Part shown: positions 1-44,717 of the stretch, in pieces
How positions within the stretch are numbered: position 1 is the first letter of the stretch
Layout: each line of letters opens with the position of its first letter
From: a phage
Length of the DNA stretch: 44,717 bases
Direction: 5' to 3' (one strand)
Assembly (NCBI GenBank): GCA_036609835.1
Contig: GCA_036609835.1_4358.1
Program-made: the position numbers and the translations under genes
The notes under the pieces: generated by a model
The model's input: the letters and a program-made list of their open reading frames with translations, nothing else
Database searches by the model: none
Told to the model about the DNA's origin: nothing

Positions 1-127
1 TGAAGGGTAGAAAAGTCGCCAGAATGCTTAATATCATTGTTACGTGCAAGCAAACTCCTTTCGCCACTGCCTATGTTCTCGGCACCGTCCGCGTCAGATA
101 ATGTTTCAACGGTGTTACCGTTGGAAA
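1..127. repeat. Left copy of an exact 127-bp terminal duplication (identical to 44591..44717); most simply the overlap of a circular or circularly permuted assembly
   Basis: Positions 1-127 read identically to 44591-44717; flanking sequence differs (44581-44590 vs 128-137). Confidence 0.9.
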
Positions 128-557
128 AAGACACCAGTGAAGCCCCTAAACCGGCGGTACTTGACGCCAAATCATTACGCAAATTTGGGTCTGTCTGCGG
201 CTTCCAGTTAGCGTTACCGACTGGATTAAAACTCGCGGGAACAACAACCGGCAACGTACCCGCATATGAGTACCACGTCTTGCTTACGGGGTCATACACC
301 ACTTTGTCGCGGTCATTAACTGTTAACGTACCGCCGGTGGAAAAGTCCCACGATACGGGAGAAAAACCGGCATCACGCAACACAGCAGGAAGCGTCTTCT
401 GGGTCTGCCCGGTAACAGGGTTGGTCGCGTAATCAATATCGGCGCCACCAGCAACCCCGCCGGATTTACCGGTGATAACCTCGGCTTCAAAAATTTGGTG
501 TTTCTTGGCGGTTTGTAAATCCGCCAGGCTTAAAACGTCACCGCATCCGCTTGACAT
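1..557 (-). CDS. Tailspike / receptor-binding protein, N-terminal part; gene crosses the window ends and continues in 43162..44717
   Basis: ATG at 557-555 with AAGAGGA 6 nt upstream; minus-strand frame has no stop from 557 to 3 and is in phase with ORF 43162..44643; N-terminus MSSGCGDVLSLADLQTAKKHQIFEAEVITGK is absent from the ORF track. Confidence 0.75.
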   Translation of the reverse strand, partial: MSSGCGDVLSLADLQTAKKHQIFEAEVITGKSGGVAGGADIDYATNPVTGQTQKTLPAVLRDAGFSPVSWDFSTGGTLTVNDRDKVVYDPVSKTWYSYAGTLPVVVPASFNPVGNANWKPQTDPNLRNDLASSTAGLGASLVSFSNGNTVETLSDADGAENIGSGERSLLARNNDIKHSGDFSTL

Positions 558-569
558 ATAGAGTCCTCT

Positions 570-3137
570 TTAATTAAAACCATTGCTGAATCCGTCGGAG
601 AAACCGCTGCCGTATGGCGCGACGCCGTCGTATTTATAGAATCCGTCATCATAGTTGTAGCCCGTAATCTTGACCGTGCGGTCGTCGCCGGGGTCGATTG
701 AAGAAACAACTATCTTCTGAGCATTATGCCTTGCTTCGTTGCCGAATGAAAACTCAGTTTTTAGCGCACTATTCCCCGTGTAGATTGCCTCCTCCGGCGC
801 GGAGAGCATAATCACTTCGCGGTCGTGGCTTCCTTTGATAACAGAAATACTCTGCACAGAGCCGTCGCGCTTCTTAAGAATGATGGAATGGTCATCACCA
901 GGAGTAAACGTAACAGGCTGAGACAGCGTCAGCGTAAGGCCATTGACGGCAACAACATAACCATCCTGCGGCGCGATACGCGAGCCTTTAACCACACTGA
1001 TTACGCCGCCGGGAGTAGCGAGAGCGCCTTCTTCGGTAGCTTCGAACTCTACGACAACTTTACTTAACGTGTTGCGCTGGTAGCGACGCCACGCCAGCCA
1101 GTACGCTTGCTGATAGTTACGTACACCCTTCGATTCGTACTCCTCGGTGTTCGCGCCGAGTTCTTCCGGGATATAAATCGTCTCCTGTACGTTTGTATCC
1201 GGGTCAATGTACGAGAACGACAGGCTATCGTAGGTTGTCGAATCGTTGAACGTGCGCGTCCATTTCTCCGTACCGGTCGTTTTGCTGCGGTGGGTGAAAA
1301 CCATCTCAGGCCCCGCAACAGGACGGTCGAATCGCAGCATAATATCAGCACCTTTACGGTATGCCGTACAAAACACGGCTTCCGCGATGGTCTGAACGAT
1401 GTCTTGCATGGTTGTGTCGTAGTCGTCGAATGTGTAGCAGAACTGCCCGGCTAATTCACTGCCAAAATATGACTCAATCTCTTCCTGCACCGCAAGTAAC
1501 TTGTCCATGTTTGCTGTTGTCAGCTCCAGATTACCCACCGCCGGGTCGCGCGCCAGCCTGATTAGCGACTGCACGGCCTGAGTGTTCGGTGTCATTACCG
1601 TATCGAATACGCCGTTACCTAAGTATTTGTAGCACATCTCGGTTGCAATCATGCGCAGTTCCGGTTCGGACACCTCGGCTGCACGTGGGGTTTGTTTACG
1701 GGCGCAGTGTACGGTAGTACGGTTGCCGTAGTGGGGGGTTGTGTCCAGCGACTGCCCATACAGATTAGTGAAAGTAACCTCGTCGCTAACAGTACCTTCA
1801 AAATCTTTATCGGTGTCCGAAACACGACGCATACGGGCGCGGAATCTGGAAGCAGTTGGTAAACTTCCGTAAAGAGTAATCCCTGTGTAATCCGTGTTCC
1901 GGCCTGTTACGGTTCCTCGTACGGTAAATATGTCACCTACAGGCTGTTTCAATTCATCTACCATCTGGTATTGCAGTTCGACTGTCACTGAAGCGCGGTT
2001 ATAGTCGCCGTTGTATTTGTACATGCCGTTGCTGGCAGCCACATTGGCTACAACACGGTCGACGGTTCCGCGGGTGATGTACGCCCATTCAGAGAGGGAA
2101 GCCGCGTAAGTATCCGCCGGGCCTATAAGATGGTTGCCCTCTTCACCTATAAACCATACAGATGTTCCTAGCTGGTTCCATATTGATTGATTTGTACTGA
2201 CGTCCACAATAAGGGTCGTTTCACTAACAGAAAGAACCGTGTACCTCCCGTCCAGGTTAACCTCATTACCCAAAGACCCTGGGGTTGTATCTGCATATAC
2301 GTTATCGAAGTATGCCAGGTCCCCGACCGCCAAAAACTCATCGAAACCAGCGTCATCGCCTACTACAACGCCGGTTGTTCCCTGCCGCTGGACAGTGTAG
2401 TCCTGCACGTCTATAGCGATATCATTAGGGGCGGGAAGAACAGCGCCATCGACATCGGCGTTTTTAAATGTAACGTACAATTTCTGGTCTATAGGGTCGC
2501 CGATATGCAATTGTGGTGTGCTGGTGTTATTCGGCGAAGTGTAAGGAGAATACACCGTCACCGACGAGCCAGTTATCTCGCTGATTCGGGTATCTGCCTC
2601 AGTTACACCGTCTTCCTCAATATGCAGATACCCTCGACCGGCGTCATAGTACGCATATTCAATAAGCGCCCCCGTGGCGTTAAACACCTTATACGTCTGC
2701 ATCAGGTCATTGGGTATAGTCTGCACTGTCCCGCAGATGTCATAAGAACGTCCATAAGGACGTGGCTTGTTCGAGCGGTCAGTAAGACTGTTGTTAGGCG
2801 ACGTAGCCTGATTGTTGGTAGCGGAATAATTAGCGTTAGCTGCTGTGTTTAGCCCGAACAATTTGGCAATTGGCTTAAGGATGAAACTGAATACACTACC
2901 GATAGCGTCGCCGATACCACCGCCTGCACCCTCGATAATGTGGTACACGGCGTCCTCGTCTTTGAGCGCATTGAAGTCGTCTGTAACATCAGTATCATCG
3001 CCAATCTCGCCGAGGTAGACGCGCGCAGGCACCCCGTCAGGAATATGGTTAACGACAAAATCTATCGGCATCCCGACGTGTTTTGTACGGTCGAAAGCGC
3101 CTTCAGCGTTTCGCGTGTAGTGCAGGATTATCGCCAA
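570..3137 (-). CDS. Large tail tip / central tail fibre protein (lambda J-like position), 855 aa
   Basis: Long ORF downstream of tape measure and minor tail genes; TTG start overlapping upstream stop; function assigned by size and position only. Confidence 0.5.
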   Translation of the reverse strand: MAIILHYTRNAEGAFDRTKHVGMPIDFVVNHIPDGVPARVYLGEIGDDTDVTDDFNALKDEDAVYHIIEGAGGGIGDAIGSVFSFILKPIAKLFGLNTAANANYSATNNQATSPNNSLTDRSNKPRPYGRSYDICGTVQTIPNDLMQTYKVFNATGALIEYAYYDAGRGYLHIEEDGVTEADTRISEITGSSVTVYSPYTSPNNTSTPQLHIGDPIDQKLYVTFKNADVDGAVLPAPNDIAIDVQDYTVQRQGTTGVVVGDDAGFDEFLAVGDLAYFDNVYADTTPGSLGNEVNLDGRYTVLSVSETTLIVDVSTNQSIWNQLGTSVWFIGEEGNHLIGPADTYAASLSEWAYITRGTVDRVVANVAASNGMYKYNGDYNRASVTVELQYQMVDELKQPVGDIFTVRGTVTGRNTDYTGITLYGSLPTASRFRARMRRVSDTDKDFEGTVSDEVTFTNLYGQSLDTTPHYGNRTTVHCARKQTPRAAEVSEPELRMIATEMCYKYLGNGVFDTVMTPNTQAVQSLIRLARDPAVGNLELTTANMDKLLAVQEEIESYFGSELAGQFCYTFDDYDTTMQDIVQTIAEAVFCTAYRKGADIMLRFDRPVAGPEMVFTHRSKTTGTEKWTRTFNDSTTYDSLSFSYIDPDTNVQETIYIPEELGANTEEYESKGVRNYQQAYWLAWRRYQRNTLSKVVVEFEATEEGALATPGGVISVVKGSRIAPQDGYVVAVNGLTLTLSQPVTFTPGDDHSIILKKRDGSVQSISVIKGSHDREVIMLSAPEEAIYTGNSALKTEFSFGNEARHNAQKIVVSSIDPGDDRTVKITGYNYDDGFYKYDGVAPYGSGFSDGFSNGFN

Positions 3138-3493
3138 AATTCAATCTCCGTGTACGTGTCTCTGAGGTCCGCCAGCCGGTCAAGTCGTACCTGACGGGAC
3201 GCAAGCTCGCAATGACTCACCATCCCGTCGAAGTAAACTCCCGCGTGCCACACGATACGACCGCCACGGCGATACCCCATAAGAACCGCACAGAAGTTTT
3301 CAGGCTTATCAATTTTTGTAAGCCCCTTCGTGTCACGATGGCCTTCGTCGAACGCTTCGTTAATCGCCGTTGGGCTTGTAACGTCGAACGCCGGGGTTTC
3401 TAACCCGGCATCGGCCCGTACAATGCGAACGTGATGCCAGCAATTGCGCTTGCGAAAGTCGTAAGGTATGCCCGTGTAGTCGTTAATATTCAT
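3128..3493 (-). CDS. Minor tail / tail tip assembly protein (lambda K-like position), 121 aa
   Basis: Cys/His-containing small protein (NCWHHV, HAGVYFDGMVSHCE) between tail genes; overlapping stop/start with neighbours. Confidence 0.45.
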   Translation of the reverse strand: MNINDYTGIPYDFRKRNCWHHVRIVRADAGLETPAFDVTSPTAINEAFDEGHRDTKGLTKIDKPENFCAVLMGYRRGGRIVWHAGVYFDGMVSHCELASRQVRLDRLADLRDTYTEIEFWR

Positions 3494-4005
3494 GTGGTCA
3501 ACAGGCCGCGTAATAACGGTATCTCTTTAGGTGTCATCAGTATACCAGTGCTTCGCTGGTTCAGCATAGGTGTACCAACATCCGCGGAGAACTCGCCCTT
3601 CTCCTGATTAATGGCCTGTAACTCGTACACGACAGGGCCGTCAGCCGGGTAAGACAGGTCAGTGCTGACGTAACGGCGGAATATGAACTTCGGTAACTCG
3701 GTATTACTCATCGGGATTTTATCCATCTCATCATCCAGTTGATTGAGAATATCCGGCAGAGTGAATGTTGTCGTCTGGTCCATATCACTGTTGTTAGCCG
3801 CCCCCGACGCCTCCATCGGGGTAGGTTCGAATGTGATAGTTTCGCCTGTCTCCAGTGTTGCCGTAAGTTCCTGTAGCCCGCGCACAAGATAGTACGTCTT
3901 CGACAGCAACGGGTGGCTGATTTGTAACGTAATGTAGTCCATCTCGCCGTCGGGGTTTGAGGCCAGCTTACGGCGATAGGCTGCTTCTACTGATTCCTGA
4001 CTCAT
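3490..4005 (-). CDS. Minor tail protein, 171 aa
   Basis: ORF in tail-tip block between tape measure and tip protein; coupled to neighbours. Confidence 0.45.
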   Translation of the reverse strand: MSQESVEAAYRRKLASNPDGEMDYITLQISHPLLSKTYYLVRGLQELTATLETGETITFEPTPMEASGAANNSDMDQTTTFTLPDILNQLDDEMDKIPMSNTELPKFIFRRYVSTDLSYPADGPVVYELQAINQEKGEFSADVGTPMLNQRSTGILMTPKEIPLLRGLLTT

Positions 4006-4008
4006 AAA

Positions 4009-5406
4009 TTAACCGTCCACATTAAAGTCGATACGAGTGATATATTTACTACCCCACGCAGAATTCGCTTGGGGGATGGTGGCGTAACCGTCAACAGACG
4101 GAACGTTTACCACAGAGCCGTCTGAATATGTAATATCAATGCTTGTTGCACCGTTCATTACTACTTTTGCCGATGCCATAGGGCGTGCGGATGGTGATGC
4201 GTCGGTTACTATCGGCGATGTGGCAAACGGTGATTTTTCTATTTGCATCGCGCACACTAATATACCACTAACCCCGTCACCGACAAATGAACCAACGGCG
4301 GAGTTGTTGTACACCCATGGCGCTAAAAGCAGAGAAGACGCGCCACCCTGGCGTATAGCTACCGTTTCTGTAAATCGATACCAACCATTACCAAGCTCTG
4401 CTATATCGCTGCCGAGGGCGCCTGCGTAAATAACCCCTGTCGATAAGTTAGCAACACAATCCGCGATAAACCCAGCATCATCAGCGGCGCGAAGTCTCGC
4501 ATAATTATAACCATAGGCCTTAGCAACGTAACTGAGAGTGTATACATCACCCTCCGCAAAAGCGGAAGACACCGATTGATATACGAGATGGCTGTCGTTT
4601 GTCTGGTTCGGGACTAGCGAGAACGTACCACCGTTTAGAAATCCGTCAACTGCATCCGACACTGTTGTTCTAGTTTTAGTCCACGATGCGTCAGATAATT
4701 TCGACGATTTAATCAGGATATTACTGGACGCGGATTCCGGCGGAACACGTCCAACAGCAACCCCATCAATAAACGTAAGAGGCCATACATTAGCGGCGGA
4801 CTGCACAAGATTGCCGTTGCGGTTGATGTAATAAACCTGCGGCGCGTCATACACAATGCGGCTATCAAGAGTCGACGCCAGAAGGTTAATCGGTTGATAC
4901 CCGGCAGGCCCTTCATTGCTCCAGATGCGCGGGAACGTTGTCTCATAGTTCGCGTATATTTTCAGGAAACTGCCCAGGCAATCACCATAACAGCCATACA
5001 AATCTGGCAGATTGTTAATCAGACACTGGTTCTCGAGGTCCTGGAACGGTGATTTCTCAGCGGTTGCCGTGAAAGTAATTGTCCAGTTAATCCCGTCTTC
5101 AGTGGACTCGGCGACGGTGGATGTAATGGTGACTTGATAATCCTCAATACCCATGCCGAAGTCGTGCGCCATCCAGAAACTTGACGCGCCACCATCGACT
5201 TTCTCAAGGAACGACAGAAACGCCTGCCGCCCCATTGCGGATGTAATCAGGGTTACGCTTATTGGGAACACATCATAATACGTGTCACGGCCCTGACGCA
5301 CCCCGCCACCCGCTAAATCGACACTCCAGACGTTGTTACGTCTGGTCATTGAGTAGCCTTTTGATACCACCGGCTTAAGGCTACGTGGGAAATATAATTC
5401 GGTCAT
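4009..5406 (-). CDS. Minor tail / distal tail protein, 465 aa
   Basis: ORF immediately downstream of tape measure; start overlaps tape measure stop. Confidence 0.5.
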   Translation of the reverse strand: MTELYFPRSLKPVVSKGYSMTRRNNVWSVDLAGGGVRQGRDTYYDVFPISVTLITSAMGRQAFLSFLEKVDGGASSFWMAHDFGMGIEDYQVTITSTVAESTEDGINWTITFTATAEKSPFQDLENQCLINNLPDLYGCYGDCLGSFLKIYANYETTFPRIWSNEGPAGYQPINLLASTLDSRIVYDAPQVYYINRNGNLVQSAANVWPLTFIDGVAVGRVPPESASSNILIKSSKLSDASWTKTRTTVSDAVDGFLNGGTFSLVPNQTNDSHLVYQSVSSAFAEGDVYTLSYVAKAYGYNYARLRAADDAGFIADCVANLSTGVIYAGALGSDIAELGNGWYRFTETVAIRQGGASSLLLAPWVYNNSAVGSFVGDGVSGILVCAMQIEKSPFATSPIVTDASPSARPMASAKVVMNGATSIDITYSDGSVVNVPSVDGYATIPQANSAWGSKYITRIDFNVDG

Positions 5407-7745
5407 TATTTAAACCCCGGCGCATTTCTTGTGGCCTTGCGGGCCTTGCTAATCTTACTGTTGCTGTTCTGCAAAGATGCAGCAACTTGCTCTTCTATGA
5501 TGATACGCAAACGGCCTTCATCATCCTGCTCTGTGGATACGTTGCCGATCTGACTCGATGTGTTATTTACGATGGTAACATTAGACGGGCCGGAAGAAGA
5601 CCCGTTTTGCCCCATAATTTCTTTCATCTGCTGTGCGGTGCGTACACGTGACGCACCAGCGGGCATGATAACTTCTGGTTTACCGCGTTCTGCGATAGTA
5701 GAAGCCTGCCCCGCGGATAACTGTCCGCCCTGTTCACGTGCGGACCTGATAGCGGAAATCTGCGCCATACCCGCCCCAACGGCAGCAGCGGCAGCTACAG
5801 GAGCCAGGAACGGGCCAACTACAGGGATAGCCGCTGTTGACTTATACGCCTCAATAGCCGCGGTGTACGTGGCTATAGTGGCCTGCACGATAGCGAATGC
5901 CTTGTACGCGCCAGAAGCCTCGCCCAAAGCCGAACCGATGTTTGAGGCCATGTTACCGAAGGCGGTTGCCGTTGCGTCGGCACGCTTGGTTGCGTATTGC
6001 TCATTGATGGCGTTAAGCGCGGCCTGATACTGCTTCTCACTAATAAGACCCTGCTCACGGTACTTATCGGCTACCGCCAGTTTCTGCTGTTCCTGGATGT
6101 CGAGAAGCTCAAGCTCAGTAGCGTTCTGGCCCATAATCTGAGCCATGAAGTCGTCGCCTTTCTGCTTTTTCTCCTGCCGTTCTTTCTCGCGCTTATCCAA
6201 TTCTTCCTGACGTGCGGTGTCCGCCTCCAGCATAATCTGCGTCTTGGCGTTCTCGTATTGCTGGTCGCTAAGAAGCTGATTGCCGTAAAACTCCTGTAGC
6301 TTGGTTAACTGCTGTTCCTGGTTGGCTTCTATTTTCTGGAATACGTCATCATTGAGATGAATTGACTGATAGTAGAAATCCTCCGCGGCTTTCTTCTGGC
6401 GCTCGAACGCATCCGCTGCTTTCTTAGCGGCTTTTGCACCCGCGCTATCATCTTCAGATCCGCCGCCGGTACCAGTTACCTTAAATTTACTAAGCCCTTC
6501 TTCCTTAGCGGCTTCTTTGTCGATGTCATACGCTGCGCGTTTAAGCGCGACGATATTTTGCTGAGCCTCCACCTGTTCGCGGAAACTTTTACGTGTCAGG
6601 TCCGCAACGTCGCGCTGAGTATCCAGTGCCATCCCCAGCTGGAAGTTAATATTTTTTGCTACGTCTACGGATTCCCCTGGTGTGAAGGCGGCCTTAACCA
6701 GCCGACCGGCATCCTGCGCCCCTTTAACCATATCCTCAAAGAAGCGCTCCATCGCGGTAAATTCTTCCGCGATGAAATCGAGCGCATCGGCGGCTGATTC
6801 CGCTATGGTTGTCGCCGTTTGTTCGCCGCTATCCGTGATACTTTTGCTACTAAAATCCCAAAGCTCATTTAGCCCGTTTATCGCATCACCCACGAAACCA
6901 AATGCCGCGTCGAATGACATCTCTATTGCGCTTCCTACTTCCGACGCGATGTCACCCCACATACGCATCTCTGCGGCAAGTTCACCGGATGCAACCTGTG
7001 CGTTAAGTTCCTGGATTAAATCATCGATGTATCGGATAGGTTCGGCGAGCGCACCAACATCAAGACTGGTAGCCAGTGTCATTTTTAACTGCGACCATGA
7101 GTCGCTGGCACTGGCGATGGCCCCGTTAAGTGTGTTGGCCTGGTCCGCCATAGCCCCCGCGAAGTTTACGTTACCGATGTTGAGCAGGTATTGCTCGATG
7201 TCGGCAGCGCTCTTCTTAACTACCGTAGTAGTACCCTGGAATGTAAATTCAACATCGTTTTTGTTCTGTTTGGCCTTGATACCAAATTCTTTAAGGCGCT
7301 CAAATTCAAAAGTACTAGCGTCTGCAACCGCCTCAATCATCTGATTCAGGTCTTTACCCATAGCAGCGGCGGTGTTTCCGTAGGAACGCAACGCTTCTTC
7401 TGACGGTGTAAGACCAAGCGCCACAAGTTTACGGAATCCCTCTACCGCCTGTTCAAGGCCATACGGAGTGTCGCGCGCGAAGTCTTGCAGGATGCTTAAC
7501 GCCTGTCTTGCACCCTGCGTGCTTCCGGTTAGTGTTTTCAGGCTGGCGGACATCTTGTCCAGTTGCCGTTGGGATTCTACCAGTTCCTGTGCGGCCTTGT
7601 AAGCGGTAGCGGCGACGATGGAAGCGAGGCCCGCTACCGCAGCTCCGGCTACCTTTGCAGACTTGGAAAGGTTATCAAGACGGTCTGATGTAGCTTTCGC
7701 GCCTTGCTCTGATACTTTTACAACTAAACTAGCTACATCAGCCAT
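5406..7745 (-). CDS. Tail tape measure protein, 779 aa
   Basis: Long Ala/Gln/Glu-rich predicted coiled-coil protein downstream of two chaperone-like ORFs. Confidence 0.8.
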   Translation of the reverse strand: MADVASLVVKVSEQGAKATSDRLDNLSKSAKVAGAAVAGLASIVAATAYKAAQELVESQRQLDKMSASLKTLTGSTQGARQALSILQDFARDTPYGLEQAVEGFRKLVALGLTPSEEALRSYGNTAAAMGKDLNQMIEAVADASTFEFERLKEFGIKAKQNKNDVEFTFQGTTTVVKKSAADIEQYLLNIGNVNFAGAMADQANTLNGAIASASDSWSQLKMTLATSLDVGALAEPIRYIDDLIQELNAQVASGELAAEMRMWGDIASEVGSAIEMSFDAAFGFVGDAINGLNELWDFSSKSITDSGEQTATTIAESAADALDFIAEEFTAMERFFEDMVKGAQDAGRLVKAAFTPGESVDVAKNINFQLGMALDTQRDVADLTRKSFREQVEAQQNIVALKRAAYDIDKEAAKEEGLSKFKVTGTGGGSEDDSAGAKAAKKAADAFERQKKAAEDFYYQSIHLNDDVFQKIEANQEQQLTKLQEFYGNQLLSDQQYENAKTQIMLEADTARQEELDKREKERQEKKQKGDDFMAQIMGQNATELELLDIQEQQKLAVADKYREQGLISEKQYQAALNAINEQYATKRADATATAFGNMASNIGSALGEASGAYKAFAIVQATIATYTAAIEAYKSTAAIPVVGPFLAPVAAAAAVGAGMAQISAIRSAREQGGQLSAGQASTIAERGKPEVIMPAGASRVRTAQQMKEIMGQNGSSSGPSNVTIVNNTSSQIGNVSTEQDDEGRLRIIIEEQVAASLQNSNSKISKARKATRNAPGFK

Positions 7746-8097
7746 CGTTTCTACCCTCGAAAATAGCGTCTAAGCTCATGATGATGTCAGATTCAAACAT
7801 GCCTATATTCTGGCCTGAAACGGTGCTATATGCCACTAAATCCGACCATCTTAACTGTTCACGCGGATACATCTTGATGCCATCATCGTCCACTCGGCGG
7901 GTGAATTTGATTTCCCTGTACTTCTCGAAGGTGGTTAATAGCTCAGGGGGGCATTCTGGCCCGGTGTCCTGCGTTGCTTCCGGCGCGTCTTGCATAACCC
8001 CCATAGCAATTAGCGCGGCTTTATGCCCGTCGGAGATACTGTCAAACTCCCGCCGTTTGTGGCGAGTTATGAAGTTCCAACGGGCAAACTGGAGCAA
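7738..8097 (-). CDS. Tail assembly chaperone, T-like segment; probably expressed as a -1 frameshift extension of the upstream G-like ORF
   Basis: No ATG or RBS; frame stays open about 50 nt into the 3' end of ORF 8103..8519 in the -1 frame; lies directly upstream of tape measure. Confidence 0.5.
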   Translation of the reverse strand: MLQFARWNFITRHKRREFDSISDGHKAALIAMGVMQDAPEATQDTGPECPPELLTTFEKYREIKFTRRVDDDGIKMYPREQLRWSDLVAYSTVSGQNIGMFESDIIMSLDAIFEGRNDG

Positions 8098-8102
8098 CGC
8101 GT

Positions 8103-8519
8103 CTACTTTTCCTGCAATTGGTGAAGCTGTTCGTTGTGGAAAACAACAACGTGTTCAGCGAGGCGTTTATATTGTGAAAAAAGAGTATTCAGGTTCTCTT
8201 TATTAAATTCATCGTCGAGACTCCAACCGTTAACCAGTTCAAGTGCTAACTGGCGGTTAAGGTCCGTCGCGGCGTCTTCCATCTTAATGTTATATTCCGA
8301 GAAATCTTTCAGTTCCTCGCATTTATCACGAAGCGGCTTCAGTTTACCTAACGACGCGCGGTACGCCAGGGTAAATGCACGCATGGCTTTAACCGCAACG
8401 TCTGCCTCCGGTGAAACAACGTTCAGCCACTCCCCTGAATCGGTGCCGTCTTTCAGTGGGATCGGCATACGGGCGCCTTTTTCTGCCTCAGCTTCGTAAT
8501 AAAAATCAGAAAGTTTCAT
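8103..8519 (-). CDS. Tail assembly chaperone (lambda G-like), 138 aa
   Basis: Acidic protein upstream of tape measure with AAAGGA RBS; ends ...CAGGAAAAGTAG, overlapped by an open -1 frame. Confidence 0.6.
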   Translation of the reverse strand: MKLSDFYYEAEAEKGARMPIPLKDGTDSGEWLNVVSPEADVAVKAMRAFTLAYRASLGKLKPLRDKCEELKDFSEYNIKMEDAATDLNRQLALELVNGWSLDDEFNKENLNTLFSQYKRLAEHVVVFHNEQLHQLQEK

Positions 8520-8626
8520 TCTTTAATCCTTTGGTTAAGAGGTTACGGGTTAAGGTTAATGCGCCAGACGGGAACCACCCGCTTTTCGTGTGCGACACTA
8601 GGCGCAAAATTATTCTATCACATTAC

Positions 8627-8655
8627 TTGCACACCCCAATATAATAGTGTACTAT
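8627..8655 (+). promoter_or_regulatory. Sigma70-type promoter TTGCAC-N17-TACTAT with AATAG-N4-CTATT palindrome, driving the plus-strand insert operon
   Basis: ttgcacaccccaatataatagtgtactat; 19-mer gcacaccccaatataatag is repeated exactly at 18182; same motif in reverse at 29839-29867. Confidence 0.6.
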
Positions 8656-8696
8656 TCACTTACACCAACGATGTTATCCCAAACAGGAGCTACACC

Positions 8697-8888
8697 ATGA
8701 CGGGTATTACTATGTTCTTCTTAATCATTATCGTTTTAGTTTATTTTATTCCATTTCTCGTGGCGCATATGCGCGACCATAAAGCGAAATTAGCGATATT
8801 CATGGCTAATCTGTTTCTTGGATGGGTTCTGCTGCCGTGGGTATTTATTTTAATCTGGGCTTGCAACTCGAATGTCAAAGAGAAGTGA
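8697..8888 (+). CDS. Small membrane protein of the superinfection-immunity (Imm-like) family, 63 aa
   Basis: ATG 8697 after AAACAGGAG; MTGITMFFLIIIVLVYFIPFLVAHMRDHKAKLAIFMANLFLGWVLLPWVFILIWA matches the YF.P..A..R.H....I...N..LGW...W...L.WA signature recalled from memory. Confidence 0.6.
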   Translation: MTGITMFFLIIIVLVYFIPFLVAHMRDHKAKLAIFMANLFLGWVLLPWVFILIWACNSNVKEK

Positions 8889-8925
8889 GCTAGTATAGGA
8901 CAAATCCTAAACACGAGGAATAAAC

Positions 8926-10056
8926 ATGGCCCGGAAGAAAATAACCGACGAACAGTTGCAGGAAGAATTGAACGCCGGTATGAAGAATGTAGATATCGCC
9001 CGTAAATACGGCATCTCAGACCGCGTTATTCGTATCCGTAAAGCGAAGCTGGCTAAGAAAGGCGTAGGCCACGGGCGCGACGTTAGTCACCTTGTACCAG
9101 ACGGTTACAAGATTAAAGGAACGTCGTCCCTGGTGGACGAGTTCGGCAACACTAAGTTGCAATGGGTTAAGACCGACGCTGATGCCGAACGTCAGGTTGA
9201 ATTGATGAAAGCCGTAATAGAGGGCATGAAGTCAGAGATTACGCCCGTTGCGCCTGTTAAACCGGCACGAGCCAAACGTGACGATAAACTACTCAATCTT
9301 TACACGGTATCTGATTTCCATCTCGGTATGCTGGCATGGGCCGATGAGAGCGGCGACGACTGGGACATGAAGATTGCAGAAGACCTGTTCTCTCGGTGGT
9401 TCGACGCGGCGTTTCAGAAAGCACCGGATGCAGGAACAGGAGTTATTAACCTGCTTGGGGACTTCGCACACTTCGATAGTCTTGATGCCGTTACCCCCGA
9501 GTCGCGCCATGTATTAGATGCGGATACTCGCTATCAGAAACTGGTACGTTACATGATTCGTATGGTCCGCCGTGTTGTTGATATGGCGCTGGTTAAGCAT
9601 CACACAGTAAAACTTTTAATCGTTCAAGGTAACCACGACCCTGTTGGCTCCGTATGGCTTGCCGAAATGTTCACGGTTTTATACTCAAACGACAGCCGAG
9701 TGATTGTTGATACGTCGCCGGATGTTTACAAGATGGTGCAACACGGCAAAACGACGCTGTTCTTCCATCACGGGCATAAAGCACGATTCGACGCTATCGA
9801 ACCGGTTATGATTGCCAAGTTCCGTAAAGCGTTCGGCGAGAGTGTTTACAGCTACGCCCACGTAGGCCATCTGCACCACCAGAAGATTGTAGAAAGCCGT
9901 AACATGATTGTTGAGCAACACCGCACCTTAGCGGCTAAAGACGCCTACGCCTCTCGCGGCGGATGGATGTCGGGCCGCAGTGCAAATGTAATTACTTATA
10001 GCGCCGAATATGGCGAGGTCGCACGTTTAACTATTTCACCGGAGATGCTGGGATGA
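8926..10056 (+). CDS. N-terminal HTH domain fused to a calcineurin-like metallophosphoesterase, 376 aa
   Basis: HTH-like NVDIARKYGISDRVIRIRKAK; phosphoesterase motifs SDFHLG, LLGDFAH, VQGNHD, FFHHGH, HVGHLHH in canonical order. Confidence 0.6.
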   Translation: MARKKITDEQLQEELNAGMKNVDIARKYGISDRVIRIRKAKLAKKGVGHGRDVSHLVPDGYKIKGTSSLVDEFGNTKLQWVKTDADAERQVELMKAVIEGMKSEITPVAPVKPARAKRDDKLLNLYTVSDFHLGMLAWADESGDDWDMKIAEDLFSRWFDAAFQKAPDAGTGVINLLGDFAHFDSLDAVTPESRHVLDADTRYQKLVRYMIRMVRRVVDMALVKHHTVKLLIVQGNHDPVGSVWLAEMFTVLYSNDSRVIVDTSPDVYKMVQHGKTTLFFHHGHKARFDAIEPVMIAKFRKAFGESVYSYAHVGHLHHQKIVESRNMIVEQHRTLAAKDAYASRGGWMSGRSANVITYSAEYGEVARLTISPEMLG

Positions 10057-10541
10057 AAGATATTGTAATTTTCGATTTAGACGGGACATTGGCCGACGGT
10101 ACCAATCGCTTACACCTGTTACCAAAAGATAACTACGGAGAAACGTGGGCGTGGAAGCCATTTAACATGGCCTGCAAAGATGACGCTCCGATATACGACA
10201 ATATCCATTTGTGTAGCGTACTGTGGCATTCCGGACTTACTATAATTATCCTTACCGGGCGAAGTGATGACGCTGAGGAGGAGACTCGCGAATGGTTACG
10301 AGAGAATAACGTTAGGTTTGACACGCTAATCATGCGCAGCAAACACGACAACAGAAAAGACATCGTAATTAAAGAAGAGGTGTTGCGTGCTTTCGGACTG
10401 GAAAGAATCTTGTGTGCGTTCGACGACTCTCCAGCGGTAATAAAGCATTTCCGTGACCTCGGCATAACCGCACACGCAGTTACCGAATACGACTGTAACG
10501 GGAACTCTACACACTTAAAACCACACGGGAGCGATAAATAA
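10053..10541 (+). CDS. HAD-family phosphatase resembling the 3'-phosphatase domain of T4 polynucleotide kinase-phosphatase, 162 aa
   Basis: DxDGT motif (IVIFDLDGTLADG), GRSDD, RKDIVIKEEVL and FDDSPAVIKHFRDLGI align by eye with T4 Pnkp C-terminal motifs; ATGA start/stop overlap. Confidence 0.6.
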   Translation: MKDIVIFDLDGTLADGTNRLHLLPKDNYGETWAWKPFNMACKDDAPIYDNIHLCSVLWHSGLTIIILTGRSDDAEEETREWLRENNVRFDTLIMRSKHDNRKDIVIKEEVLRAFGLERILCAFDDSPAVIKHFRDLGITAHAVTEYDCNGNSTHLKPHGSDK

Positions 10542-11095
10542 TGGCTAAGGTAATTATTCTTAATGGCCCTGCGGGTTGCGGGAAAGACACGCTTGCTATG
10601 GCGCTGGTAGAAATGGGCTTTGCGAAAGGAACTACCAGTTTCAAGAATCCAATGTTCAATATTGCTTTGGCAGCGTTAGGCCAGGATGCTTACCACGAAT
10701 TTCTCGACGGCTACGACGACCGGGCGCGGAAAGAAAAACCCGAGGGTTTTCTTAATGGGTTGTCCCGCCGCCGGTTAATGATTGCCATTTCTGAGCAATT
10801 CATTAAACCGGTATTCGGCGATGATTATTTCGGTAAGTATCTTGCTGAAAACTTGCCTGACGGCGACGAAGTTTTTGTAGTGTCCGATGGTGGATTCGCC
10901 AGTGAAGTTGCCCCTATCGTCGCCGCGGGGCATGACGTGCGAATCGTCCGCCTCCATCGTGACGGCTATACGTTCATCTGCGATAGCCGTGGCTATCTGT
11001 ACGATGTTAGTGGTGTAAAAGATTACGACACCTACATCATACCGGGTGACGTTAAATCGAACGTTATAGACATTGCTTTAAAATTAGGTTTGTAA
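10541..11095 (+). CDS. Deoxynucleoside monophosphate kinase-like P-loop kinase (T4 gp1-like), 184 aa
   Basis: Walker A GPAGCGKDT; RRRLMIAISEQF and VFVVSDGGFASEV...VRIVRLHRDG resemble T4 dNMP kinase blocks recalled from memory. Confidence 0.55.
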   Translation: MAKVIILNGPAGCGKDTLAMALVEMGFAKGTTSFKNPMFNIALAALGQDAYHEFLDGYDDRARKEKPEGFLNGLSRRRLMIAISEQFIKPVFGDDYFGKYLAENLPDGDEVFVVSDGGFASEVAPIVAAGHDVRIVRLHRDGYTFICDSRGYLYDVSGVKDYDTYIIPGDVKSNVIDIALKLGL

Positions 11096-11126
11096 GAAAA
11101 AGGCCCCGAAAGGGGCCTTAGTTTTA
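11096..11126. terminator. Bidirectional rho-independent terminator
   Basis: aaaaaggccccgaaaggggccttagtttt: GC stem with A-run upstream and T-run downstream; between convergent kinase and major tail genes. Confidence 0.7.
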
Positions 11127-12296
11127 TGCGTAGGTGATACGTTGAATTACGATAGACGACTGGTACTGATTGCCGGTAGCCTGGCCTTCAATGGACTGAG
11201 TGATTGACTCAGGCCCACCAATCTCAGGTGTAACCGCCGTAAGCTCTGCACGTTTCAAACTGAAAGACATAGCCCCGTTTACCCCTGCCAGAATAGAGTT
11301 AATCTCTACCTGCTGCTCGTTGATAAACTTCTGAATCATCGCCATGTCGTACAGCTTGCCAGAGATAGAGAATGTGTTAGCTGCGCGGCTACGTTCCACA
11401 AAAGCCACATTAGTGTTGCCTAGTTCGAACTGCGCGGACGCGCTGTTATCGTTGGTGATAGTCAGGCTATCGCAACGCAACGGGGTAGCGCCGTCGAACA
11501 CGGAAACGTCAACCGAAGAGAACGGCTCATCACCAAAAGTAACAGATGAGAAGTTGGAACCGGTCGGCGGCGTAGTGAGAATCTCCTGACTGCGACCGAT
11601 GAATGGGAAGCTGCCAGTTACCATCGCGTTAACAGCCTGCTCGATGGTAAAACCAGAAACTTCCACGCCTTTGGTTAACGTGTACGCGTCAGTACCGCCG
11701 CACTGGCCTTTGTACCAGGTAAGGATAGAGAACGTCTTACACGTGTTACCGGTTTCCAGCGTGTCGCCAGTTTTAGCCTTACTAGTTTTTGTCTCGGTGG
11801 TCAGGGTGTGTTGGATGCCCGCACCAGTAACAACCGTAGCCGTTACTGCAGTAACAATAAATGGTTTTGCGTTATCGCCTGTTAAATCGGTAAACGCAAT
11901 CAGGTCGCCTACCCCAACTCCGTCAGTGATAAAGCTGCCGGTGGCACGTGTGAACGTCTTGCCAGCCGGTGCGACGGTAATCGATAGCCCTGACAGAGAT
12001 ACGCCAGCCTGCCACGTAGAGCCTAAAGCCCCGGCTAGCCAGTCATCCTGGCTTTTAGAGCTAAGCTCAATAGCGTATTCTCCGCTAACCTGCTTGTTAC
12101 CGGTGCGGATGGATGTGGTTTCTCGGCTGCCGTCAAGTTCGTTGGAGGTCAGCGTGTCGCGGGTAATGGCAGGAACGCCGCCCGTGTTGCGCAACGGCGA
12201 CCATACCGGGTTAGCCGGTGTTACGCCCGGGGTCACTTCCGCCACATAGAATTGCGCGGTATTCGCGCCCTTAAAAGGAGTTGTAGCCATATTCAC
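11124..12296 (-). CDS. Major tail protein (putative), 390 aa
   Basis: Ser/Thr/Gly-rich ORF between tail completion genes and chaperones, followed by a strong terminator. Confidence 0.55.
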   Translation of the reverse strand: MNMATTPFKGANTAQFYVAEVTPGVTPANPVWSPLRNTGGVPAITRDTLTSNELDGSRETTSIRTGNKQVSGEYAIELSSKSQDDWLAGALGSTWQAGVSLSGLSITVAPAGKTFTRATGSFITDGVGVGDLIAFTDLTGDNAKPFIVTAVTATVVTGAGIQHTLTTETKTSKAKTGDTLETGNTCKTFSILTWYKGQCGGTDAYTLTKGVEVSGFTIEQAVNAMVTGSFPFIGRSQEILTTPPTGSNFSSVTFGDEPFSSVDVSVFDGATPLRCDSLTITNDNSASAQFELGNTNVAFVERSRAANTFSISGKLYDMAMIQKFINEQQVEINSILAGVNGAMSFSLKRAELTAVTPEIGGPESITQSIEGQATGNQYQSSIVIQRITYA

Positions 12297-12709
12297 AGCC
12301 TCTTGGTGAATGCAATAAAGTTAATTGACAATGGTCGTTTGGCCCATCCGTTTTCTACAATCAGCGGCCCCAGGCTAACCGATTGAACCTCGGCGCAGAT
12401 GTCGTTACGTGAAAATGACTTACCTGCTTTAAACGCCGTGTTAAGTAAGTCTGCCATTTTATTGATCGGCGCGCTACCTTTCACCGATGCGTAGTTAATA
12501 TCTACCTGATAGACGCCAGCGCGTTGTTCCGTGAAGAATAAGTCAGCCTGCTCGGTATCCGCCAGCAACATGTAACTTGCCAGATACGGCGTATCTGTTG
12601 ACGTCGGCGCGTCGATGTTTTCAAGCGCTACCTTGATGCCGTTGGTGGTTCCGAAGGCTACCAGCGGCACATCAAACGCTTTTGTTAAGTCCTCAAAGTA
12701 GCCCATCAT
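12293..12709 (-). CDS. Tail completion / tail terminator protein (putative), 138 aa
   Basis: Position immediately upstream of major tail gene; overlapping stop/start. Confidence 0.4.
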   Translation of the reverse strand: MMGYFEDLTKAFDVPLVAFGTTNGIKVALENIDAPTSTDTPYLASYMLLADTEQADLFFTEQRAGVYQVDINYASVKGSAPINKMADLLNTAFKAGKSFSRNDICAEVQSVSLGPLIVENGWAKRPLSINFIAFTKRL

Positions 12710-13101
12710 CTCACCTTGCTAGCTTCTTCGTTAATGAGTTGCTGGAAGCGGGACACGTTAGTCCTGACGAATCCTTGCGGGGCCTGTTGCGACCAGCCAT
12801 ACTCCAGCCGTTGTGCATACGGCAGGTTATTTGTCAGCGTGAACTCATGCCAGTCGGTGGCTTTCAGCACGAAACTTGTAGCGTTTCCTGTTGCTGTGTT
12901 TCCTGATTTATCCGTAGCATCCGTAATCCCGGAAGCAGGAGTACCGCCAGATGCCATCCAGTTCATGCGAAACCGACCCGTATCTACCGGACTCGCCTTT
13001 ATAATAGCGGAAAACAGCTTGATAGACACCTGACGCATCACCTTCTCAGGGTTCTTCTTCGCCTTTTCCACGAACTTAGAGACGTCCAGCGCGAAACTCA
13101 T
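12706..13101 (-). CDS. Neck / tail-completion protein (HK97 gp10-like), 131 aa
   Basis: DTGRFRMNW motif typical of the family as recalled; position in head-tail joining block. Confidence 0.5.
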   Translation of the reverse strand: MSFALDVSKFVEKAKKNPEKVMRQVSIKLFSAIIKASPVDTGRFRMNWMASGGTPASGITDATDKSGNTATGNATSFVLKATDWHEFTLTNNLPYAQRLEYGWSQQAPQGFVRTNVSRFQQLINEEASKVR

Positions 13102-13456
13102 TTTCTCACCTGAATAAAGTAGGCCACAACATCATCGTTAACCACCTTCTTCTCAATGGCTACGACGGACCATTGCTCGCCGCCGAATTGCACTTTGTCT
13201 TCCATCTTAGGAACGACGCTGTAATCGGCTTTAACAATCATGTCACCAGCCTGAATCGTCGTACCGTTCACCAGACCCGCATTAACAGGAACCGGAACGG
13301 CCTTCAACGGCAACACTTCGTCCGCAGACCAGACGTACTCACCGAGAACTTCATCCCACACTTTCGAGCCAGCGCGAATCAGAGATACCGTGCTACCGAA
13401 TTTGGTTAGCAGGCGTGTACCCACGCCTTGCATACGTTTACTGAAAGCAGTGCTCA
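13098..13456 (-). CDS. Head closure / head-tail adaptor protein (putative), 119 aa
   Basis: ATG 13456 overlaps upstream stop (TGATG); position in connector block. Confidence 0.4.
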
Positions 13457-14071
13457 TCAGGCAGCCTCCAGTCTCGAAATAACCAGTAGCGCGGACGGTG
13501 CCGTGCCCCATGCAGTTACAGTAGCCACCTGCGGGTATACGCCTCCGAAGTTAGTCCCGGCGCTATCTCGCATAATCTGAACGGCGAATGTTTGCCCGGC
13601 GGTTGGGTTAATCACTACACGGGATTCAATAGGGATGGTGGTTTCCGAGCTAACAAGTTTCGTAGCTGCTGGTGAGCCGTACTGAGCGCCGTTAATGAGG
13701 ATACGCGACAACAGGATAGACGTTCCGCTAGCGCCGGAGCGACCGGCCTGTAACTTGATGCGAACGGCATAGTTACCCGCGGTGTTGAATGTAACCAGCC
13801 CCGCAGCATTAATCATTACCGGGTCAGATGCACTACCCTGAGCAGAGCCGAACGATACCTGCAACGCCGTATCTACTGCGGTAGGCGCTTGCGCTACTGT
13901 CGACGCAGCGCGGAGAACTTCAACCTCTTTAACACCCGGAGTGGCGTAAATAGGTGAGTCAGCCATCTTGGTTAATACCCCGCGCAACTTCGCAGGCGTA
14001 ATAAGTCCGGTCGTGTTGTCCGGTAGCTCGGAACCGATTAGCGTGAATATCTCTGATTTAGTCTTCGCCAT
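13457..14071 (-). CDS. Virion structural protein of unknown function, 204 aa
   Basis: ORF in head-tail joining block, Ala/Thr/Ser-rich. Confidence 0.4.
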   Translation of the reverse strand: MAKTKSEIFTLIGSELPDNTTGLITPAKLRGVLTKMADSPIYATPGVKEVEVLRAASTVAQAPTAVDTALQVSFGSAQGSASDPVMINAAGLVTFNTAGNYAVRIKLQAGRSGASGTSILLSRILINGAQYGSPAATKLVSSETTIPIESRVVINPTAGQTFAVQIMRDSAGTNFGGVYPQVATVTAWGTAPSALLVISRLEAA

Positions 14072-14073
14072 TT

Positions 14074-14586
14074 TTAACCCCGGTACACGTTAAACGAGAA
14101 ACCATTGTTAAGACCGCCACACAATAACGGGCGTAAAGCGTCGTCAGCAGCGGTAATCGCGGTCGTAGCGCCACTGTTGCCATTGTTGAAGTAGGTCACT
14201 GTTACCGCACCCTCGACACGCTCAGTCTGCACGGCGCGACCGTCTGAGTTAGCCCGGACTTCGGTGCCCTCGCCATATGTAGCGGCAGCGATTACCTGCG
14301 CAAGAATCACCTGTTTCGGAATGGCGTTGTTGACCACCGGGAACCCGTTTAACGTAACGCCGGTGCGGGGGTATGCAAGAGACTGTTCGGCGGATACGCG
14401 GTGGCCACACATCTGAGGTTCTGCAAGCCCGACATAAGTAGCACCGTTGCGCAGTGCCACCTCTGCGGCAGTATCGTCTGCGGGTAACTCAAGACCGTAA
14501 TTAGCCGCTAACGCGCGGGCGTCAGCCAGACTAATGTAACTGTCGGCGTTAGGTACTATCGACCCGTCTTCCACGATTAGCGGCAT
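14074..14586 (-). CDS. Head-tail connector protein (gp6-like), 170 aa
   Basis: N-terminal ISLADARALAANYG...D block resembles the gp6-like connector family signature; position after head genes. Confidence 0.5.
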   Translation of the reverse strand: MPLIVEDGSIVPNADSYISLADARALAANYGLELPADDTAAEVALRNGATYVGLAEPQMCGHRVSAEQSLAYPRTGVTLNGFPVVNNAIPKQVILAQVIAAATYGEGTEVRANSDGRAVQTERVEGAVTVTYFNNGNSGATTAITAADDALRPLLCGGLNNGFSFNVYRG

Positions 14587-14589
14587 AAA

Positions 14590-14769
14590 TTATTCCTCTG
14601 ATTTACGGCGACGACGCTTAGCACCACCGCCGTTGTTGTGCGCTTCTTCGTTGTCCGGTTGAGTCGCAACCAGTTCATCCGCTTCTACCACACCGCGAAC
14701 AGGCATCACCTGACCGTCTACAATATCAACGTGGGTGTACTTTTCGCGGATTACATAATTATCTGCCAT
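14590..14769 (-). CDS. Small hypothetical protein, 59 aa (not in ORF track)
   Basis: ATG 14769 with AAGGAAAGG RBS; basic C-terminus GGGAKRRRRK. Confidence 0.3.
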   Translation of the reverse strand: MADNYVIREKYTHVDIVDGQVMPVRGVVEADELVATQPDNEEAHNNGGGAKRRRRKSEE

Positions 14770-14805
14770 GACCTTTCCTTATTACGGCCCCGAAGGGCCG
14801 CTGTA

Positions 14806-15156
14806 TTAAGACACAGTTGCTACAGTGCTGCTGGAGATAATATTACCATACGCATCGTGAACAACCACTTTATACGTACCGGAGTCGGCGGCAGTGGTCG
14901 ATGCTTTAGCATAGGTAGCTGCGGTAGCCCCGGCGATGGCGTTGTTATTCTTATACCACTGGTAAGAATATGGCTCCAGACCGCCAGTTACCACTACGGT
15001 AAGAGTCATAGTCTGCCCCACCGTAACTGCGGTGGTAGCCGCAAGCGCGGTAGAAAAAGACGCTGGCGAGATATTCGCCATATCGATTTCAACCTGACCA
15101 TCGGCAGGAGAATCATCAGAAACACCGGTAATACGACGTTTGATTACATCAACCAT
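14806..15156 (-). CDS. Ig-like domain protein (putative capsid decoration), 116 aa
   Basis: C-terminal TLTVVVTGGLEPYSYQWYKNN...GTYKVVV resembles bacterial Ig-like domains. Confidence 0.5.
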   Translation of the reverse strand: MVDVIKRRITGVSDDSPADGQVEIDMANISPASFSTALAATTAVTVGQTMTLTVVVTGGLEPYSYQWYKNNNAIAGATAATYAKASTTAADSGTYKVVVHDAYGNIISSSTVATVS

Positions 15157-15168
15157 TTTTAAGCTCCT

Positions 15169-15468
15169 TTAGCTTACGGTTCCTGCGTTTTTAAGCGCAG
15201 TCAACAGATCTGCTACGGTAGTGCGCAGCGCGGTAACATCGGTTCGGAGTTTGTTGTACTCCGCTACAAGGGCGTCGAACTCTTCCTTAGTCGGTGCCGC
15301 GGCGGACTGCACCCCGGCGGCGGCGGTAATGGCCCCAGGTGCAGTCACAGGAGCTGACTTTTTAACCCCACCAACTACGCTGGTAGTAGCAGGCGTGACT
15401 GGGATATCAAAGTCACCGAAGTCGACATTCTGAAGGCTGCGCGGCAAGCCTTTTCCGGTCTTAGCCAT
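15169..15468 (-). CDS. Hypothetical head-associated protein, 99 aa
   Basis: ORF directly downstream of major capsid gene and its attenuator hairpin. Confidence 0.4.
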   Translation of the reverse strand: MAKTGKGLPRSLQNVDFGDFDIPVTPATTSVVGGVKKSAPVTAPGAITAAAGVQSAAAPTKEEFDALVAEYNKLRTDVTALRTTVADLLTALKNAGTVS

Positions 15469-15491
15469 AATTTACCTCTTAGTAAATGAAA

Positions 15492-15511
15492 AGAGGGACC
15501 GAAGTCCCTCT
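15492..15511 (-). terminator. Hairpin attenuator / terminator after the major capsid gene
   Basis: agagggaccgaagtccctct perfect 8-bp stem; T-rich run follows on the minus strand. Confidence 0.5.
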
Positions 15512-15527
15512 CGATTATAGCTTAACC

Positions 15528-16577
15528 TTAAGCACCGACACCAGTTACCAGGAAGGCAATCGGTACGTGCTTACGGTCAACAACACGGTTCCAGTTGGAG
15601 GCGTTCGCCAGGTCCTGCCAGGAAGCAGAACGTGCGACAGTCTCGGTGCCGTTACCGGTGATTACTGCGCTGGTGAAGCTGTATCCCAGTGGGTGCAGTA
15701 ACCAGGTCTTACGGGTCCACAGGGTTTCTACACCACCGCCGTTGCCTCGGGATGGTTCGCGCTCGTATTCCAGCGGGTTGGACGGAGAACCTTCACCGTA
15801 ACCGATAGCGCCGTTGCCGAAGATGACGGAGATGAACTTACGGTCATTACCAGTACCGACTACGGTCATACTGTCGTCAACAATCACGCGGTAGCCCTGG
15901 TAGGTGGCGAACATGGTGTTGTTGTCAGCGTCTTTGATGAAGTCAATAAGCTGCTGCTTACGGGCCTGCGCATAAACGAAGCTATGCATCGCGATAGCGC
16001 CTAGCACTTCACCGCCGTTGCCCATCAGCGCATCACCCATAGTCTGGGTAGCGTCGATGAACGCGCCCGCATCGAAGCCCAGAGTAGCAGACACGTCGAT
16101 AACCATGTCGTTCTGCTCGTGGTAAGCATCGGTAGCAGCTACGTTGTCGTTGTACAGACCGAGCGCGGTAGCAATCAGACGGCGTTGTGCCTGGCGCTGC
16201 CAGAAGTTATCCAGACGGGACGCTACGGATTGCAGCGGGTTCTGGCTGGTCAGTTCGACAGTCAAATCCGCCTGACCGAAACCTTCGTTCAGGTATGCAA
16301 CGCGGGCCATCATCTCACCGGTCTGCACGTTACGCGGGGTGGCGATGTCCTGGTATACGTCGTTCGAGTAGTTCGGCTCGATAGAGGTATCAATCGCTTT
16401 CCAGAAAGGAATATTAGCGACGTTGGACGGGCCGCGGGCAATCTCGGCGGCGTATGGGGTCGGGGTGAGAATACCAGACTGGAAGAACGCGGTTTTTTCT
16501 ACCGGGTCCTCGGTCATATAAGACGCCAGGACCGGGATGTTGCCAGTTACGATATCGCCGATAGTGGTAATTGCCAT
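15528..16577 (-). CDS. Major capsid protein, 349 aa
   Basis: ORF after scaffold gene, followed by attenuator hairpin; size and position typical of an HK97-fold capsid protein. Confidence 0.7.
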   Translation of the reverse strand: MAITTIGDIVTGNIPVLASYMTEDPVEKTAFFQSGILTPTPYAAEIARGPSNVANIPFWKAIDTSIEPNYSNDVYQDIATPRNVQTGEMMARVAYLNEGFGQADLTVELTSQNPLQSVASRLDNFWQRQAQRRLIATALGLYNDNVAATDAYHEQNDMVIDVSATLGFDAGAFIDATQTMGDALMGNGGEVLGAIAMHSFVYAQARKQQLIDFIKDADNNTMFATYQGYRVIVDDSMTVVGTGNDRKFISVIFGNGAIGYGEGSPSNPLEYEREPSRGNGGGVETLWTRKTWLLHPLGYSFTSAVITGNGTETVARSASWQDLANASNWNRVVDRKHVPIAFLVTGVGA

Positions 16578-16579
16578 TA

Positions 16580-17281
16580 TTATTTCCTCAGGGCTTTAAG
16601 TTGCCGTTCAAATTCGGCAGGGTTCGATTTATACAGGGCTAAACGCTCTGCTTCACTCATGTCTTTAAACGCTGGTGCGGCCCCGCCGCCTTTGCTACCG
16701 GAAGCCCCGCCGCCGGAAGCTGCATTTGCTTTGATCAAATGCGAAAACGCCTTGTGTTCGCGCAGGTATTTGCGGAACTGTTCCGGGTCAGTCGTGATTA
16801 CGTTACCGTCTGCACCAACAAACTTAGTAACCACATCATCGCCTTCGAACTCAGTCTTAACGAACGGCGCAAGAATGTCCACTGCTTCTGGGGTAATAAA
16901 GTCACCCGCGAAAGAGCCTAGCACCGCTTTACGTTCGCTGCCGAGGATACGCTCTGCCATTCTGGAGATGCGACCGTCTTTCTCGGCTAACACCGGGTCA
17001 TACTGGCTACGAATCGTCTTTTCGAACTCATCCATCTTACCAGCGGCTTTTAACGCCTCCTGGTGCGCGCGCTGCCGTTCTTCTTCGGCCTCTTTTGCTT
17101 TGCGAGCGGCTTCTTTCTTCTCCGCCAACAATGCTTCCTGATTAGCCTTAAGCCCGGCAACTTCTTTCTCAATCAGCGCCTGAACTTCTTCAGCGGTGAA
17201 CATTTTCGGCGCGTCACCGCCACCAGCTTTATCTTCTGCCCCAGCTTCTTCCTGGAACGGATAACGTAAAAAACGATTCAT
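16580..17281 (-). CDS. Scaffolding protein (putative), about 234 aa
   Basis: Charged alpha-helical sequence (EKKEAARKAKEAEEERQRAHQEALKAAGK) immediately upstream of capsid gene; ATG 17281 chosen. Confidence 0.55.
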   Translation of the reverse strand: MNRFLRYPFQEEAGAEDKAGGGDAPKMFTAEEVQALIEKEVAGLKANQEALLAEKKEAARKAKEAEEERQRAHQEALKAAGKMDEFEKTIRSQYDPVLAEKDGRISRMAERILGSERKAVLGSFAGDFITPEAVDILAPFVKTEFEGDDVVTKFVGADGNVITTDPEQFRKYLREHKAFSHLIKANAASGGGASGSKGGGAAPAFKDMSEAERLALYKSNPAEFERQLKALRK

Positions 17282-17363
17282 AGTCAGTATGTCCCCTGGA
17301 CGTTGGAACCCGGGCCACCCGGATTTACATGTCAAGAATAAATTATTCCAACATGCAAGGCAA

Positions 17364-17627
17364 CTATTCCAGAATATTCCTCACATAATCCTGCAACTGG
17401 AATACTTTCAGACGCAGTTGCCGCACGCATTCGGCGTTCTGAACGTCTATAGCCAAATCCTCGTCAGCATCGCTACTTGGCGCTGCCAGTTTGCACGGAG
17501 GCTGCATCATCGTCGTATCCGGTAATGGAATTAGCGTTTGCGACGGCGCGGGACTTGAGCAGGACGCGAGCATCGTCAAAAGTGCACACGCTGCGACCAG
17601 GCGTTTTAATGTACTTAACGACTTCAC
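17364..17627 (-). CDS. Outer-membrane spanin (Rz1-like lipoprotein), 87 aa
   Basis: Lipobox LTMLASC then Pro-rich SSPAPSQTLIPLPDTTMMQPP; starts inside the i-spanin gene in another frame and extends past its end. Confidence 0.65.
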   Translation of the reverse strand: MKSLSTLKRLVAACALLTMLASCSSPAPSQTLIPLPDTTMMQPPCKLAAPSSDADEDLAIDVQNAECVRQLRLKVFQLQDYVRNILE

Positions 17628-17859
17628 GGGTAATCACCTCTGATTTCGTCTTGCCTTCGTTGTCAGCGGCGGCGGCCTTTGATTCATCCTGCTGCTGCCG
17701 TTGTGTTTTCTTCGCTAACTCAGCCTGTACTTTCTGCTGTTGCTGCGAAACGAGATTCGCCCGGCCTTCGTTCCAACCGCTGCGATACCGGTAGATGCCG
17801 TGTGTGTAAGCCAGGATGATGAAACATGCTCCTGCCACGACAGTTGCTTTAAGATTCAT
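17473..17859 (-). CDS. Inner-membrane spanin (Rz-like), 128 aa
   Basis: N-terminal TM helix ATVVAGACFIILAYTHGIY, then Gln/Lys-rich coiled coil; overlapped by Rz1-like ORF. Confidence 0.65.
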   Translation of the reverse strand: MNLKATVVAGACFIILAYTHGIYRYRSGWNEGRANLVSQQQQKVQAELAKKTQRQQQDESKAAAADNEGKTKSEVITREVVKYIKTPGRSVCTFDDARVLLKSRAVANANSITGYDDDAASVQTGSAK

Positions 17860-18179
17860 GTTTCCCCCTTTCTCGATAAGTAAAGCCCCGCCTTAAAGCG
17901 GGGCGCTAGTCCTTATCATTTAAACATAGAAACGGCGTAATCTCAGTAAACCCGTTACTTTTTACACAAGCAATAGAGTATGGCCCTTCCGAACGCGTCA
18001 GCGTAACTACACTCAGGACTTACGTCCCGCTCCGTTACCTGCCCGCGCCGCGGTCGCTTGTTCATACTTCACAAGCTCAGGTGGAGCTTATCATATTTTT
18101 AGTGAAAAGTCAACTATTCGAATAGTTTATTCCAACATTTACAATTCGGAGGAATAACTGGAATACGTAAATAAATAGT

Positions 18180-18208
18180 TTGCACACCCCAATATAATAG
18201 GGTACTAT
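18180..18208 (+). promoter_or_regulatory. Sigma70-type promoter TTGCAC-N17-TACTAT, near-identical to the one at 8627
   Basis: ttgcacaccccaatataatagggtactat followed by AAACAGGAGG RBS and ATG 18236. Confidence 0.6.
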
Positions 18209-18235
18209 TCAGTTAACTTAAACAGGAGGTGAAAA

Positions 18236-18439
18236 ATGTATGCAATTTGCGAAGTAGTTCAAGAGTTCGATGAAGAGTTCGACGGTGACTTGTGCCGGGT
18301 TAAAAAGGTTCTGCAGGTTTTCCCTGACGCAATGTCTGCTTACAAGGCATTAGATATATTTGAACCTGGAAGATACGGGGATTATGACACTGTTCTGAGG
18401 GTTGTCCATGAGCAGGATTTAAACACAAGATTCCGTTGA
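18236..18439 (+). CDS. Hypothetical protein, 67 aa (moron)
   Basis: Opposite strand to flanking head genes; own promoter, strong RBS and downstream terminator; acidic. Confidence 0.6.
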   Translation: MYAICEVVQEFDEEFDGDLCRVKKVLQVFPDAMSAYKALDIFEPGRYGDYDTVLRVVHEQDLNTRFR

Positions 18440-18440
18440 A

Positions 18441-18470
18441 AACTAAGGCCCCTTAATGGGGCCTTTTATC
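18441..18470. terminator. Bidirectional rho-independent terminator
   Basis: aaactaaggccccttaatggggccttttatc. Confidence 0.65.
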
Positions 18471-18930
18471 ATTCTGGTTTAGCGACCTTCGCCACTTTAC
18501 TGACGGCCTCTACGCCACCGGCATCGGTAACTTTAACGAAGTATTCACCAACTGCATTAACCGTCAGAGACAAGGCCTCTTCCGGGGCGTTTACCACTTC
18601 CTTACCGTCTTTGTACCAGGTCAGAGCATACGGTTCTTTACCCGCCTTAACTTCGACAGTGATAGTTGCGCTGCCATCTGTAAGTTCAGTGTCTTTCGGT
18701 TGCACAGAGAAATACACGTCACCAGCGTCCGCCAGATACGGAATTTCATAAAGCATACCCGCGGCAGAGAGTGCGATACCTGTCTTGTCTGCAAACGGCA
18801 TATCGTCTACTGGTGTACCGAGTACACTTTCATCTTCAATAAACACCACGTTCTCGCCAGAGCCAGACACGCGGGCGTACTGGACTACGCGACGCGACGG
18901 TACATCAGTTACTTTGAAAAAGCCCATCAT
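18469..18930 (-). CDS. Ig-like domain protein (putative head decoration), 153 aa
   Basis: ATITVEVKAGKEPYALTWYKDGKEV...GEYFVKVTD resembles an Ig-like fold. Confidence 0.45.
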   Translation of the reverse strand: MMGFFKVTDVPSRRVVQYARVSGSGENVVFIEDESVLGTPVDDMPFADKTGIALSAAGMLYEIPYLADAGDVYFSVQPKDTELTDGSATITVEVKAGKEPYALTWYKDGKEVVNAPEEALSLTVNAVGEYFVKVTDAGGVEAVSKVAKVAKPE

Positions 18931-19973
18931 TATTCCCCTTTCAGATAATCAGCAACACGTTTATCGAGTTCCGCCATCTGCTTAAGCGTGAGCGGATTCC
19001 CGAAACCATCTACAGATATTACGCGAAACTCTTCCGGCGATATACCGCTGTTACGGAAAATCTTACCTCGCACCGGGCCGAGGGCCTGGTCCTGAAACCA
19101 CGCCGGTTGTTGTTTAAGGAACTCGTAGTAAGTGGTGTCTGCGCTTACCTGGGTTCCACCTTCTGCGCCCTTAGCTGCGCGTTTTGCGCCCTTATCGAGG
19201 AAGTCGAACTCTGAACTGATTACCGGTGCCGTGGTACTTCTGCACCCAAAATGGGCCGGAGGCATCGGCCCTTTACCGATTTCCCACATCATTCCGTCTC
19301 TGGCCCTGCAAATCGTGCTGGTACGGCTGTCCAGCGTTGATACCCACTCGTACCTATCGATGATGTCGTCGTTCTGGCGGTACGTCTCGTTGCGGGCTTC
19401 GTTGGACACGTGAGACAGCGCAGTACGGATTACTGTAGCTGCATGTTTCTCTGATACGTCAGCCAGCCCGCCTTTACCGACTACTTCTTTAACAATCTGC
19501 CGTGTTGTCTTGCCCTGAACAAAGCCCATCTTAACGCCGGTGACCAGGCGCGCCACCTCCGCTTCACCCCAACCTGACATCAGCTTGGTGAAATCAACGG
19601 GCTTGTCGCTCAATGATAATGGTTGAAACTCGGCAGCGGCCCATACCTGCTCAGCGGTAGGCGTAACAAATTCCGCGTCTACGTTGGCGGTCAGTGTCTT
19701 TACGTTCCACTCAGCCTCATACGCCGCCAGTTCCTTAAGGTCTTCTGTCAGCTTTGTCTGCCAGTCGCCCGTAAGCCCCACCAGTGCTTCTTCAAGGTCG
19801 CGTAACAATTTATTCAGTCGGGCAGTGCTTCGCCCGTCGTCACCGAATAACAGCACCTGCCGTTTTATTTCGTCCCGCATCTCCTGAATGAACGGTGCTA
19901 GGTCTTTCACTTCACCAGATGCGGTGCGTTGCAGCCAAATCTGGTGGCTGATTAGTGATGTCAGTAAGCTCAT
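18930..19973 (-). CDS. Minor head / head morphogenesis protein (Mu F-like), 347 aa
   Basis: Position after portal; C-terminal STICRARDG...PPAHFGCRS Cys/His block typical of this family. Confidence 0.6.
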   Translation of the reverse strand: MSLLTSLISHQIWLQRTASGEVKDLAPFIQEMRDEIKRQVLLFGDDGRSTARLNKLLRDLEEALVGLTGDWQTKLTEDLKELAAYEAEWNVKTLTANVDAEFVTPTAEQVWAAAEFQPLSLSDKPVDFTKLMSGWGEAEVARLVTGVKMGFVQGKTTRQIVKEVVGKGGLADVSEKHAATVIRTALSHVSNEARNETYRQNDDIIDRYEWVSTLDSRTSTICRARDGMMWEIGKGPMPPAHFGCRSTTAPVISSEFDFLDKGAKRAAKGAEGGTQVSADTTYYEFLKQQPAWFQDQALGPVRGKIFRNSGISPEEFRVISVDGFGNPLTLKQMAELDKRVADYLKGE

Positions 19974-20054
19974 ATACCCTCCTGTTTCGATATGACAATC
20001 ATATCAGTCGGTAACGTATTGGCATAATCATACGCATTTAAGGTTAAAAAGAGC

Positions 20055-20085
20055 TTGATTAAATTCTACATTCAAATGTAGAATT
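20055..20085 (+). promoter_or_regulatory. Promoter TTGATT-N18-TAGAAT overlapped by a perfect 11-bp-arm palindrome (candidate operator)
   Basis: aattctacatt-ca-aatgtagaatt at 20062-20085; AAACAGGAG RBS and ATG 20116 follow. Confidence 0.55.
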
Positions 20086-20115
20086 TAAACGTACACTTAA
20101 ACAGGAGAAATACAC

Positions 20116-20769
20116 ATGAAACTGCAAACATTAGAGTTCCCTTATGGAGAAATCACTTTTGACCGTGAAAACTTTATTAACGTAAACGAGCTGGTTGACC
20201 AGATGAACCGTTGGCGTTTAGACAACGGCATGGGGGCCAGAGAGCTTCGCCAGGTCATGGCAACGGATGGCTTCAAGATTTTCAAGGAGGAATGCGAAAA
20301 ACAACTCGGAATCGAGAATGCCATAAGGGCGACGAAAGGCCGAAACGGTCGCACCTTTGCATGTCTCCATCTGGCAGTATATATTGCTGAGCAATACAGC
20401 GCCTATTTCCATTTCCTCGTTATCGACCGCTTTATCACACAACGGCAGGTAGAACTACGAAACATTGGCGCGGTGAGCTTTGTCGAGCTTAACGCTGCCG
20501 TTAGTCGAATGATCGAGCGCACGGAGGGAAGAATTGGCCACAGTGGACACTTCATACAGGTGGCTAAAGCGGTAAAGGAATCCGTAGATATCCGCGACGT
20601 AACGGGTTTCGATACATGGGACTCTCAGGATGCGAAGACCAATCAGTTGCGAAGTGACATCCAGAAAGCTCTGGTGACGCTTCTTGACATGGAGGCCGTT
20701 AATACATGGGGTGAACTGAAAGAGGCGATACCTCGGGTTGTGCGTAAATGTGCGGCTAATATACGTTAA
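20116..20769 (+). CDS. KilA-N-like domain protein (putative), 217 aa (moron)
   Basis: KGRNGRTFACLHLAVYIAEQYSAYFHF resembles the conserved KilA-N core; own promoter/operator and terminator; opposite strand to portal and head genes. Confidence 0.45.
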   Translation: MKLQTLEFPYGEITFDRENFINVNELVDQMNRWRLDNGMGARELRQVMATDGFKIFKEECEKQLGIENAIRATKGRNGRTFACLHLAVYIAEQYSAYFHFLVIDRFITQRQVELRNIGAVSFVELNAAVSRMIERTEGRIGHSGHFIQVAKAVKESVDIRDVTGFDTWDSQDAKTNQLRSDIQKALVTLLDMEAVNTWGELKEAIPRVVRKCAANIR

Positions 20770-20796
20770 AACTAAGGCCCCTAGCGGGGCCTTTCT
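20770..20796. terminator. Bidirectional rho-independent terminator
   Basis: aaactaaggcccctagcggggcctttctattt. Confidence 0.65.
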
Positions 20797-20798
20797 AT

Positions 20799-22268
20799 TT
20801 ACTCCTGTTGTTGCGCGGACTGCGGAATTTCTCCTGCTACCTGAGCAACCGCACCCAACGGCAGCGGTGCGTCCCCAATAGCGTTCTGAATGTCCTCATC
20901 GGTCCAGTCGGTTACGCCAGCCTTACGCAACGCGGCGTAGTAAGCAGTAGCTGGTAGCAGGCCTGCGTTAATGTCCGCCATCCACTGAGCGCGGTCCTGA
21001 GCTGTCATCGGTTGCAGGAAGAACTCCATGTTCAGCTTGAATTCAATCTCAGTATCTTCACTAAGCCCAAGCATACCCGCAACCCAGCGCAACGCATCGG
21101 TATACGCCATGCTTACATTACGTGCTATTGTTGCCATGACTGACGTGTCGGCGCCGCGTTGCAGGCGGGCCGATTCCGCGGTGATTTGCTGCGTCGGGGT
21201 GATAAGCTGCGCGCCAATCTGGATGGCCTGATTCTCTTTATCCAGCATATTCTGTTTGGCGAGGTTAGTTTCCGCCGCCTGAACCAGAAACGCATTTCCG
21301 CCGGAGCCGATGTTGTGGCCTGAACGCGACCCCATGCGTATGCCGTGTGGGTTGGCTTCTTTCCACTGCTCCATGCTCATGTTCTCGCCGGGGGCAATGA
21401 ACAGTGTCGGTTGACCTACTATAAAGCTGGCCTCTTCCACATCGGCCGAATTTCTGAAGTGTCCTATATTTAGCTCAGCTAACGGCAGTAAAGGCGCATC
21501 GTCTATAGTGGCGTCGTTGTTGCTTGCGCCAATGAACGTGAACGGGATTTTACCGCGCAACTGTTCGCCGAGTTCCGGGAAGATTTCGATTACTTCATCC
21601 TGTGCGCCACCTTCGGCATCGAAGCGGTAGATGCGCTGGCGGTAGCGACCGTCAATCAGGTCAAGGACGCGGTATTGCTCGCCGAATTTTGTTTCAAACT
21701 CAGCGCCTGGTTCCGAGTATTCCCATGCCTCACGCAATACAACCATCGTCACGCGGTTCACTGAGCCGATGCGGGTGAGTCTCCAGTTGATAATGTTCTC
21801 CGCGGTATAGAATGCGATTACCGGGTTTAATAATCCCGCGTTCTGCTCTGCCGCCGTTGCTGCGGCTGTTTCCGGGGCGTCCACCAGCAACCCGCCACGG
21901 CCTATCGAGTTAATCTCCATCAGCGTATCCTGCGCGTGCTGCCACAGCCCGACACCTGAACCGTCAGCGTTGTGCAACAGGTACTCAAGTTCAGGCGGGA
22001 TAATCTGCTCAGGGTCTTTGCGCATCACTGACCCCGTCATCCCCGCCAGCGTGCGTTTGGTGAAATTGTAGCAGATAGCGCCGTTCTCGTATTCTTCCTG
22101 TCGCTGTGCTGCGTAGGTCTGGTCAGGCTCGTTCTTCCCGACGTTGCGCAGATAGCGGATAAGGTCGCCTTCAAGAGCGTGGCGTACCTTCTGCCATTTA
22201 TCGAAGTGATGCAGCCATTCCCGGTGTTTTGTCTTAACACCCTGATTCTGACCGTTCATAGTTAACAT
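20799..22268 (-). CDS. Portal protein, 489 aa
   Basis: Size and position immediately downstream of large terminase. Confidence 0.7.
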   Translation of the reverse strand: MLTMNGQNQGVKTKHREWLHHFDKWQKVRHALEGDLIRYLRNVGKNEPDQTYAAQRQEEYENGAICYNFTKRTLAGMTGSVMRKDPEQIIPPELEYLLHNADGSGVGLWQHAQDTLMEINSIGRGGLLVDAPETAAATAAEQNAGLLNPVIAFYTAENIINWRLTRIGSVNRVTMVVLREAWEYSEPGAEFETKFGEQYRVLDLIDGRYRQRIYRFDAEGGAQDEVIEIFPELGEQLRGKIPFTFIGASNNDATIDDAPLLPLAELNIGHFRNSADVEEASFIVGQPTLFIAPGENMSMEQWKEANPHGIRMGSRSGHNIGSGGNAFLVQAAETNLAKQNMLDKENQAIQIGAQLITPTQQITAESARLQRGADTSVMATIARNVSMAYTDALRWVAGMLGLSEDTEIEFKLNMEFFLQPMTAQDRAQWMADINAGLLPATAYYAALRKAGVTDWTDEDIQNAIGDAPLPLGAVAQVAGEIPQSAQQQE

Positions 22269-22280
22269 TTAATAATCCTC

Positions 22281-23531
22281 TTAAAGTGCGAAAGTCACCG
22301 GGATGTTGATTACTGGTTTGACCACCGGCATCTCATAAACTACAGGATAGCCGAGAGCATCAGCCATATGGTCAATGACGCCGTCTTTAGCCGGCTCTCC
22401 GTTATCGTCGTATGCCTGCTGTTCCAGCGTCTTGGCTATCTCAGGACATAAGTGGTCATTAACCCACAGCTTACCTTTTTCCAGCGCGGTGTTCACGGCT
22501 AAAACGCGGTCTTTAACCGGGGGGTTGGCTGATTTAGCGCGAACATCGAAACCCGCCTGCTGGAGTAATGCAATATCAGAGATTGACGCCGAGTTTGTCT
22601 TACGGTTCTTGCCGCTAGCGTCGGGGTAAACGACGATGCGGTGGCCTTGTGACTTCCACTTCTCGGTAATTACGCGCACGGTGTCCGGCGTATCGAACAG
22701 GCCCTTCAGTTCTGCAACCGCGTGCCATCCATCTTTACGCTGCACATACACGGCGCTGGCGTTCTTCGTAACGTTGAAGTCCTGCCCGATGTACAGCGTG
22801 TCGCCCGGTTGAATTGTCTCTTTGCTGCGGTGCTTGCGTCGGTCGTATGCGTAATACACGCTTCCGGATGTCAGGTTGACAAACTCACCGTTCAGATACG
22901 CGTTAATCAGTTGCGCCGGGTAAGTCTCAGTCAGCGAGCTAATGTAATCCGGCGGCAGGAATCTGGCGTTCTCGTGAGTGGACGCCTGCACCATTGAGTA
23001 ACTCGGCGTCGGGTTCTCCTTGAACTTGGCGTAAACGAACTTGAACCCTTCCGGAGTCGTGGTGACGGAGATGTGGTTAATTACCCCCGGGATAACCAGA
23101 CGCATGCGGGCTACGATTTTGTTCCACGCCAGCTCGGCTTTCTCACGGCTCAATACGTCCAGCTCATCCACGACCGCAGCCGCGATTTTGAAGCCGACTA
23201 TCGAGCCGGGGTTATCCATCGAGCGGCAGATAACAGTTCCGAGCACCGTCTTACCGCGAGTGACCACGACTTCTTTGTCGCCAGATTTAACCAGCACATC
23301 GAGGCCGAGGAGGTTAGCCGCTTCCTCGAATGTCGGGTAGAAGATGTCGCGGATAGCCGGGTAGGTGGGGCCGAAGTAGCCCAGGCGGGTACCCGGGTTC
23401 CGGAGCATGAACGTAAGCAGGTCGAGACAGCCGACAAATGTCTTGCCGCTACCGAAGCCTCCGACATAGGCCTTGTATTTGTTATCGCAATTCAGGAACA
23501 GTGCCTGTGGTGCGGATAGCTGAATACTCAT
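22281..23531 (-). CDS. Terminase large subunit, 416 aa
   Basis: Walker A VGGFGSGKTFVG near N-terminus; acidic nuclease-like C-terminal half; follows small terminase. Confidence 0.8.
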   Translation of the reverse strand: MSIQLSAPQALFLNCDNKYKAYVGGFGSGKTFVGCLDLLTFMLRNPGTRLGYFGPTYPAIRDIFYPTFEEAANLLGLDVLVKSGDKEVVVTRGKTVLGTVICRSMDNPGSIVGFKIAAAVVDELDVLSREKAELAWNKIVARMRLVIPGVINHISVTTTPEGFKFVYAKFKENPTPSYSMVQASTHENARFLPPDYISSLTETYPAQLINAYLNGEFVNLTSGSVYYAYDRRKHRSKETIQPGDTLYIGQDFNVTKNASAVYVQRKDGWHAVAELKGLFDTPDTVRVITEKWKSQGHRIVVYPDASGKNRKTNSASISDIALLQQAGFDVRAKSANPPVKDRVLAVNTALEKGKLWVNDHLCPEIAKTLEQQAYDDNGEPAKDGVIDHMADALGYPVVYEMPVVKPVINIPVTFAL

Positions 23532-24073
23532 TCCTCTACCCCACCCATGTTCGTTGTTACGATTTTACCTACAGGCTCCGCAACACTGAAAACAATCTCA
23601 GTCGGTGCTGGTTCTTCGGTGGATGCAACCGGTTTCTCTTTGCTGAGGCCCAGTTTAGCCGCGGCAAACGTAGCCGAGATGCCCGCAGCCCCTGTCTCAG
23701 TGAAGTATGCCTCTTCCAGCGCCTGTGCTGTCTCCCAGGCTTCTGCAAATGCGGGAATCTCACGCAGCCAAAGCTTAATAATCGGGATAGTGACTCCGAT
23801 GTGTAAGGCGAAGCGGGCCAGTGACGGTGGTTTATCCTGAATCAGCGGGCGTTCGTCACCCTTAGACGTAGGCACAAGCTCCCACGACGTGCGGTCGAAG
23901 AACTCGATTAGTGCATCGCAATAGCCCGGGTCCCACAACGCGGCGGAATTACGGGATGATTGATAAAGGCTCTGTTTACCGCGCGGTCGTTTACGGCGAC
24001 GGTTTGCGCTAACAGCTTCTTCATGTGCAGCTTGCACCACCTCAGGTGATGGCTGCTTGAGTTTCAGCTTCAT
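23528..24073 (-). CDS. Terminase small subunit (putative), about 181 aa
   Basis: ATG 24073 (MKLKLKQ) with AAGGGGA RBS; basic N-terminal region; overlaps large terminase start. Confidence 0.5.
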   Translation of the reverse strand: MKLKLKQPSPEVVQAAHEEAVSANRRRKRPRGKQSLYQSSRNSAALWDPGYCDALIEFFDRTSWELVPTSKGDERPLIQDKPPSLARFALHIGVTIPIIKLWLREIPAFAEAWETAQALEEAYFTETGAAGISATFAAAKLGLSKEKPVASTEEPAPTEIVFSVAEPVGKIVTTNMGGVEE

Positions 24074-24452
24074 AGAATCCCCTTGCATATGCGTCTGACC
24101 ATCAGAGCGCACCAGACGCGCCCTACGCGTCTAAAGGGATTATATAAGTGGATTGGGCGGGATGTACAGAAAAGCCATCCGTAGATGGCTTGATGGTCAG
24201 GATATGGCCTTAAATATGAAGGCTACTGTAACACACGCGGCGAAGAACGTAACGCAGTTTAGCAGCCATTGCACGACCCAATATCGATATGGTTTATTTA
24301 CAATCCAGTCACTTATTTTATCCAGAATATCTTTCATCTCTCGCTCTCCGATCAGTTATACAGTCCGTGTCGTGGTGCTCTTTTACCATCGCCGCCGTAA
24401 TGGTCGTTAGCTACGGCTATAGCCCAGGCGTTCGGGATGATTAGTAGCCTCA

Positions 24453-24653
24453 TCAGCAAATATCTTCCAGTACATCGTAATTATCGCTTAGATACTGGAA
24501 TGCAGCCCCTCTTTCTACAAACTCATCGCCAATGGCGAATGTTCCATCAGAGACATCGATTAGGAGGTCATCACGCCCGATAAACTGGAATACCACCTGA
24601 CCTCCATCATCAAGAAGCGTATGCAGCATAAGTAACAATAGTTTTTTGCTCAT
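24453..24653 (-). CDS. Small acidic protein of unknown function, 66 aa
   Basis: Asp/Glu-rich (LLDDGG, DDLLIDVSDG, DNYDVLEDIC); ATGA overlap with upstream gene. Confidence 0.45.
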   Translation of the reverse strand: MSKKLLLLMLHTLLDDGGQVVFQFIGRDDLLIDVSDGTFAIGDEFVERGAAFQYLSDNYDVLEDIC

Positions 24654-24886
24654 TCCCCGCCCTCCTCTTTAGCAATACGTTGCTCTGTTTTAGTGATACC
24701 GCGGCGCGTGAATAACACCGGGCTTGTCTTAACGTGCGTCATAAGGCGGTTATTATAAATTACATGGCGCTCGCATTTCACGTCTTTGCTGTACTTCGCA
24801 ATCGTCATTTCGTTGATGCCGGTTTGCCGACATGTCTCCGCCATCGTGCCAAATTCTTTAATCAGGTTAGGAATGCTGGTAATCAT
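24650..24886 (-). CDS. Small HTH-like protein, 78 aa
   Basis: ATG 24886 in ATGA overlap with preceding small ORF; MAETCRQTGINEMTIAKY is helix-turn-helix-like. Confidence 0.45.
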   Translation of the reverse strand: MITSIPNLIKEFGTMAETCRQTGINEMTIAKYSKDVKCERHVIYNNRLMTHVKTSPVLFTRRGITKTEQRIAKEEGGE

Positions 24887-25053
24887 CCTAAGAAATTCCT
24901 CGTTGTCCACATCGCATTCGGATATTTGTTATCGCGGTCCTGCACCACGGCGACCATGTTACCACGTTGCACCAGGCAGAAGTGACGCTGTTGCTCGCCG
25001 TTGTAACGGCGCCAGATTGCTTCTTCGATTGCTGCGTTGATGTCGCTGAACAT
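24883..25053 (-). CDS. Small hypothetical protein, 56 aa (not in ORF track)
   Basis: ATG 25053 after GGGG-rich RBS; stop overlaps next start. Confidence 0.3.
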   Translation of the reverse strand: MFSDINAAIEEAIWRRYNGEQQRHFCLVQRGNMVAVVQDRDNKYPNAMWTTRNFLG

Positions 25054-25140
25054 TAGTATCTACCCCACAGAAAACCGACCAATAGCCCAATGAAGTAACT
25101 AAGACCAACCAGACTTATAACAACCTCAAGACTCATGCTC

Positions 25141-25323
25141 TCACCCCACTATCTCATCGCCAAGCCACGCCGTTTCTCGTATATCGTCTACTACACACGC
25201 AGCGTGCTCACGGCTAATTGCAAAAATGTAGAAGCTAAACTTCTTCCCGTCGGCGTCGATGTGGTTAACCGAGTATGGTTTCCACAGGACGCCATCAATA
25301 ACTACCGGTTCAGGCGCTTTCAT
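25141..25323 (-). CDS. Hypothetical early protein, about 60 aa
   Basis: ORF-track ORF 25141..25332; ATG 25323 preferred; in coupled gene chain. Confidence 0.4.
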   Translation of the reverse strand: MKAPEPVVIDGVLWKPYSVNHIDADGKKFSFYIFAISREHAACVVDDIRETAWLGDEIVG

Positions 25324-25507
25324 ACCCATCACCCGAGGCTTTGTTAAGGTTGAAGCGGTTAATCAGTTCACGGCGTGTCTCGTAGAGCGACTCTACCATT
25401 TGCTCGGCTACCGCGATTTTAGTATTCAGGACGTGCATCACGTGGCTAATGTCTACGCCGCTGTTAACGGCCTCAACCATCATCTTTTCGTAGTCGCGGT
25501 CAGTCAT
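25310..25507 (-). CDS. Hypothetical early protein, 65 aa
   Basis: ATG 25507 in ATGA overlap with upstream small ORF. Confidence 0.45.
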   Translation of the reverse strand: MTDRDYEKMMVEAVNSGVDISHVMHVLNTKIAVAEQMVESLYETRRELINRFNLNKASGDGYESA

Positions 25508-25662
25508 TCTTTACGCTCTCCCCACATGCGATTAAGATACTTGTTCTTGTCCGGCCCGGGGAAACTGTTGCGTTTCATCAGTTCCTCGCGTGACGGGAAC
25601 GGGGTGTTACTGACTTTACGGCCTACTCGTAATGGTTGGTTTATTGGGCCTTGTTCGCTCAT
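25504..25662 (-). CDS. Small hypothetical protein, 52 aa (not in ORF track)
   Basis: ATG 25662 in ATGA overlap with 25659..25943; GGAGAGAAGAA RBS. Confidence 0.3.
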   Translation of the reverse strand: MSEQGPINQPLRVGRKVSNTPFPSREELMKRNSFPGPDKNKYLNRMWGERKE

Positions 25663-25943
25663 TTCTTCTCTCCTCTGTATCCGGTTACAGCGCTTCCGCT
25701 GTTAGGTATTCCGTTTATATCATCAACAACTATCGTATCCTTACTTATACAGCGTCTGTAATAATCTTCGGAATTGCGCTCACCTAGATTAAGCACCCAC
25801 TCCATCCCTTCGCCGTCTGCATCCCACGGGCATTGATGTTTAGCCAACACCTGTTTCCAGTCCGCGCGGTCTATGCGAGAAAGTGTCTTATGCTTTCGCG
25901 ACACAACCCTGTAACCCGCGCTAATTAACTGTTGGTTTATCAT
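25659..25943 (-). CDS. Hypothetical early protein, 94 aa
   Basis: ORF with ATGA coupling to both neighbours. Confidence 0.5.
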   Translation of the reverse strand: MINQQLISAGYRVVSRKHKTLSRIDRADWKQVLAKHQCPWDADGEGMEWVLNLGERNSEDYYRRCISKDTIVVDDINGIPNSGSAVTGYRGEKK

Positions 25944-26089
25944 TTCTTCTCTCCTGCATAAGCTGCTTTCAGTGTCTGCATCGCAGCGAACCAGAACGCG
26001 GCCGCGGGGATGCTGTTGCTCAGGTTACTAACTGCGATGCGCGCCATCAGTTGCGCGTCTTTGAATGCTTCGATATCTGTGATTTTCAT
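25940..26089 (-). CDS. Small hypothetical protein, 49 aa (not in ORF track)
   Basis: ATG 26089 with GGAGTAGAGAAG RBS, first gene after promoter 26122-26150. Confidence 0.35.
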   Translation of the reverse strand: MKITDIEAFKDAQLMARIAVSNLSNSIPAAAFWFAAMQTLKAAYAGEKK

Positions 26090-26121
26090 CTTCTCTACTC
26101 CGCTCTCGTTGTCGATGGAGT

Positions 26122-26150
26122 AAATATAATAGGGTCGATGGTAATAGTCA
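26122..26150 (-). promoter_or_regulatory. Sigma70-type promoter TTGACT-N17-TATATT (minus strand)
   Basis: Reverse complement reads ttgactattaccatcgaccctattatatt; just downstream of the lysis-cassette terminator. Confidence 0.5.
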
Positions 26151-26169
26151 ACTAGTCATTGCAGAAAAT

Positions 26170-26206
26170 AGATAAAAAAAATCCCGGCTGGGTCAGGGCC
26201 GGGATA
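26170..26206 (-). terminator. Rho-independent terminator after the endolysin gene
   Basis: atcccggctgggtcagggccgggat stem flanked by an 8-A run on plus strand (T-run on minus). Confidence 0.7.
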
Positions 26207-26269
26207 AAACTGGAGAGTAGAGGGATGGAGCAGGAGGTGATTTAAGTATCGTCGGATTAGTCTTATGTG

Positions 26270-26768
26270 TCAACCTTTCACCGCGCGCCCAATAGCCTCA
26301 GCCTCTTGCCACGGTTTACCGTCGAACAGCGCCAGACGACCGGCGGTACGACGACGCAGGCCTAGTAACGGTTTGCCGTTCTGGTTGATGAACAGCGCCA
26401 GCTTAGCCCGCAGCGTTGCAATATCACCAGAACGCAGTGCCTTACCCGTGCCGGTAGTAGCAGCAATCACACCAGCACCTGCGTTATACACCAGGTCGCA
26501 CACTGCATCGAACTGTGCCTGTGTCAATGAATGGTGTGCTGCTGCGTCAACCGCAGCTACGGCCTTAGCCATATCACGATTAAGTAACAGGAGGCCTTGT
26601 CCTGGAGTGATGGTCTGCCCCGCCTTAACATGCGGGCCATAGCTTCCATACCCAATAGTCAGGTACTTCTCGTTCGGTGTAGCGCGATACGCGGTTCCGC
26701 GGAATCCCTCGAACGCGGCGGTGAATTTGATGCCATTATCTGAAATGTTTCGAGACACGCTTATGTCC
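26270..26768 (-). CDS. Endolysin, T4-lysozyme-like glycoside hydrolase (GH24-type), 166 aa
   Basis: GTG 26768 with GGAGGA RBS; NGIKFTAAFEGFRGTAYRATPNEKYLTIGYG catalytic-region signature. Confidence 0.75.
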
Positions 26769-27008
26769 TCCGTACGACAGCCACGCCTGACGAATCTGGC
26801 GCAGCGCAACTAAAGTGATTAATGTCTCAGGCAGCGTAGGTGACATGCTGCCCTGTAACAGGTGGATACATCCGGCGGCGCAGACAATAGCTGTCAGGAT
26901 ATAGAGCACCCGGCCAAATAGCCCGTCGTCAACGCTGGGATGATACACATTAAACAGCGATGTGCTCCCGATTGCGAGCATACCACCAAACCAGAATAAC
27001 TCATTCAT
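26736..27008 (-). CDS. Two-TM membrane protein (holin/antiholin-like), 90 aa
   Basis: ATG 27008 (ATGAATGA overlap with upstream stop) after GGAGGTGG; two hydrophobic helices. Confidence 0.5.
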   Translation of the reverse strand: MNELFWFGGMLAIGSTSLFNVYHPSVDDGLFGRVLYILTAIVCAAGCIHLLQGSMSPTLPETLITLVALRQIRQAWLSYGGHKRVSKHFR

Positions 27009-27309
27009 TACCACCTCCGCGACGTGCGATGTATTCTCCGGCGACAATGCCAGAGAGACGGGAATAAATTGGCATCCAGAGAATGGCAATGATGAATCCA
27101 AGGCCCGCTATTTCGCGTTCACCTGCGATACCGAACCATTGAGCGGCGAGAGGCGCACCGAATACGGCGCACGCAAAGCCAGTGGCGAGAAAACAGAGAG
27201 CATCGACAGGGCCGGTAATAGTGGCTTTGTGTTGCCGTAAGCCTATTACCCCACCAGCTAATGCGGCAGCGAGAAGCCACCCCGTCACTGTTTCAGTAAA
27301 TTTATCCAA
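27001..27309 (-). CDS. Holin (putative, 3 TM), 102 aa
   Basis: Three hydrophobic segments and charged C-terminus RRGGGNE; directly upstream of endolysin. Confidence 0.6.
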   Translation of the reverse strand: MDKFTETVTGWLLAAALAGGVIGLRQHKATITGPVDALCFLATGFACAVFGAPLAAQWFGIAGEREIAGLGFIIAILWMPIYSRLSGIVAGEYIARRGGGNE

Positions 27310-27384
27310 GATGAATCCTCCAGGTGCGTATTAAGTATGCAGTAACTGGAGGATAGCACGGTTAGGAATTATCTTAATAACGGT

Positions 27385-27678
27385 TTATTTATGACGCCAG
27401 ATGTATTGTCGTCTCTGCGGTTTCGATGGAATATCATCGTATCCCAGCGATTTCCAGTAATTAAATAACCGATTAGCGATTGCCGCGCGTTCCTGTGTTT
27501 TAAACTCTCCCAGGTTCACGGCCCTCCCGTTCTGGAATCCGCAGGCGCGTACCGCTTTACGTCTGGCCTGGACCTCGGGGTACAGCGCGTTACGGCGACG
27601 CTTGTATATCCTGGTGTTTGTTCTCGGTGACAGCGGCGCAATGCCGCTGCGTTTCAGGATGTCAGTTGCTAGTGACAT
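27385..27678 (-). CDS. Basic protein of unknown function (possible DNA-binding), 97 aa
   Basis: ATG 27678 with GGAGA RBS; Arg/Lys-rich (IYKRRRNALYPEVQARRKAVR). Confidence 0.45.
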   Translation of the reverse strand: MSLATDILKRSGIAPLSPRTNTRIYKRRRNALYPEVQARRKAVRACGFQNGRAVNLGEFKTQERAAIANRLFNYWKSLGYDDIPSKPQRRQYIWRHK

Positions 27679-27880
27679 TGCGATACTTCTCCAGAATCTC
27701 ACCTACCCTATCGTATGCGTATTCGTCCGGTATTAATCCGTAACCCAGGTCATTGTCCAGCTTAACTAACATATCGAGGATACCATTCAGATTGGCTTCA
27801 AGTTCCTTATAGTCTTCGTACGATACAAACACCCCTGCGCCATCAGGTTCACCCGTATAATAGTTATATCTCTGCACCAT
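27662..27880 (-). CDS. Hypothetical early protein, 72 aa; paralog of 27880..28155
   Basis: Starts MVQRYNYYTG and contains VSYEDYKELE, matching MVQRYETYG and VSYEDYAKLE in the adjacent ORF. Confidence 0.5.
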   Translation of the reverse strand: MVQRYNYYTGEPDGAGVFVSYEDYKELEANLNGILDMLVKLDNDLGYGLIPDEYAYDRVGEILEKYRNVTSN

Positions 27881-28155
27881 CACTCCACCCCTTCCACATG
27901 TGTAATTGACCCACAGTTCGCGCACTCGACGTAATCAGGGTACTGGCCTTTGTATTTCTGTAACTCGGCTTCCGCTTTTTCTGCCCGTGTCAAAAAGCTG
28001 AAAGCGTCATTGAGTATCTGCACACGCCACGCCATGAGTTCACTGAACTTACGCTCAAGTTTCGCGTAGTCTTCGTAACTTACAAGATTACCCGCATCAC
28101 ATTTGTAAACTTCCAGCTCCCAGTCAAACCCGTATGTTTCGTATCTCTGTACCAT
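27880..28155 (-). CDS. Hypothetical early protein, 91 aa; paralog of 27662..27880, with Cys-rich tail
   Basis: ATG 28155 after AGGAGAAG; C-terminal YVECANCGSITH. Confidence 0.5.
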   Translation of the reverse strand: MVQRYETYGFDWELEVYKCDAGNLVSYEDYAKLERKFSELMAWRVQILNDAFSFLTRAEKAEAELQKYKGQYPDYVECANCGSITHVEGVE

Positions 28156-28157
28156 AA

Positions 28158-28361
28158 TCACTTCTCCTGTTTACCAAGTCGCTTAGGTGAGCAGATAGCG
28201 CGTACCTCTGAATCGTTTGGCTTGTCGCCCTGGAACAGGAAGTGCGCGTTCTCTGCGGCGCGTGCCGCTGACTGGCACGCCTCCATCGAATAAAACGTTT
28301 CTGATGCCGCTAGTTGCATCTGGCCCGCCGACAATACCCAGATAAATAAGATGCTGGTCAT
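28158..28361 (-). CDS. Small protein with signal-peptide-like N-terminus, 67 aa
   Basis: ATG 28361 (ATGA overlap); MTSILFIWVLSAGQMQLAAS then hydrophilic domain. Confidence 0.45.
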   Translation of the reverse strand: MTSILFIWVLSAGQMQLAASETFYSMEACQSAARAAENAHFLFQGDKPNDSEVRAICSPKRLGKQEK

Positions 28362-28717
28362 GCTAATTCCCTGCATTTCTTGCACACCAAATAATCCTCG
28401 TCGGCATCTAGCACCCAATCATGCTCACCTATTTGGCAACCGGATTGCTCTGTCTTAACCCCACTCTCGACCTTGAAGACTTTACCTTTCTCGTCGAAAT
28501 ATGCGGTAGACCATCTATGCACACCCGCCGCCATGTCAATTTGATGCTGTAACTCGCTCTGCAACTCAGCCACCAGCGCCGACGCATCACGTAACTGATT
28601 CTTAAGTGACAGCACCTCATGTGCCAGGTCTTCGCACTGTTGCTTGTATGGGTGGCTATTTACGTGCTGCCGTAACTGGTCAATCAGGTACTCGAATACT
28701 TCGTTTTTAGTGTTCAT
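28358..28717 (-). CDS. Hypothetical early protein with C-terminal Cys/His cluster, 119 aa
   Basis: Helical N-terminus; C-terminal CQIGEHDW...CKKC. Confidence 0.5.
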   Translation of the reverse strand: MNTKNEVFEYLIDQLRQHVNSHPYKQQCEDLAHEVLSLKNQLRDASALVAELQSELQHQIDMAAGVHRWSTAYFDEKGKVFKVESGVKTEQSGCQIGEHDWVLDADEDYLVCKKCRELA

Positions 28718-28866
28718 ATTCTTCGCTCACCCCGTTATAGACGCCGTTGTAGTCCCCGTCGCAGATGAACGTGTAGAGCATATCTTCGTACTCGTCCTGC
28801 AACTCACCTAAAGTTACTTCGCTATAATCTTTCATCTTCTGTCTCTCCTCTAGTTTGTGTAAATGA

Positions 28867-28895
28867 ATAGTAGCCTATTCTATCTTAGTGTGCAA
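28867..28895 (-). promoter_or_regulatory. Sigma70-type promoter TTGCAC-N17-TACTAT (minus strand)
   Basis: Reverse complement reads ttgcacactaagatagaataggctactat. Confidence 0.55.
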
Positions 28896-28964
28896 GTAAA
28901 TTTTATTGGTGTTTGTATTGTTGCATCTCCTGCAATAGTCGCTTCGATTGTTGCGTTTGGTGAA

Positions 28965-29009
28965 ATAGAACAAAAATGAGAAAAATGATACGCTGCTGTG
29001 TAGCAGCGT
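28965..29009 (-). terminator. Rho-independent terminator separating two leftward early units
   Basis: acgctgctgtgtagcagcgt perfect palindrome followed on minus strand by a T-rich run. Confidence 0.55.
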
Positions 29010-29043
29010 AAGTCACAAAGCCAAATAGTAAACTATTGACCTG

Positions 29044-29229
29044 TTACACCTCCGGCGGCTCAGGTAACGGCATCCAGTGCGTTATATCACCGTGATATAA
29101 ACTCTTTGCAGGCCCCCAGTAGCCATCTGAATTAACACGCATAACCTCACAACCGACAAAACCATCAGTTACAAGAACGTATTCATAAGGCTCCGGCATC
29201 CGCTCGCTACACTTAATCCACTCGCCCAT
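29044..29229 (-). CDS. DUF551-like small protein, 61 aa
   Basis: GAGGTGAG RBS; C-terminal DITHWMPLPEPP resembles the DUF551 signature as recalled. Confidence 0.5.
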   Translation of the reverse strand: MGEWIKCSERMPEPYEYVLVTDGFVGCEVMRVNSDGYWGPAKSLYHGDITHWMPLPEPPEV

Positions 29230-29232
29230 ATC

Positions 29233-29376
29233 TCACCTCGTATTCATCGCATACTGCACACCAGCTTTCCACATCCGCCACGCGAGACGCGTCTTAGCGC
29301 TAAGGTACTCGTTCCGCGAGCCCTTGTTGACAGGCAGACCATCTGCAACGGCCCGACGTTCAAATGCTTCTCTCAT
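29233..29376 (-). CDS. Small hypothetical protein, 47 aa (not in ORF track)
   Basis: ATG 29376 in ATGA overlap with upstream ORF; stop 4 nt before DUF551 start. Confidence 0.3.
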   Translation of the reverse strand: MREAFERRAVADGLPVNKGSRNEYLSAKTRLAWRMWKAGVQYAMNTR

Positions 29377-29528
29377 ACCAGAACCTCGCATTCATCCCGA
29401 TACACGAACAATAATGACCCTTTGTACTCAATCATAAAACCATAATGGTTGCTGCTGAACGCCAGAAAAACATCACCTACCGAGATACCGAAATCTATAA
29501 GCCTGCGGTCAGTTATACGGATTCGCAT
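29373..29528 (-). CDS. Small hypothetical protein, 51 aa (not in ORF track)
   Basis: ATG 29528 preceded by GAGGGAGG RBS. Confidence 0.35.
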   Translation of the reverse strand: MRIRITDRRLIDFGISVGDVFLAFSSNHYGFMIEYKGSLLFVYRDECEVLV

Positions 29529-29585
29529 TAACGGCAACCTCCCTCAGAGTCGTCGGCACGAGCATCATGATTAGATGCCGTGGGT

Positions 29586-29804
29586 TTATTTAAAGTAGAT
29601 AGCAAATTTCTTGTAACCCGCTGGCTCGTTACGAAGTCCTTTACCGTTAGCGAAACGTTGTACGTTAACAAAATCATTTTCATCCATTCCGTCGGTGTCG
29701 AACGTAAAGAAGTTGCGCTTGTTCCCGATAATTACGCGCTCTGAGATATCGATGCCGTAAACTTCTTTGATTGCGGAAACTACGCTTGCGGTCGCTTTGT
29801 TCAT
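29586..29804 (-). CDS. First leftward early protein, unknown function, 72 aa
   Basis: ATG 29804 about 35 nt downstream of promoter 29839-29867; AAGGAA RBS. Confidence 0.55.
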   Translation of the reverse strand: MNKATASVVSAIKEVYGIDISERVIIGNKRNFFTFDTDGMDENDFVNVQRFANGKGLRNEPAGYKKFAIYFK

Positions 29805-29838
29805 TTCTAAATTCCTTATGTCTCGTTTCGATAAGTGA

Positions 29839-29867
29839 ATAGTATCCTATTATGTTGGGGTGTGCAA
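29839..29867 (-). promoter_or_regulatory. Leftward early promoter TTGCAC-N17-TACTAT with AATAG-N4-CTATT palindrome
   Basis: Reverse complement ttgcacaccccaacataataggatactat; near-identical to plus-strand promoters at 8627 and 18180. Confidence 0.6.
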
Positions 29868-30225
29868 GATAATAGTTACGTTGCCGTTGTGATTCTTCGG
29901 GGAGGGTTGTGCCTTTATTCTTATTACTTGGTAACTAAAGGGCAGGCTTAAGCCTGCCCAATAATCGTTACATTTTTACGGTTGCGAATCTACGGCACAT
30001 TAAGAAACAGTAGATATTTCAGCGGGTTACTTCTTTAAATGAGATTTAGATACACTTATCCATAAACCCCAAGGCAAGCATCTCAGCTGTCTGGGAGGGG
30101 TTGACGAATCCCTCGGGGAGGGTTCGTCAACTCCGTAATATATACAAGTCCCAAAACCATTATACAAACATGTGTCAAGAACTTTCAATAACATTTTTGT
30201 AAAGATTAAATATTACAGAGATTGG

Positions 30226-30254
30226 TTGCTTTTACATTCCCGCTATCCTATACT
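30226..30254 (+). promoter_or_regulatory. Rightward early promoter TTGCTT-N17-TATACT
   Basis: ttgcttttacattcccgctatcctatact about 30 nt upstream of ATG 30286. Confidence 0.45.
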
Positions 30255-30285
30255 CAGTTTCACCAAACAAACAGGAGATATAAAA

Positions 30286-30468
30286 ATGTCGCATTATATG
30301 ACGCAGAATGAAGTAGCTGAACGTATCGGGGTGACACGTCAGACAATTAATAACTGGTTGCGCAGCGGCAAATTCCCTGACTGCTGTATTAAGGTTATGG
30401 GCCGCCGTTTACCGGGAACATTTGACCGTAATAAAGTCGAAGCATGGATTAAGGAGAACGTGAAATGA
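30286..30468 (+). CDS. Small HTH DNA-binding protein (AlpA/excisionase-like), 60 aa
   Basis: ATG 30286 after AAACAGGAGA; MTQNEVAERIGVTRQTINNWLRSGKFP is a classic HTH. Confidence 0.6.
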   Translation: MSHYMTQNEVAERIGVTRQTINNWLRSGKFPDCCIKVMGRRLPGTFDRNKVEAWIKENVK

Positions 30469-30755
30469 AAGGCGTAATTTTCCACAATAAAGCAGAAAAC
30501 GAAGTGTATATGGTTCACTCCGTGGCCGGAGAGTTCGCTTTATGCTTCAATATCTCTTGCCATCTTGATACCTACCGGCCTTTCTGCGTAGAAACAGAAA
30601 TGAAGCTAATTAGCTTACGCCAACTAAGCACCATGTCGGCATCGCTTAACGTAAGAGATAATCTCGAGTATATCGACTTCTATTTCGGCGATGATTTGGT
30701 CGAGGAATATTTTGAAGAGTATAAAAATTTGCTGGAAGGGTTGGCTAAACGGTAA
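30465..30755 (+). CDS. Hypothetical protein, 96 aa
   Basis: ATGA-coupled to upstream HTH gene. Confidence 0.5.
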   Translation: MKGVIFHNKAENEVYMVHSVAGEFALCFNISCHLDTYRPFCVETEMKLISLRQLSTMSASLNVRDNLEYIDFYFGDDLVEEYFEEYKNLLEGLAKR

Positions 30756-30824
30756 AAAGAAACCCCAGCGCAAGAACGTCGGGGCTAAAGTACAAATCAT
30801 CAAAGTAAGCATAAGGATTATACA

Positions 30825-30953
30825 ATGACAAAGTTAATAGTTCCACAGCTACGCCGCCAGAAACACGGCGCTGACTTCTTCGCACCGGTAAAGATGAACC
30901 GCGCAATGCGCCGTATGCAGGAAGCCTTAGAACGTGCGGAGAAAAAGAAATGA
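30825..30953 (+). CDS. Small basic protein, 42 aa (not in ORF track), coupled to primase-helicase
   Basis: ATG 30825 after AAGGA; stop overlaps primase ATG (ATGA). Confidence 0.3.
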   Translation: MTKLIVPQLRRQKHGADFFAPVKMNRAMRRMQEALERAEKKK

Positions 30954-33190
30954 ATATTGTTTTTGCAACGCTGCGCAACACATTCGATAAAAACCCTGTA
31001 GCGCGTGAGATGCCGCTCGAGCAGTTTGTGGAGTATGTCTGCGATACATCGAAGCGTTTATCCGTGGATCCGTCGTGGTCTAAGGAAGAGTACGACGCTG
31101 CCAAGATTAAGCAGAAAGCTATTGCGCCTGTTGGGGGTCGCCGTAAAAACGCTATCCTGGAAGACAGTGTGGTTAAGTTCGATTTTGACCATCTCAACCG
31201 TACTCAGTACCGCGACCTGACACGCAAATTCAAGAACGCGCCGTTCTTCAATATTCTGCACACAACGGCATCGCATCAGCACGCATGTAAAAACGGAGAT
31301 TACGCTTTCCGCGTTCTGGTTCCGGCTCGCACGCCGTTTAACTCTAACGACGCGTGGATGGTCCAACGGGCTATTTGTGCAGAGTTAGAAATAGATGAAG
31401 CCTTGCGTGACCACTGCACGGAAGACGGCAACCGCCTTATCTATCTGCCACATAGAGAGTCAAAGATAACGGTTACAGAAGGGCGTGTTATCCGTGCTGA
31501 GCGGTACATCAAGAAAGCCGAAGAGATGGGGTTGCGTAAGCGTGAGGCTAAAACACTTGCCGCTGATGAGCATGGGCTTAACGCGGATATAGCGCATTTC
31601 TGCGAAGCCGAGCTTGGCCTTGACGCTTTATCTTCCGGGCGCGGGTACGAAGTCCCATGCCCTAACGAACATCTGCATACAGGCAAAGGCTCCACAAGCA
31701 TCATGCTTGATGGTAAAGAAGTGCGCTTTGTGTGCCAGCATACAAACAACGGCGCTTGCACCGAGCTTAACCGCCGACAGCATTTGGCCCTGCGTATGTG
31801 CGGCCTGCCAGACGAGCTTAACGTAGACAAGCAACCTATCAGTATTAACAGCATTCGTGCGGCTCTGCCTGATTTACCGGATGAAGAGATTGAAGAACTG
31901 CACCGCACAGAGAACGAGGAGCCTATAACTTGCAGCCTCGACGACCTGGAAGACGACGAGGACTCAGAGGAGGACGAGTTACCGGAGCCGGTAAAGGCTG
32001 ATTTCGTCGTTGAGGGGTACATGCCGTCGGATTGTATCTGGGATATCGTCGGTGAGTCTGGCACGTACAAATCATTCTATACGCTGGGGATGATGTATCT
32101 CAGCGCCGCCGGGTACCGGTTTGCAGGCGCTGATACCCAGCGTTGCCACCATTTCTATATTGATGGTGAAGGTGGTGCAGCTACACGCACACGTATCGAT
32201 GCGCTCGCGGCTAAATATGGCGAGGAAGGTAAAGATTATGTACATGTCATCGATATAGGCGAAATACTCGCTACGCATGGTGATAAAAAAATTCCAGCTC
32301 TAATCCGCAGGATGCGCGAAACCGCAGGGGATGAACCTATTGGCATGGTTGCCTTCGACACCCTTAACCAGACGCTGGCCCTGACGATTGATAAGTTCGA
32401 CGAGAACAGTTCATCAACGGCAATCGGTATGGGTAAAGTTATCGCCATCCTGAAAGAAGTGCGCGATGCAACTAAAGCCGCTGTCGGTGTCGTTCACCAT
32501 ACTCCGAAGGGCGGAAAGAAAGCCCGCGGCAGTGGAGCATTGTATGCGGGTGTCGACGTGGAACTGACGATTGAACGTGCAACCGACCGTCAAATAAACG
32601 TATACCACTCGAAATTTAAGCACGGTCCGCAACAGAAGACGGTTGGCATGGTACTGGAGTCTGTACAGTTCCGTGAAGCACCGCCGCCGAAAGAGTACCG
32701 CGCGGTTGAGTTCCTCGGTAGCACAGAGGAATACGGCACAATAGTAAACCTCGACCTGCCTGAGCCGCACAAGGCGCTTGTATTGATGCCGTGGGGCTTC
32801 GAGCCATTCAAGACCGACGAGGAGAAAGAGCGGGAAGAAGGGTTGACGAAAGAAGGTAAGCAAAAAGTAAAGGAAGAAGTTAAACGCGGCAGGGATGAAG
32901 TAAGGAAGGAGTCAATACTTTCGGCACTGGAAGACCTGCAACAGTCAGATGACACAGGTCGCGGTTTTACTCAGCAGCAGATAGTGGCTCGTTCCGGTGA
33001 CTTCTCTGTGACTAACACCCATCTTGATAAAATGTTGAAAGATGGAGAACTAATGCTTGGTTGCGATGCTAACGGCGAAGTAGTACCGAGAACATATCGT
33101 ATACCCGAAAGAATAGGGGATAGATTAAGGCCGAAGACACTATACGAACCAAATGAGATGCTGGTGGTGACAGAGGAGGATTTGGAATAG
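30950..33190 (+). CDS. Primase-polymerase (AEP-type) fused to RepA/DnaB-like helicase ATPase, 746 aa
   Basis: DxD (KFDFDHL) and sxH (TTASHQH) primase motifs; Walker A GESGTYKS and Walker B MVAFDTLNQ. Confidence 0.7.
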   Translation: MNIVFATLRNTFDKNPVAREMPLEQFVEYVCDTSKRLSVDPSWSKEEYDAAKIKQKAIAPVGGRRKNAILEDSVVKFDFDHLNRTQYRDLTRKFKNAPFFNILHTTASHQHACKNGDYAFRVLVPARTPFNSNDAWMVQRAICAELEIDEALRDHCTEDGNRLIYLPHRESKITVTEGRVIRAERYIKKAEEMGLRKREAKTLAADEHGLNADIAHFCEAELGLDALSSGRGYEVPCPNEHLHTGKGSTSIMLDGKEVRFVCQHTNNGACTELNRRQHLALRMCGLPDELNVDKQPISINSIRAALPDLPDEEIEELHRTENEEPITCSLDDLEDDEDSEEDELPEPVKADFVVEGYMPSDCIWDIVGESGTYKSFYTLGMMYLSAAGYRFAGADTQRCHHFYIDGEGGAATRTRIDALAAKYGEEGKDYVHVIDIGEILATHGDKKIPALIRRMRETAGDEPIGMVAFDTLNQTLALTIDKFDENSSSTAIGMGKVIAILKEVRDATKAAVGVVHHTPKGGKKARGSGALYAGVDVELTIERATDRQINVYHSKFKHGPQQKTVGMVLESVQFREAPPPKEYRAVEFLGSTEEYGTIVNLDLPEPHKALVLMPWGFEPFKTDEEKEREEGLTKEGKQKVKEEVKRGRDEVRKESILSALEDLQQSDDTGRGFTQQQIVARSGDFSVTNTHLDKMLKDGELMLGCDANGEVVPRTYRIPERIGDRLRPKTLYEPNEMLVVTEEDLE

Positions 33191-33199
33191 GTAAAAAGA

Positions 33200-33218
33200 A
33201 AGGGGCTTTAAGCCCCTT
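33200..33218. terminator. Hairpin terminator between convergent primase and regulator genes
   Basis: aaggggctttaagcccctt. Confidence 0.55.
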
Positions 33219-33423
33219 CACCGAACGCCAGCCACTTGGCGTCTACTTGCAGCACTTCCGCCAGTTTGAACAGCGTTGCCGGGCGGACGTCCTGAGTTAC
33301 TCCAAGTGCCAGTTGGTTAATCGCGCCCTGGGAAACGCCGGTCAGGGCCGCCAAACGGCGCTGGGAGATGCCGAGTTCTTTACGGCGTTGTTCTACACGG
33401 ATACCTAGTTCAGATGGTTGCAT
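33208..33423 (-). CDS. XRE-family HTH transcriptional regulator (Cro/CI-like), 71 aa
   Basis: QRRKELGISQRRLAALTGVSQGAINQLALG is a canonical XRE helix-turn-helix; divergent from rightward promoters. Confidence 0.7.
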   Translation of the reverse strand: MQPSELGIRVEQRRKELGISQRRLAALTGVSQGAINQLALGVTQDVRPATLFKLAEVLQVDAKWLAFGEGA

Positions 33424-33487
33424 GTCAATTACTCCTTAGTCAGTTGATATGTGAATAGTACCATATTAATTATTTTAGAAAAGCCCA

Positions 33488-33516
33488 TTGACATGTGAAT
33501 AGTTCGCTATTATAGT
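33488..33516 (+). promoter_or_regulatory. Rightward promoter TTGACA-N17-TATAGT with AATAG-N4-CTATT palindrome in the spacer
   Basis: ttgacatgtgaatagttcgctattatagt; a second related element (ttgatatgtgaatagtaccatat) lies at 33443-33465. Confidence 0.65.
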
Positions 33517-33544
33517 TAGCCCATACCAAACGAGAGGGGCGGAT

Positions 33545-33772
33545 ATGAACACAATAACGGGAGCCATAGCTAAAGGTTTTCTAGCAATTTTCGGAGAATC
33601 GCAGGAAGTGTGCACAAAACATAAATTTGTACTTTCTTGCGTAGTAGGGGACGAGTTTGATGGGTTCGATAAACTTGTTGTCTGCGACCATTGCGGGCAA
33701 GAAGCTATTCAACACCCAAACGGTAAATTTGAATTAATAGACGATAGCCTTACAGAAGGCGACGGCGAGTAA
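33545..33772 (+). CDS. Small Cys-containing protein, 75 aa
   Basis: GAGAGGGG RBS; C...C and CDHCG cysteines suggest metal binding. Confidence 0.5.
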   Translation: MNTITGAIAKGFLAIFGESQEVCTKHKFVLSCVVGDEFDGFDKLVVCDHCGQEAIQHPNGKFELIDDSLTEGDGE

Positions 33773-33796
33773 CCCAAATAAACAGGAGAATAAATA

Positions 33797-34315
33797 ATGT
33801 TAGAGAAATTCTTAGTATTACTGGAACGTTTCGTAGTTGCGCATGAACTGATTGCTGCGAACAGTGCACGCCGTACTGAACTGCCGAAGGCTATCACGGC
33901 GCCATATGGTAAAGACGTCGACAGTGGTGTCGCAGAAACTGCAACAATCACGCCTACTGTTGTAAAAGAAGAAACAAAAGAAATCCCGGTCGAGGGTGAA
34001 GACGTAGTTGACACTAAACCGGCAGAAGAAGAGAAGCCGAAACGCAAGCCGCGTAAAGCTAAAGTAGAGGAACCTGCGCCAGAACCGGAAGAAGAGAAAG
34101 AAGAAGTCGATTACAAGTCTCTGCGTGACCAGATTCAGGCCATCGACGATGCAATTAATGAAGGTCCTAGCGATGCCGCGTGCGATGATTCTGATGAACT
34201 GCTGGAAGAGTTCACCGGCAAGAAAATGAAGATTGCCGCGATTAAAGACGAAGACCTGGCTGAATATCTGGAACGCCTGACGGCAATCAAGAACAAGTAT
34301 TTCGAAGAAGAATAA
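33797..34315 (+). CDS. Strongly acidic protein of unknown function, 172 aa
   Basis: AAACAGGAGAA RBS; C-terminal half dominated by Glu/Asp (EEPAPEPEEEKEEVDY, DDSDELLEEF). Confidence 0.55.
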   Translation: MLEKFLVLLERFVVAHELIAANSARRTELPKAITAPYGKDVDSGVAETATITPTVVKEETKEIPVEGEDVVDTKPAEEEKPKRKPRKAKVEEPAPEPEEEKEEVDYKSLRDQIQAIDDAINEGPSDAACDDSDELLEEFTGKKMKIAAIKDEDLAEYLERLTAIKNKYFEEE

Positions 34316-34322
34316 CTATCCC

Positions 34323-34341
34323 GCGGCCTTCGGGCCGCTTT
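34323..34341 (+). terminator. Hairpin terminator / attenuator
   Basis: gcggccttcgggccgc followed by ttt. Confidence 0.45.
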
Positions 34342-34358
34342 AACCTAGGGTCGGAATT

Positions 34359-34562
34359 ATGGCTATTTTAGCTAAGAAAAGTGGTCTTATGATTTCAGGG
34401 CGAGTTATAGAAGAAACAGATAACTTTGTATGCTTCCACGCGACAGATAACAAACGTCCTACGTATGTACAAAAGTCGGATAAAACACAAAAAGTTTTCG
34501 ACGGCGATTTTTCTATCGAAGATGTTTTCACGTGGATTAATTCTGCGAGGGTAAAGAAATGA
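34359..34562 (+). CDS. Hypothetical protein, 67 aa
   Basis: ORF with downstream ATGA coupling. Confidence 0.45.
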   Translation: MAILAKKSGLMISGRVIEETDNFVCFHATDNKRPTYVQKSDKTQKVFDGDFSIEDVFTWINSARVKK

Positions 34563-34831
34563 TTTACCAACTCTACCGCGCCGTTGACAGGCGGGATAGC
34601 GCAGAGGCGCTATGGCTATTGCGCGCGCCGTCCGGTGCGCACCAGATGGAAGAGATGGCTTACTTAGGCAAAGTACCGAGGCCTAAAGATATAGGCCGCC
34701 ACGTGTCGCAGATTAAGCGCACGACTTTCGCCAAGCCAGACTTTTATGTCTTTGAGTCGATGTATGGGTGGGCTATGCACTGTGACCACAAGACACGACA
34801 TTTAATTGACCAGTGGGAGAACAGGGTATGA
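34559..34831 (+). CDS. Hypothetical protein, 90 aa
   Basis: ATGA-coupled on both sides. Confidence 0.45.
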   Translation: MIYQLYRAVDRRDSAEALWLLRAPSGAHQMEEMAYLGKVPRPKDIGRHVSQIKRTTFAKPDFYVFESMYGWAMHCDHKTRHLIDQWENRV

Positions 34832-36069
34832 TTTTAAAGGAACGTGGGGGCAATAACGATGTGCATGCCTTACTGTCGCCGTCAGGTGCTAAAAAATGGC
34901 TGTCATGCGCTGCATCACTGGCATGTGAGAAAGATATCCCTAACACGTCTGGTAAAGCCGCTGTATTAGGAACCGCCATGCACACCATAGCTGAGGTCCA
35001 TCTCAACGCCTATATACGCGGCACTGCGTTGCCGTTGGAGCGTGAAGTCGGCGCTTACGTACTGGATGAAGGCAAAGGTCAGATTAAGGCGCTAATCAGC
35101 CCGATGAAAGGCGCGGTACTGATTACGGCGGACATGATTGAGCAGGTGCGCAAGTACACCGACTACTGCAAAGCGATTATAGATGTAGCGACTTACGCCA
35201 AGCTGGAAATGCGTGTTAATCTTACTGAGGTATTGCATCCGGGGTATGAAGGCGTTGAGACGTTCGGAACCGCTGACCTCGTTGCTGTCCAGGAACTGGC
35301 AAACACCGACGAGCACATGCTCATTATCGGCGACCTGAAAACCGGGCGGCATCGCGTCGAAGCGAAAGAAAACAAGCAGCTTATGCTTTACGCTCTCGGT
35401 GTTTATCGTCGACTCAAGAGACGTTATAACATAACAACCGTTCGTCTGGTCATCTTCCAGCCTTACGCTGGGGGTGCGACAGAGTGGGACATCTCGGTTG
35501 AAGGACTGGAACTGTTCGCTAAGTTCGCGCAGAAACGCGCGCTGTTAGCGCTTGATGCGTATTTCCGTGGCAAGAAGAACCTGAAAGCGTCGGACTTCAA
35601 GCCATCGGTAGATGGTTGTCAGTGGTGCCGGTTCTCTGAACAATGCGCTGCGCGTACAAAGACGGTTAATTCTGTACTGGCGGAAGAACTGGAAGACGAC
35701 TTTGTGCTGGAACTGACGCCGGAGCAACTCGTAGCTGAGTATGAGAAGTTGCCGCTGTTGCGCCAGCACATCGACAAGGTTGAGAAAGCTATGGCGGCCG
35801 CGTTGCATTCAGGTAAGAAAGTTCCTGGTTACAAGTTGGTTGAAGGCCGCCCGGGTAATCGCGCATGGAAGGATACCGATGCGGTATTCGAAAAGTACGG
35901 TACTATGCTGCAAAAGGTAGTTCTCATGACGCCGACCGAAGCTGTTAAAGTTATACCGGAAGAAGAACTGAAAGACTTTATTACTCGTAACCCCGGCGCG
36001 CCATGTGTTGCAACGGCAGACGACAAGCGTCCTGAGTGGAATCAGGTAACAGAGGAGGATTTAGAATGA
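34828..36069 (+). CDS. PD-(D/E)XK nuclease (DUF2800/Cas4-like), about 414 aa
   Basis: ATG 34828 (ATGA overlap); N-terminal HALLSPSGAKKWLSCAAS; internal D..E.K-type nuclease residues (IGDLKTGRH). Confidence 0.6.
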   Translation: MILKERGGNNDVHALLSPSGAKKWLSCAASLACEKDIPNTSGKAAVLGTAMHTIAEVHLNAYIRGTALPLEREVGAYVLDEGKGQIKALISPMKGAVLITADMIEQVRKYTDYCKAIIDVATYAKLEMRVNLTEVLHPGYEGVETFGTADLVAVQELANTDEHMLIIGDLKTGRHRVEAKENKQLMLYALGVYRRLKRRYNITTVRLVIFQPYAGGATEWDISVEGLELFAKFAQKRALLALDAYFRGKKNLKASDFKPSVDGCQWCRFSEQCAARTKTVNSVLAEELEDDFVLELTPEQLVAEYEKLPLLRQHIDKVEKAMAAALHSGKKVPGYKLVEGRPGNRAWKDTDAVFEKYGTMLQKVVLMTPTEAVKVIPEEELKDFITRNPGAPCVATADDKRPEWNQVTEEDLE

Positions 36070-36317
36070 TTCGTAAAATGTTCAGAGTAATTGGCGGTTT
36101 TGTGGCGTGTATTGTTTTCTGGGTTCTTATGCTACCCCTAACGCTACCAACATTTATCTTAATGTGTATTACGGTATGTATAGCGCAAACTCGCGACATA
36201 GAAGCCATCCTGAGTGATAAATCGTGGAAGACACAGGCGCTTCGATTCATAAACAGCATGAAATGGCCTAACAAATATATCGAGATAGTTGAGAAAATAA
36301 CTGGCTGGAAGGGTTGA
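36066..36317 (+). CDS. Small membrane protein, 83 aa
   Basis: ATG 36066 (ATGA overlap); two hydrophobic helices. Confidence 0.45.
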   Translation: MIRKMFRVIGGFVACIVFWVLMLPLTLPTFILMCITVCIAQTRDIEAILSDKSWKTQALRFINSMKWPNKYIEIVEKITGWKG

Positions 36318-36342
36318 CACCTGAATAGTTAGCTATTATAGT
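36314..36342 (+). promoter_or_regulatory. Promoter TTGACA-N17-TATAGT with AATAG-N4-CTATT palindrome, upstream of the SSB gene
   Basis: ttgacacctgaatagttagctattatagt. Confidence 0.6.
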
Positions 36343-36410
36343 TCTAATCACTGGCCGGGCAGCTTCCCGGAGTAAACTTTGAAATATAAACTGAAAAGCG
36401 AGAAATCACG

Positions 36411-37040
36411 ATGGGTATTAAACTGAATCTGCGTAAAGTAAACACTGCATGGGTTAACGTATTCGAACGAGCTGCCGACTCTGAGGACAAGAAAACCGGT
36501 AAACTGATTAAGGGCAAATATCAGGTTACGGTTCTTATGCAGCCTGACCACCCTCAAATCGACGCGCTTTACGACACCGCGCTGGAAGTTGTAACGGAGG
36601 CAATCGGGACCGCTGCTGCTGAAAAATGGATGAAAGCCAACTACGGAGTAGACCACCACGCAGACAAATGCTGCGTACGCGACCTGGCAATGCGTGACAA
36701 TCCGATTGAGGATTTTGAAGAAGGTTTGTATTTCCGTGCTACTAACAACCGCCAACCGGTGATTATGACATCGGCTAAAGGTGAAAAACAAGCAGAGCCT
36801 GATTTCAACATCGACGGGAAGGAAATAGAAGGCGAGCAGGTATATAGCGGATGTGTCGCAAACGTATCTGTAGAGCTATGGTGGCACAAAGATTGGAAAA
36901 ACCTGTGCGCTACCATCCTCGGCATCAAGTATATGGGCGAAGGTAAACGCTTCGGCGGCTCCAGTGTAGTAGCGAGCACCGACGACCTGGAAGACGACGA
37001 AGAAGATGAAGCACCGCGCCGCGAACGTCGCCGCCGCTAA
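36411..37040 (+). CDS. Single-stranded DNA-binding protein (DUF2815-like), 209 aa
   Basis: N-terminal LRKVNTAWVNVFERA; acidic C-terminal tail DDLEDDEEDEAP typical of SSBs. Confidence 0.6.
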   Translation: MGIKLNLRKVNTAWVNVFERAADSEDKKTGKLIKGKYQVTVLMQPDHPQIDALYDTALEVVTEAIGTAAAEKWMKANYGVDHHADKCCVRDLAMRDNPIEDFEEGLYFRATNNRQPVIMTSAKGEKQAEPDFNIDGKEIEGEQVYSGCVANVSVELWWHKDWKNLCATILGIKYMGEGKRFGGSSVVASTDDLEDDEEDEAPRRERRRR

Positions 37041-37055
37041 TATCTGAATCAATTT

Positions 37056-37084
37056 AACTAAGGCCCTTCATTGGGCCTTTTTAC
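37056..37084 (+). terminator. Rho-independent terminator after SSB gene
   Basis: aaggcccttcattgggcctttttac. Confidence 0.65.
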
Positions 37085-37096
37085 TAAGGGTCGAAA

Positions 37097-37255
37097 ATGA
37101 TGTTTTTCTGTAAGCACGTATACCGATATATGAAGTCACTTCCGTGGTACGCGGATGAGTACCGTGCCGGGTACAGGCATGTGTGGATTTGCCGTGATTG
37201 TATGAAAATAAGACTCAGCGAAACTAAGGCACTGGATTTAAGGAAAAAGAAATGA
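37097..37255 (+). CDS. Small Cys/His protein, 52 aa (not in ORF track), coupled to DNA polymerase
   Basis: Stop overlaps polymerase ATG (ATGA); weak RBS. Confidence 0.25.
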   Translation: MMFFCKHVYRYMKSLPWYADEYRAGYRHVWICRDCMKIRLSETKALDLRKKK

Positions 37256-39432
37256 GCTACTTATACCTGGACTTTGAAACATTCTCCGAAGCCGATTTAA
37301 AGAAAGTCGGTTCCTATGCTTACGCCGAGCATCCGACTACAGAAGTGCTCATCTGTACCTATGCTTTTGATGACGAGCCTGTACAGGTATGGGATTGCAC
37401 CGACGGCAGCGACATGCCGGGGGATTTGCACCGCGCACTGCGCCGCCTTGTTAAGCCCAACAGCCGCATCAAGATGGTGTGGCACAACGGTGGACTTTTC
37501 GATCGCCTAATCATGAAACACTGCTGGGGCTTTGATATTCCGGTAAGTAACACCATTGATACTATGATTTGGGCGTTCCGTCACGCGCTGCCGGGTTCTC
37601 TTGATGCGCTGTGCGAAGTGCTGGGCGTGTCTGCAGACAACGCGAAAGATAAACGCGGCAAGGCTCTGATTAAGCGTTTCTCTAAACCGACGCCGAAGAA
37701 CTACAAAATCCGCCGCTACACCGCAGAAACTCACCCTGACGAGTGGGCGATGTTCATCGGGTACGCCGTGCGCGACATCACTGCGATGCGTGAAGTCTTC
37801 CATAAGCTGCCGCGTTGGGGTAACTCCGAGTTCGAAGACCGTGTACTGGAACTTGACCAGTTAATCAACGACCGCGGATTTAAGGTTGACGTCGCACTGG
37901 CGGAAGCCGCGATTGAAGCCGTAGAGAAGCACAAGGCACAGTTACAGGAAGAAGCTCAACGTAAATACGGCGGCTCGCTTACCGGTAAAGACTTCCTTCC
38001 GATTCTGCGTGAACTTGCGCCCGCGCACCGCATACACAATGCACAGAAGTCGACGCTTAACGACCTGTTGGCAGATGATGATTTACCGGACGACGCCCGG
38101 ATGATTATCGAAATGCGCCTCGGGGCCGCGTCAACAGCGTCCACGAAATATAACCCGCTGCTGTTAGGCCGCTCGTCGGACGACCGACGCCGCGGTTGTA
38201 TCCAGTACGGTGGGGCAAAGCGTACGTTACGGTTCGCGGGTAAAGGCTTCCAGCCACAGAACCTGGCGCGTGGGTACTATCACGATGATGAACTGGATAA
38301 AGGCATTTCAGCGTTACTTAAGGGCCGGGCGCACCGCCGATTTGACGTAGCCAAGCTGACGGCATCTACCGTTCGTAGCTGCATTATACCGGAAGCTGGG
38401 CATAAGTTTGTCGTCGCCGATTACTCTAACGTTGAGGGTCGCGGGCTTGCGTGGCTGGCAGGCGAAGAAACCGCGCTAGATACGTTCCGCGCCGGACTGG
38501 ATATTTACTGCGTAACAGCAGGTAAGATGTTTGGCATGGAGCCGGATTACATTAAGAAAGAACGTAAAGACTTACGCCAGATTGGTAAAGCCTGCGAATT
38601 GGGCCTCGGATACGCGGGCGGTGTCGGTGCTTTCGTTCAGTTCGCCAAGAACCTCGGCCTTGACCTTGTAGATATGGCAAAAACAATGGATGGGACTTTC
38701 CCTGACCACATCTGGGCCGCTACCGCGCGCGGGTACGAGTGGGCGCGTATTCAGGAAGCCAAGCGACCACCGCGTCCGGGTGAAAAGGATGACCGACCAT
38801 CATATATTCTTGATAAGAAAGTCTGGCGTACATGCGACGCAATTAAGCGTATGTGGCGGGAGTCCCACCCGGAAACAGTAGCTTTCTGGCGTGATATTGA
38901 AGACGCAGCTATGGCAGCAATCCGTAATCCGGGGAAAGAGTTCACCGCTGGCCCTCGCGGGGTTAAGTTTTCTCGCAACGTAGAAACAGACAACAACGGC
39001 AACAAAGTCGCTGGTTGGTGGTTGCGCATGACGTTGCCGTCAGGTCGCGTTATGTCATACCCGGGCGTCGGGTTGAGCGTGTCAAAAGAGACAGACGAAG
39101 ACGGAAAAGTTTCTACTAACGTGCGCATCAAGTATCAGGGTGAAAATCAGTTAACCAGGCAGTGGGGCTTCCAGTACACCTACTCCGGTAAACTGGTGGA
39201 AAACTGCACTCAGGCGCTGTGCCGTGATTTGCTGGCTAACGCCCTGCTGAACGTAGAGGCAAACGGCTACCCTATTGTGCTTCATGTACACGATGAGATT
39301 ATCTGCGAGACACCTGATTTACCGGAATACAATGTTGCAGAGCTTGAGCGGTTGATGTGTGAATTACCGGAATGGGCGGAGGGGTTCCCTCTTGTGGCGG
39401 AAGGTGCGGAGATGAAGCGCTATGCTAAGTAA
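37252..39432 (+). CDS. Family A DNA polymerase with N-terminal 3'-5' exonuclease domain, 726 aa
   Basis: Exo motif LDFETFS; polymerase motifs VVADYSNVEGR, RQIGKACELGLGYAGG, LHVHDEI. Confidence 0.8.
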   Translation: MSYLYLDFETFSEADLKKVGSYAYAEHPTTEVLICTYAFDDEPVQVWDCTDGSDMPGDLHRALRRLVKPNSRIKMVWHNGGLFDRLIMKHCWGFDIPVSNTIDTMIWAFRHALPGSLDALCEVLGVSADNAKDKRGKALIKRFSKPTPKNYKIRRYTAETHPDEWAMFIGYAVRDITAMREVFHKLPRWGNSEFEDRVLELDQLINDRGFKVDVALAEAAIEAVEKHKAQLQEEAQRKYGGSLTGKDFLPILRELAPAHRIHNAQKSTLNDLLADDDLPDDARMIIEMRLGAASTASTKYNPLLLGRSSDDRRRGCIQYGGAKRTLRFAGKGFQPQNLARGYYHDDELDKGISALLKGRAHRRFDVAKLTASTVRSCIIPEAGHKFVVADYSNVEGRGLAWLAGEETALDTFRAGLDIYCVTAGKMFGMEPDYIKKERKDLRQIGKACELGLGYAGGVGAFVQFAKNLGLDLVDMAKTMDGTFPDHIWAATARGYEWARIQEAKRPPRPGEKDDRPSYILDKKVWRTCDAIKRMWRESHPETVAFWRDIEDAAMAAIRNPGKEFTAGPRGVKFSRNVETDNNGNKVAGWWLRMTLPSGRVMSYPGVGLSVSKETDEDGKVSTNVRIKYQGENQLTRQWGFQYTYSGKLVENCTQALCRDLLANALLNVEANGYPIVLHVHDEIICETPDLPEYNVAELERLMCELPEWAEGFPLVAEGAEMKRYAK

Positions 39433-39634
39433 ACTGATTATCGCGGTACTGGCGGGATTCGCCGCCGGTGTCTACTGCCACGAGGGCCAATACGGCATGA
39501 TGGTCGCCGTATTAGGTATGTTCATCGCAATTTATCTGTGGGTGCCGGAATGAAAATTTACTGGTTTTATGAGGAAGACTGCCGAATCTGTCCGCGCTGC
39601 GGTATTGAGCATACGAAACGTGAGGGGTGTATAG

Positions 39635-39922
39635 ATGAGTACGCCTGAGGGGCGCATACAGAAATACGCAAAAGAGCGATTCGAGGCCATCGGGGGCCTC
39701 GTCCGTAAACTGTCTTATGAGGGGCGCTCCGGCGCTCCCGACCTGCTGGTAATTCTCCCGGGCGGCATCGTCTGGTTCGTCGAGGTGAAGAAAGACGAAA
39801 GCACGAAGCCTGACCCACACCAGTTACGAGAGCATGAGCGGATGCGTAAACGTGGTGCGAATGTTTTTGTCGTCGGGTCGTTCAAACAGGTTGACGACCT
39901 AATAGCGAACTATTATAGTTAG
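39635..39922 (+). CDS. VRR-NUC domain nuclease, 95 aa
   Basis: GAPDLLVILPGGIVWFVEVKKDE carries the D...E.K core. Confidence 0.6.
   Translation: MSTPEGRIQKYAKERFEAIGGLVRKLSYEGRSGAPDLLVILPGGIVWFVEVKKDESTKPDPHQLREHERMRKRGANVFVVGSFKQVDDLIANYYS
39887..39915 (+). promoter_or_regulatory. Promoter TTGACG-N17-TATAGT with AACTAT/ATAGTT palindrome, inside the 3' end of the VRR-NUC gene
   Basis: ttgacgacctaatagcgaactattatagt; downstream tagttagccctacacc matches the 33488 promoter. Confidence 0.5.
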
Positions 39923-39952
39923 CCCTACACCAACAATATAAGGAATTGATAG

Positions 39953-40144
39953 ATGAAATACGAATATGACCGTAAACCAGCCCGCGACATCGTACCTGGC
40001 GACATGATTTTCAACGTTAAGACCCGCCGCCCTGTTGCCGTTGATACGGTATTCGTCGAGTCAAACGGTAAACTGGTTATCGAAGATGTAACCGGTAACG
40101 TTACGGCATTCGGGCGTAAAGAGTTAGTTCTGGTGGCGAAATGA
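39953..40144 (+). CDS. Hypothetical protein, 63 aa
   Basis: AAGGAAT RBS; ATGA-coupled to methyltransferase gene. Confidence 0.45.
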   Translation: MKYEYDRKPARDIVPGDMIFNVKTRRPVAVDTVFVESNGKLVIEDVTGNVTAFGRKELVLVAK

Positions 40145-41100
40145 ACTATTACAACGAATGGGATAAAGGCGCAGCCGCGTGGCTGCGTGAACTAATAAAA
40201 CAGGGTCATATACCTTTTGGAGTTGTAGATGAAAGAAGCATTACCGAAGTTAAGCCAGAAGACCTCGACGGGTTCACCCAGTGTCATTTTTTCGCTGGTA
40301 TCGGCGGCTGGCCTCTCGCGCTCAGACTTGCGGGAGTTTCGGAAGATACGCCTATCTGGACGGGAAGCCCGCCTTGCCAACCGTTTAGCGCGGCAGGAAA
40401 GCAACTCGGACAGTTCGACCCGAGACACCTCGCACCTGTGTTCCTCGACCTCATCAGCGAGTGCCACCCTCCAGTCCTCTTTGGGGAACAGGTTGCGCCA
40501 GCAATTGCAAAATCGTGGATGTGCGATTTACAAACTCACCTGGAAGGAGAAGACTACGCCGTCGGGTTTGCCGTACTCCCAGCTTGTAGCGTCGGCGCAC
40601 CGCACAAACGCGACAGACTGTTCTTTGGCGCACACCAATTGGCCTACACCGACAGCGAACGACTTCAAAGGCAGCGGGGTGACAGTGATACGCAAGGATG
40701 GGAAGGACAGAACCTTCGACCGTCTGGATTATGCTACGGAACAGGGTTTGATGGCGGCGTGGCAAACGCCGAAGGCAATGGACGGGGTGTTTGCGACACC
40801 CCGAACCAGTGGGAGGCCGATGCATCGGGCTACGCATCTGCAAACGCAGGCCATAGCGCAACTAACAGACAACAGCGACTTACCGCCGGTGGCGAAGCCG
40901 ACCCGCATCACAGCTTCTGGTCAGATGCTGACTGGCTCGGATGCAGGGATGGAAAGTTCCGGCCAGTTGAACCCAGCACATTCCCGCTGGCTAATGGGAT
41001 ACCCGCCAGAGTGGGACGATTGCGCGGTTACGGCAATGCCATCGTCCCGCAAGTAGCCGCTGAATTTATAAAGGCATTCATGGGGGCGGTAAATGAGTAA
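40141..41100 (+). CDS. DNA (cytosine-5) methyltransferase; annotated frame (319 aa) appears discontinuous, with the middle segment reading better in the +1 frame (ORF 40229..41056)
   Basis: Frame 1: FFAGIGG (I), [13 protein letters not shown] (IV), FGEQV (VI-like), PHKRDRLFF (VIII), [12 protein letters not shown] (X). Frame 2 over 40640-41020: [28 protein letters not shown]. Confidence 0.6.
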
Positions 41101-42517
41101 GTTTCAAAGGCGCGAATACCAGAAGCTCATGACTTCGTTTATGCTGCAACACCCGCGCTGTAATATATGGTGCGGAATGGGGGGAGGTAAAACCTCCTCC
41201 ACTATGTGGGTGCTCAACCGCCTGTTCCGCAACGGGCAGCTTACGGAAGAGGACCGCGTGTTAATCCTTGCCCCGTTACGTGTTGCGTCCGGTACGTGGC
41301 CCGCTGAACAAGAGAAATGGCAATTCCCTTGTCTGCGTGTCGTAGATGCAACTGGTTCGGAGAAGCGCCGCATCGCAGCGCTGGAGTCAGATGCTAACGT
41401 GGTGTGCACTAACTACGAAGTTATCGAGTGGCTAATTGACTACTACGGCAAAGACGACTGGCCTTTTACGGTTATCGTTGCCGATGAAAGCACGAAGCTT
41501 AAATCGTTCCGCAGCCGTTCGGGTGGTAGCAAGCGGGCAAAGGCGCTCAGCAAGGTTGCGTTCGGAAAGGTTAAGCGTTTCATCAACCTGACAGGCACAC
41601 CGTCACCAAACGGCCTCAAAGACTTGTGGGGTCAGAACTGGTTTATCGACGCTGGCGAGCGCCTCGGCTCTTCGTACACAGCATTCACCGACCGCTGGTT
41701 TAACTCGGTACAGAAAGGTAAATCGGCTATGGCCCGCGAGTATCATGCACGACCGGGTGCGGATAATGAGATTCATCAGAAGATGAAAGACATCAGCCTG
41801 ACCATAGACCCTGCCGAGTGGTTTGGTTGTGAAGCGCCTGTTATCGTACCGGTGGAAATAGACCTGCCGAAGAAAGCGCGTCAGGCGTACATAGATATGG
41901 AGGAGAAGTTATTCGCAGAACTGGAGAGCGGGGAAGTTGAAGCGGCTAACGCTGCGGCGAAGACCTCAAAGTGCTTGCAGATTGCATCTGGTGCTGTATA
42001 TGTATCCGGGCCAGACGGCGAAGCAACCAAAGAATGGGAGAAAGTGCACGACACGAAACTGGATGCGCTGGCGTCCATTGTCGAGGAGTTACAGGGTGCG
42101 CCGTTACTGGTAGCCTATCAGTTTAAACACGAACTGGAGCGTATCCTTAAGCGATTCCCACAGGCACAGGCGTTCGCCAAAGGCGCTAGGGGGAACAAGC
42201 AGATGGAAGCGTGGAACCGTGGGGAAATACCTATGCTCCTGATACACCCAGCCTCCGCGGGCCACGGGCTGTCGCTACAACACGGCGGGCACCACATGGC
42301 CTTTATGAGTCAGGGGTGGAACCTGGAACATTATCTGCAGGTTATCGAACGCATAGGTCCTGTAAGGCAGATGCAATCTGGGTACAAACGGTCAGTATTC
42401 ATTTATCAAATAATAGCCCGAGATACTCTTGATGAAGTTGTCGCCACGCGTACAGATGAGAAAAGGTCTGTACAGGACGAACTACTTAATTATATGAAAC
42501 GTAGGAGTAAGAAATGA
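41093..42517 (+). CDS. SNF2-family helicase/ATPase, 474 aa
   Basis: Walker A CGMGGGKTSS, DEXH-like VIVADESTKLK, NLTGTPSPNGL; ATGAGTAA overlap with methyltransferase stop. Confidence 0.7.
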   Translation: MSKFQRREYQKLMTSFMLQHPRCNIWCGMGGGKTSSTMWVLNRLFRNGQLTEEDRVLILAPLRVASGTWPAEQEKWQFPCLRVVDATGSEKRRIAALESDANVVCTNYEVIEWLIDYYGKDDWPFTVIVADESTKLKSFRSRSGGSKRAKALSKVAFGKVKRFINLTGTPSPNGLKDLWGQNWFIDAGERLGSSYTAFTDRWFNSVQKGKSAMAREYHARPGADNEIHQKMKDISLTIDPAEWFGCEAPVIVPVEIDLPKKARQAYIDMEEKLFAELESGEVEAANAAAKTSKCLQIASGAVYVSGPDGEATKEWEKVHDTKLDALASIVEELQGAPLLVAYQFKHELERILKRFPQAQAFAKGARGNKQMEAWNRGEIPMLLIHPASAGHGLSLQHGGHHMAFMSQGWNLEHYLQVIERIGPVRQMQSGYKRSVFIYQIIARDTLDEVVATRTDEKRSVQDELLNYMKRRSKK

Positions 42518-42999
42518 GCAAGGTATCATACGACCCTGAAACCGGTATTTTCACATGGGTCGAAACAAAACGTAGGGGTTTTGTTGGAAAGAAAGCCGGA
42601 TGTTTTTGTCCGCGGGAGGGGTACATTCGTATCCGAATAAACGGAAAACTAGAACTAGCACATCGGTTAGCATGGGACATATGCAATCCAGATAACCCAC
42701 TTACCCCACAGGAACAGATAGACCATATCAATCACATTCGAACCGATAACCGAATATGCAACCTGCGGAAAGTTACCAACACTGAAAATAGCCGCAACGC
42801 ATCGATAGGGGTAAACAATACTAGCGGCGCTCTTGGTGTATGGCGGGAAAAGAGAAGAAACAAATGGGTAGCAGAGATAAAAGTCGACAGAAGAAAAATA
42901 CATCTAGGACAGTTTGATGATTTTGGAGAAGCTGTTGCCGCGCGTAAAGCCGCGGAAGCTGCTTACGGATTTCATAAAAACCACGGAGAAACCGCGTGA
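42514..42999 (+). CDS. HNH homing endonuclease with AP2-type DNA-binding domain, 161 aa
   Basis: IDHINHIRTDNRICNLRKVTNTEN (HNH) and GVWREKRRNKWVAEIKVDRRKIHLGQFDDFGEAVAARKAA (AP2-like); locally AT-rich. Confidence 0.7.
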   Translation: MSKVSYDPETGIFTWVETKRRGFVGKKAGCFCPREGYIRIRINGKLELAHRLAWDICNPDNPLTPQEQIDHINHIRTDNRICNLRKVTNTENSRNASIGVNNTSGALGVWREKRRNKWVAEIKVDRRKIHLGQFDDFGEAVAARKAAEAAYGFHKNHGETA

Positions 43000-43135
43000 A
43001 CATCATAGCCCCGATTCCGGCATTGCAAAAACGTATCAAGGAACTCGAAGAAGAGGTTCTGCGGCTACGTCAGCAAAGAGACGCCGCTAATGCGCAACTG
43101 GCGTTTGTACTGGAGAAGTTATCAGAAGAGTAGAG

Positions 43136-43164
43136 AAAAGGCCCCGTTTGGGGCCTTAGTTTTA
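43136..43164. terminator. Bidirectional rho-independent terminator between convergent HNH and tailspike genes
   Basis: aaaaggccccgtttggggccttagtttt. Confidence 0.7.
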
Positions 43165-44717
43165 AGCCAACGACATTCGGGAGTTAGCGAAAGCTAAAGC
43201 CTGAGCCTGCGTCGTAAACTCAGCGATGAAGAAGTCACTAAATCTGATAACAGCACCTGAACCTCCCCCAGTAGAGACGTACAGACCTACAGTACCGTTA
43301 GCGGAAGCTTTACCCACCCCAAATGTGCTAATCCACTCACCAGACTTAGTATAAACGCTACCCATAGTAATACCTGACGTTATACTCACATCTGCTGTTC
43401 CTGATTGGAGGCGAGAGTTGACGCCCCACACGTACCATCTACCGGATGTAAGTGTCGTTCTTGACGCTACCATTTCATATAAACCGGACCCAGGGAATGA
43501 AAATTCGGTACATGTAGCGGCGTGAAGTCCGTCAGATACAGTCGAACCGTTAACGGTACCGCTACCAGAAAAATTATGGCTACCTGAGTCAAATGTGATA
43601 GCTTTTAACTTATTCCCCGTCGGCGTATTAAACACTCGTCCCCTTGTTAAATTTCCTCGTAGAGACAAGTTTGTAGTGGCTACCGTTGCGGATTGCGACG
43701 CGACAGACTCTACAATAACGTCCTTTCCAGAACTGCCGTTTAAATACACATCGTGGGCTACAATGGTGCTTTGTGCATCCACTACAATATCCTGATTACC
43801 ATCAGCGTTGTCAAAACGGCAACCATAAGTTACTAAGTTGGAGTTGGATAGCTCGATGTTGTTGAGATAAGAATACTCAGCAAAGAATATCGCGGTGTCT
43901 ACCAACTTGAGAACTCGCGGTTTTTGCGCCACGCCATCTACCTGAACAGCCGATGATGTTGCAATAGCTTCCATCCATACATTGGATACCCCGCATGGAG
44001 ATGTAGGGCAGTCACCCGATTTGCTTTTTAAGTATATCCCGCCGCCTCCGGAAGCCTCAATAATGGAGTCTTTAAGCCACCATCCGCCTATCCCACCGTT
44101 ATCGACAGTACCGTTTAGGTAGACGGCATAGGTGGAGATGCCGTCGAAGTGGATATTGTAGAGGGTATCGGCCCCGCAATGCATCTCCGAGCCACTAATC
44201 GCGTAATACCCCCAATCACACGTAGATACCCCAATACTTCTCCATGTATTACCGATGTTCCCGGAAGGCTTCTGAATGGCCTTGTTGATGTTGTGGATGT
44301 ATAAATCACTAAAATTATGACGTCCGGAATATTGGTCTGACGGGTCAAAACTAATACCTACGGCCCCAGTTGTACCTGTACCATCTACGGCAAAACCACC
44401 GCTGTGTCGAAACTGCCAGTGCGGGGTGGATAAATTAACCTGTACAGTATTTGCATAGTTTGCCGATGGTTTTAATATTGCAGCACCACCTACACCTTTT
44501 ATCTGCTTACTACCCAGAGTGATTGCTTCTGTATACTCACCCGGAGAAACAATTAAGTCGTTTTTAGTTAACGACGCATCTACCGCGGCTTGAAGGGTAG
44601 AAAAGTCGCCAGAATGCTTAATATCATTGTTACGTGCAAGCAAACTCCTTTCGCCACTGCCTATGTTCTCGGCACCGTCCGCGTCAGATAATGTTTCAAC
44701 GGTGTTACCGTTGGAAA
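43162..44717 (-). CDS. Tailspike / receptor-binding protein, C-terminal part (5' end continues across the window junction to ATG 557)
   Basis: ORF 43162..44643 is open upstream to the window end and in phase with 1..557; Gly/Ser/Thr/Asn-rich repetitive sequence consistent with a beta-helix domain. Confidence 0.7.
   Translation of the reverse strand, partial: SNGNTVETLSDADGAENIGSGERSLLARNNDIKHSGDFSTLQAAVDASLTKNDLIVSPGEYTEAITLGSKQIKGVGGAAILKPSANYANTVQVNLSTPHWQFRHSGGFAVDGTGTTGAVGISFDPSDQYSGRHNFSDLYIHNINKAIQKPSGNIGNTWRSIGVSTCDWGYYAISGSEMHCGADTLYNIHFDGISTYAVYLNGTVDNGGIGGWWLKDSIIEASGGGGIYLKSKSGDCPTSPCGVSNVWMEAIATSSAVQVDGVAQKPRVLKLVDTAIFFAEYSYLNNIELSNSNLVTYGCRFDNADGNQDIVVDAQSTIVAHDVYLNGSSGKDVIVESVASQSATVATTNLSLRGNLTRGRVFNTPTGNKLKAITFDSGSHNFSGSGTVNGSTVSDGLHAATCTEFSFPGSGLYEMVASRTTLTSGRWYVWGVNSRLQSGTADVSITSGITMGSVYTKSGEWISTFGVGKASANGTVGLYVSTGGGSGAVIRFSDFFIAEFTTQAQALAFANSRMSLA
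44591..44717. repeat. Right copy of the 127-bp terminal duplication
   Basis: Identical to 1..127. Confidence 0.9.

Follow-up and report, generated by a model that had tools for sequence, protein, structure and literature searches.

We found that two genes overlapping in different reading frames of one phage locus very probably encode, by independent translation from one mRNA, the two chains of a heterodimeric DNA (cytosine-5) methyltransferase. The locus lies in a phage contig of 44,717 nt (GenBank assembly GCA_036609835.1, contig GCA_036609835.1_4358.1), the whole of which is called the window below. The outer gene, alpha, would provide the catalytic chain, and the gene nested in its +1 frame, beta, the chain that recognizes the target sequence (Table 1). 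An initial annotation, made from the letters of the window, had perceived real methyltransferase-related coding information in both frames and a frame 0 middle that is not normal protein sequence. This core perception is upheld, but overlapping genes for two subunits were absent from its list of explanations.

Table 1. Features of the alpha/beta locus (positions in the window; motif and domain assignments are predictions)
Feature	Position	Strand	Remarks
Alpha gene, frame 0	40141..41100	+	319 aa; proposed catalytic subunit of a C5-cytosine methyltransferase
Alpha N-terminal segment YYNEWDK...DERSITEV	40147..40266	+	motif II/III-like, ahead of motif I
Beta translation start (candidate)	40219..40231	+	GGAG 40219-40222, 6-nt spacer, ATG 40229-40231
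Beta gene, frame +1	40229..41056	+	275 aa, nested wholly within alpha; proposed target-recognition subunit
Beta leader, aa 1-63	40229..40417	+	kept open, no amino-acid constraint of its own; nucleotides constrained by alpha
Alpha motif I, HFFAGIGGW	40285..40311	+	AdoMet-binding loop; profile alignment to M.HhaI
Alpha motif IV, GSPPCQPFS	40363..40389	+	catalytic Cys; P78, C79, F82 and S83 invariant in alignment A3
Doubly coding stretch 1	40418..40618	+	beta N-module over alpha motifs VI-VIII; both frames conserved
Alpha motifs VI to VIII	40480..40626	+	VI, FGEQV 40480-40494; VIII, 40597-40626
Alpha linker, aa 165-259	40633..40917	+	translated (predicted); sequence unconstrained, indel-rich, Gly/Ala/Arg-rich, stop-free
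Beta variable cassette, aa 136-222	40634..40894	+	W[PQ]TP..(D) repeats; proposed target-recognition domain
Doubly coding stretch 2	40895..41026	+	beta C-module over alpha C-module; both frames conserved
Alpha motif X helix and C-terminus	41026..41097	+	motif X 41026-41070; G298 and N299 invariant

Two overlapping reading frames and their modules

Both open reading frames occur exactly where the initial annotation had placed them. The nested frame overlaps 86% of alpha, and no other same-strand alternative-frame ORF within a gene of the window approaches its length; behind it come minus-strand ORFs of 95, 89, 83 and 77 codons and a plus-strand ORF of 73 codons, so that an earlier limit of 75 codons or fewer is valid for the plus strand only. 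The alpha ATG shares bases with the stop codon of the upstream ORF (ATGA), and the alpha stop codon lies 8 nt into the downstream helicase gene, which starts at 41093. The genomic setting is a phage replication module, and no endonuclease partner was seen beside the two genes. Each frame belongs to a PHROG family of its own, and both families are annotated as DNA methyltransferase: phrog_363 covers aa 1-318 of alpha and phrog_1008 covers aa 3-270 of beta.

By its profile score alpha is a member of the DNA (cytosine-5) methyltransferase superfamily, with an activity that is predicted: PF00145 matches above its curated threshold (59 bits with a cut-off of 22, E=6.8e-16), although only at aa 72-166, corresponding to profile positions 64-162. 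TIGR00675 scored 36 bits, which is under its cut-off of 100.65. We aligned a profile of alpha relatives with M.HhaI and observed a match to residues 3-173, comprising motifs I-VIII (E=5e-25); the alignment includes FFAGIGG and PPCQPFS and pairs GEQV with MENV and HKRDR with QKRER. Residues C79, E116, R157 and R159 are invariant among the relatives. The M.HhaI alignment thereby bears out the earlier placement of motifs I, IV, VI-like and VIII in frame 0. The N-terminal segment of alpha is identical to M.HhaI 37-45 at 7 of 9 positions (BLASTP, E=0.006), and the II-III segment of M.HhaI is inserted with respect to the alpha profile. At the other end of the gene, motif X (GNAIVP) was found in the alpha frame at all loci examined, and the alpha C-terminus was aligned with M.HhaI by no profile method.

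No conserved recognition domain is seen in alpha between motifs VIII and IX. The linker found there shows an identity near zero and many gaps among 30 distant loci, and its pLDDT in the AF2 model is 23-28. It had been described as Gly/Ala/Arg-rich with rare Arg codons, and this is what we observed: of the 93 residues at aa 170-262, 15 are Gly and 10 are Ala, and all seven Arg codons are rare ones (CGA three times, CGG twice, AGA and AGG once each), while CGT and CGC make up 368 of the 511 Arg codons in the long genes of the window. The order of single-chain enzymes, with motifs IX and X after the variable recognition region, is not found within one frame here, as the cassette and the best match to motif IX lie in frame +1.

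For beta, the 6-nt spacer between GGAG and ATG ends with a beta-frame stop codon (TAG, 40226-40228). The same arrangement of GGAG, six nucleotides and ATG is present at +88 in the Kagunavirus relatives, and an environmental clade shows AGGAG, eight nucleotides and ATG at the fixed position +106. The beta frame is open from its own ATG in all loci examined. At the level of sequence, this conserved Shine-Dalgarno and ATG indicate that beta is translated from its own start. The leader that follows has a pLDDT of 40-56. In the N-module we observed the pattern SS.SA.LQSSL..RL...L, followed by Y.LTWK...TPSG....L.AS..RT, with S78, L81, L85, L89, G97, T104, W105, G113, L119 and R125 invariant; AF2 models this module as a helix (76-95) and a hairpin (101-123) with a pLDDT of 86-94. 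In the cassette, frame +1 reads WQTPKAMDG at 40760-40786, and a further frame +1 segment of 11 residues lies at 40640-40672. Compared with close relatives, the identity falls to 1-85% in the cassette and amounts to 93-100% in the flanks. The locus had also been suspected to be a mosaic, which applies only in so far as the beta cassette (about 40621-40920) swaps among close relatives. The C-module shows the pattern R.TASGQ.LTGS.AG and contains a motif IX-like LMGYP segment at 40964-41014.

Searches of beta against Pfam, NCBIfam and solved structures gave no significant match, so that the identity of beta rests on comparative evidence. When the beta profile was aligned with M.HhaI (hhalign), the top local match was motif IX, 273-291 (KLHPRECARVMGYPDSYKV), with a non-significant E=0.38. 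The AF2 model of beta has a mean pLDDT of 57 and is confident only for aa 76-125; that of alpha, built from a shallow alignment of 40 sequences, has a mean of 43. In Foldseek searches of the PDB, alpha gave weak C5-methyltransferase matches (E 0.006-0.05, TM about 0.2) and beta gave noise; from AF2 and Foldseek we counted only the pLDDT profile as evidence.

Conservation, stop avoidance and constraint in each frame

The two-frame layout was found in about 50 of 62 related viral loci from IMG/VR, in which the identity of alpha is 43-80%. At each of these loci motif IV is read in frame 0, WPTP and LMG[YF]P in frame +1, and GNAI again in frame 0; stop codons are absent from nearly the whole length of both frames, and motif X starts exactly 41 nt past the Leu codon of motif IX. 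An identical arrangement is present in 327 phage records. The same layout occurs in phages of Rhodobacter, Cylindrospermopsis (cyanobacterial), Lacticaseibacillus and Pseudomonas and in Krischvirus (T4-like), i.e. in all five distant phage loci inspected. Homologues of beta form 5986 clusters at 90% identity and 10 176 representatives at 50% identity. Neither among the five distant loci nor among the ten longest beta homologues did we find a single-frame homologue (no PF00145 in frame); two of these ten are fused, one to Dam and one to a PD-(D/E)XK/DUF2800 module. A beta gene apart from alpha was not found either: of the loci retrieved by an alpha search nearly all have beta nested in alpha, and so have all five distant phage loci to which a beta search led. 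In the loci L025 and L023 an insertion parts the two C-modules: the LMGFP module stays with beta, and alpha carries a separate copy of FPLGKDIPARV...GNAIVP downstream. As each C-module is kept after their separation, both peptides appear to be needed.

We next consider stop codons, whose expected number was calculated from the protein of the other frame and the codon usage of the phage. The passenger stretches of the window contain no stop codon, with 4.2-4.5 expected in each (4.2 in the beta leader; P about 0.004-0.005). Among 15 loci, no stop codon was observed in the beta leader or in the alpha frame over the cassette, where 1.3-15 were expected, and over long cassettes the probability of such avoidance is P < 1/3000.

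The constraint changes along the gene in the order alpha only, both frames, beta only (the cassette), both frames, alpha only. This is reflected in the distribution of nucleotide differences over beta codon positions 1, 2 and 3. The shares are 4, 72 and 24% in the leader, the 72% being alpha wobble positions, and 9, 64 and 27% in the N-module. In the cassette they shift to 14, 17 and 69% (n=2541). The C-module shows 11, 45 and 44%, where 45% fall on alpha wobble and 44% on beta wobble positions, and the remaining 11% on a position that is wobble in neither frame. For the doubly coding stretches of distant phages we compared each frame with its passive expectation and observed an identity about 2-fold above it, the pairs being phylogenetically related and hence non-independent. 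The N-module reached z values of 2-10 in both frames. In the C-module z was 3-7 with alpha held fixed and, with beta held fixed, 3-7 in 9 of 12 pairs, the other three being not significant. The identity of the beta leader equals its passive expectation (z about 0).

Among close relatives, pN/pS in the cassette is 0.59 for beta versus 1.26 for alpha, a comparison that both the overlap and recombination of the cassette confound; we therefore replaced per-frame pN/pS by resampling nulls and the codon-position counts given above. Codon usage does not discriminate alpha from beta. The enteric-type usage by which frame +1 had been set apart gives it a marginal advantage in the middle of the gene (log2 odds per codon of 0.113 vs 0.063 for frame 0).

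Alternative readings and the proposed enzyme

An unlikely alternative is that alpha alone is the methyltransferase and beta a genuine overprinted protein with another role, such as a DNA-binding regulator, an inhibitor or an accessory protein dispensable for catalysis. The missing profile and structure matches of beta, with motif IX at a non-significant E-value, would fit this. In addition, the spacing within the alpha C-module ahead of motif X (GK.R...P.......G.P) itself resembles motif IX, by which alpha might not need beta for catalysis. Fusions to Dam, PD-(D/E)XK/DUF2800 or HNH in some beta homologues show that beta can serve as a portable module. However, the stretch of alpha from motif VIII to motif IX is an unconstrained linker, with no conserved part able to recognize DNA. 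A variable cassette, as a recognition domain should have, sits in beta instead, and beta occurs nested in alpha rather than apart from it; within M.HhaI, motif IX is precisely where the best local alignment of beta falls. In M.EcoHK31I both chains are required (PMC2836561).

Programmed frameshifting, +1 after motif VIII and -1 before motif X, could join the frames into one chain, instead of or besides separate alpha and beta. We consider this very improbable, even though a frame 0/+1/0 chimera would restore the canonical order of motifs I-VIII, recognition domain, IX and X, and the constant IX-X spacing in about 50 loci would agree with it; the spacing is explained by double coding. A scan of the beta frame from 40900 to 41056 gave no X XXY YYZ heptamer, and at 40618-40640 neither a stop codon nor a hungry codon offers a +1 signal. 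The only slippery site in the scan was T TTT TTC at 40287 in the alpha frame, leading to the third, closed frame. Beta is conserved upstream of the first supposed junction (over alpha motifs VI-VIII) and alpha upstream of the second, and the places once proposed as junctions (40627-40640 and 41020-41030) are not junctions, since on both sides of each the two frames are conserved independently. Frameshifting would also leave unused 100-250 codons that are kept open in each frame, and beta has a Shine-Dalgarno sequence and an ATG of its own. The recoding suggested initially thus finds no support at the locus, which has two stretches constrained in both frames and frames open beyond what recoding needs.

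That two compensating indels, by sequencing error or decay, put the middle of a single-frame gene out of frame and left it inactive or mis-assembled, as was also considered initially, would explain a frame 0 middle resembling out-of-frame translation, but the probability of this is negligible and we exclude it, as the arrangement recurs with both frames open in some 50 metagenomic contigs that are independent of one another (down to 43% identity), in hundreds of phage records and in five distant phage groups, single-frame homologues are absent from the sets searched, both frames show stop avoidance and purifying selection, and identities of 43-95% exclude that the relatives are copies of one mis-assembled record. 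The two-frame layout is most likely natural and widely conserved, neither a sequencing error nor a broken gene.

We therefore return to the reading of alpha and beta as subunits of one enzyme. In this heterodimer, alpha would form the catalytic, AdoMet-binding large domain, made up of motifs I-VIII and a C-terminal module with the motif X helix at its end. Its linker of about 95 aa would be the out-of-frame shadow of beta, with the absence of stop codons as its sole requirement. Beta would form the small, target-recognition domain, consisting of the leader, the helix-plus-hairpin module, the WPTP..D cassette and the motif IX-like C-module, and would dock on alpha in the way that experiments have shown for M.EcoHK31I. 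The complex may methylate the phage DNA at a site that the beta cassette specifies and thereby protect it from host restriction, and a swap of the cassette between its conserved flanks would change the specificity.

It is conceivable, though we hold it with less than even confidence, that the window represents a very large and ancient family in which the entire recognition domain is a separate subunit, encoded by a nested, near-full-length +1 ORF with two doubly coding modules and an exchangeable cassette, and in which an out-of-frame shadow serves as spacer. The family extends over about 10 000 clusters at 50% identity in phages of Proteobacteria, cyanobacteria and Firmicutes. If this holds and is undescribed, few same-strand overlapping gene pairs of dsDNA phages would be longer or more widespread than these two genes; C5 enzymes would have in this family their analogue of a separate specificity subunit, and the textbook placement of the recognition domain in alpha would need revision for enzymes of the M.EcoHK31I type. 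The relatives are annotated inconsistently, with alpha only, beta only or both as coding sequences, and the beta homologues carry no Pfam domain; few of them are named by a source, mostly as "hypothetical protein". Recognizing the pair as one two-subunit enzyme would correct thousands of records and cautions against "repairing" such a locus as a frameshift. A cassette on its own subunit would be an obvious route by which methylation specificity could change fast in an arms race against the restriction systems of the host, while its flanks are nearly immutable because they are doubly coding. For research on overlapping genes, the family would be a deeply sampled natural case in which unconstrained, singly and doubly constrained segments adjoin. 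Natural heterodimeric C5-methyltransferases serve as scaffolds for targeted methylation (PMC2836561), and the family would supply thousands of alpha/beta pairs for such engineering.

Comparison with known systems

The direct orthologues of the pair are found in the Kagunavirus phages K1ind1, K1G and K1H (GenBank GU196277-81; NC_041897), with about 91% DNA identity over the flanks. They differ in having another, shorter beta cassette, so that their beta has 230 aa. In their records, K1ind1 included, both overlapping coding sequences are annotated, ORF29 as 'C-specific methylase' and ORF28 as 'Mte8-like protein'. Our literature search found no paper that reads the ORF28/ORF29 pair of K1ind1, K1G and K1H as two subunits of one enzyme, and nothing relevant on "Mte8", on methylation in Kagunavirus or Guernseyvirinae or on overlapping methyltransferase genes of phages.

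By published description, M.EcoHK31I, the bacterial enzyme for which an arrangement of this kind was first reported, is likewise a two-polypeptide C5-methyltransferase with the beta gene wholly inside the alpha gene in another frame, and its alpha carries motifs I-VIII and X as the phage alpha does. Motif IX of this enzyme type is assigned to beta. The enzyme, from E. coli HK31, was reportedly described by Lee, Kam and Shaw in 1995; its alpha is said to have about 309 aa, similar to the 319 aa in the phage, and its beta 176 aa, compared with 275 aa in the phage. Methylation in vivo takes place when alpha and beta of M.EcoHK31I are supplied on separate plasmids (PMC2836561; PMC3404938). The N-terminal part of its beta is needed for binding of alpha (PMC2836561), which would fit the N-module of the phage beta that is folded confidently in the model. 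The predicted recognition domain of M.EcoHK31I has been assigned to alpha (PMC2836561; PMC3404938), whereas the constraint pattern places that of the phage in beta. Fung et al. (2006) is named as a further source on M.EcoHK31I, the enzyme used in PMC2836561. M.EcoHK31I is also part of a restriction-modification system, unlike the phage pair in its replication module. A tblastn search of plasmids returned 28 records, mostly 'DNA cytosine methyltransferase', none of them identifiable by annotation as the EcoHK31I system.

M.AquI, also a C5-methyltransferase of two chains, was reportedly studied by Karreman and de Waard in 1990. It is a natural two-subunit enzyme of Agmenellum quadruplicatum in which both chains are required; the split lies in the variable region, and consecutive genes encode alpha with motifs I-VIII and beta with motifs IX-X (PMC3404938). 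In the phage, by contrast, beta is nested and not downstream, and motif X is in the chain that carries I-VIII. A split of the M.AquI type is ruled out for the phage pair by this position of motif X at all loci.

With respect to gene arrangement, the Rz/Rz1 spanin of phage lambda is a nested +1-frame gene whose product and that of the outer gene act in one functional complex; its proteins and function are unrelated and the embedded gene is much shorter. With respect to domains, M.HhaI (PDB 1MHT, 10MH) has a large domain composed of the N-terminal part and the C-terminal motif X helix, and a small domain that is inserted and contains the recognition domain and motif IX. The whole of M.HhaI is one chain read in one frame, and the II/III-like segment of the phage alpha precedes motif I instead of lying between I and IV. 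Its large and small domains nevertheless map onto the phage alpha and beta, respectively.

Two nested reading frames and their methyltransferase motifs

The window belongs to a Kagunavirus (Guernseyvirinae) siphophage of E. coli, and 327 phage records match its methyltransferase region. Both reading frames claimed in the initial annotation, here called alpha (the proposed catalytic C5-methyltransferase subunit) and beta (the proposed target-recognition subunit, nested in alpha), were found exactly as described. Beta also proved to be an extreme outlier among the same-strand alternative-frame ORFs of the window, the next longest having 95 codons (minus strand) and 73 codons (plus strand), and the middle of alpha is indeed Gly/Ala-rich, with 7 of 7 Arg codons there being rare.

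Features of the alpha/beta locus in the window
Feature	Coordinates	Strand	Details
VRR-NUC nuclease	39635-39922
Alpha	40141-41100	+	frame 0, 319 aa
Alpha ATG over upstream stop	40141-40144		ATGA; upstream ORF of 63 aa
Motif II/III-like alpha segment through motif I	40147-40311		...DERSITEV
GGAG of beta	40219-40222		6 nt ahead of ATG
Beta	40229-41056	+	+1 frame vs alpha, 275 aa
Heptamer T TTT TTC	40287-40293		alpha frame, inside motif I
Cassette	~40621-40920
Motif IX-like in both frames	40960-41010
Helicase start to alpha stop	41093-41100		8 nt

Alpha passes the PF00145 (Pfam) threshold restricted to aa 72-166, and a profile of its relatives aligned with residues 3-173 of M.HhaI (motifs I, IV, VI and VIII; E=5e-25). 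Motif X (GYGNAIVP...) is read in the alpha frame, and the recognition-type and motif IX-like segments of the window are both read in the beta frame. The N-terminus of alpha resembles C5-methyltransferase motifs II and III, with 7 of 9 residues identical to M.HhaI VYSNEWDKYAQEVY...GDITQV (E=0.006). This segment sits ahead of motif I (HFFAGIGGW), and the gap from the motif I helix to motif IV is only about 15 aa; the sequence suggests a motif order locally permuted to II-III-I-IV. In the alpha of a Lacticaseibacillus phage (L068) these motifs follow the classical order I-II-III-IV.

AF2 models of beta (100-sequence alignment) were confident at aa 76-125 only, where they show a helix and then a beta-hairpin (pLDDT 86-94), with moderate confidence at aa 220-240. 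Alpha was modelled poorly overall, pLDDT being lowest (23-28) in the linker over the cassette (aa 169-258). Foldseek searches with both models gave nothing informative, and the beta profile had no match in PDB. Its top hhalign match in M.HhaI, whose sequence we verified, fell on motif IX (KLHPRECARVMGYPDSYKV, residues 273-291; E=0.38); we regard this resemblance as suggestive only. At 40960-41010 the same nucleotides give an alpha and a beta peptide that both resemble M.HhaI motif IX (RKLHPRECARVMGYP), and runs such as GGGATACCC there give Gly-x-Pro in both frames. Because the resemblance of beta to methyltransferases falls short of significance and alpha itself shows a motif IX-like spacing, beta might be an unrelated overprinted protein beside a self-sufficient alpha, a reading that we consider improbable.

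Frame-specific constraint along the gene

In a conservation profile of 30 distant loci, alpha was conserved at aa 1-170 and aa 259-313, and aa 171-258 showed no conservation and many indels. The beta leader (aa 1-63) was weakly conserved; aa 64-130 (SS.SA.LQSSL..RL...L...G...Y.LTWK...TPSG....L.AS..RT), the W[PQ]TP..D repeats and aa 223-266 were conserved. We then redrew synonymous codons with the protein of one frame fixed, using pairs of distant phages. With alpha fixed, beta identity was about twice the passive expectation both in the C-module and where beta overlaps alpha motifs VI-VIII (z=2-7). When beta was fixed instead, alpha showed the same excess in the N-module stretch in all 12 pairs (z 3.6-9.7) and in the C-module in 9 of 12. 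No excess was seen in the beta leader (z about 0).

Nucleotide differences between moderately diverged pairs were also counted by beta codon position, position 2 being the alpha wobble and position 3 the beta wobble. The shares at positions 1/2/3 were 4%/72%/24% in the leader, 9%/64%/27% in the N-module, 14%/17%/69% in the cassette (2541 differences) and 11%/45%/44% in the C-module; the constraint therefore runs in the order alpha, alpha and beta, beta, alpha and beta, alpha. The passenger stretches (beta frame over the leader, alpha frame over the cassette) contained no stops in 15 loci, with 1.3-15 expected, and stop avoidance extended to cassettes of 213-249 codons (P<1/3000). A single in-frame stop within the beta cassette of one related locus (L044, 2180-2182) and an alpha frameshift near motif I of another (L014, ~1700-1750) may reflect natural inactivation or mistakes in assembly.

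Frameshifting that joins the frames into a single chain would leave unexplained both the double constraint upstream of the two supposed junctions and the long stretches kept open without use, and slippery sites serving it are absent. The canonical -1 slippery heptamer in motif I is probably incidental, because a -1 shift there enters the third frame, which has 3 stops between 40231 and 40629.

Conserved layout, cassette exchange and translation start

Of 62 loci that alpha retrieved from viral metagenomes (43-80% identity), about 50 have the same two-frame layout: motif IV in frame 0, WPTP and LMG[YF]P in +1, and GNAI again in frame 0, beginning exactly 41 nt past the motif IX Leu codon, with both frames stop-free almost throughout. 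The C-terminal half of beta retrieved 227 phage records from many host genera by tblastn, and beta was nested in the +1 frame of alpha in all five distant phages inspected (Rhodobacter RcPeripeteia, cyanophage Cr-LKS3, Lacticaseibacillus R23.9, Krischvirus KMB43 and Pseudomonas PMG1). The layout in these loci and phages excludes the sequencing error, compensating indels or inactivated gene (pseudogene) initially offered.

Clustering of beta-like proteins gave 5986 clusters at 90% identity, with 10176 representatives at the 50% level; no Pfam domain was found among the beta homologues listed and no in-frame PF00145 among the ten longest. In PHROGs, alpha (phrog_363) and beta (phrog_1008) belong to different families. 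Annotation of relatives is inconsistent: phiEc4 has the beta frame only, fEg-Eco06 alpha only and K1ind1 both, as "C-specific methylase" and "Mte8-like". Two beta homologues are fused, one with a Dam N6-adenine methyltransferase domain (P0399, 497 aa), the other with a DUF2800/PD-(D/E)XK nuclease module (P0397, 758 aa).

Among close relatives (window vs L001-L011) the cassette is exchanged, with 1-85% identity between flanks of 93-100%. The length of the cassette varies, so that beta measures 220-275 aa in phages of the genus and reaches 424 aa in environmental loci. As a recombination hotspot exchanged between near-identical flanks, the beta cassette would fit specificity switching. In L025/L027/L063 and L023 an insertion parts the two C-modules: beta retains ...RWLMGFP.EW, alpha reads the same stretch as AWTQQMVDGVP, and alpha has its own C-module copy downstream. 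Because each keeps its own C-module after the insertion, these loci indicate a need for both peptides. In L023 an HNH endonuclease ORF (2429-2827) lies directly after beta and within alpha, whose frame (481 aa) is open across it; in L025/L027/L063 (L025 1568-2929) beta (453 aa) is C-terminally fused to an HNH/endonuclease VII-like domain and runs past the alpha end.

A beta-frame TAG immediately precedes the beta ATG, and the GGAG-6 nt-ATG signal is preserved across the genus; in a large environmental clade the beta ATG, at +106, follows AGGAG after 8 nt. Since the window's beta frame has no further ATG ahead of the conserved N-module, the simplest interpretation is that translation begins at 40229. 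The replication module is ordered VRR-NUC nuclease, small ORF, alpha/beta and SNF2-type helicase. Translational coupling through it is suggested because alpha overlaps the upstream stop and the helicase start precedes the alpha stop.

Proposed enzyme and comparison with M.EcoHK31I

In M.HhaI the large catalytic domain consists of the N-terminal two-thirds and the C-terminal motif X helix, and the small domain, with the recognition region and motif IX, is inserted between these parts. Because of this layout, alpha would correspond to the large domain, its insert swapped for a translated spacer, and beta to the small domain, supplied as a separate chain. We infer an alpha/beta heterodimer, its enzyme activity and an anti-restriction role.

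In the literature searched we found no paper on the phage family, on how large it is, on its double-coding anatomy or on a recognition domain in beta. The kind is already known from M.EcoHK31I, reportedly published in 1995, and the annotations of K1 phages include both CDSs. As experiments have shown, the beta chain of M.EcoHK31I is encoded wholly within alpha in another frame, with motifs I-VIII and X in alpha and IX in beta; both chains are needed, and they are active in vivo when expressed separately (PMC2836561; PMC3404938). This nested two-chain architecture is the one proposed here for the window. However, the predicted recognition domain of M.EcoHK31I lies in alpha (PMC2836561; PMC3404938), whereas that of the window evolves as beta coding sequence.

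Follow-up and report, generated by a model that had tools for sequence, protein, structure and literature searches.

Two reading frames of a single phage methylase gene are held open, with purifying selection acting in alternating segments of the two, across a very large family of phages and prophages. The gene lies in the window, a 44,717-nt stretch of DNA that identity and synteny comparison place as a Kagunavirus (K1G-like) phage genome, and all features described below are on the + strand, apart from a hairpin to which no strand is assigned. An earlier, sequence-only reading took the gene to code for one protein and overlooked the nested ORF at 40229-41056. The nested product (beta) is probably a required subunit of the methylase encoded by the outer frame (alpha), a function assigned by analogy with a characterized enzyme. 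The wider reading, in which a conserved promoter-like start precedes a dual-coded accessory methylase whose alpha and beta chains act as one enzyme, followed by a separate mobile HNH gene, is moderately probable. Dual coding excepted, the methylase, SNF2 helicase and HNH genes are the ordinary, previously annotated tail of the replication operon of K1G-like coliphages, and the ORF list contains all three as that reading had claimed (40141-41100, 41093-42517 and 42514-42999).

The outer frame (frame 1, 319 aa) is assigned to the C5 cytosine methyltransferases by its match to PF00145 and by its motifs. The Pfam score is well over the cutoff (59 bits; cutoff, 22), with the match covering only aa 72-166 (model positions 64-162 of 324), and the same stretch is matched by M.HhaI at 5e-07. 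C5 methylases are recognized by FxGxG (motif I, AdoMet binding), PCQ (motif IV, the catalytic Cys), an ENV-like motif VI, a QxRxR-like motif VIII, and GN..v.P (motif X). On reading the sequence, all such motifs fall in frame 1: FAGIGG (motif I, 40291-40308), PPCQ (motif IV, 40369-40380), GEQV (motif VI, 40483-40494), HKRDR, and GNAIVPQ (motif X, 41032-41052, identified by eye only). Two further frame-1 features are CRDGKFR (40942-40962) and a segment between it and GEQV (40603-40626). From 41032 on, variation sits at frame-1 wobble positions, which places motif X in the alpha frame. The stretch at about 40630-40915 is a low-complexity loop that is unalignable yet stop-free; neither motif IX nor a target-recognition domain was found in alpha, and none of the profiles covers the stretch from motif VIII to motif X. 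An AlphaFold2 model of alpha from a shallow alignment (pLDDT 38.5) was unusable.

The nested gene (275 aa, phrog_1008) lies in the +1 frame (frame 2), entirely within the methylase gene, and is 86% of the length of alpha. Its ATG directly follows an in-frame TAG and is preceded by GGAG with a 6-nt spacer (40219-40231); other clades again have this ATG at +88, or an AGGAG-preceded ATG at +106. Beyond a leader of about 75 residues, beta has a conserved N-domain with a helix and a beta-hairpin (40454-40606), which overlaps alpha motifs VI-VIII and within which selection alternates between the frames, followed by WPTP-type repeats in frame 2 (40640-40786). A repeated [LVM]A[DHNY][TS] pattern in alpha is these same repeats read out of frame. 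A 135-nt (45-codon) segment at 40761-40895, missing from K1G, adds a second repeat, and its length keeps both frames. The C-terminal motif of beta (40961-41017) resembles C5 motif IX and varies at frame-2 wobble positions. The protein is basic (pI 9.9) and repeat-rich, matches nothing in Pfam, NCBIfam or PADLOC, and as a profile has no match among PDB sequences at E up to 10. AlphaFold2 modelled beta at pLDDT 58 overall, with only aa 81-120 confident (pLDDT 73-87), and a Foldseek search of the PDB with that model returned nothing meaningful.

In a representative library clustered at 50% identity, the beta side of the pair alone has matches in more than 10,000 clusters. By tblastn, beta-like sequence was detected only in phages whose hosts are Gram-negative bacteria or cyanobacteria, apart from one short match in a Dunaliella virus. 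A parallel with actinophage methylases, which carry similar 'LPTP' repeats in the same frame as the catalytic domain, was dropped on this tblastn result and on the absence of PF00145 from all of 10 long beta homologues. In a few of the long homologues, the fusion partner of beta is a Dam or PD-(D/E)XK domain in place of a C5 domain.

Thousands of relatives have the nested arrangement, and in about 140 homologous loci, with protein identity as low as 43%, it is retained with both frames free of stops. In those of 62 viral loci (43-80% identity) that are full-length, the +1 frame is open over nearly the whole gene, whereas the +2 frame contains 9-36 stops. An open frame of this kind could be a by-product of composition or codon usage in the methylase gene, with no functional protein behind it, and the absence of a recognized domain in beta, its largely disordered prediction and its first ~75 residues, which are unconstrained in sequence, would all fit such an origin. 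This explanation is nevertheless extremely improbable, as synonymous shuffles almost never leave the frame open: across 30 loci, no more than 3.7% of shuffles equalled the observed +1 openness, and for 25 of the loci not one did, while in the reciprocal test the observed openness was never matched. Of 86 loci, 81 have a stop-free beta leader and all have a stop-free alpha loop (mean chance probabilities, 0.18 and 0.08, respectively), and all 80 bacterial loci found via beta carry alpha in the −1 frame at constant phase; homologous loci share ancestry, and these counts are not independent trials. Per-nucleotide entropy places the wobble position alternately in frame 1 and frame 2 several times along the gene, with the conserved segments of beta varying at frame-2 wobble positions, and beta has W, M and P residues that do not change in loci from across the Proteobacteria. 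The segment at 40898-41053 retains 74-84% nucleotide identity in Rhodobacter, Burkholderia, Pseudomonas and Xanthomonas phages and in N15. In insertion variants, where a shared segment is present in two copies, one copy retains the beta motif and the other the alpha motif, so that the beta motif is held apart from the alpha motif.

The selected segments, taken in DNA order, resemble the canonical motif order of a C5 methylase, and CRDGKFR, the frame-2 segment and GNAIVPQ align with M.HhaI NGKTRKLHPRECARVMGYPDSY...GNSVV. This order would also be expected if programmed ribosomal frameshifting joined frame 1 (motifs I-VIII), frame 2 (variable region and motif IX) and frame 1 again (motif X) into one methylase polypeptide. 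Such a product is very improbable. The frame of selection changes at least four times, and a single product would therefore need at least four shifts; the segments that it would skip are stop-free in both frames; there is no conserved slippery site, the junction codons being variable; and beta has an SD-like sequence and an ATG of its own. In the closest precedent, M.EcoHK31I, two separate polypeptides have been demonstrated experimentally (PMC2836561, PMC3404938).

The assignment of motif IX to beta was explored with several profile comparisons. In hhalign, the C-terminal segment of beta fell on M.HhaI 273-289 at a probability of 4% or less; motif IX is the sole M.HhaI alignment of the beta profile, and the match is weak. 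A profile of the frame-2 segment together with frame-1 motif X scored 20.9 (P 0.011), compared with 12.9 (P 0.26) for frame 1 alone. Joining frame 1, frame 2 and frame 1 into one chain did not extend the Pfam match, the C-terminal profile of the joined chain matched no PDB methylase, and a search with an M.HhaI fragment for the canonical alignment gave short fragments only.

M.EcoHK31I is a C5 methyltransferase recognizing YGGCCR and a rare two-polypeptide enzyme, in which the coding sequence of beta is nested completely within that of alpha in a different frame, alpha contains motifs I-VIII and X, beta contains motif IX, and activity needs both chains (PMC2836561, PMC3404938). The gene architecture in the window is that of M.EcoHK31I, which is why beta is probably a required subunit: the likeness is one of architecture, with the beta ORF entirely within the alpha ORF, motifs I-VIII and X in alpha, and motif IX apparently in beta. 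The N-terminus of beta also appears partly dispensable in both cases, amounting to about 42 aa in M.EcoHK31I and corresponding here to the unconstrained leader, which is much shorter in N15 (PMC2836561, PMC3404938). Unlike M.EcoHK31I, the methylase here is an orphan: the phage is lytic, and no restriction enzyme is linked to the gene. Its beta chain is longer, with WPTP repeats that vary in number. Alpha has an unconstrained loop for its variable region, so that target recognition may reside in beta; this would differ from M.EcoHK31I, where the target-recognition domain is assigned to alpha. M.AquI is another natural two-subunit C5 methylase (PMC3404938). Its split is end to end, with motifs I-VIII in alpha, motifs IX-X in beta and a short overlap, whereas here beta is fully nested and motif X stays in alpha, and an M.AquI-type split with both motifs IX and X in the second subunit was rejected on the position of motif X in the alpha frame. 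Karreman and de Waard reportedly described the M.AquI subunits in 1990 as encoded by overlapping ORFs.

Under the two-chain model, frame 1 would supply the C5 catalytic core, with motifs I-VIII, a sequence-unconstrained loop and motif X, while frame 2, translated from its own GGAG-ATG 88 nt into alpha, would supply the leader, the helix-hairpin, the WPTP repeats and the motif-IX-like C-terminus. The two chains are predicted to assemble into one active enzyme, as those of M.EcoHK31I do, with beta providing motif IX and perhaps DNA recognition, and the nesting would guarantee that they are inherited and expressed together. Beta could instead be a real protein overprinted on the methylase gene with a role unrelated to methylation, such as anti-defence, regulation or DNA binding. 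Overprinted viral genes are usually accessory in function, beta's basic and repeat-rich character would suit such a role, the evidence for motif IX is weak, and the few fusions of long beta homologues are to Dam or PD-(D/E)XK domains and not to C5. We consider an unrelated role unlikely while granting it appreciable weight, since alpha and beta co-occur strictly (in 80/80 bacterial loci and in essentially all full-length viral loci), alpha has no detectable motif IX and an unalignable variable region, the beta motif sits at the DNA position expected of motif IX, just upstream of motif X, and M.EcoHK31I offers a direct precedent for a nested methylase subunit.

The remaining features of the region concern the operon in which the methylase resides. 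A putative sigma-70-like promoter (TTGACG-17-TATAGT, 39891-39919) with 10 of 12 consensus matches lies within the 3' end of the VRR-NUC gene, where the sequence-only reading had located a promoter at 39887-39915; the site is present, displaced by 4 nt. Promoter-like sites are not enriched in the region (4 found; 2.8 expected). Across 19 relatives neither hexamer changes and the spacing stays at 17 nt, while the bases of the spacer vary; in Salmonella phage f18SE each hexamer differs by one base. Immediately downstream, a 63-aa ORF (phrog_4879, 39953-40144) is coupled to the methylase start through the ATGA at 40141, which on reading the sequence joins the methylase to this upstream ORF and not to SNF2. 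The ATGA-type linkage previously proposed for the three genes holds at the SNF2/HNH junction (42514), while the methylase and SNF2 genes share an 8-nt overlap, ATGAGTAA (41093-41100). A GTGA at 42996 forms the junction between HNH and a conserved, coiled-coil-like 45-aa ORF (phrog_5915, 42996-43133), the final gene of the operon. This ORF intervenes between HNH and the G+C-rich hairpin GGCCCCgtttGGGGCC (43138-43159), so that HNH, which had been put at the operon end beside a terminator, has the hairpin nearby without adjoining it. The hairpin (dG −17.4 kcal/mol, z −3.2) stands between the convergent operon and tailspike gene, is absent from the list of the consensus scan, and is likely a bidirectional terminator. 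Transcription of the operon end probably begins at the promoter-like site and would run through the 63-aa ORF, methylase, SNF2 helicase, HNH and 45-aa ORF to the hairpin, and a common promoter with tight translational coupling of the genes is plausible.

The SNF2-family helicase (phrog_62 at 1e-164) is a core gene of the Guernseyvirinae. It matches SNF2-rel_dom (PF00176; 48.9 bits; cutoff, 24.9), with the helicase C-terminal domain (PF00271) below threshold (19.3; cutoff, 23.5). Jerseyvirus f18SE lacks the methylase and keeps the helicase, with the 63-aa ORF coupled directly to it, as in other phages without the methylase. Among Escherichia phages, 70 records match the methylase gene at the DNA level and 105 match the module region; for Salmonella phages the figures are 21 and 331. 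It follows that the helicase belongs to the core replication genes, with the methylase as an accessory cassette, and the functional pairing of methylase and SNF2 that had been suggested is not supported, f18SE having the helicase without the methylase. Protection against host restriction is a reasonable putative role for the methylase, one that fits a phage orphan methylase. The common strand, the start/stop overlaps, the promoter-like site upstream and the terminator downstream could be taken to mark methylase, SNF2 and HNH as one coupled anti-restriction or DNA-remodelling module. Little probability attaches to this: besides the f18SE case, most related phages lack HNH, K1G and phiEc3 have unrelated ORFs in its place, the three genes were not seen to co-occur strictly across relatives, and their evolutionary histories differ.

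The HNH gene is best described as cargo in a variable slot. It matches HNH_3 (PF13392; 42.3 bits; cutoff, 24.8), phrog_99 (9e-64) and a PADLOC homing-endonuclease model, and its C-terminal region is weakly AP2-like (PF00847; 18.2 bits, under the cutoff of 33.3). The gene is locally AT-rich, as had been noted (G+C 0.455; neighbouring genes, 0.525-0.559; window, 0.506), and the tailspike gene is similarly low (0.466). About 100 phage records contain HNH, compared with 472 that match the module region. Comparison of synteny with related phages, proposed earlier as a check, found HNH in f18SE and not in phiEc3 or K1G; it is not universal. The HNH gene is 95.7% identical to the f18SE copy, with flanking genes at 86-90%. 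The helicase is 95-100% identical to that of HNH-less phiEc3 up to about 42140 and then falls to 68-80% over 42143-42442, while identity to HNH-bearing f18SE rises over the same interval to 92-97%. This switch has the appearance of co-conversion, as would be expected of a homing endonuclease, and defines an imported tract comprising the helicase 3' end and HNH (42140-42999), closest to f18SE, whose left boundary is known with a precision of one 150-nt bin. A sporadic distribution at one site and a co-converted flank bear out the earlier view of HNH as a mobile homing-type insertion, which entered the cargo slot downstream of the helicase from a Salmonella-phage-like donor, bringing with it some 400 nt from the 3' end of the helicase gene. 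Full-length HNH copies in other Guernseyvirinae (f18SE, Jersey, Hrm2 and phage 26) share 91-96% nucleotide identity and occupy the same site 3' of the helicase, also sporadically, and the window adds to these a clear imported tract that includes the helicase 3' end. It is a clean case of homing with co-conversion, albeit a routine one.

The nested pair has a wide bearing on annotation. In K1G the pair is recorded as ORF31 ('C-specific methylase') and the nested ORF30 ('Mte8-like protein'), and both ORFs are annotated in K1G, K1H and K1ind phages and in fKuEco01, while most records, N15 included, annotate alpha alone. N15 gene 58 and BcepC6B g33 belong to the same gene family and have the same nested ORF as the window. 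In one E. coli genome, a homologue is split by PGAP into two pseudogene pieces. Gene callers accept one frame per locus; as a result, in phage and prophage records by the thousand, only one of alpha and beta is called, beta is labelled 'DNA methyltransferase' or 'hypothetical protein', or the gene appears as pseudogene pieces. A literature search, with most subscription journals outside its scope, found no prior interpretation of the nested ORF of phage methylases. Recognizing the pair corrects these annotations and assigns a large family that has no match in Pfam, NCBIfam, PADLOC or PDB sequences. Among the same-strand nested gene pairs that could be documented here, this one ranks with the longest and with those conserved most deeply, and its more than 100 diverged loci, together with variants that hold the shared segment as two separate copies, provide a natural test set for overlapping genes.

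The results suggest that orphan methylases of phages are commonly built from two polypeptides, as M.EcoHK31I is, with consequences for assays of specificity or anti-restriction role, in which alpha cloned alone may be inactive. A bolder proposal, made tentatively and with some doubt, is that all members of the phage and prophage methylase family to which N15 gp58, BcepC6B g33 and the methylase of K1G belong are obligate alpha/beta enzymes, with the WPTP repeats and motif IX forming a specificity module in the alternative frame of the catalytic gene. If true, gain and loss of repeats in multiples of three nucleotides would retune target recognition while leaving the catalytic core untouched, and M.EcoHK31I would no longer be a curiosity but the first characterized member of a very common architecture.

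The methylase gene encodes a 319-aa C5 methyltransferase (alpha; frame 1, 40141-41100, + strand) and, entirely within it, a 275-aa ORF in the +1 frame (beta; frame 2, 40229-41056, + strand) recovered in the ORF listing. Beta matches phrog_1008 at 1.8e-56, has no match among Pfam and NCBIfam models, and returned 5,986 homologues by word-indexed search and, by exhaustive search, 10,176 clusters at 50% identity; none of 10 long homologues tested carried PF00145 in frame. Frame 2, which is probably translated, starts at a TAG-ATG (40226-40231) with GGAG six nt upstream; the start in other clades is either this +88 ATG or one at +106 that follows AGGAG. Gene 58 of phage N15 encloses an unannotated 215-aa beta homologue (981-1628 of its locus) with a leader much shorter than that in the window; N15 is well studied and would be a convenient experimental system for the nested gene. 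Two beta homologues, P0157 (758 aa) and P0159 (497 aa), are called as fusions with DUF2800/PD-(D/E)XK nuclease or Dam N6-adenine methylase domains, and may represent either read-through or real fusion with the downstream gene.

Both frames are conserved, kept open and under alternating purifying selection, and alpha and beta strictly co-occur. Among 62 IMG/VR loci collected via the methylase protein (43-80% identity, G+C 0.45-0.65), the +1 frame is stop-free across nearly the whole gene in full-length loci (e.g., 351/375 and 421/447 codons), while the +2 frame contains 9-36 stops. When synonymous codons were permuted with the frame-1 protein kept (300 trials per locus, 30 loci), the observed +1 openness was reached in 0-3.7% of shuffles, and in none for 25 of the 30 loci; in the reciprocal shuffle, with the frame-2 protein kept, the observed frame-1 openness was never reached. 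Frame 2 is stop-free over alpha motifs I-VI in 81 of 86 unique loci (mean chance probability, 0.18) and frame 1 over the region of WPTP repeats in all 86 (mean chance probability, 0.08). Approached from the other side, all 80 bacterial-genome loci collected via frame-2 motifs, from the Gamma-, Beta-, Alpha- and Deltaproteobacteria and several metagenome-assembled genomes, encode the methylase in the -1 frame across the whole ORF at constant phase. In two IMG/VR relatives (L015 and L022; ~3001-3153) the frame breaks near the alpha 5' end, so that residues 1-51 are read in a different frame from the remainder, and the beta leader contains two stops; both may reflect assembly error or gene decay.

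In close relatives, the third position of frame-1 codons is the most variable over 40141-40470 and 40981-41070 (the last bin of the codon-phase analysis); over 40471-40560 and 40860-40980 the maximum lies at the third position of frame 2 or is shared equally by the two frames. Selection in 111 unique sequences switches frame along the gene, from 'SG..L.GS.A' (frame 2) to 'CRDGK' (frame 1), 'GQLNP..S.WLMG.P.EW' (frame 2) and 'G.GNAIVPQ.AAEFIK' (frame 1), and the same mosaic is present at alpha motifs VI-VIII and at beta 'G..IYKLTWK.K.TP.G..Y..L.AS..RT'. Segment 40898-41053, constrained in both frames, retains 74-84% nucleotide identity in phages of Rhodobacter, Burkholderia, Pseudomonas and Xanthomonas and in N15. 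A single methylase chain that changes frame by ribosomal frameshifting is an unlikely reading of this mosaic: four or more shifts would be required, no slippery site is conserved at the junctions, and the open state of the skipped segments would be left unexplained.

Four loci (L023, 609-2045; L117, 468-1901; L086, 2182-3900; L119, 1990-3855) carry an alpha insertion of ~145-180 aa, without a Pfam match, just past the beta stop codon, flanked by 'CRDGK.RPVE' and a 12-residue segment in a sub-clade of alpha proteins. The insertion in effect splits the shared segment into two copies, one serving each protein: the first keeps beta WLMG.P..W, with a decayed alpha reading in three of the four loci, and the second, located in L023, L117 and L086, keeps alpha R.GRL(R/K)GYGNAI, with stops in its frame-2 reading.

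The two proteins differ in composition, alpha being acidic (pI 5.3) and beta basic (pI 9.9). Alpha has conserved motifs I, IV, VI and VIII to ~40630, followed by an unalignable G/D/N/R-rich loop, 'FW..DW..CRDGK.RP' and motif X; the recurring [LVM]A[DHNY][TS] of the loop is WPTP (TGG CCN ACN CCN) read one base earlier. Beta consists of ~75 unconstrained, disordered N-terminal residues, a confidently predicted helix and hairpin (aa 81-120, pLDDT 73-87), one to several WPTPxAxD repeats and a conserved C-terminal stretch, 'P.R..ASG..LTGS.AG....GQLNP.HSRWLMG.P.EWD'. A 135-nt segment (40761-40895) absent from K1G adds a repeat in the window and preserves both frames. Within 40147-40308, alpha has a 'YYNEWD' ~45 residues before the motif I FAGIGG that resembles motif II of M.HhaI (YSNEWDKYA), which in M.HhaI follows motif I; the HMMER alignment of the two is weak, and this family may have a permuted order of N-terminal motifs.

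[quoted passage not shown] The arrangement in the window agrees feature for feature, and the methylase is therefore placed with this kind by its architecture. On the DNA, the beta C-terminal motif precedes alpha motif X by 14 nt, in the expected place of motif IX. With hhalign against M.HhaI, at probabilities all <5%, the beta profile gave a single alignment, of a 17-residue segment on KLHPRECARVMGYPDSY, which is motif IX, and a profile of the frame-2 segment plus frame-1 motif X scored 20.9 against HhaI 271-310 (P 0.011), compared to 12.9 (P 0.26) for a frame-1-only control. This is weak support, and the beta C-terminus may tentatively be assigned as motif IX. Alpha and beta are proposed to form one enzyme, with an association presumably required for activity, and, more speculatively, beta might also supply DNA recognition, because the repeats are in beta and alpha lacks a conserved variable region.

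The surrounding module is ordinary and already annotated in relatives. Megablast of 39600-43200 matched 472 phage records, the best being Escherichia phages of the genus Kagunavirus (Guernseyvirinae; phiEc3 and phiEc4, ~93.5% identity; K1G, 88%), and annotated relatives share the order DNA polymerase A, VRR-NUC nuclease, 63-aa ORF, 'C-specific methylase', helicase, variable ORF, 45-aa ORF and convergent tailspike gene. The methylase (PF00145), SNF2 helicase (41093-42517; SNF2-rel_dom, sub-threshold Helicase_C) and HNH gene (42514-42999; HNH_3, sub-threshold AP2) all have strong PHROG matches and lie where the sequence-only reading had placed them. Its view of the three as one functional module does not hold: Jerseyvirus f18SE, a Salmonella phage, lacks a methylase match by blastn and couples the 63-aa ORF directly to the helicase, and the HNH position holds other cargo in K1G and phiEc3. 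The methylase and HNH genes are variably present within this synteny, with DNA matches to the methylase gene in 70 Escherichia and 21 Salmonella phage records and to the whole region in 105 and 331.

The cargo slot, bounded by the helicase stop codon and the 45-aa ORF (42996-43133), contains HNH in the window, Hrm2 and f18SE, an unrelated 61-aa ORF in K1G (L001, 4233-4418) and a 171-aa Toprim-like ORF in phiEc3 (L003, 4399-4914; weak Toprim_2 match, E 4e-4). Both edges of the slot fall precisely on start/stop codon overlaps. As had been proposed, the HNH gene is locally AT-rich (G+C 0.455 vs 0.525-0.559 in its neighbours) and a mobile insertion, found in ~100 records by DNA similarity. It shares 95.7% identity with the f18SE copy, compared to 86-90% for the flanking genes. 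In 150-nt bins, the window's helicase matches HNH-less phiEc3 at 95-100% identity between 41093 and ~42140; over 42143-42442 this drops to 68-80%, while identity to f18SE rises from 83-93% to 92-97%. The tract ~42140-43000 therefore came from an HNH-bearing donor resembling Jerseyvirus and entered a phiEc3-like backbone. Co-conversion of this kind would be expected of a homing endonuclease whose presumed cleavage site lies in or near the helicase 3' end.

ATGA overlaps join the 63-aa ORF (39953-40144) to the methylase (40141) and SNF2 to HNH (42514), the latter as previously described, but the methylase/SNF2 junction, also described as ATGA-type, is ATGAGTAA (41093-41100); HNH and the 45-aa ORF overlap by GTGA (42996). 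A putative promoter upstream of the three genes is retained as TTGACG-17-TATAGT (39891-39919): promoter-like sites in the region are no more numerous than by chance, but in 19 relatives both hexamers and the spacing are invariant while spacer bases vary, with one base changed in each hexamer in f18SE. A hairpin at 43138-43159 (dG -17.4 kcal/mol, z -3.2), abutting the stop codon of the convergent tailspike gene, is the candidate terminator near the HNH gene, but the last gene is the 45-aa ORF rather than HNH.

A few records annotate the nested ORF without interpreting it: K1G names it 'Mte8-like protein', RefSeq a second 'DNA methyltransferase', and gene 053 of phage vB_Eco_K1B4 may be the same ORF, in transcriptomics where RNA-seq cannot separate the two frames (PMC12645636). 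On the E. coli EC20 chromosome (NZ_CP084900.1; L149, 1154-2323), RefSeq PGAP splits a prophage methylase homologue into two pseudogene pieces labelled 'missing C-terminus' and 'missing N-terminus', adjoining a frameshifted MT-A70 methylase gene; the unalignable alpha loop may have triggered a false call. No paper describing a nested ORF in phage methylases was found within the limits of the literature searched, and on that basis the spread of the alpha/beta design, known from M.EcoHK31I, through a very large family of phages and prophages appears to be previously undescribed.

What the first reader, a model, noticed from the sequence alone, without database searches (positions are those of the whole stretch)
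44591..44717. Exact 127-bp terminal duplication indicates a circular or circularly permuted genome
Positions 1-127 and 44591-44717 are identical. An overlap of exactly 127 nt is what k-mer assemblers leave when a circular contig is written linearly with k=127, so this is more likely an assembly artefact than a biological terminal repeat. The unique genome is 44590 bp.
Basis: partly seen in the sequence, partly recalled or inferred. Interest (0 to 1): 0.35.

Follow-up and report, generated by a model that had tools for sequence, protein, structure and literature searches.

The report
Assembler overlap on a phage genome
The identical 127 bases at both ends of this sequence are left over from assembly software closing a circle, not a biological repeat. 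The real object is an ordinary 44,590-bp E. coli phage genome of the genus Kagunavirus.

Summary
Window 1-127 and 44591-44717 are identical, the match is exactly 127 nt, and there is no third copy.

- Removing one copy and joining the ends restores one uninterrupted 661-aa tailspike gene on the minus strand (window 43162-44590 joined to 1-557).
- That joined sequence aligns without gaps to the middle of 13 GenBank relatives and 2 IMG/VR contigs, each with a single copy of the 127-mer.
- The phage is a Kagunavirus (Guernseyvirinae), 96% identical to vB_EcoS-22664BS2.
- Two relatives' public records carry the same kind of leftover at other positions: XY1 has 127 nt, 186 nt away in the same gene, and SXAU_B4 has 87 nt about 11 kb away. 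Length and place therefore follow the assembly, not the biology.
- Published protocols describe "127 bp artificial overlaps" on SPAdes contigs.
- The large terminase is 99% identical to that of phage G AB-2017, which published trees place beside headful packagers. The sister genus Jerseyvirus has experimental headful evidence.

The virion DNA is therefore most likely linear, circularly permuted and terminally redundant. The true unit length is 44,590 bp. This is an ordinary artefact of low interest. Reads would be needed for formal proof.

The parts
1..127 (.). First copy of the 127-nt terminal overlap. It lies inside the tailspike gene (gene nt 431-557, codons 144-186).
44591..44717 (.). Second, redundant copy of the overlap. 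It should be trimmed, leaving a unit genome of 1-44590.
1..557 (-). 5' part of the tailspike gene (start codon at 557-555). It encodes the conserved N-terminal anchor domain and the start of the receptor-binding module.
43162..44590 (-). 3' part of the same tailspike gene (stop codon at 43162-43164). It continues into position 1 once the sequence is circularised. The two parts together are 1986 nt, or 661 aa.
22281..23531 (-). Large terminase subunit (Terminase_6N/6C). It is 99% identical to TerL of phage G AB-2017 and 100% identical to that of phiEc4. This is the enzyme that determines what the real virion ends are.
   Evidence: PMC5582158
23528..24112 (-). Candidate small terminase subunit (phrog_3064 'terminase'). 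The listed ORF starts at a GTG, and the true start codon was not determined.
20799..22268 (-). Portal protein (phrog_145, DUF4055).

Best explanation
The 127-nt terminal duplication is an artefact of de Bruijn-graph assembly. The reads of this phage formed a closed cycle in the graph. The assembler wrote that cycle out as a linear contig whose first and last k-mer (k = 127, the largest k SPAdes uses) are the same vertex. Trimming one copy gives the true 44,590-bp unit genome of a Kagunavirus (Guernseyvirinae) E. coli siphovirus, and the arbitrary cut happens to fall inside the tailspike gene. The graph closes into a circle most probably because this phage packages DNA by the headful mechanism from concatemers. 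Individual virion DNAs would then be linear, circularly permuted and terminally redundant, so reads bridge every position of the map. Shown here: the exact overlap, the restored gene, colinearity with relatives, the variable placement of equivalent overlaps in relatives, and the terminase identity. Inferred: which assembler and k were used, and headful packaging for this particular phage. My confidence is about 0.98 that the repeat is an artefact and about 0.85 that packaging is headful.
For: Exact prefix=suffix of precisely 127 nt, with no third copy.

Circularisation restores a 661-aa tailspike ORF. It has the same length (1986 nt) as the annotated tailspike CDS of MZ234010. It matches one PHROG tail-fibre family, phrog_27367, in a single stretch over residues 3-665 at 1215 bits.

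A 3-kb single-copy junction aligns ungapped at 99.2% to MZ234010. It aligns as one piece, mid-record, to 13 phage records. Two independent IMG/VR contigs hold the junction ungapped with one copy of the 127-mer.

phiEc4 (44,540 bp, opened at terL) maps once around the whole 44,590-bp circle and runs straight through the window's junction.

Relatives' records keep equivalent overlaps elsewhere. XY1 has an exact 127 nt at tailspike nt 245-371, not at the homologous nt 431-557. SXAU_B4 has an exact 87 nt at window-equivalent ~11.1 kb.

Packaging: TerL is 99% identical to G AB-2017 TerL. That paper places it, with K1G and K1H, beside headful packagers and apart from the short-DTR clade (PMC5582158). 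Jerseyvirus K47 is headful by PhageTerm, circular-type restriction map and diffuse PFGE band (PMC10783031). Jerseyvirus SeF1 has redundant, random, permuted ends (PMC9409062). Kagunavirus fBC-Eco01 shows no obvious termini (PMC9825357).
Against: No reads are available, so uniform coverage over the 127 nt and the absence of read-start pile-ups were not checked. The assembler and its k value are inferred from the overlap length alone.

A circular assembly does not by itself prove headful packaging. Genomes with cos ends or collapsed terminal repeats also close into circles.

The experimental headful evidence comes from Jerseyvirus, whose TerL is only about 54% identical to this one. For the window's own TerL allele, the evidence is a published phylogeny and a negative PhageTerm result in a Kagunavirus whose TerL allele I did not check.

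The cut lies close to the tailspike module boundary, and XY1's cut is only 186 nt away. This may mean the break position is not entirely arbitrary.
Confidence: 0.88

Rival explanations
1. The 127 nt is an assembler artefact, but the circle does not reflect headful permutation. The virion DNA has fixed ends somewhere else in the genome (cos ends, or a direct terminal repeat collapsed to one copy). The graph closed because of concatemer or ligated-end reads, or because of the collapsed repeat.
For: Circular assembly is expected for cos and DTR phages too, and PMC9409062 saw overlaps and end-spanning genes on cos-type Chivirus contigs. The fBC-Eco01 paper speaks of a cos site, but only as generic text. 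In the UPEC study one phage of family Sarkviridae also had undetermined termini.
Against: The window's TerL allele clusters with headful packagers, not with cos or short-DTR types, in PMC5582158. Jerseyvirus relatives have experimental headful signatures and PhageTerm 'redundant, random, permuted' ends. PhageTerm found no fixed termini in a Kagunavirus at 651x depth. GenBank relatives are opened at different, conventional points such as terL, with no shared physical end.
Confidence: 0.08
2. The 127 nt is a genuine short direct terminal repeat of the packaged linear genome, like those of T7-like phages. The physical ends would lie inside the tailspike gene.
For: The repeat is exact and sits at both ends of the sequence as given. 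Its length is within the range of known short DTRs: 165-289 bp in the K1E/K1F-like podoviruses of PMC5582158 and 463 bp in a Pseudomonas podovirus.
Against: It lies in codons 144-186 of an essential structural gene, so every virion DNA would carry the tailspike gene split at its ends. None of the relatives' records checked ends at the homologous position, and 15 sequences run through it. A relative has an overlap of the very same length shifted by 186 nt, and another has one of 87 nt about 11 kb away, which a conserved biological end would not do. The length equals the documented SPAdes artefact length. TerL is not in the short-DTR clade.
Confidence: 0.01
3. The sequence is a truly circular replicon, such as a plasmid-like prophage or a captured replicative form, and not a packaged linear phage genome.
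For: The assembly closes into a circle.
Against: The genome is a typical virulent Kagunavirus. It has terminase, portal, capsid and tail genes, and no plasmid partition or integration functions were seen among the ORFs scanned. Relatives are isolated as virions with linear dsDNA.
Confidence: 0.02

Closest known systems
SPAdes-type k-mer overlap on circular contigs ('127 bp artificial overlaps', Philipson et al. 2018, PMC5923482; phage U136B, PMC8104045)
   Same: An exact prefix=suffix of 127 nt on a phage contig. Removing one copy gives the complete genome, and a gene spans the contig ends.
   Different: Nothing material. The assembler used for this window is not known and is inferred from the overlap length.
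Escherichia phage vB_EcoS-22664BS2 (MZ234010 / NC_073324), genus Kagunavirus, subfamily Guernseyvirinae
   Same: 96% nt identity over the first 20 kb and 99.2% over the 3-kb junction region. It has the same gene order and the same 1986-nt tailspike.
   Different: The record is opened elsewhere, at window-equivalent ~27.5 kb, and has no terminal overlap at the tailspike. The replication/early half is more mosaic.
Escherichia phage vB_EcoS_XY1 (MN927225 / NC_073325) and vB_EcoS-K1_SXAU_B4 (OQ696342)
   Same: Kagunavirus records that still carry an exact assembler overlap at their ends: 127 nt and 87 nt.
   Different: The overlaps lie at other genome positions: tailspike nt 245-371, and window-equivalent ~11.1 kb. 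Both phages have different, K1-type tailspikes.
Headful (pac) packaging as shown for Jerseyvirus K47 (PMC10783031) and classically for P22 and P1
   Same: A Terminase_6N/6C large terminase. A genome that assembles as a circle. Relatives without fixed termini.
   Different: Not demonstrated for this phage. Its TerL is only ~54% identical to the Jerseyvirus enzyme. No pac site was identified.
Short direct terminal repeats of T7/SP6-like podoviruses (e.g. K1E, K1F; 165-289 bp)
   Same: A direct repeat of roughly similar length at both ends of a linear sequence.
   Different: Those repeats sit at conserved genome ends and go with a different terminase clade. Here the repeat is inside a structural gene, is not conserved in position, and has an assembler-defined length.

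Membership tests
Assembler k-mer overlap of a circular de Bruijn path | Prefix and suffix of the contig are exactly identical, with no mismatches | tested here: met
   127/127 identical, and the longest prefix=suffix is exactly 127
Assembler k-mer overlap of a circular de Bruijn path | Overlap length equals a k value used by a common assembler | tested here: met
   127 nt is the overlap reported for SPAdes contigs (PMC5923482; PMC8104045). The assembler actually used here is unknown.
Assembler k-mer overlap of a circular de Bruijn path | Removing one copy and joining the ends gives a sequence continuous with independent genomes and restores any interrupted gene | tested here: met
   Tailspike ORF restored. 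Ungapped alignment to 13 GenBank records and 2 IMG/VR contigs.
Assembler k-mer overlap of a circular de Bruijn path | Position of the overlap is not conserved among related genomes | tested here: met
   XY1 has a 127-nt overlap shifted by 186 nt. SXAU_B4 has an 87-nt overlap at ~11.1 kb. BEU33, BEU35 and PDP21P8 have none.
Assembler k-mer overlap of a circular de Bruijn path | Read coverage over the overlap equals the genome average, with no read-end pile-ups at its borders | not testable with these tools
   No reads are available
Genuine short direct terminal repeat (DTR packaging) | Virion DNA molecules begin and end at the repeat boundaries (about 2x coverage, sharp termini) | not testable with these tools
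   No reads or virion DNA
Genuine short direct terminal repeat (DTR packaging) | Genome ends lie at the homologous position in close relatives | tested here: not met
   15 related sequences run through the site. Record ends map to other places.
Genuine short direct terminal repeat (DTR packaging) | Large terminase groups with DTR-type terminases | tested here: not met
   TerL is 99% identical to G AB-2017 TerL, which PMC5582158 places beside headful packagers and apart from the short-DTR clade. No tree was built here.
Headful (pac) packaging with a circularly permuted, terminally redundant genome | Large terminase groups with headful-type terminases | tested here: met
   Terminase_6N/6C. 99% identity to a TerL placed beside headful packagers in a published tree. 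No tree was built here.
Headful (pac) packaging with a circularly permuted, terminally redundant genome | Sequence assembles into a closed circle with no fixed ends | tested here: met
   Exact overlap and a complete one-to-one wrap onto phiEc4. This is necessary but not sufficient.
Headful (pac) packaging with a circularly permuted, terminally redundant genome | Virion DNA ends are distributed around the map, the restriction map looks circular with or without a submolar pac fragment, and packaged length exceeds unit length | not testable with these tools
   Shown only for relatives: Jerseyvirus K47 and SeF1. No termini were found in Kagunavirus fBC-Eco01.
Genus Kagunavirus (Guernseyvirinae) | Genome-wide nucleotide similarity to recognised members above the genus threshold, with shared gene order | tested here: met
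   96% over 20 kb to MZ234010. 88-94% over 63-72% of the other half to several Kagunavirus records. No formal VIRIDIC value was computed.

The most novel reading that the evidence does not exclude
The 127 nt could be a true fixed-end direct terminal repeat lying inside the tailspike gene. The gene would then be split on every packaged molecule and become intact only after the ends recombine or the DNA forms concatemers in the cell. A milder non-standard reading is that the cut is not arbitrary. It would mark a branch point in the assembly graph at the tailspike anchor/receptor-binding module boundary, caused by co-occurring phage variants with swapped receptor-binding modules. Two independent Kagunavirus assemblies (this window and XY1) are both cut within 190 nt of that boundary.
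Probability: 0.01. Interest if true: 0.45.

Novelty: not a real feature. Interest (0 to 1): 0.04.

Why it matters
The practical consequences are limited.
- The redundant 127 nt should be trimmed, giving a genome size of 44,590 bp and not 44,717 bp.
- The sequence should be treated as circular for annotation. Otherwise the tailspike, the host-range determinant, is split into two truncated ORFs. This happened in effect in the public XY1 record, where the N-terminal part of the tailspike is unannotated.
- Completeness callers that label such contigs 'DTR' should not be read as evidence of biological terminal repeats.

No new biology follows from the repeat itself.

Tried and rejected
- A sequence search of TerL against solved structures found nothing at E<=0.01, so no structure-based packaging class could be assigned. 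I relied on Pfam/PHROG and a published tree instead.
- tRNA and Rfam scans of the whole window were empty. The base-composition profile showed nothing unusual around the window ends.
- I looked for internal copies or inverted versions of the 127-mer and found none.
- The literature search 'Kagunavirus + headful' returned only one paper, in which the Kagunavirus-like phage had undetermined termini. The founding 'Jerseyvirinae' taxonomy paper was not in the searchable library.
- I first suspected that XY1's record start near window position 187 marked a shared physical end. I rejected this once the record proved to be declared circular and to carry its own 127-nt assembler overlap at a non-homologous position.
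- I considered that the HNH endonuclease at 42514-42999 might indicate cos/HNH-type packaging. It is far from the terminase genes, so I did not count it as evidence.
- I did not try to locate a pac site. There is no reliable sequence signature for one.

Full report
**Observation**

The first 127 and last 127 bases of the 44,717-nt window are identical. A direct test shows that the longest exact prefix=suffix is exactly 127 nt. Repeat finding reports this as the only long direct repeat, with spacing 44,590. A sensitive blastn of the 127-mer against the window finds no further copy, only 10-22-nt chance matches. With near-equal base frequencies, the chance probability is about 4^-127, roughly 3e-77.

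**What the sequence is**

- Megablast of the first 20 kb against GenBank phages gives 100% coverage at 96.0% identity to Escherichia phage vB_EcoS-22664BS2 (MZ234010). Dozens of further Kagunavirus (Guernseyvirinae) records of 43.9-45.6 kb also match.
- The other half matches the same genus at 88-94% identity over 63-72% of its length, in mosaic fashion.
- Gene content is that of a virulent siphovirus. It includes TerL (22281-23531, minus strand; Terminase_6N/6C), a candidate TerS, the portal, a Mu-F-like head protein, family A DNA polymerase, helicase-primase, a SNF2 helicase and a PD-(D/E)XK nuclease.
- There are no tRNAs and no Rfam matches.

**What lies at the ends**

- When one copy of the 127-mer is removed and the ends are joined, a single open frame on the minus strand reads through the junction.
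- From its ATG at window 557 to its stop at 43162 it is 1986 nt, or 661 aa. This is exactly the length of the annotated tailspike CDS of MZ234010.
- The protein matches one PHROG tail-fibre family (phrog_27367) in a single stretch over its whole length, at 1215 bits.
- The 127-mer corresponds to tailspike nt 431-557, codons 144-186.
- As written, the window therefore splits the phage's receptor-binding protein into two truncated pieces.

**Independent confirmation of the single-copy junction**

- A synthetic 3-kb junction with one copy of the 127-mer aligns to MZ234010 over all 3,000 nt without a gap at 99.2% identity. The relative contains the 127-mer once.
- The same query aligns as one piece, at internal record positions, to 13 phage records at 93-99% identity.
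- A pattern made of the two flanks separated by exactly 127 unspecified bases finds two IMG/VR contigs from one metagenome. Both carry the junction ungapped (97.5% and 99.1% identity) with a single copy.
- phiEc4 (44,540 bp) is opened exactly at the terL start codon. It maps once around the window's circle and passes through the window's junction at its positions 22809-22813. The 44,590-bp circle is therefore a complete genome.

**Why the length is 127**

- The phage U136B announcement reports the same 127 bp on a SPAdes contig (PMC8104045).
  - The GenBank/RefSeq record of the related phage XY1 is declared circular. It has its own exact 127-nt prefix=suffix. It lies at tailspike nt 245-371, which is 186 nt away from the window's overlap and not at the homologous position.
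  - A third Kagunavirus record, SXAU_B4, has an exact 87-nt overlap at window-equivalent ~11.1 kb.
  - BEU33, BEU35 and PDP21P8 have no overlap. Their ends map to window-equivalent ~23.6-23.95 kb and ~19.0 kb.
- Overlap length and position thus vary with the assembly, not with the phage lineage.

**Why the assembly closes into a circle**

A closed de Bruijn cycle only shows that reads bridge every point of the map. The most likely biological reason is headful packaging.

- The window's TerL is 99% identical to that of phage G AB-2017. Baig et al. placed that protein, together with K1G and K1H, in a clade next to headful packagers. The co-studied podoviruses fell in the short-DTR clade (PMC5582158).
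- In the sister genus, Jerseyvirus K47 is headful by PhageTerm, by a circular-type EcoRV pattern and by a diffuse PFGE band (PMC10783031).
- Jerseyvirus SeF1 has redundant, random, permuted ends (PMC9409062).
- Kagunavirus fBC-Eco01 showed no obvious termini at 651x depth (PMC9825357).
- Caveat: the Jerseyvirus TerL is only ~54% identical to the window's. No reads exist for this phage, so headful packaging is inferred (about 0.85) and not shown.

**Rival explanations**

- **True 127-bp DTR.** This would put fixed genome ends inside an essential structural gene, at a site that 15 related sequences cross and where no relative's record ends. It would also have exactly the assembler's k length. 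I give it about 1%.
- **Fixed ends elsewhere (cos, or a collapsed DTR) with the 127 nt still an artefact.** This cannot be excluded without reads, but it runs against the terminase and family evidence. I give it about 8%.
- **A truly circular replicon.** This does not fit the gene content. I give it about 2%.

**Comparison with what is known, and verdict**

This is the well-known assembler overlap on a member of a well-sampled phage genus. Nothing about the repeat is biological. The appropriate action is to trim 44591-44717, treat the map as circular, and annotate the tailspike across the junction. Interest is very low.

**Side observations**

- The distal ~500 residues of the tailspike are about 88% identical (83% over a 568-residue alignment) to the tail fibre of the T7-like podovirus LM33_P1.
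- The N-terminal ~125 codons are shared with Kagunaviruses that carry other receptor-binding modules.
- That module boundary (gene nt 375-482) overlaps the 127-mer, and XY1's cut is also next to it. This may be coincidence. It may instead reflect a branch vertex in the assembly graphs caused by co-occurring tailspike variants. It cannot be tested without reads.
- The genus also holds two TerL alleles only ~54% identical to each other.

Noticed in passing
L002 1-127 and L003 2941-3067 (MN927225.1 / NC_073325.1, phage XY1, record positions 1-127 and 45440-45566): The public record of phage XY1 is declared circular at 45,566 bp but still carries an exact 127-nt terminal overlap. Its true length is probably 45,439 bp. 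The N-terminal ~124 codons of its tailspike/endosialidase lie unannotated at record positions 1-371, and the annotated CDS starts internally at 45555.
   Followed up: yes
L010 (OQ696342.1, phage vB_EcoS-K1_SXAU_B4), both record ends: This Kagunavirus record has an exact 87-nt prefix=suffix overlap that maps to window-equivalent ~11.09-11.22 kb, next to a hairpin terminator. It is another untrimmed assembler overlap, of a different length.
   Followed up: yes
window 43162-44590 plus 1-76 (tailspike gene nt 482-1979); L006 1501-2998: The receptor-binding part of the tailspike is 86.6% nt identical, and 83% aa identical over 568 residues, to the tail fibre of the T7-like podovirus LM33_P1 and several Kayfunavirus phages. 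The N-terminal anchor is Kagunavirus-specific. This indicates exchange of a receptor-binding module between a siphovirus and podoviruses. From my own knowledge, LM33_P1 is specific for O25b (its locus tags read O25BPHAGE1), so this phage probably targets O25b E. coli.
   Followed up: partly
window 1-186 (tailspike gene nt 371-557): The contig cut of this window (gene nt 431-557) and that of XY1 (gene nt 245-371) both fall within ~190 nt of the tailspike anchor/receptor-module boundary (gene nt 375-482). This may be chance, or it may be a graph branch point created by co-occurring tailspike variants. It cannot be tested without reads.
   Followed up: partly
window 22281-23531 (-): Kagunavirus holds two very different large-terminase alleles. 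74 records are 95-100% identical to the window's TerL. Other Kagunaviruses whose flanking DNA is >90% identical (phiEc3, fEg-Eco06, KMB35) carry a Jerseyvirus-like TerL that is only ~54% identical. The nearest TerL outside the group is from Pseudoalteromonas phage HS5 (57.7%).
   Followed up: partly
window 29828-29857, 33444-33473, 33488-33517, 36314-36343, 39891-39920 (+); inverted copies at 8626-8671, 18180-18215 and 28853-28899: This is a family of ~30-nt promoter-like elements, TTGACA..TGAATAGT...CTATTATAGTT. Each has a -35-like and a -10-like hexamer, and the spacer contains a conserved inverted repeat (GAATAGT/ACTATTC). They sit in front of the gene blocks on both strands and may be shared promoters with a common operator.
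   Followed up: no
window 11094-11129, 18439-18469, 20766-20799, 37054-37084, 43136-43167: These are near-identical GC-rich hairpins (AAAAGGCCCC-loop-GGGGCCTTnnTTTT) flanked by A and T runs on both sides, placed between convergent or adjacent gene blocks. They look like a reused bidirectional intrinsic terminator.
   Followed up: no
window 19985-20800, including ORF 20116-20769 (+): Almost all relatives lose nucleotide homology at ~19,975-19,985. The window has a 217-aa amidase (phrog_6095, full-length match) on the opposite strand between the portal gene and the Mu-F-like head gene. MZ234010 has a 390-nt hypothetical gene in that slot. This is a variable cargo slot inside the head-gene cluster.
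   Followed up: partly
window 42514-42999 (+): An HNH endonuclease gene (phrog_99) lies directly upstream of the tailspike 3' end, downstream of the SNF2 helicase gene. It may be a homing endonuclease next to the recombination-prone tailspike locus.
   Followed up: no
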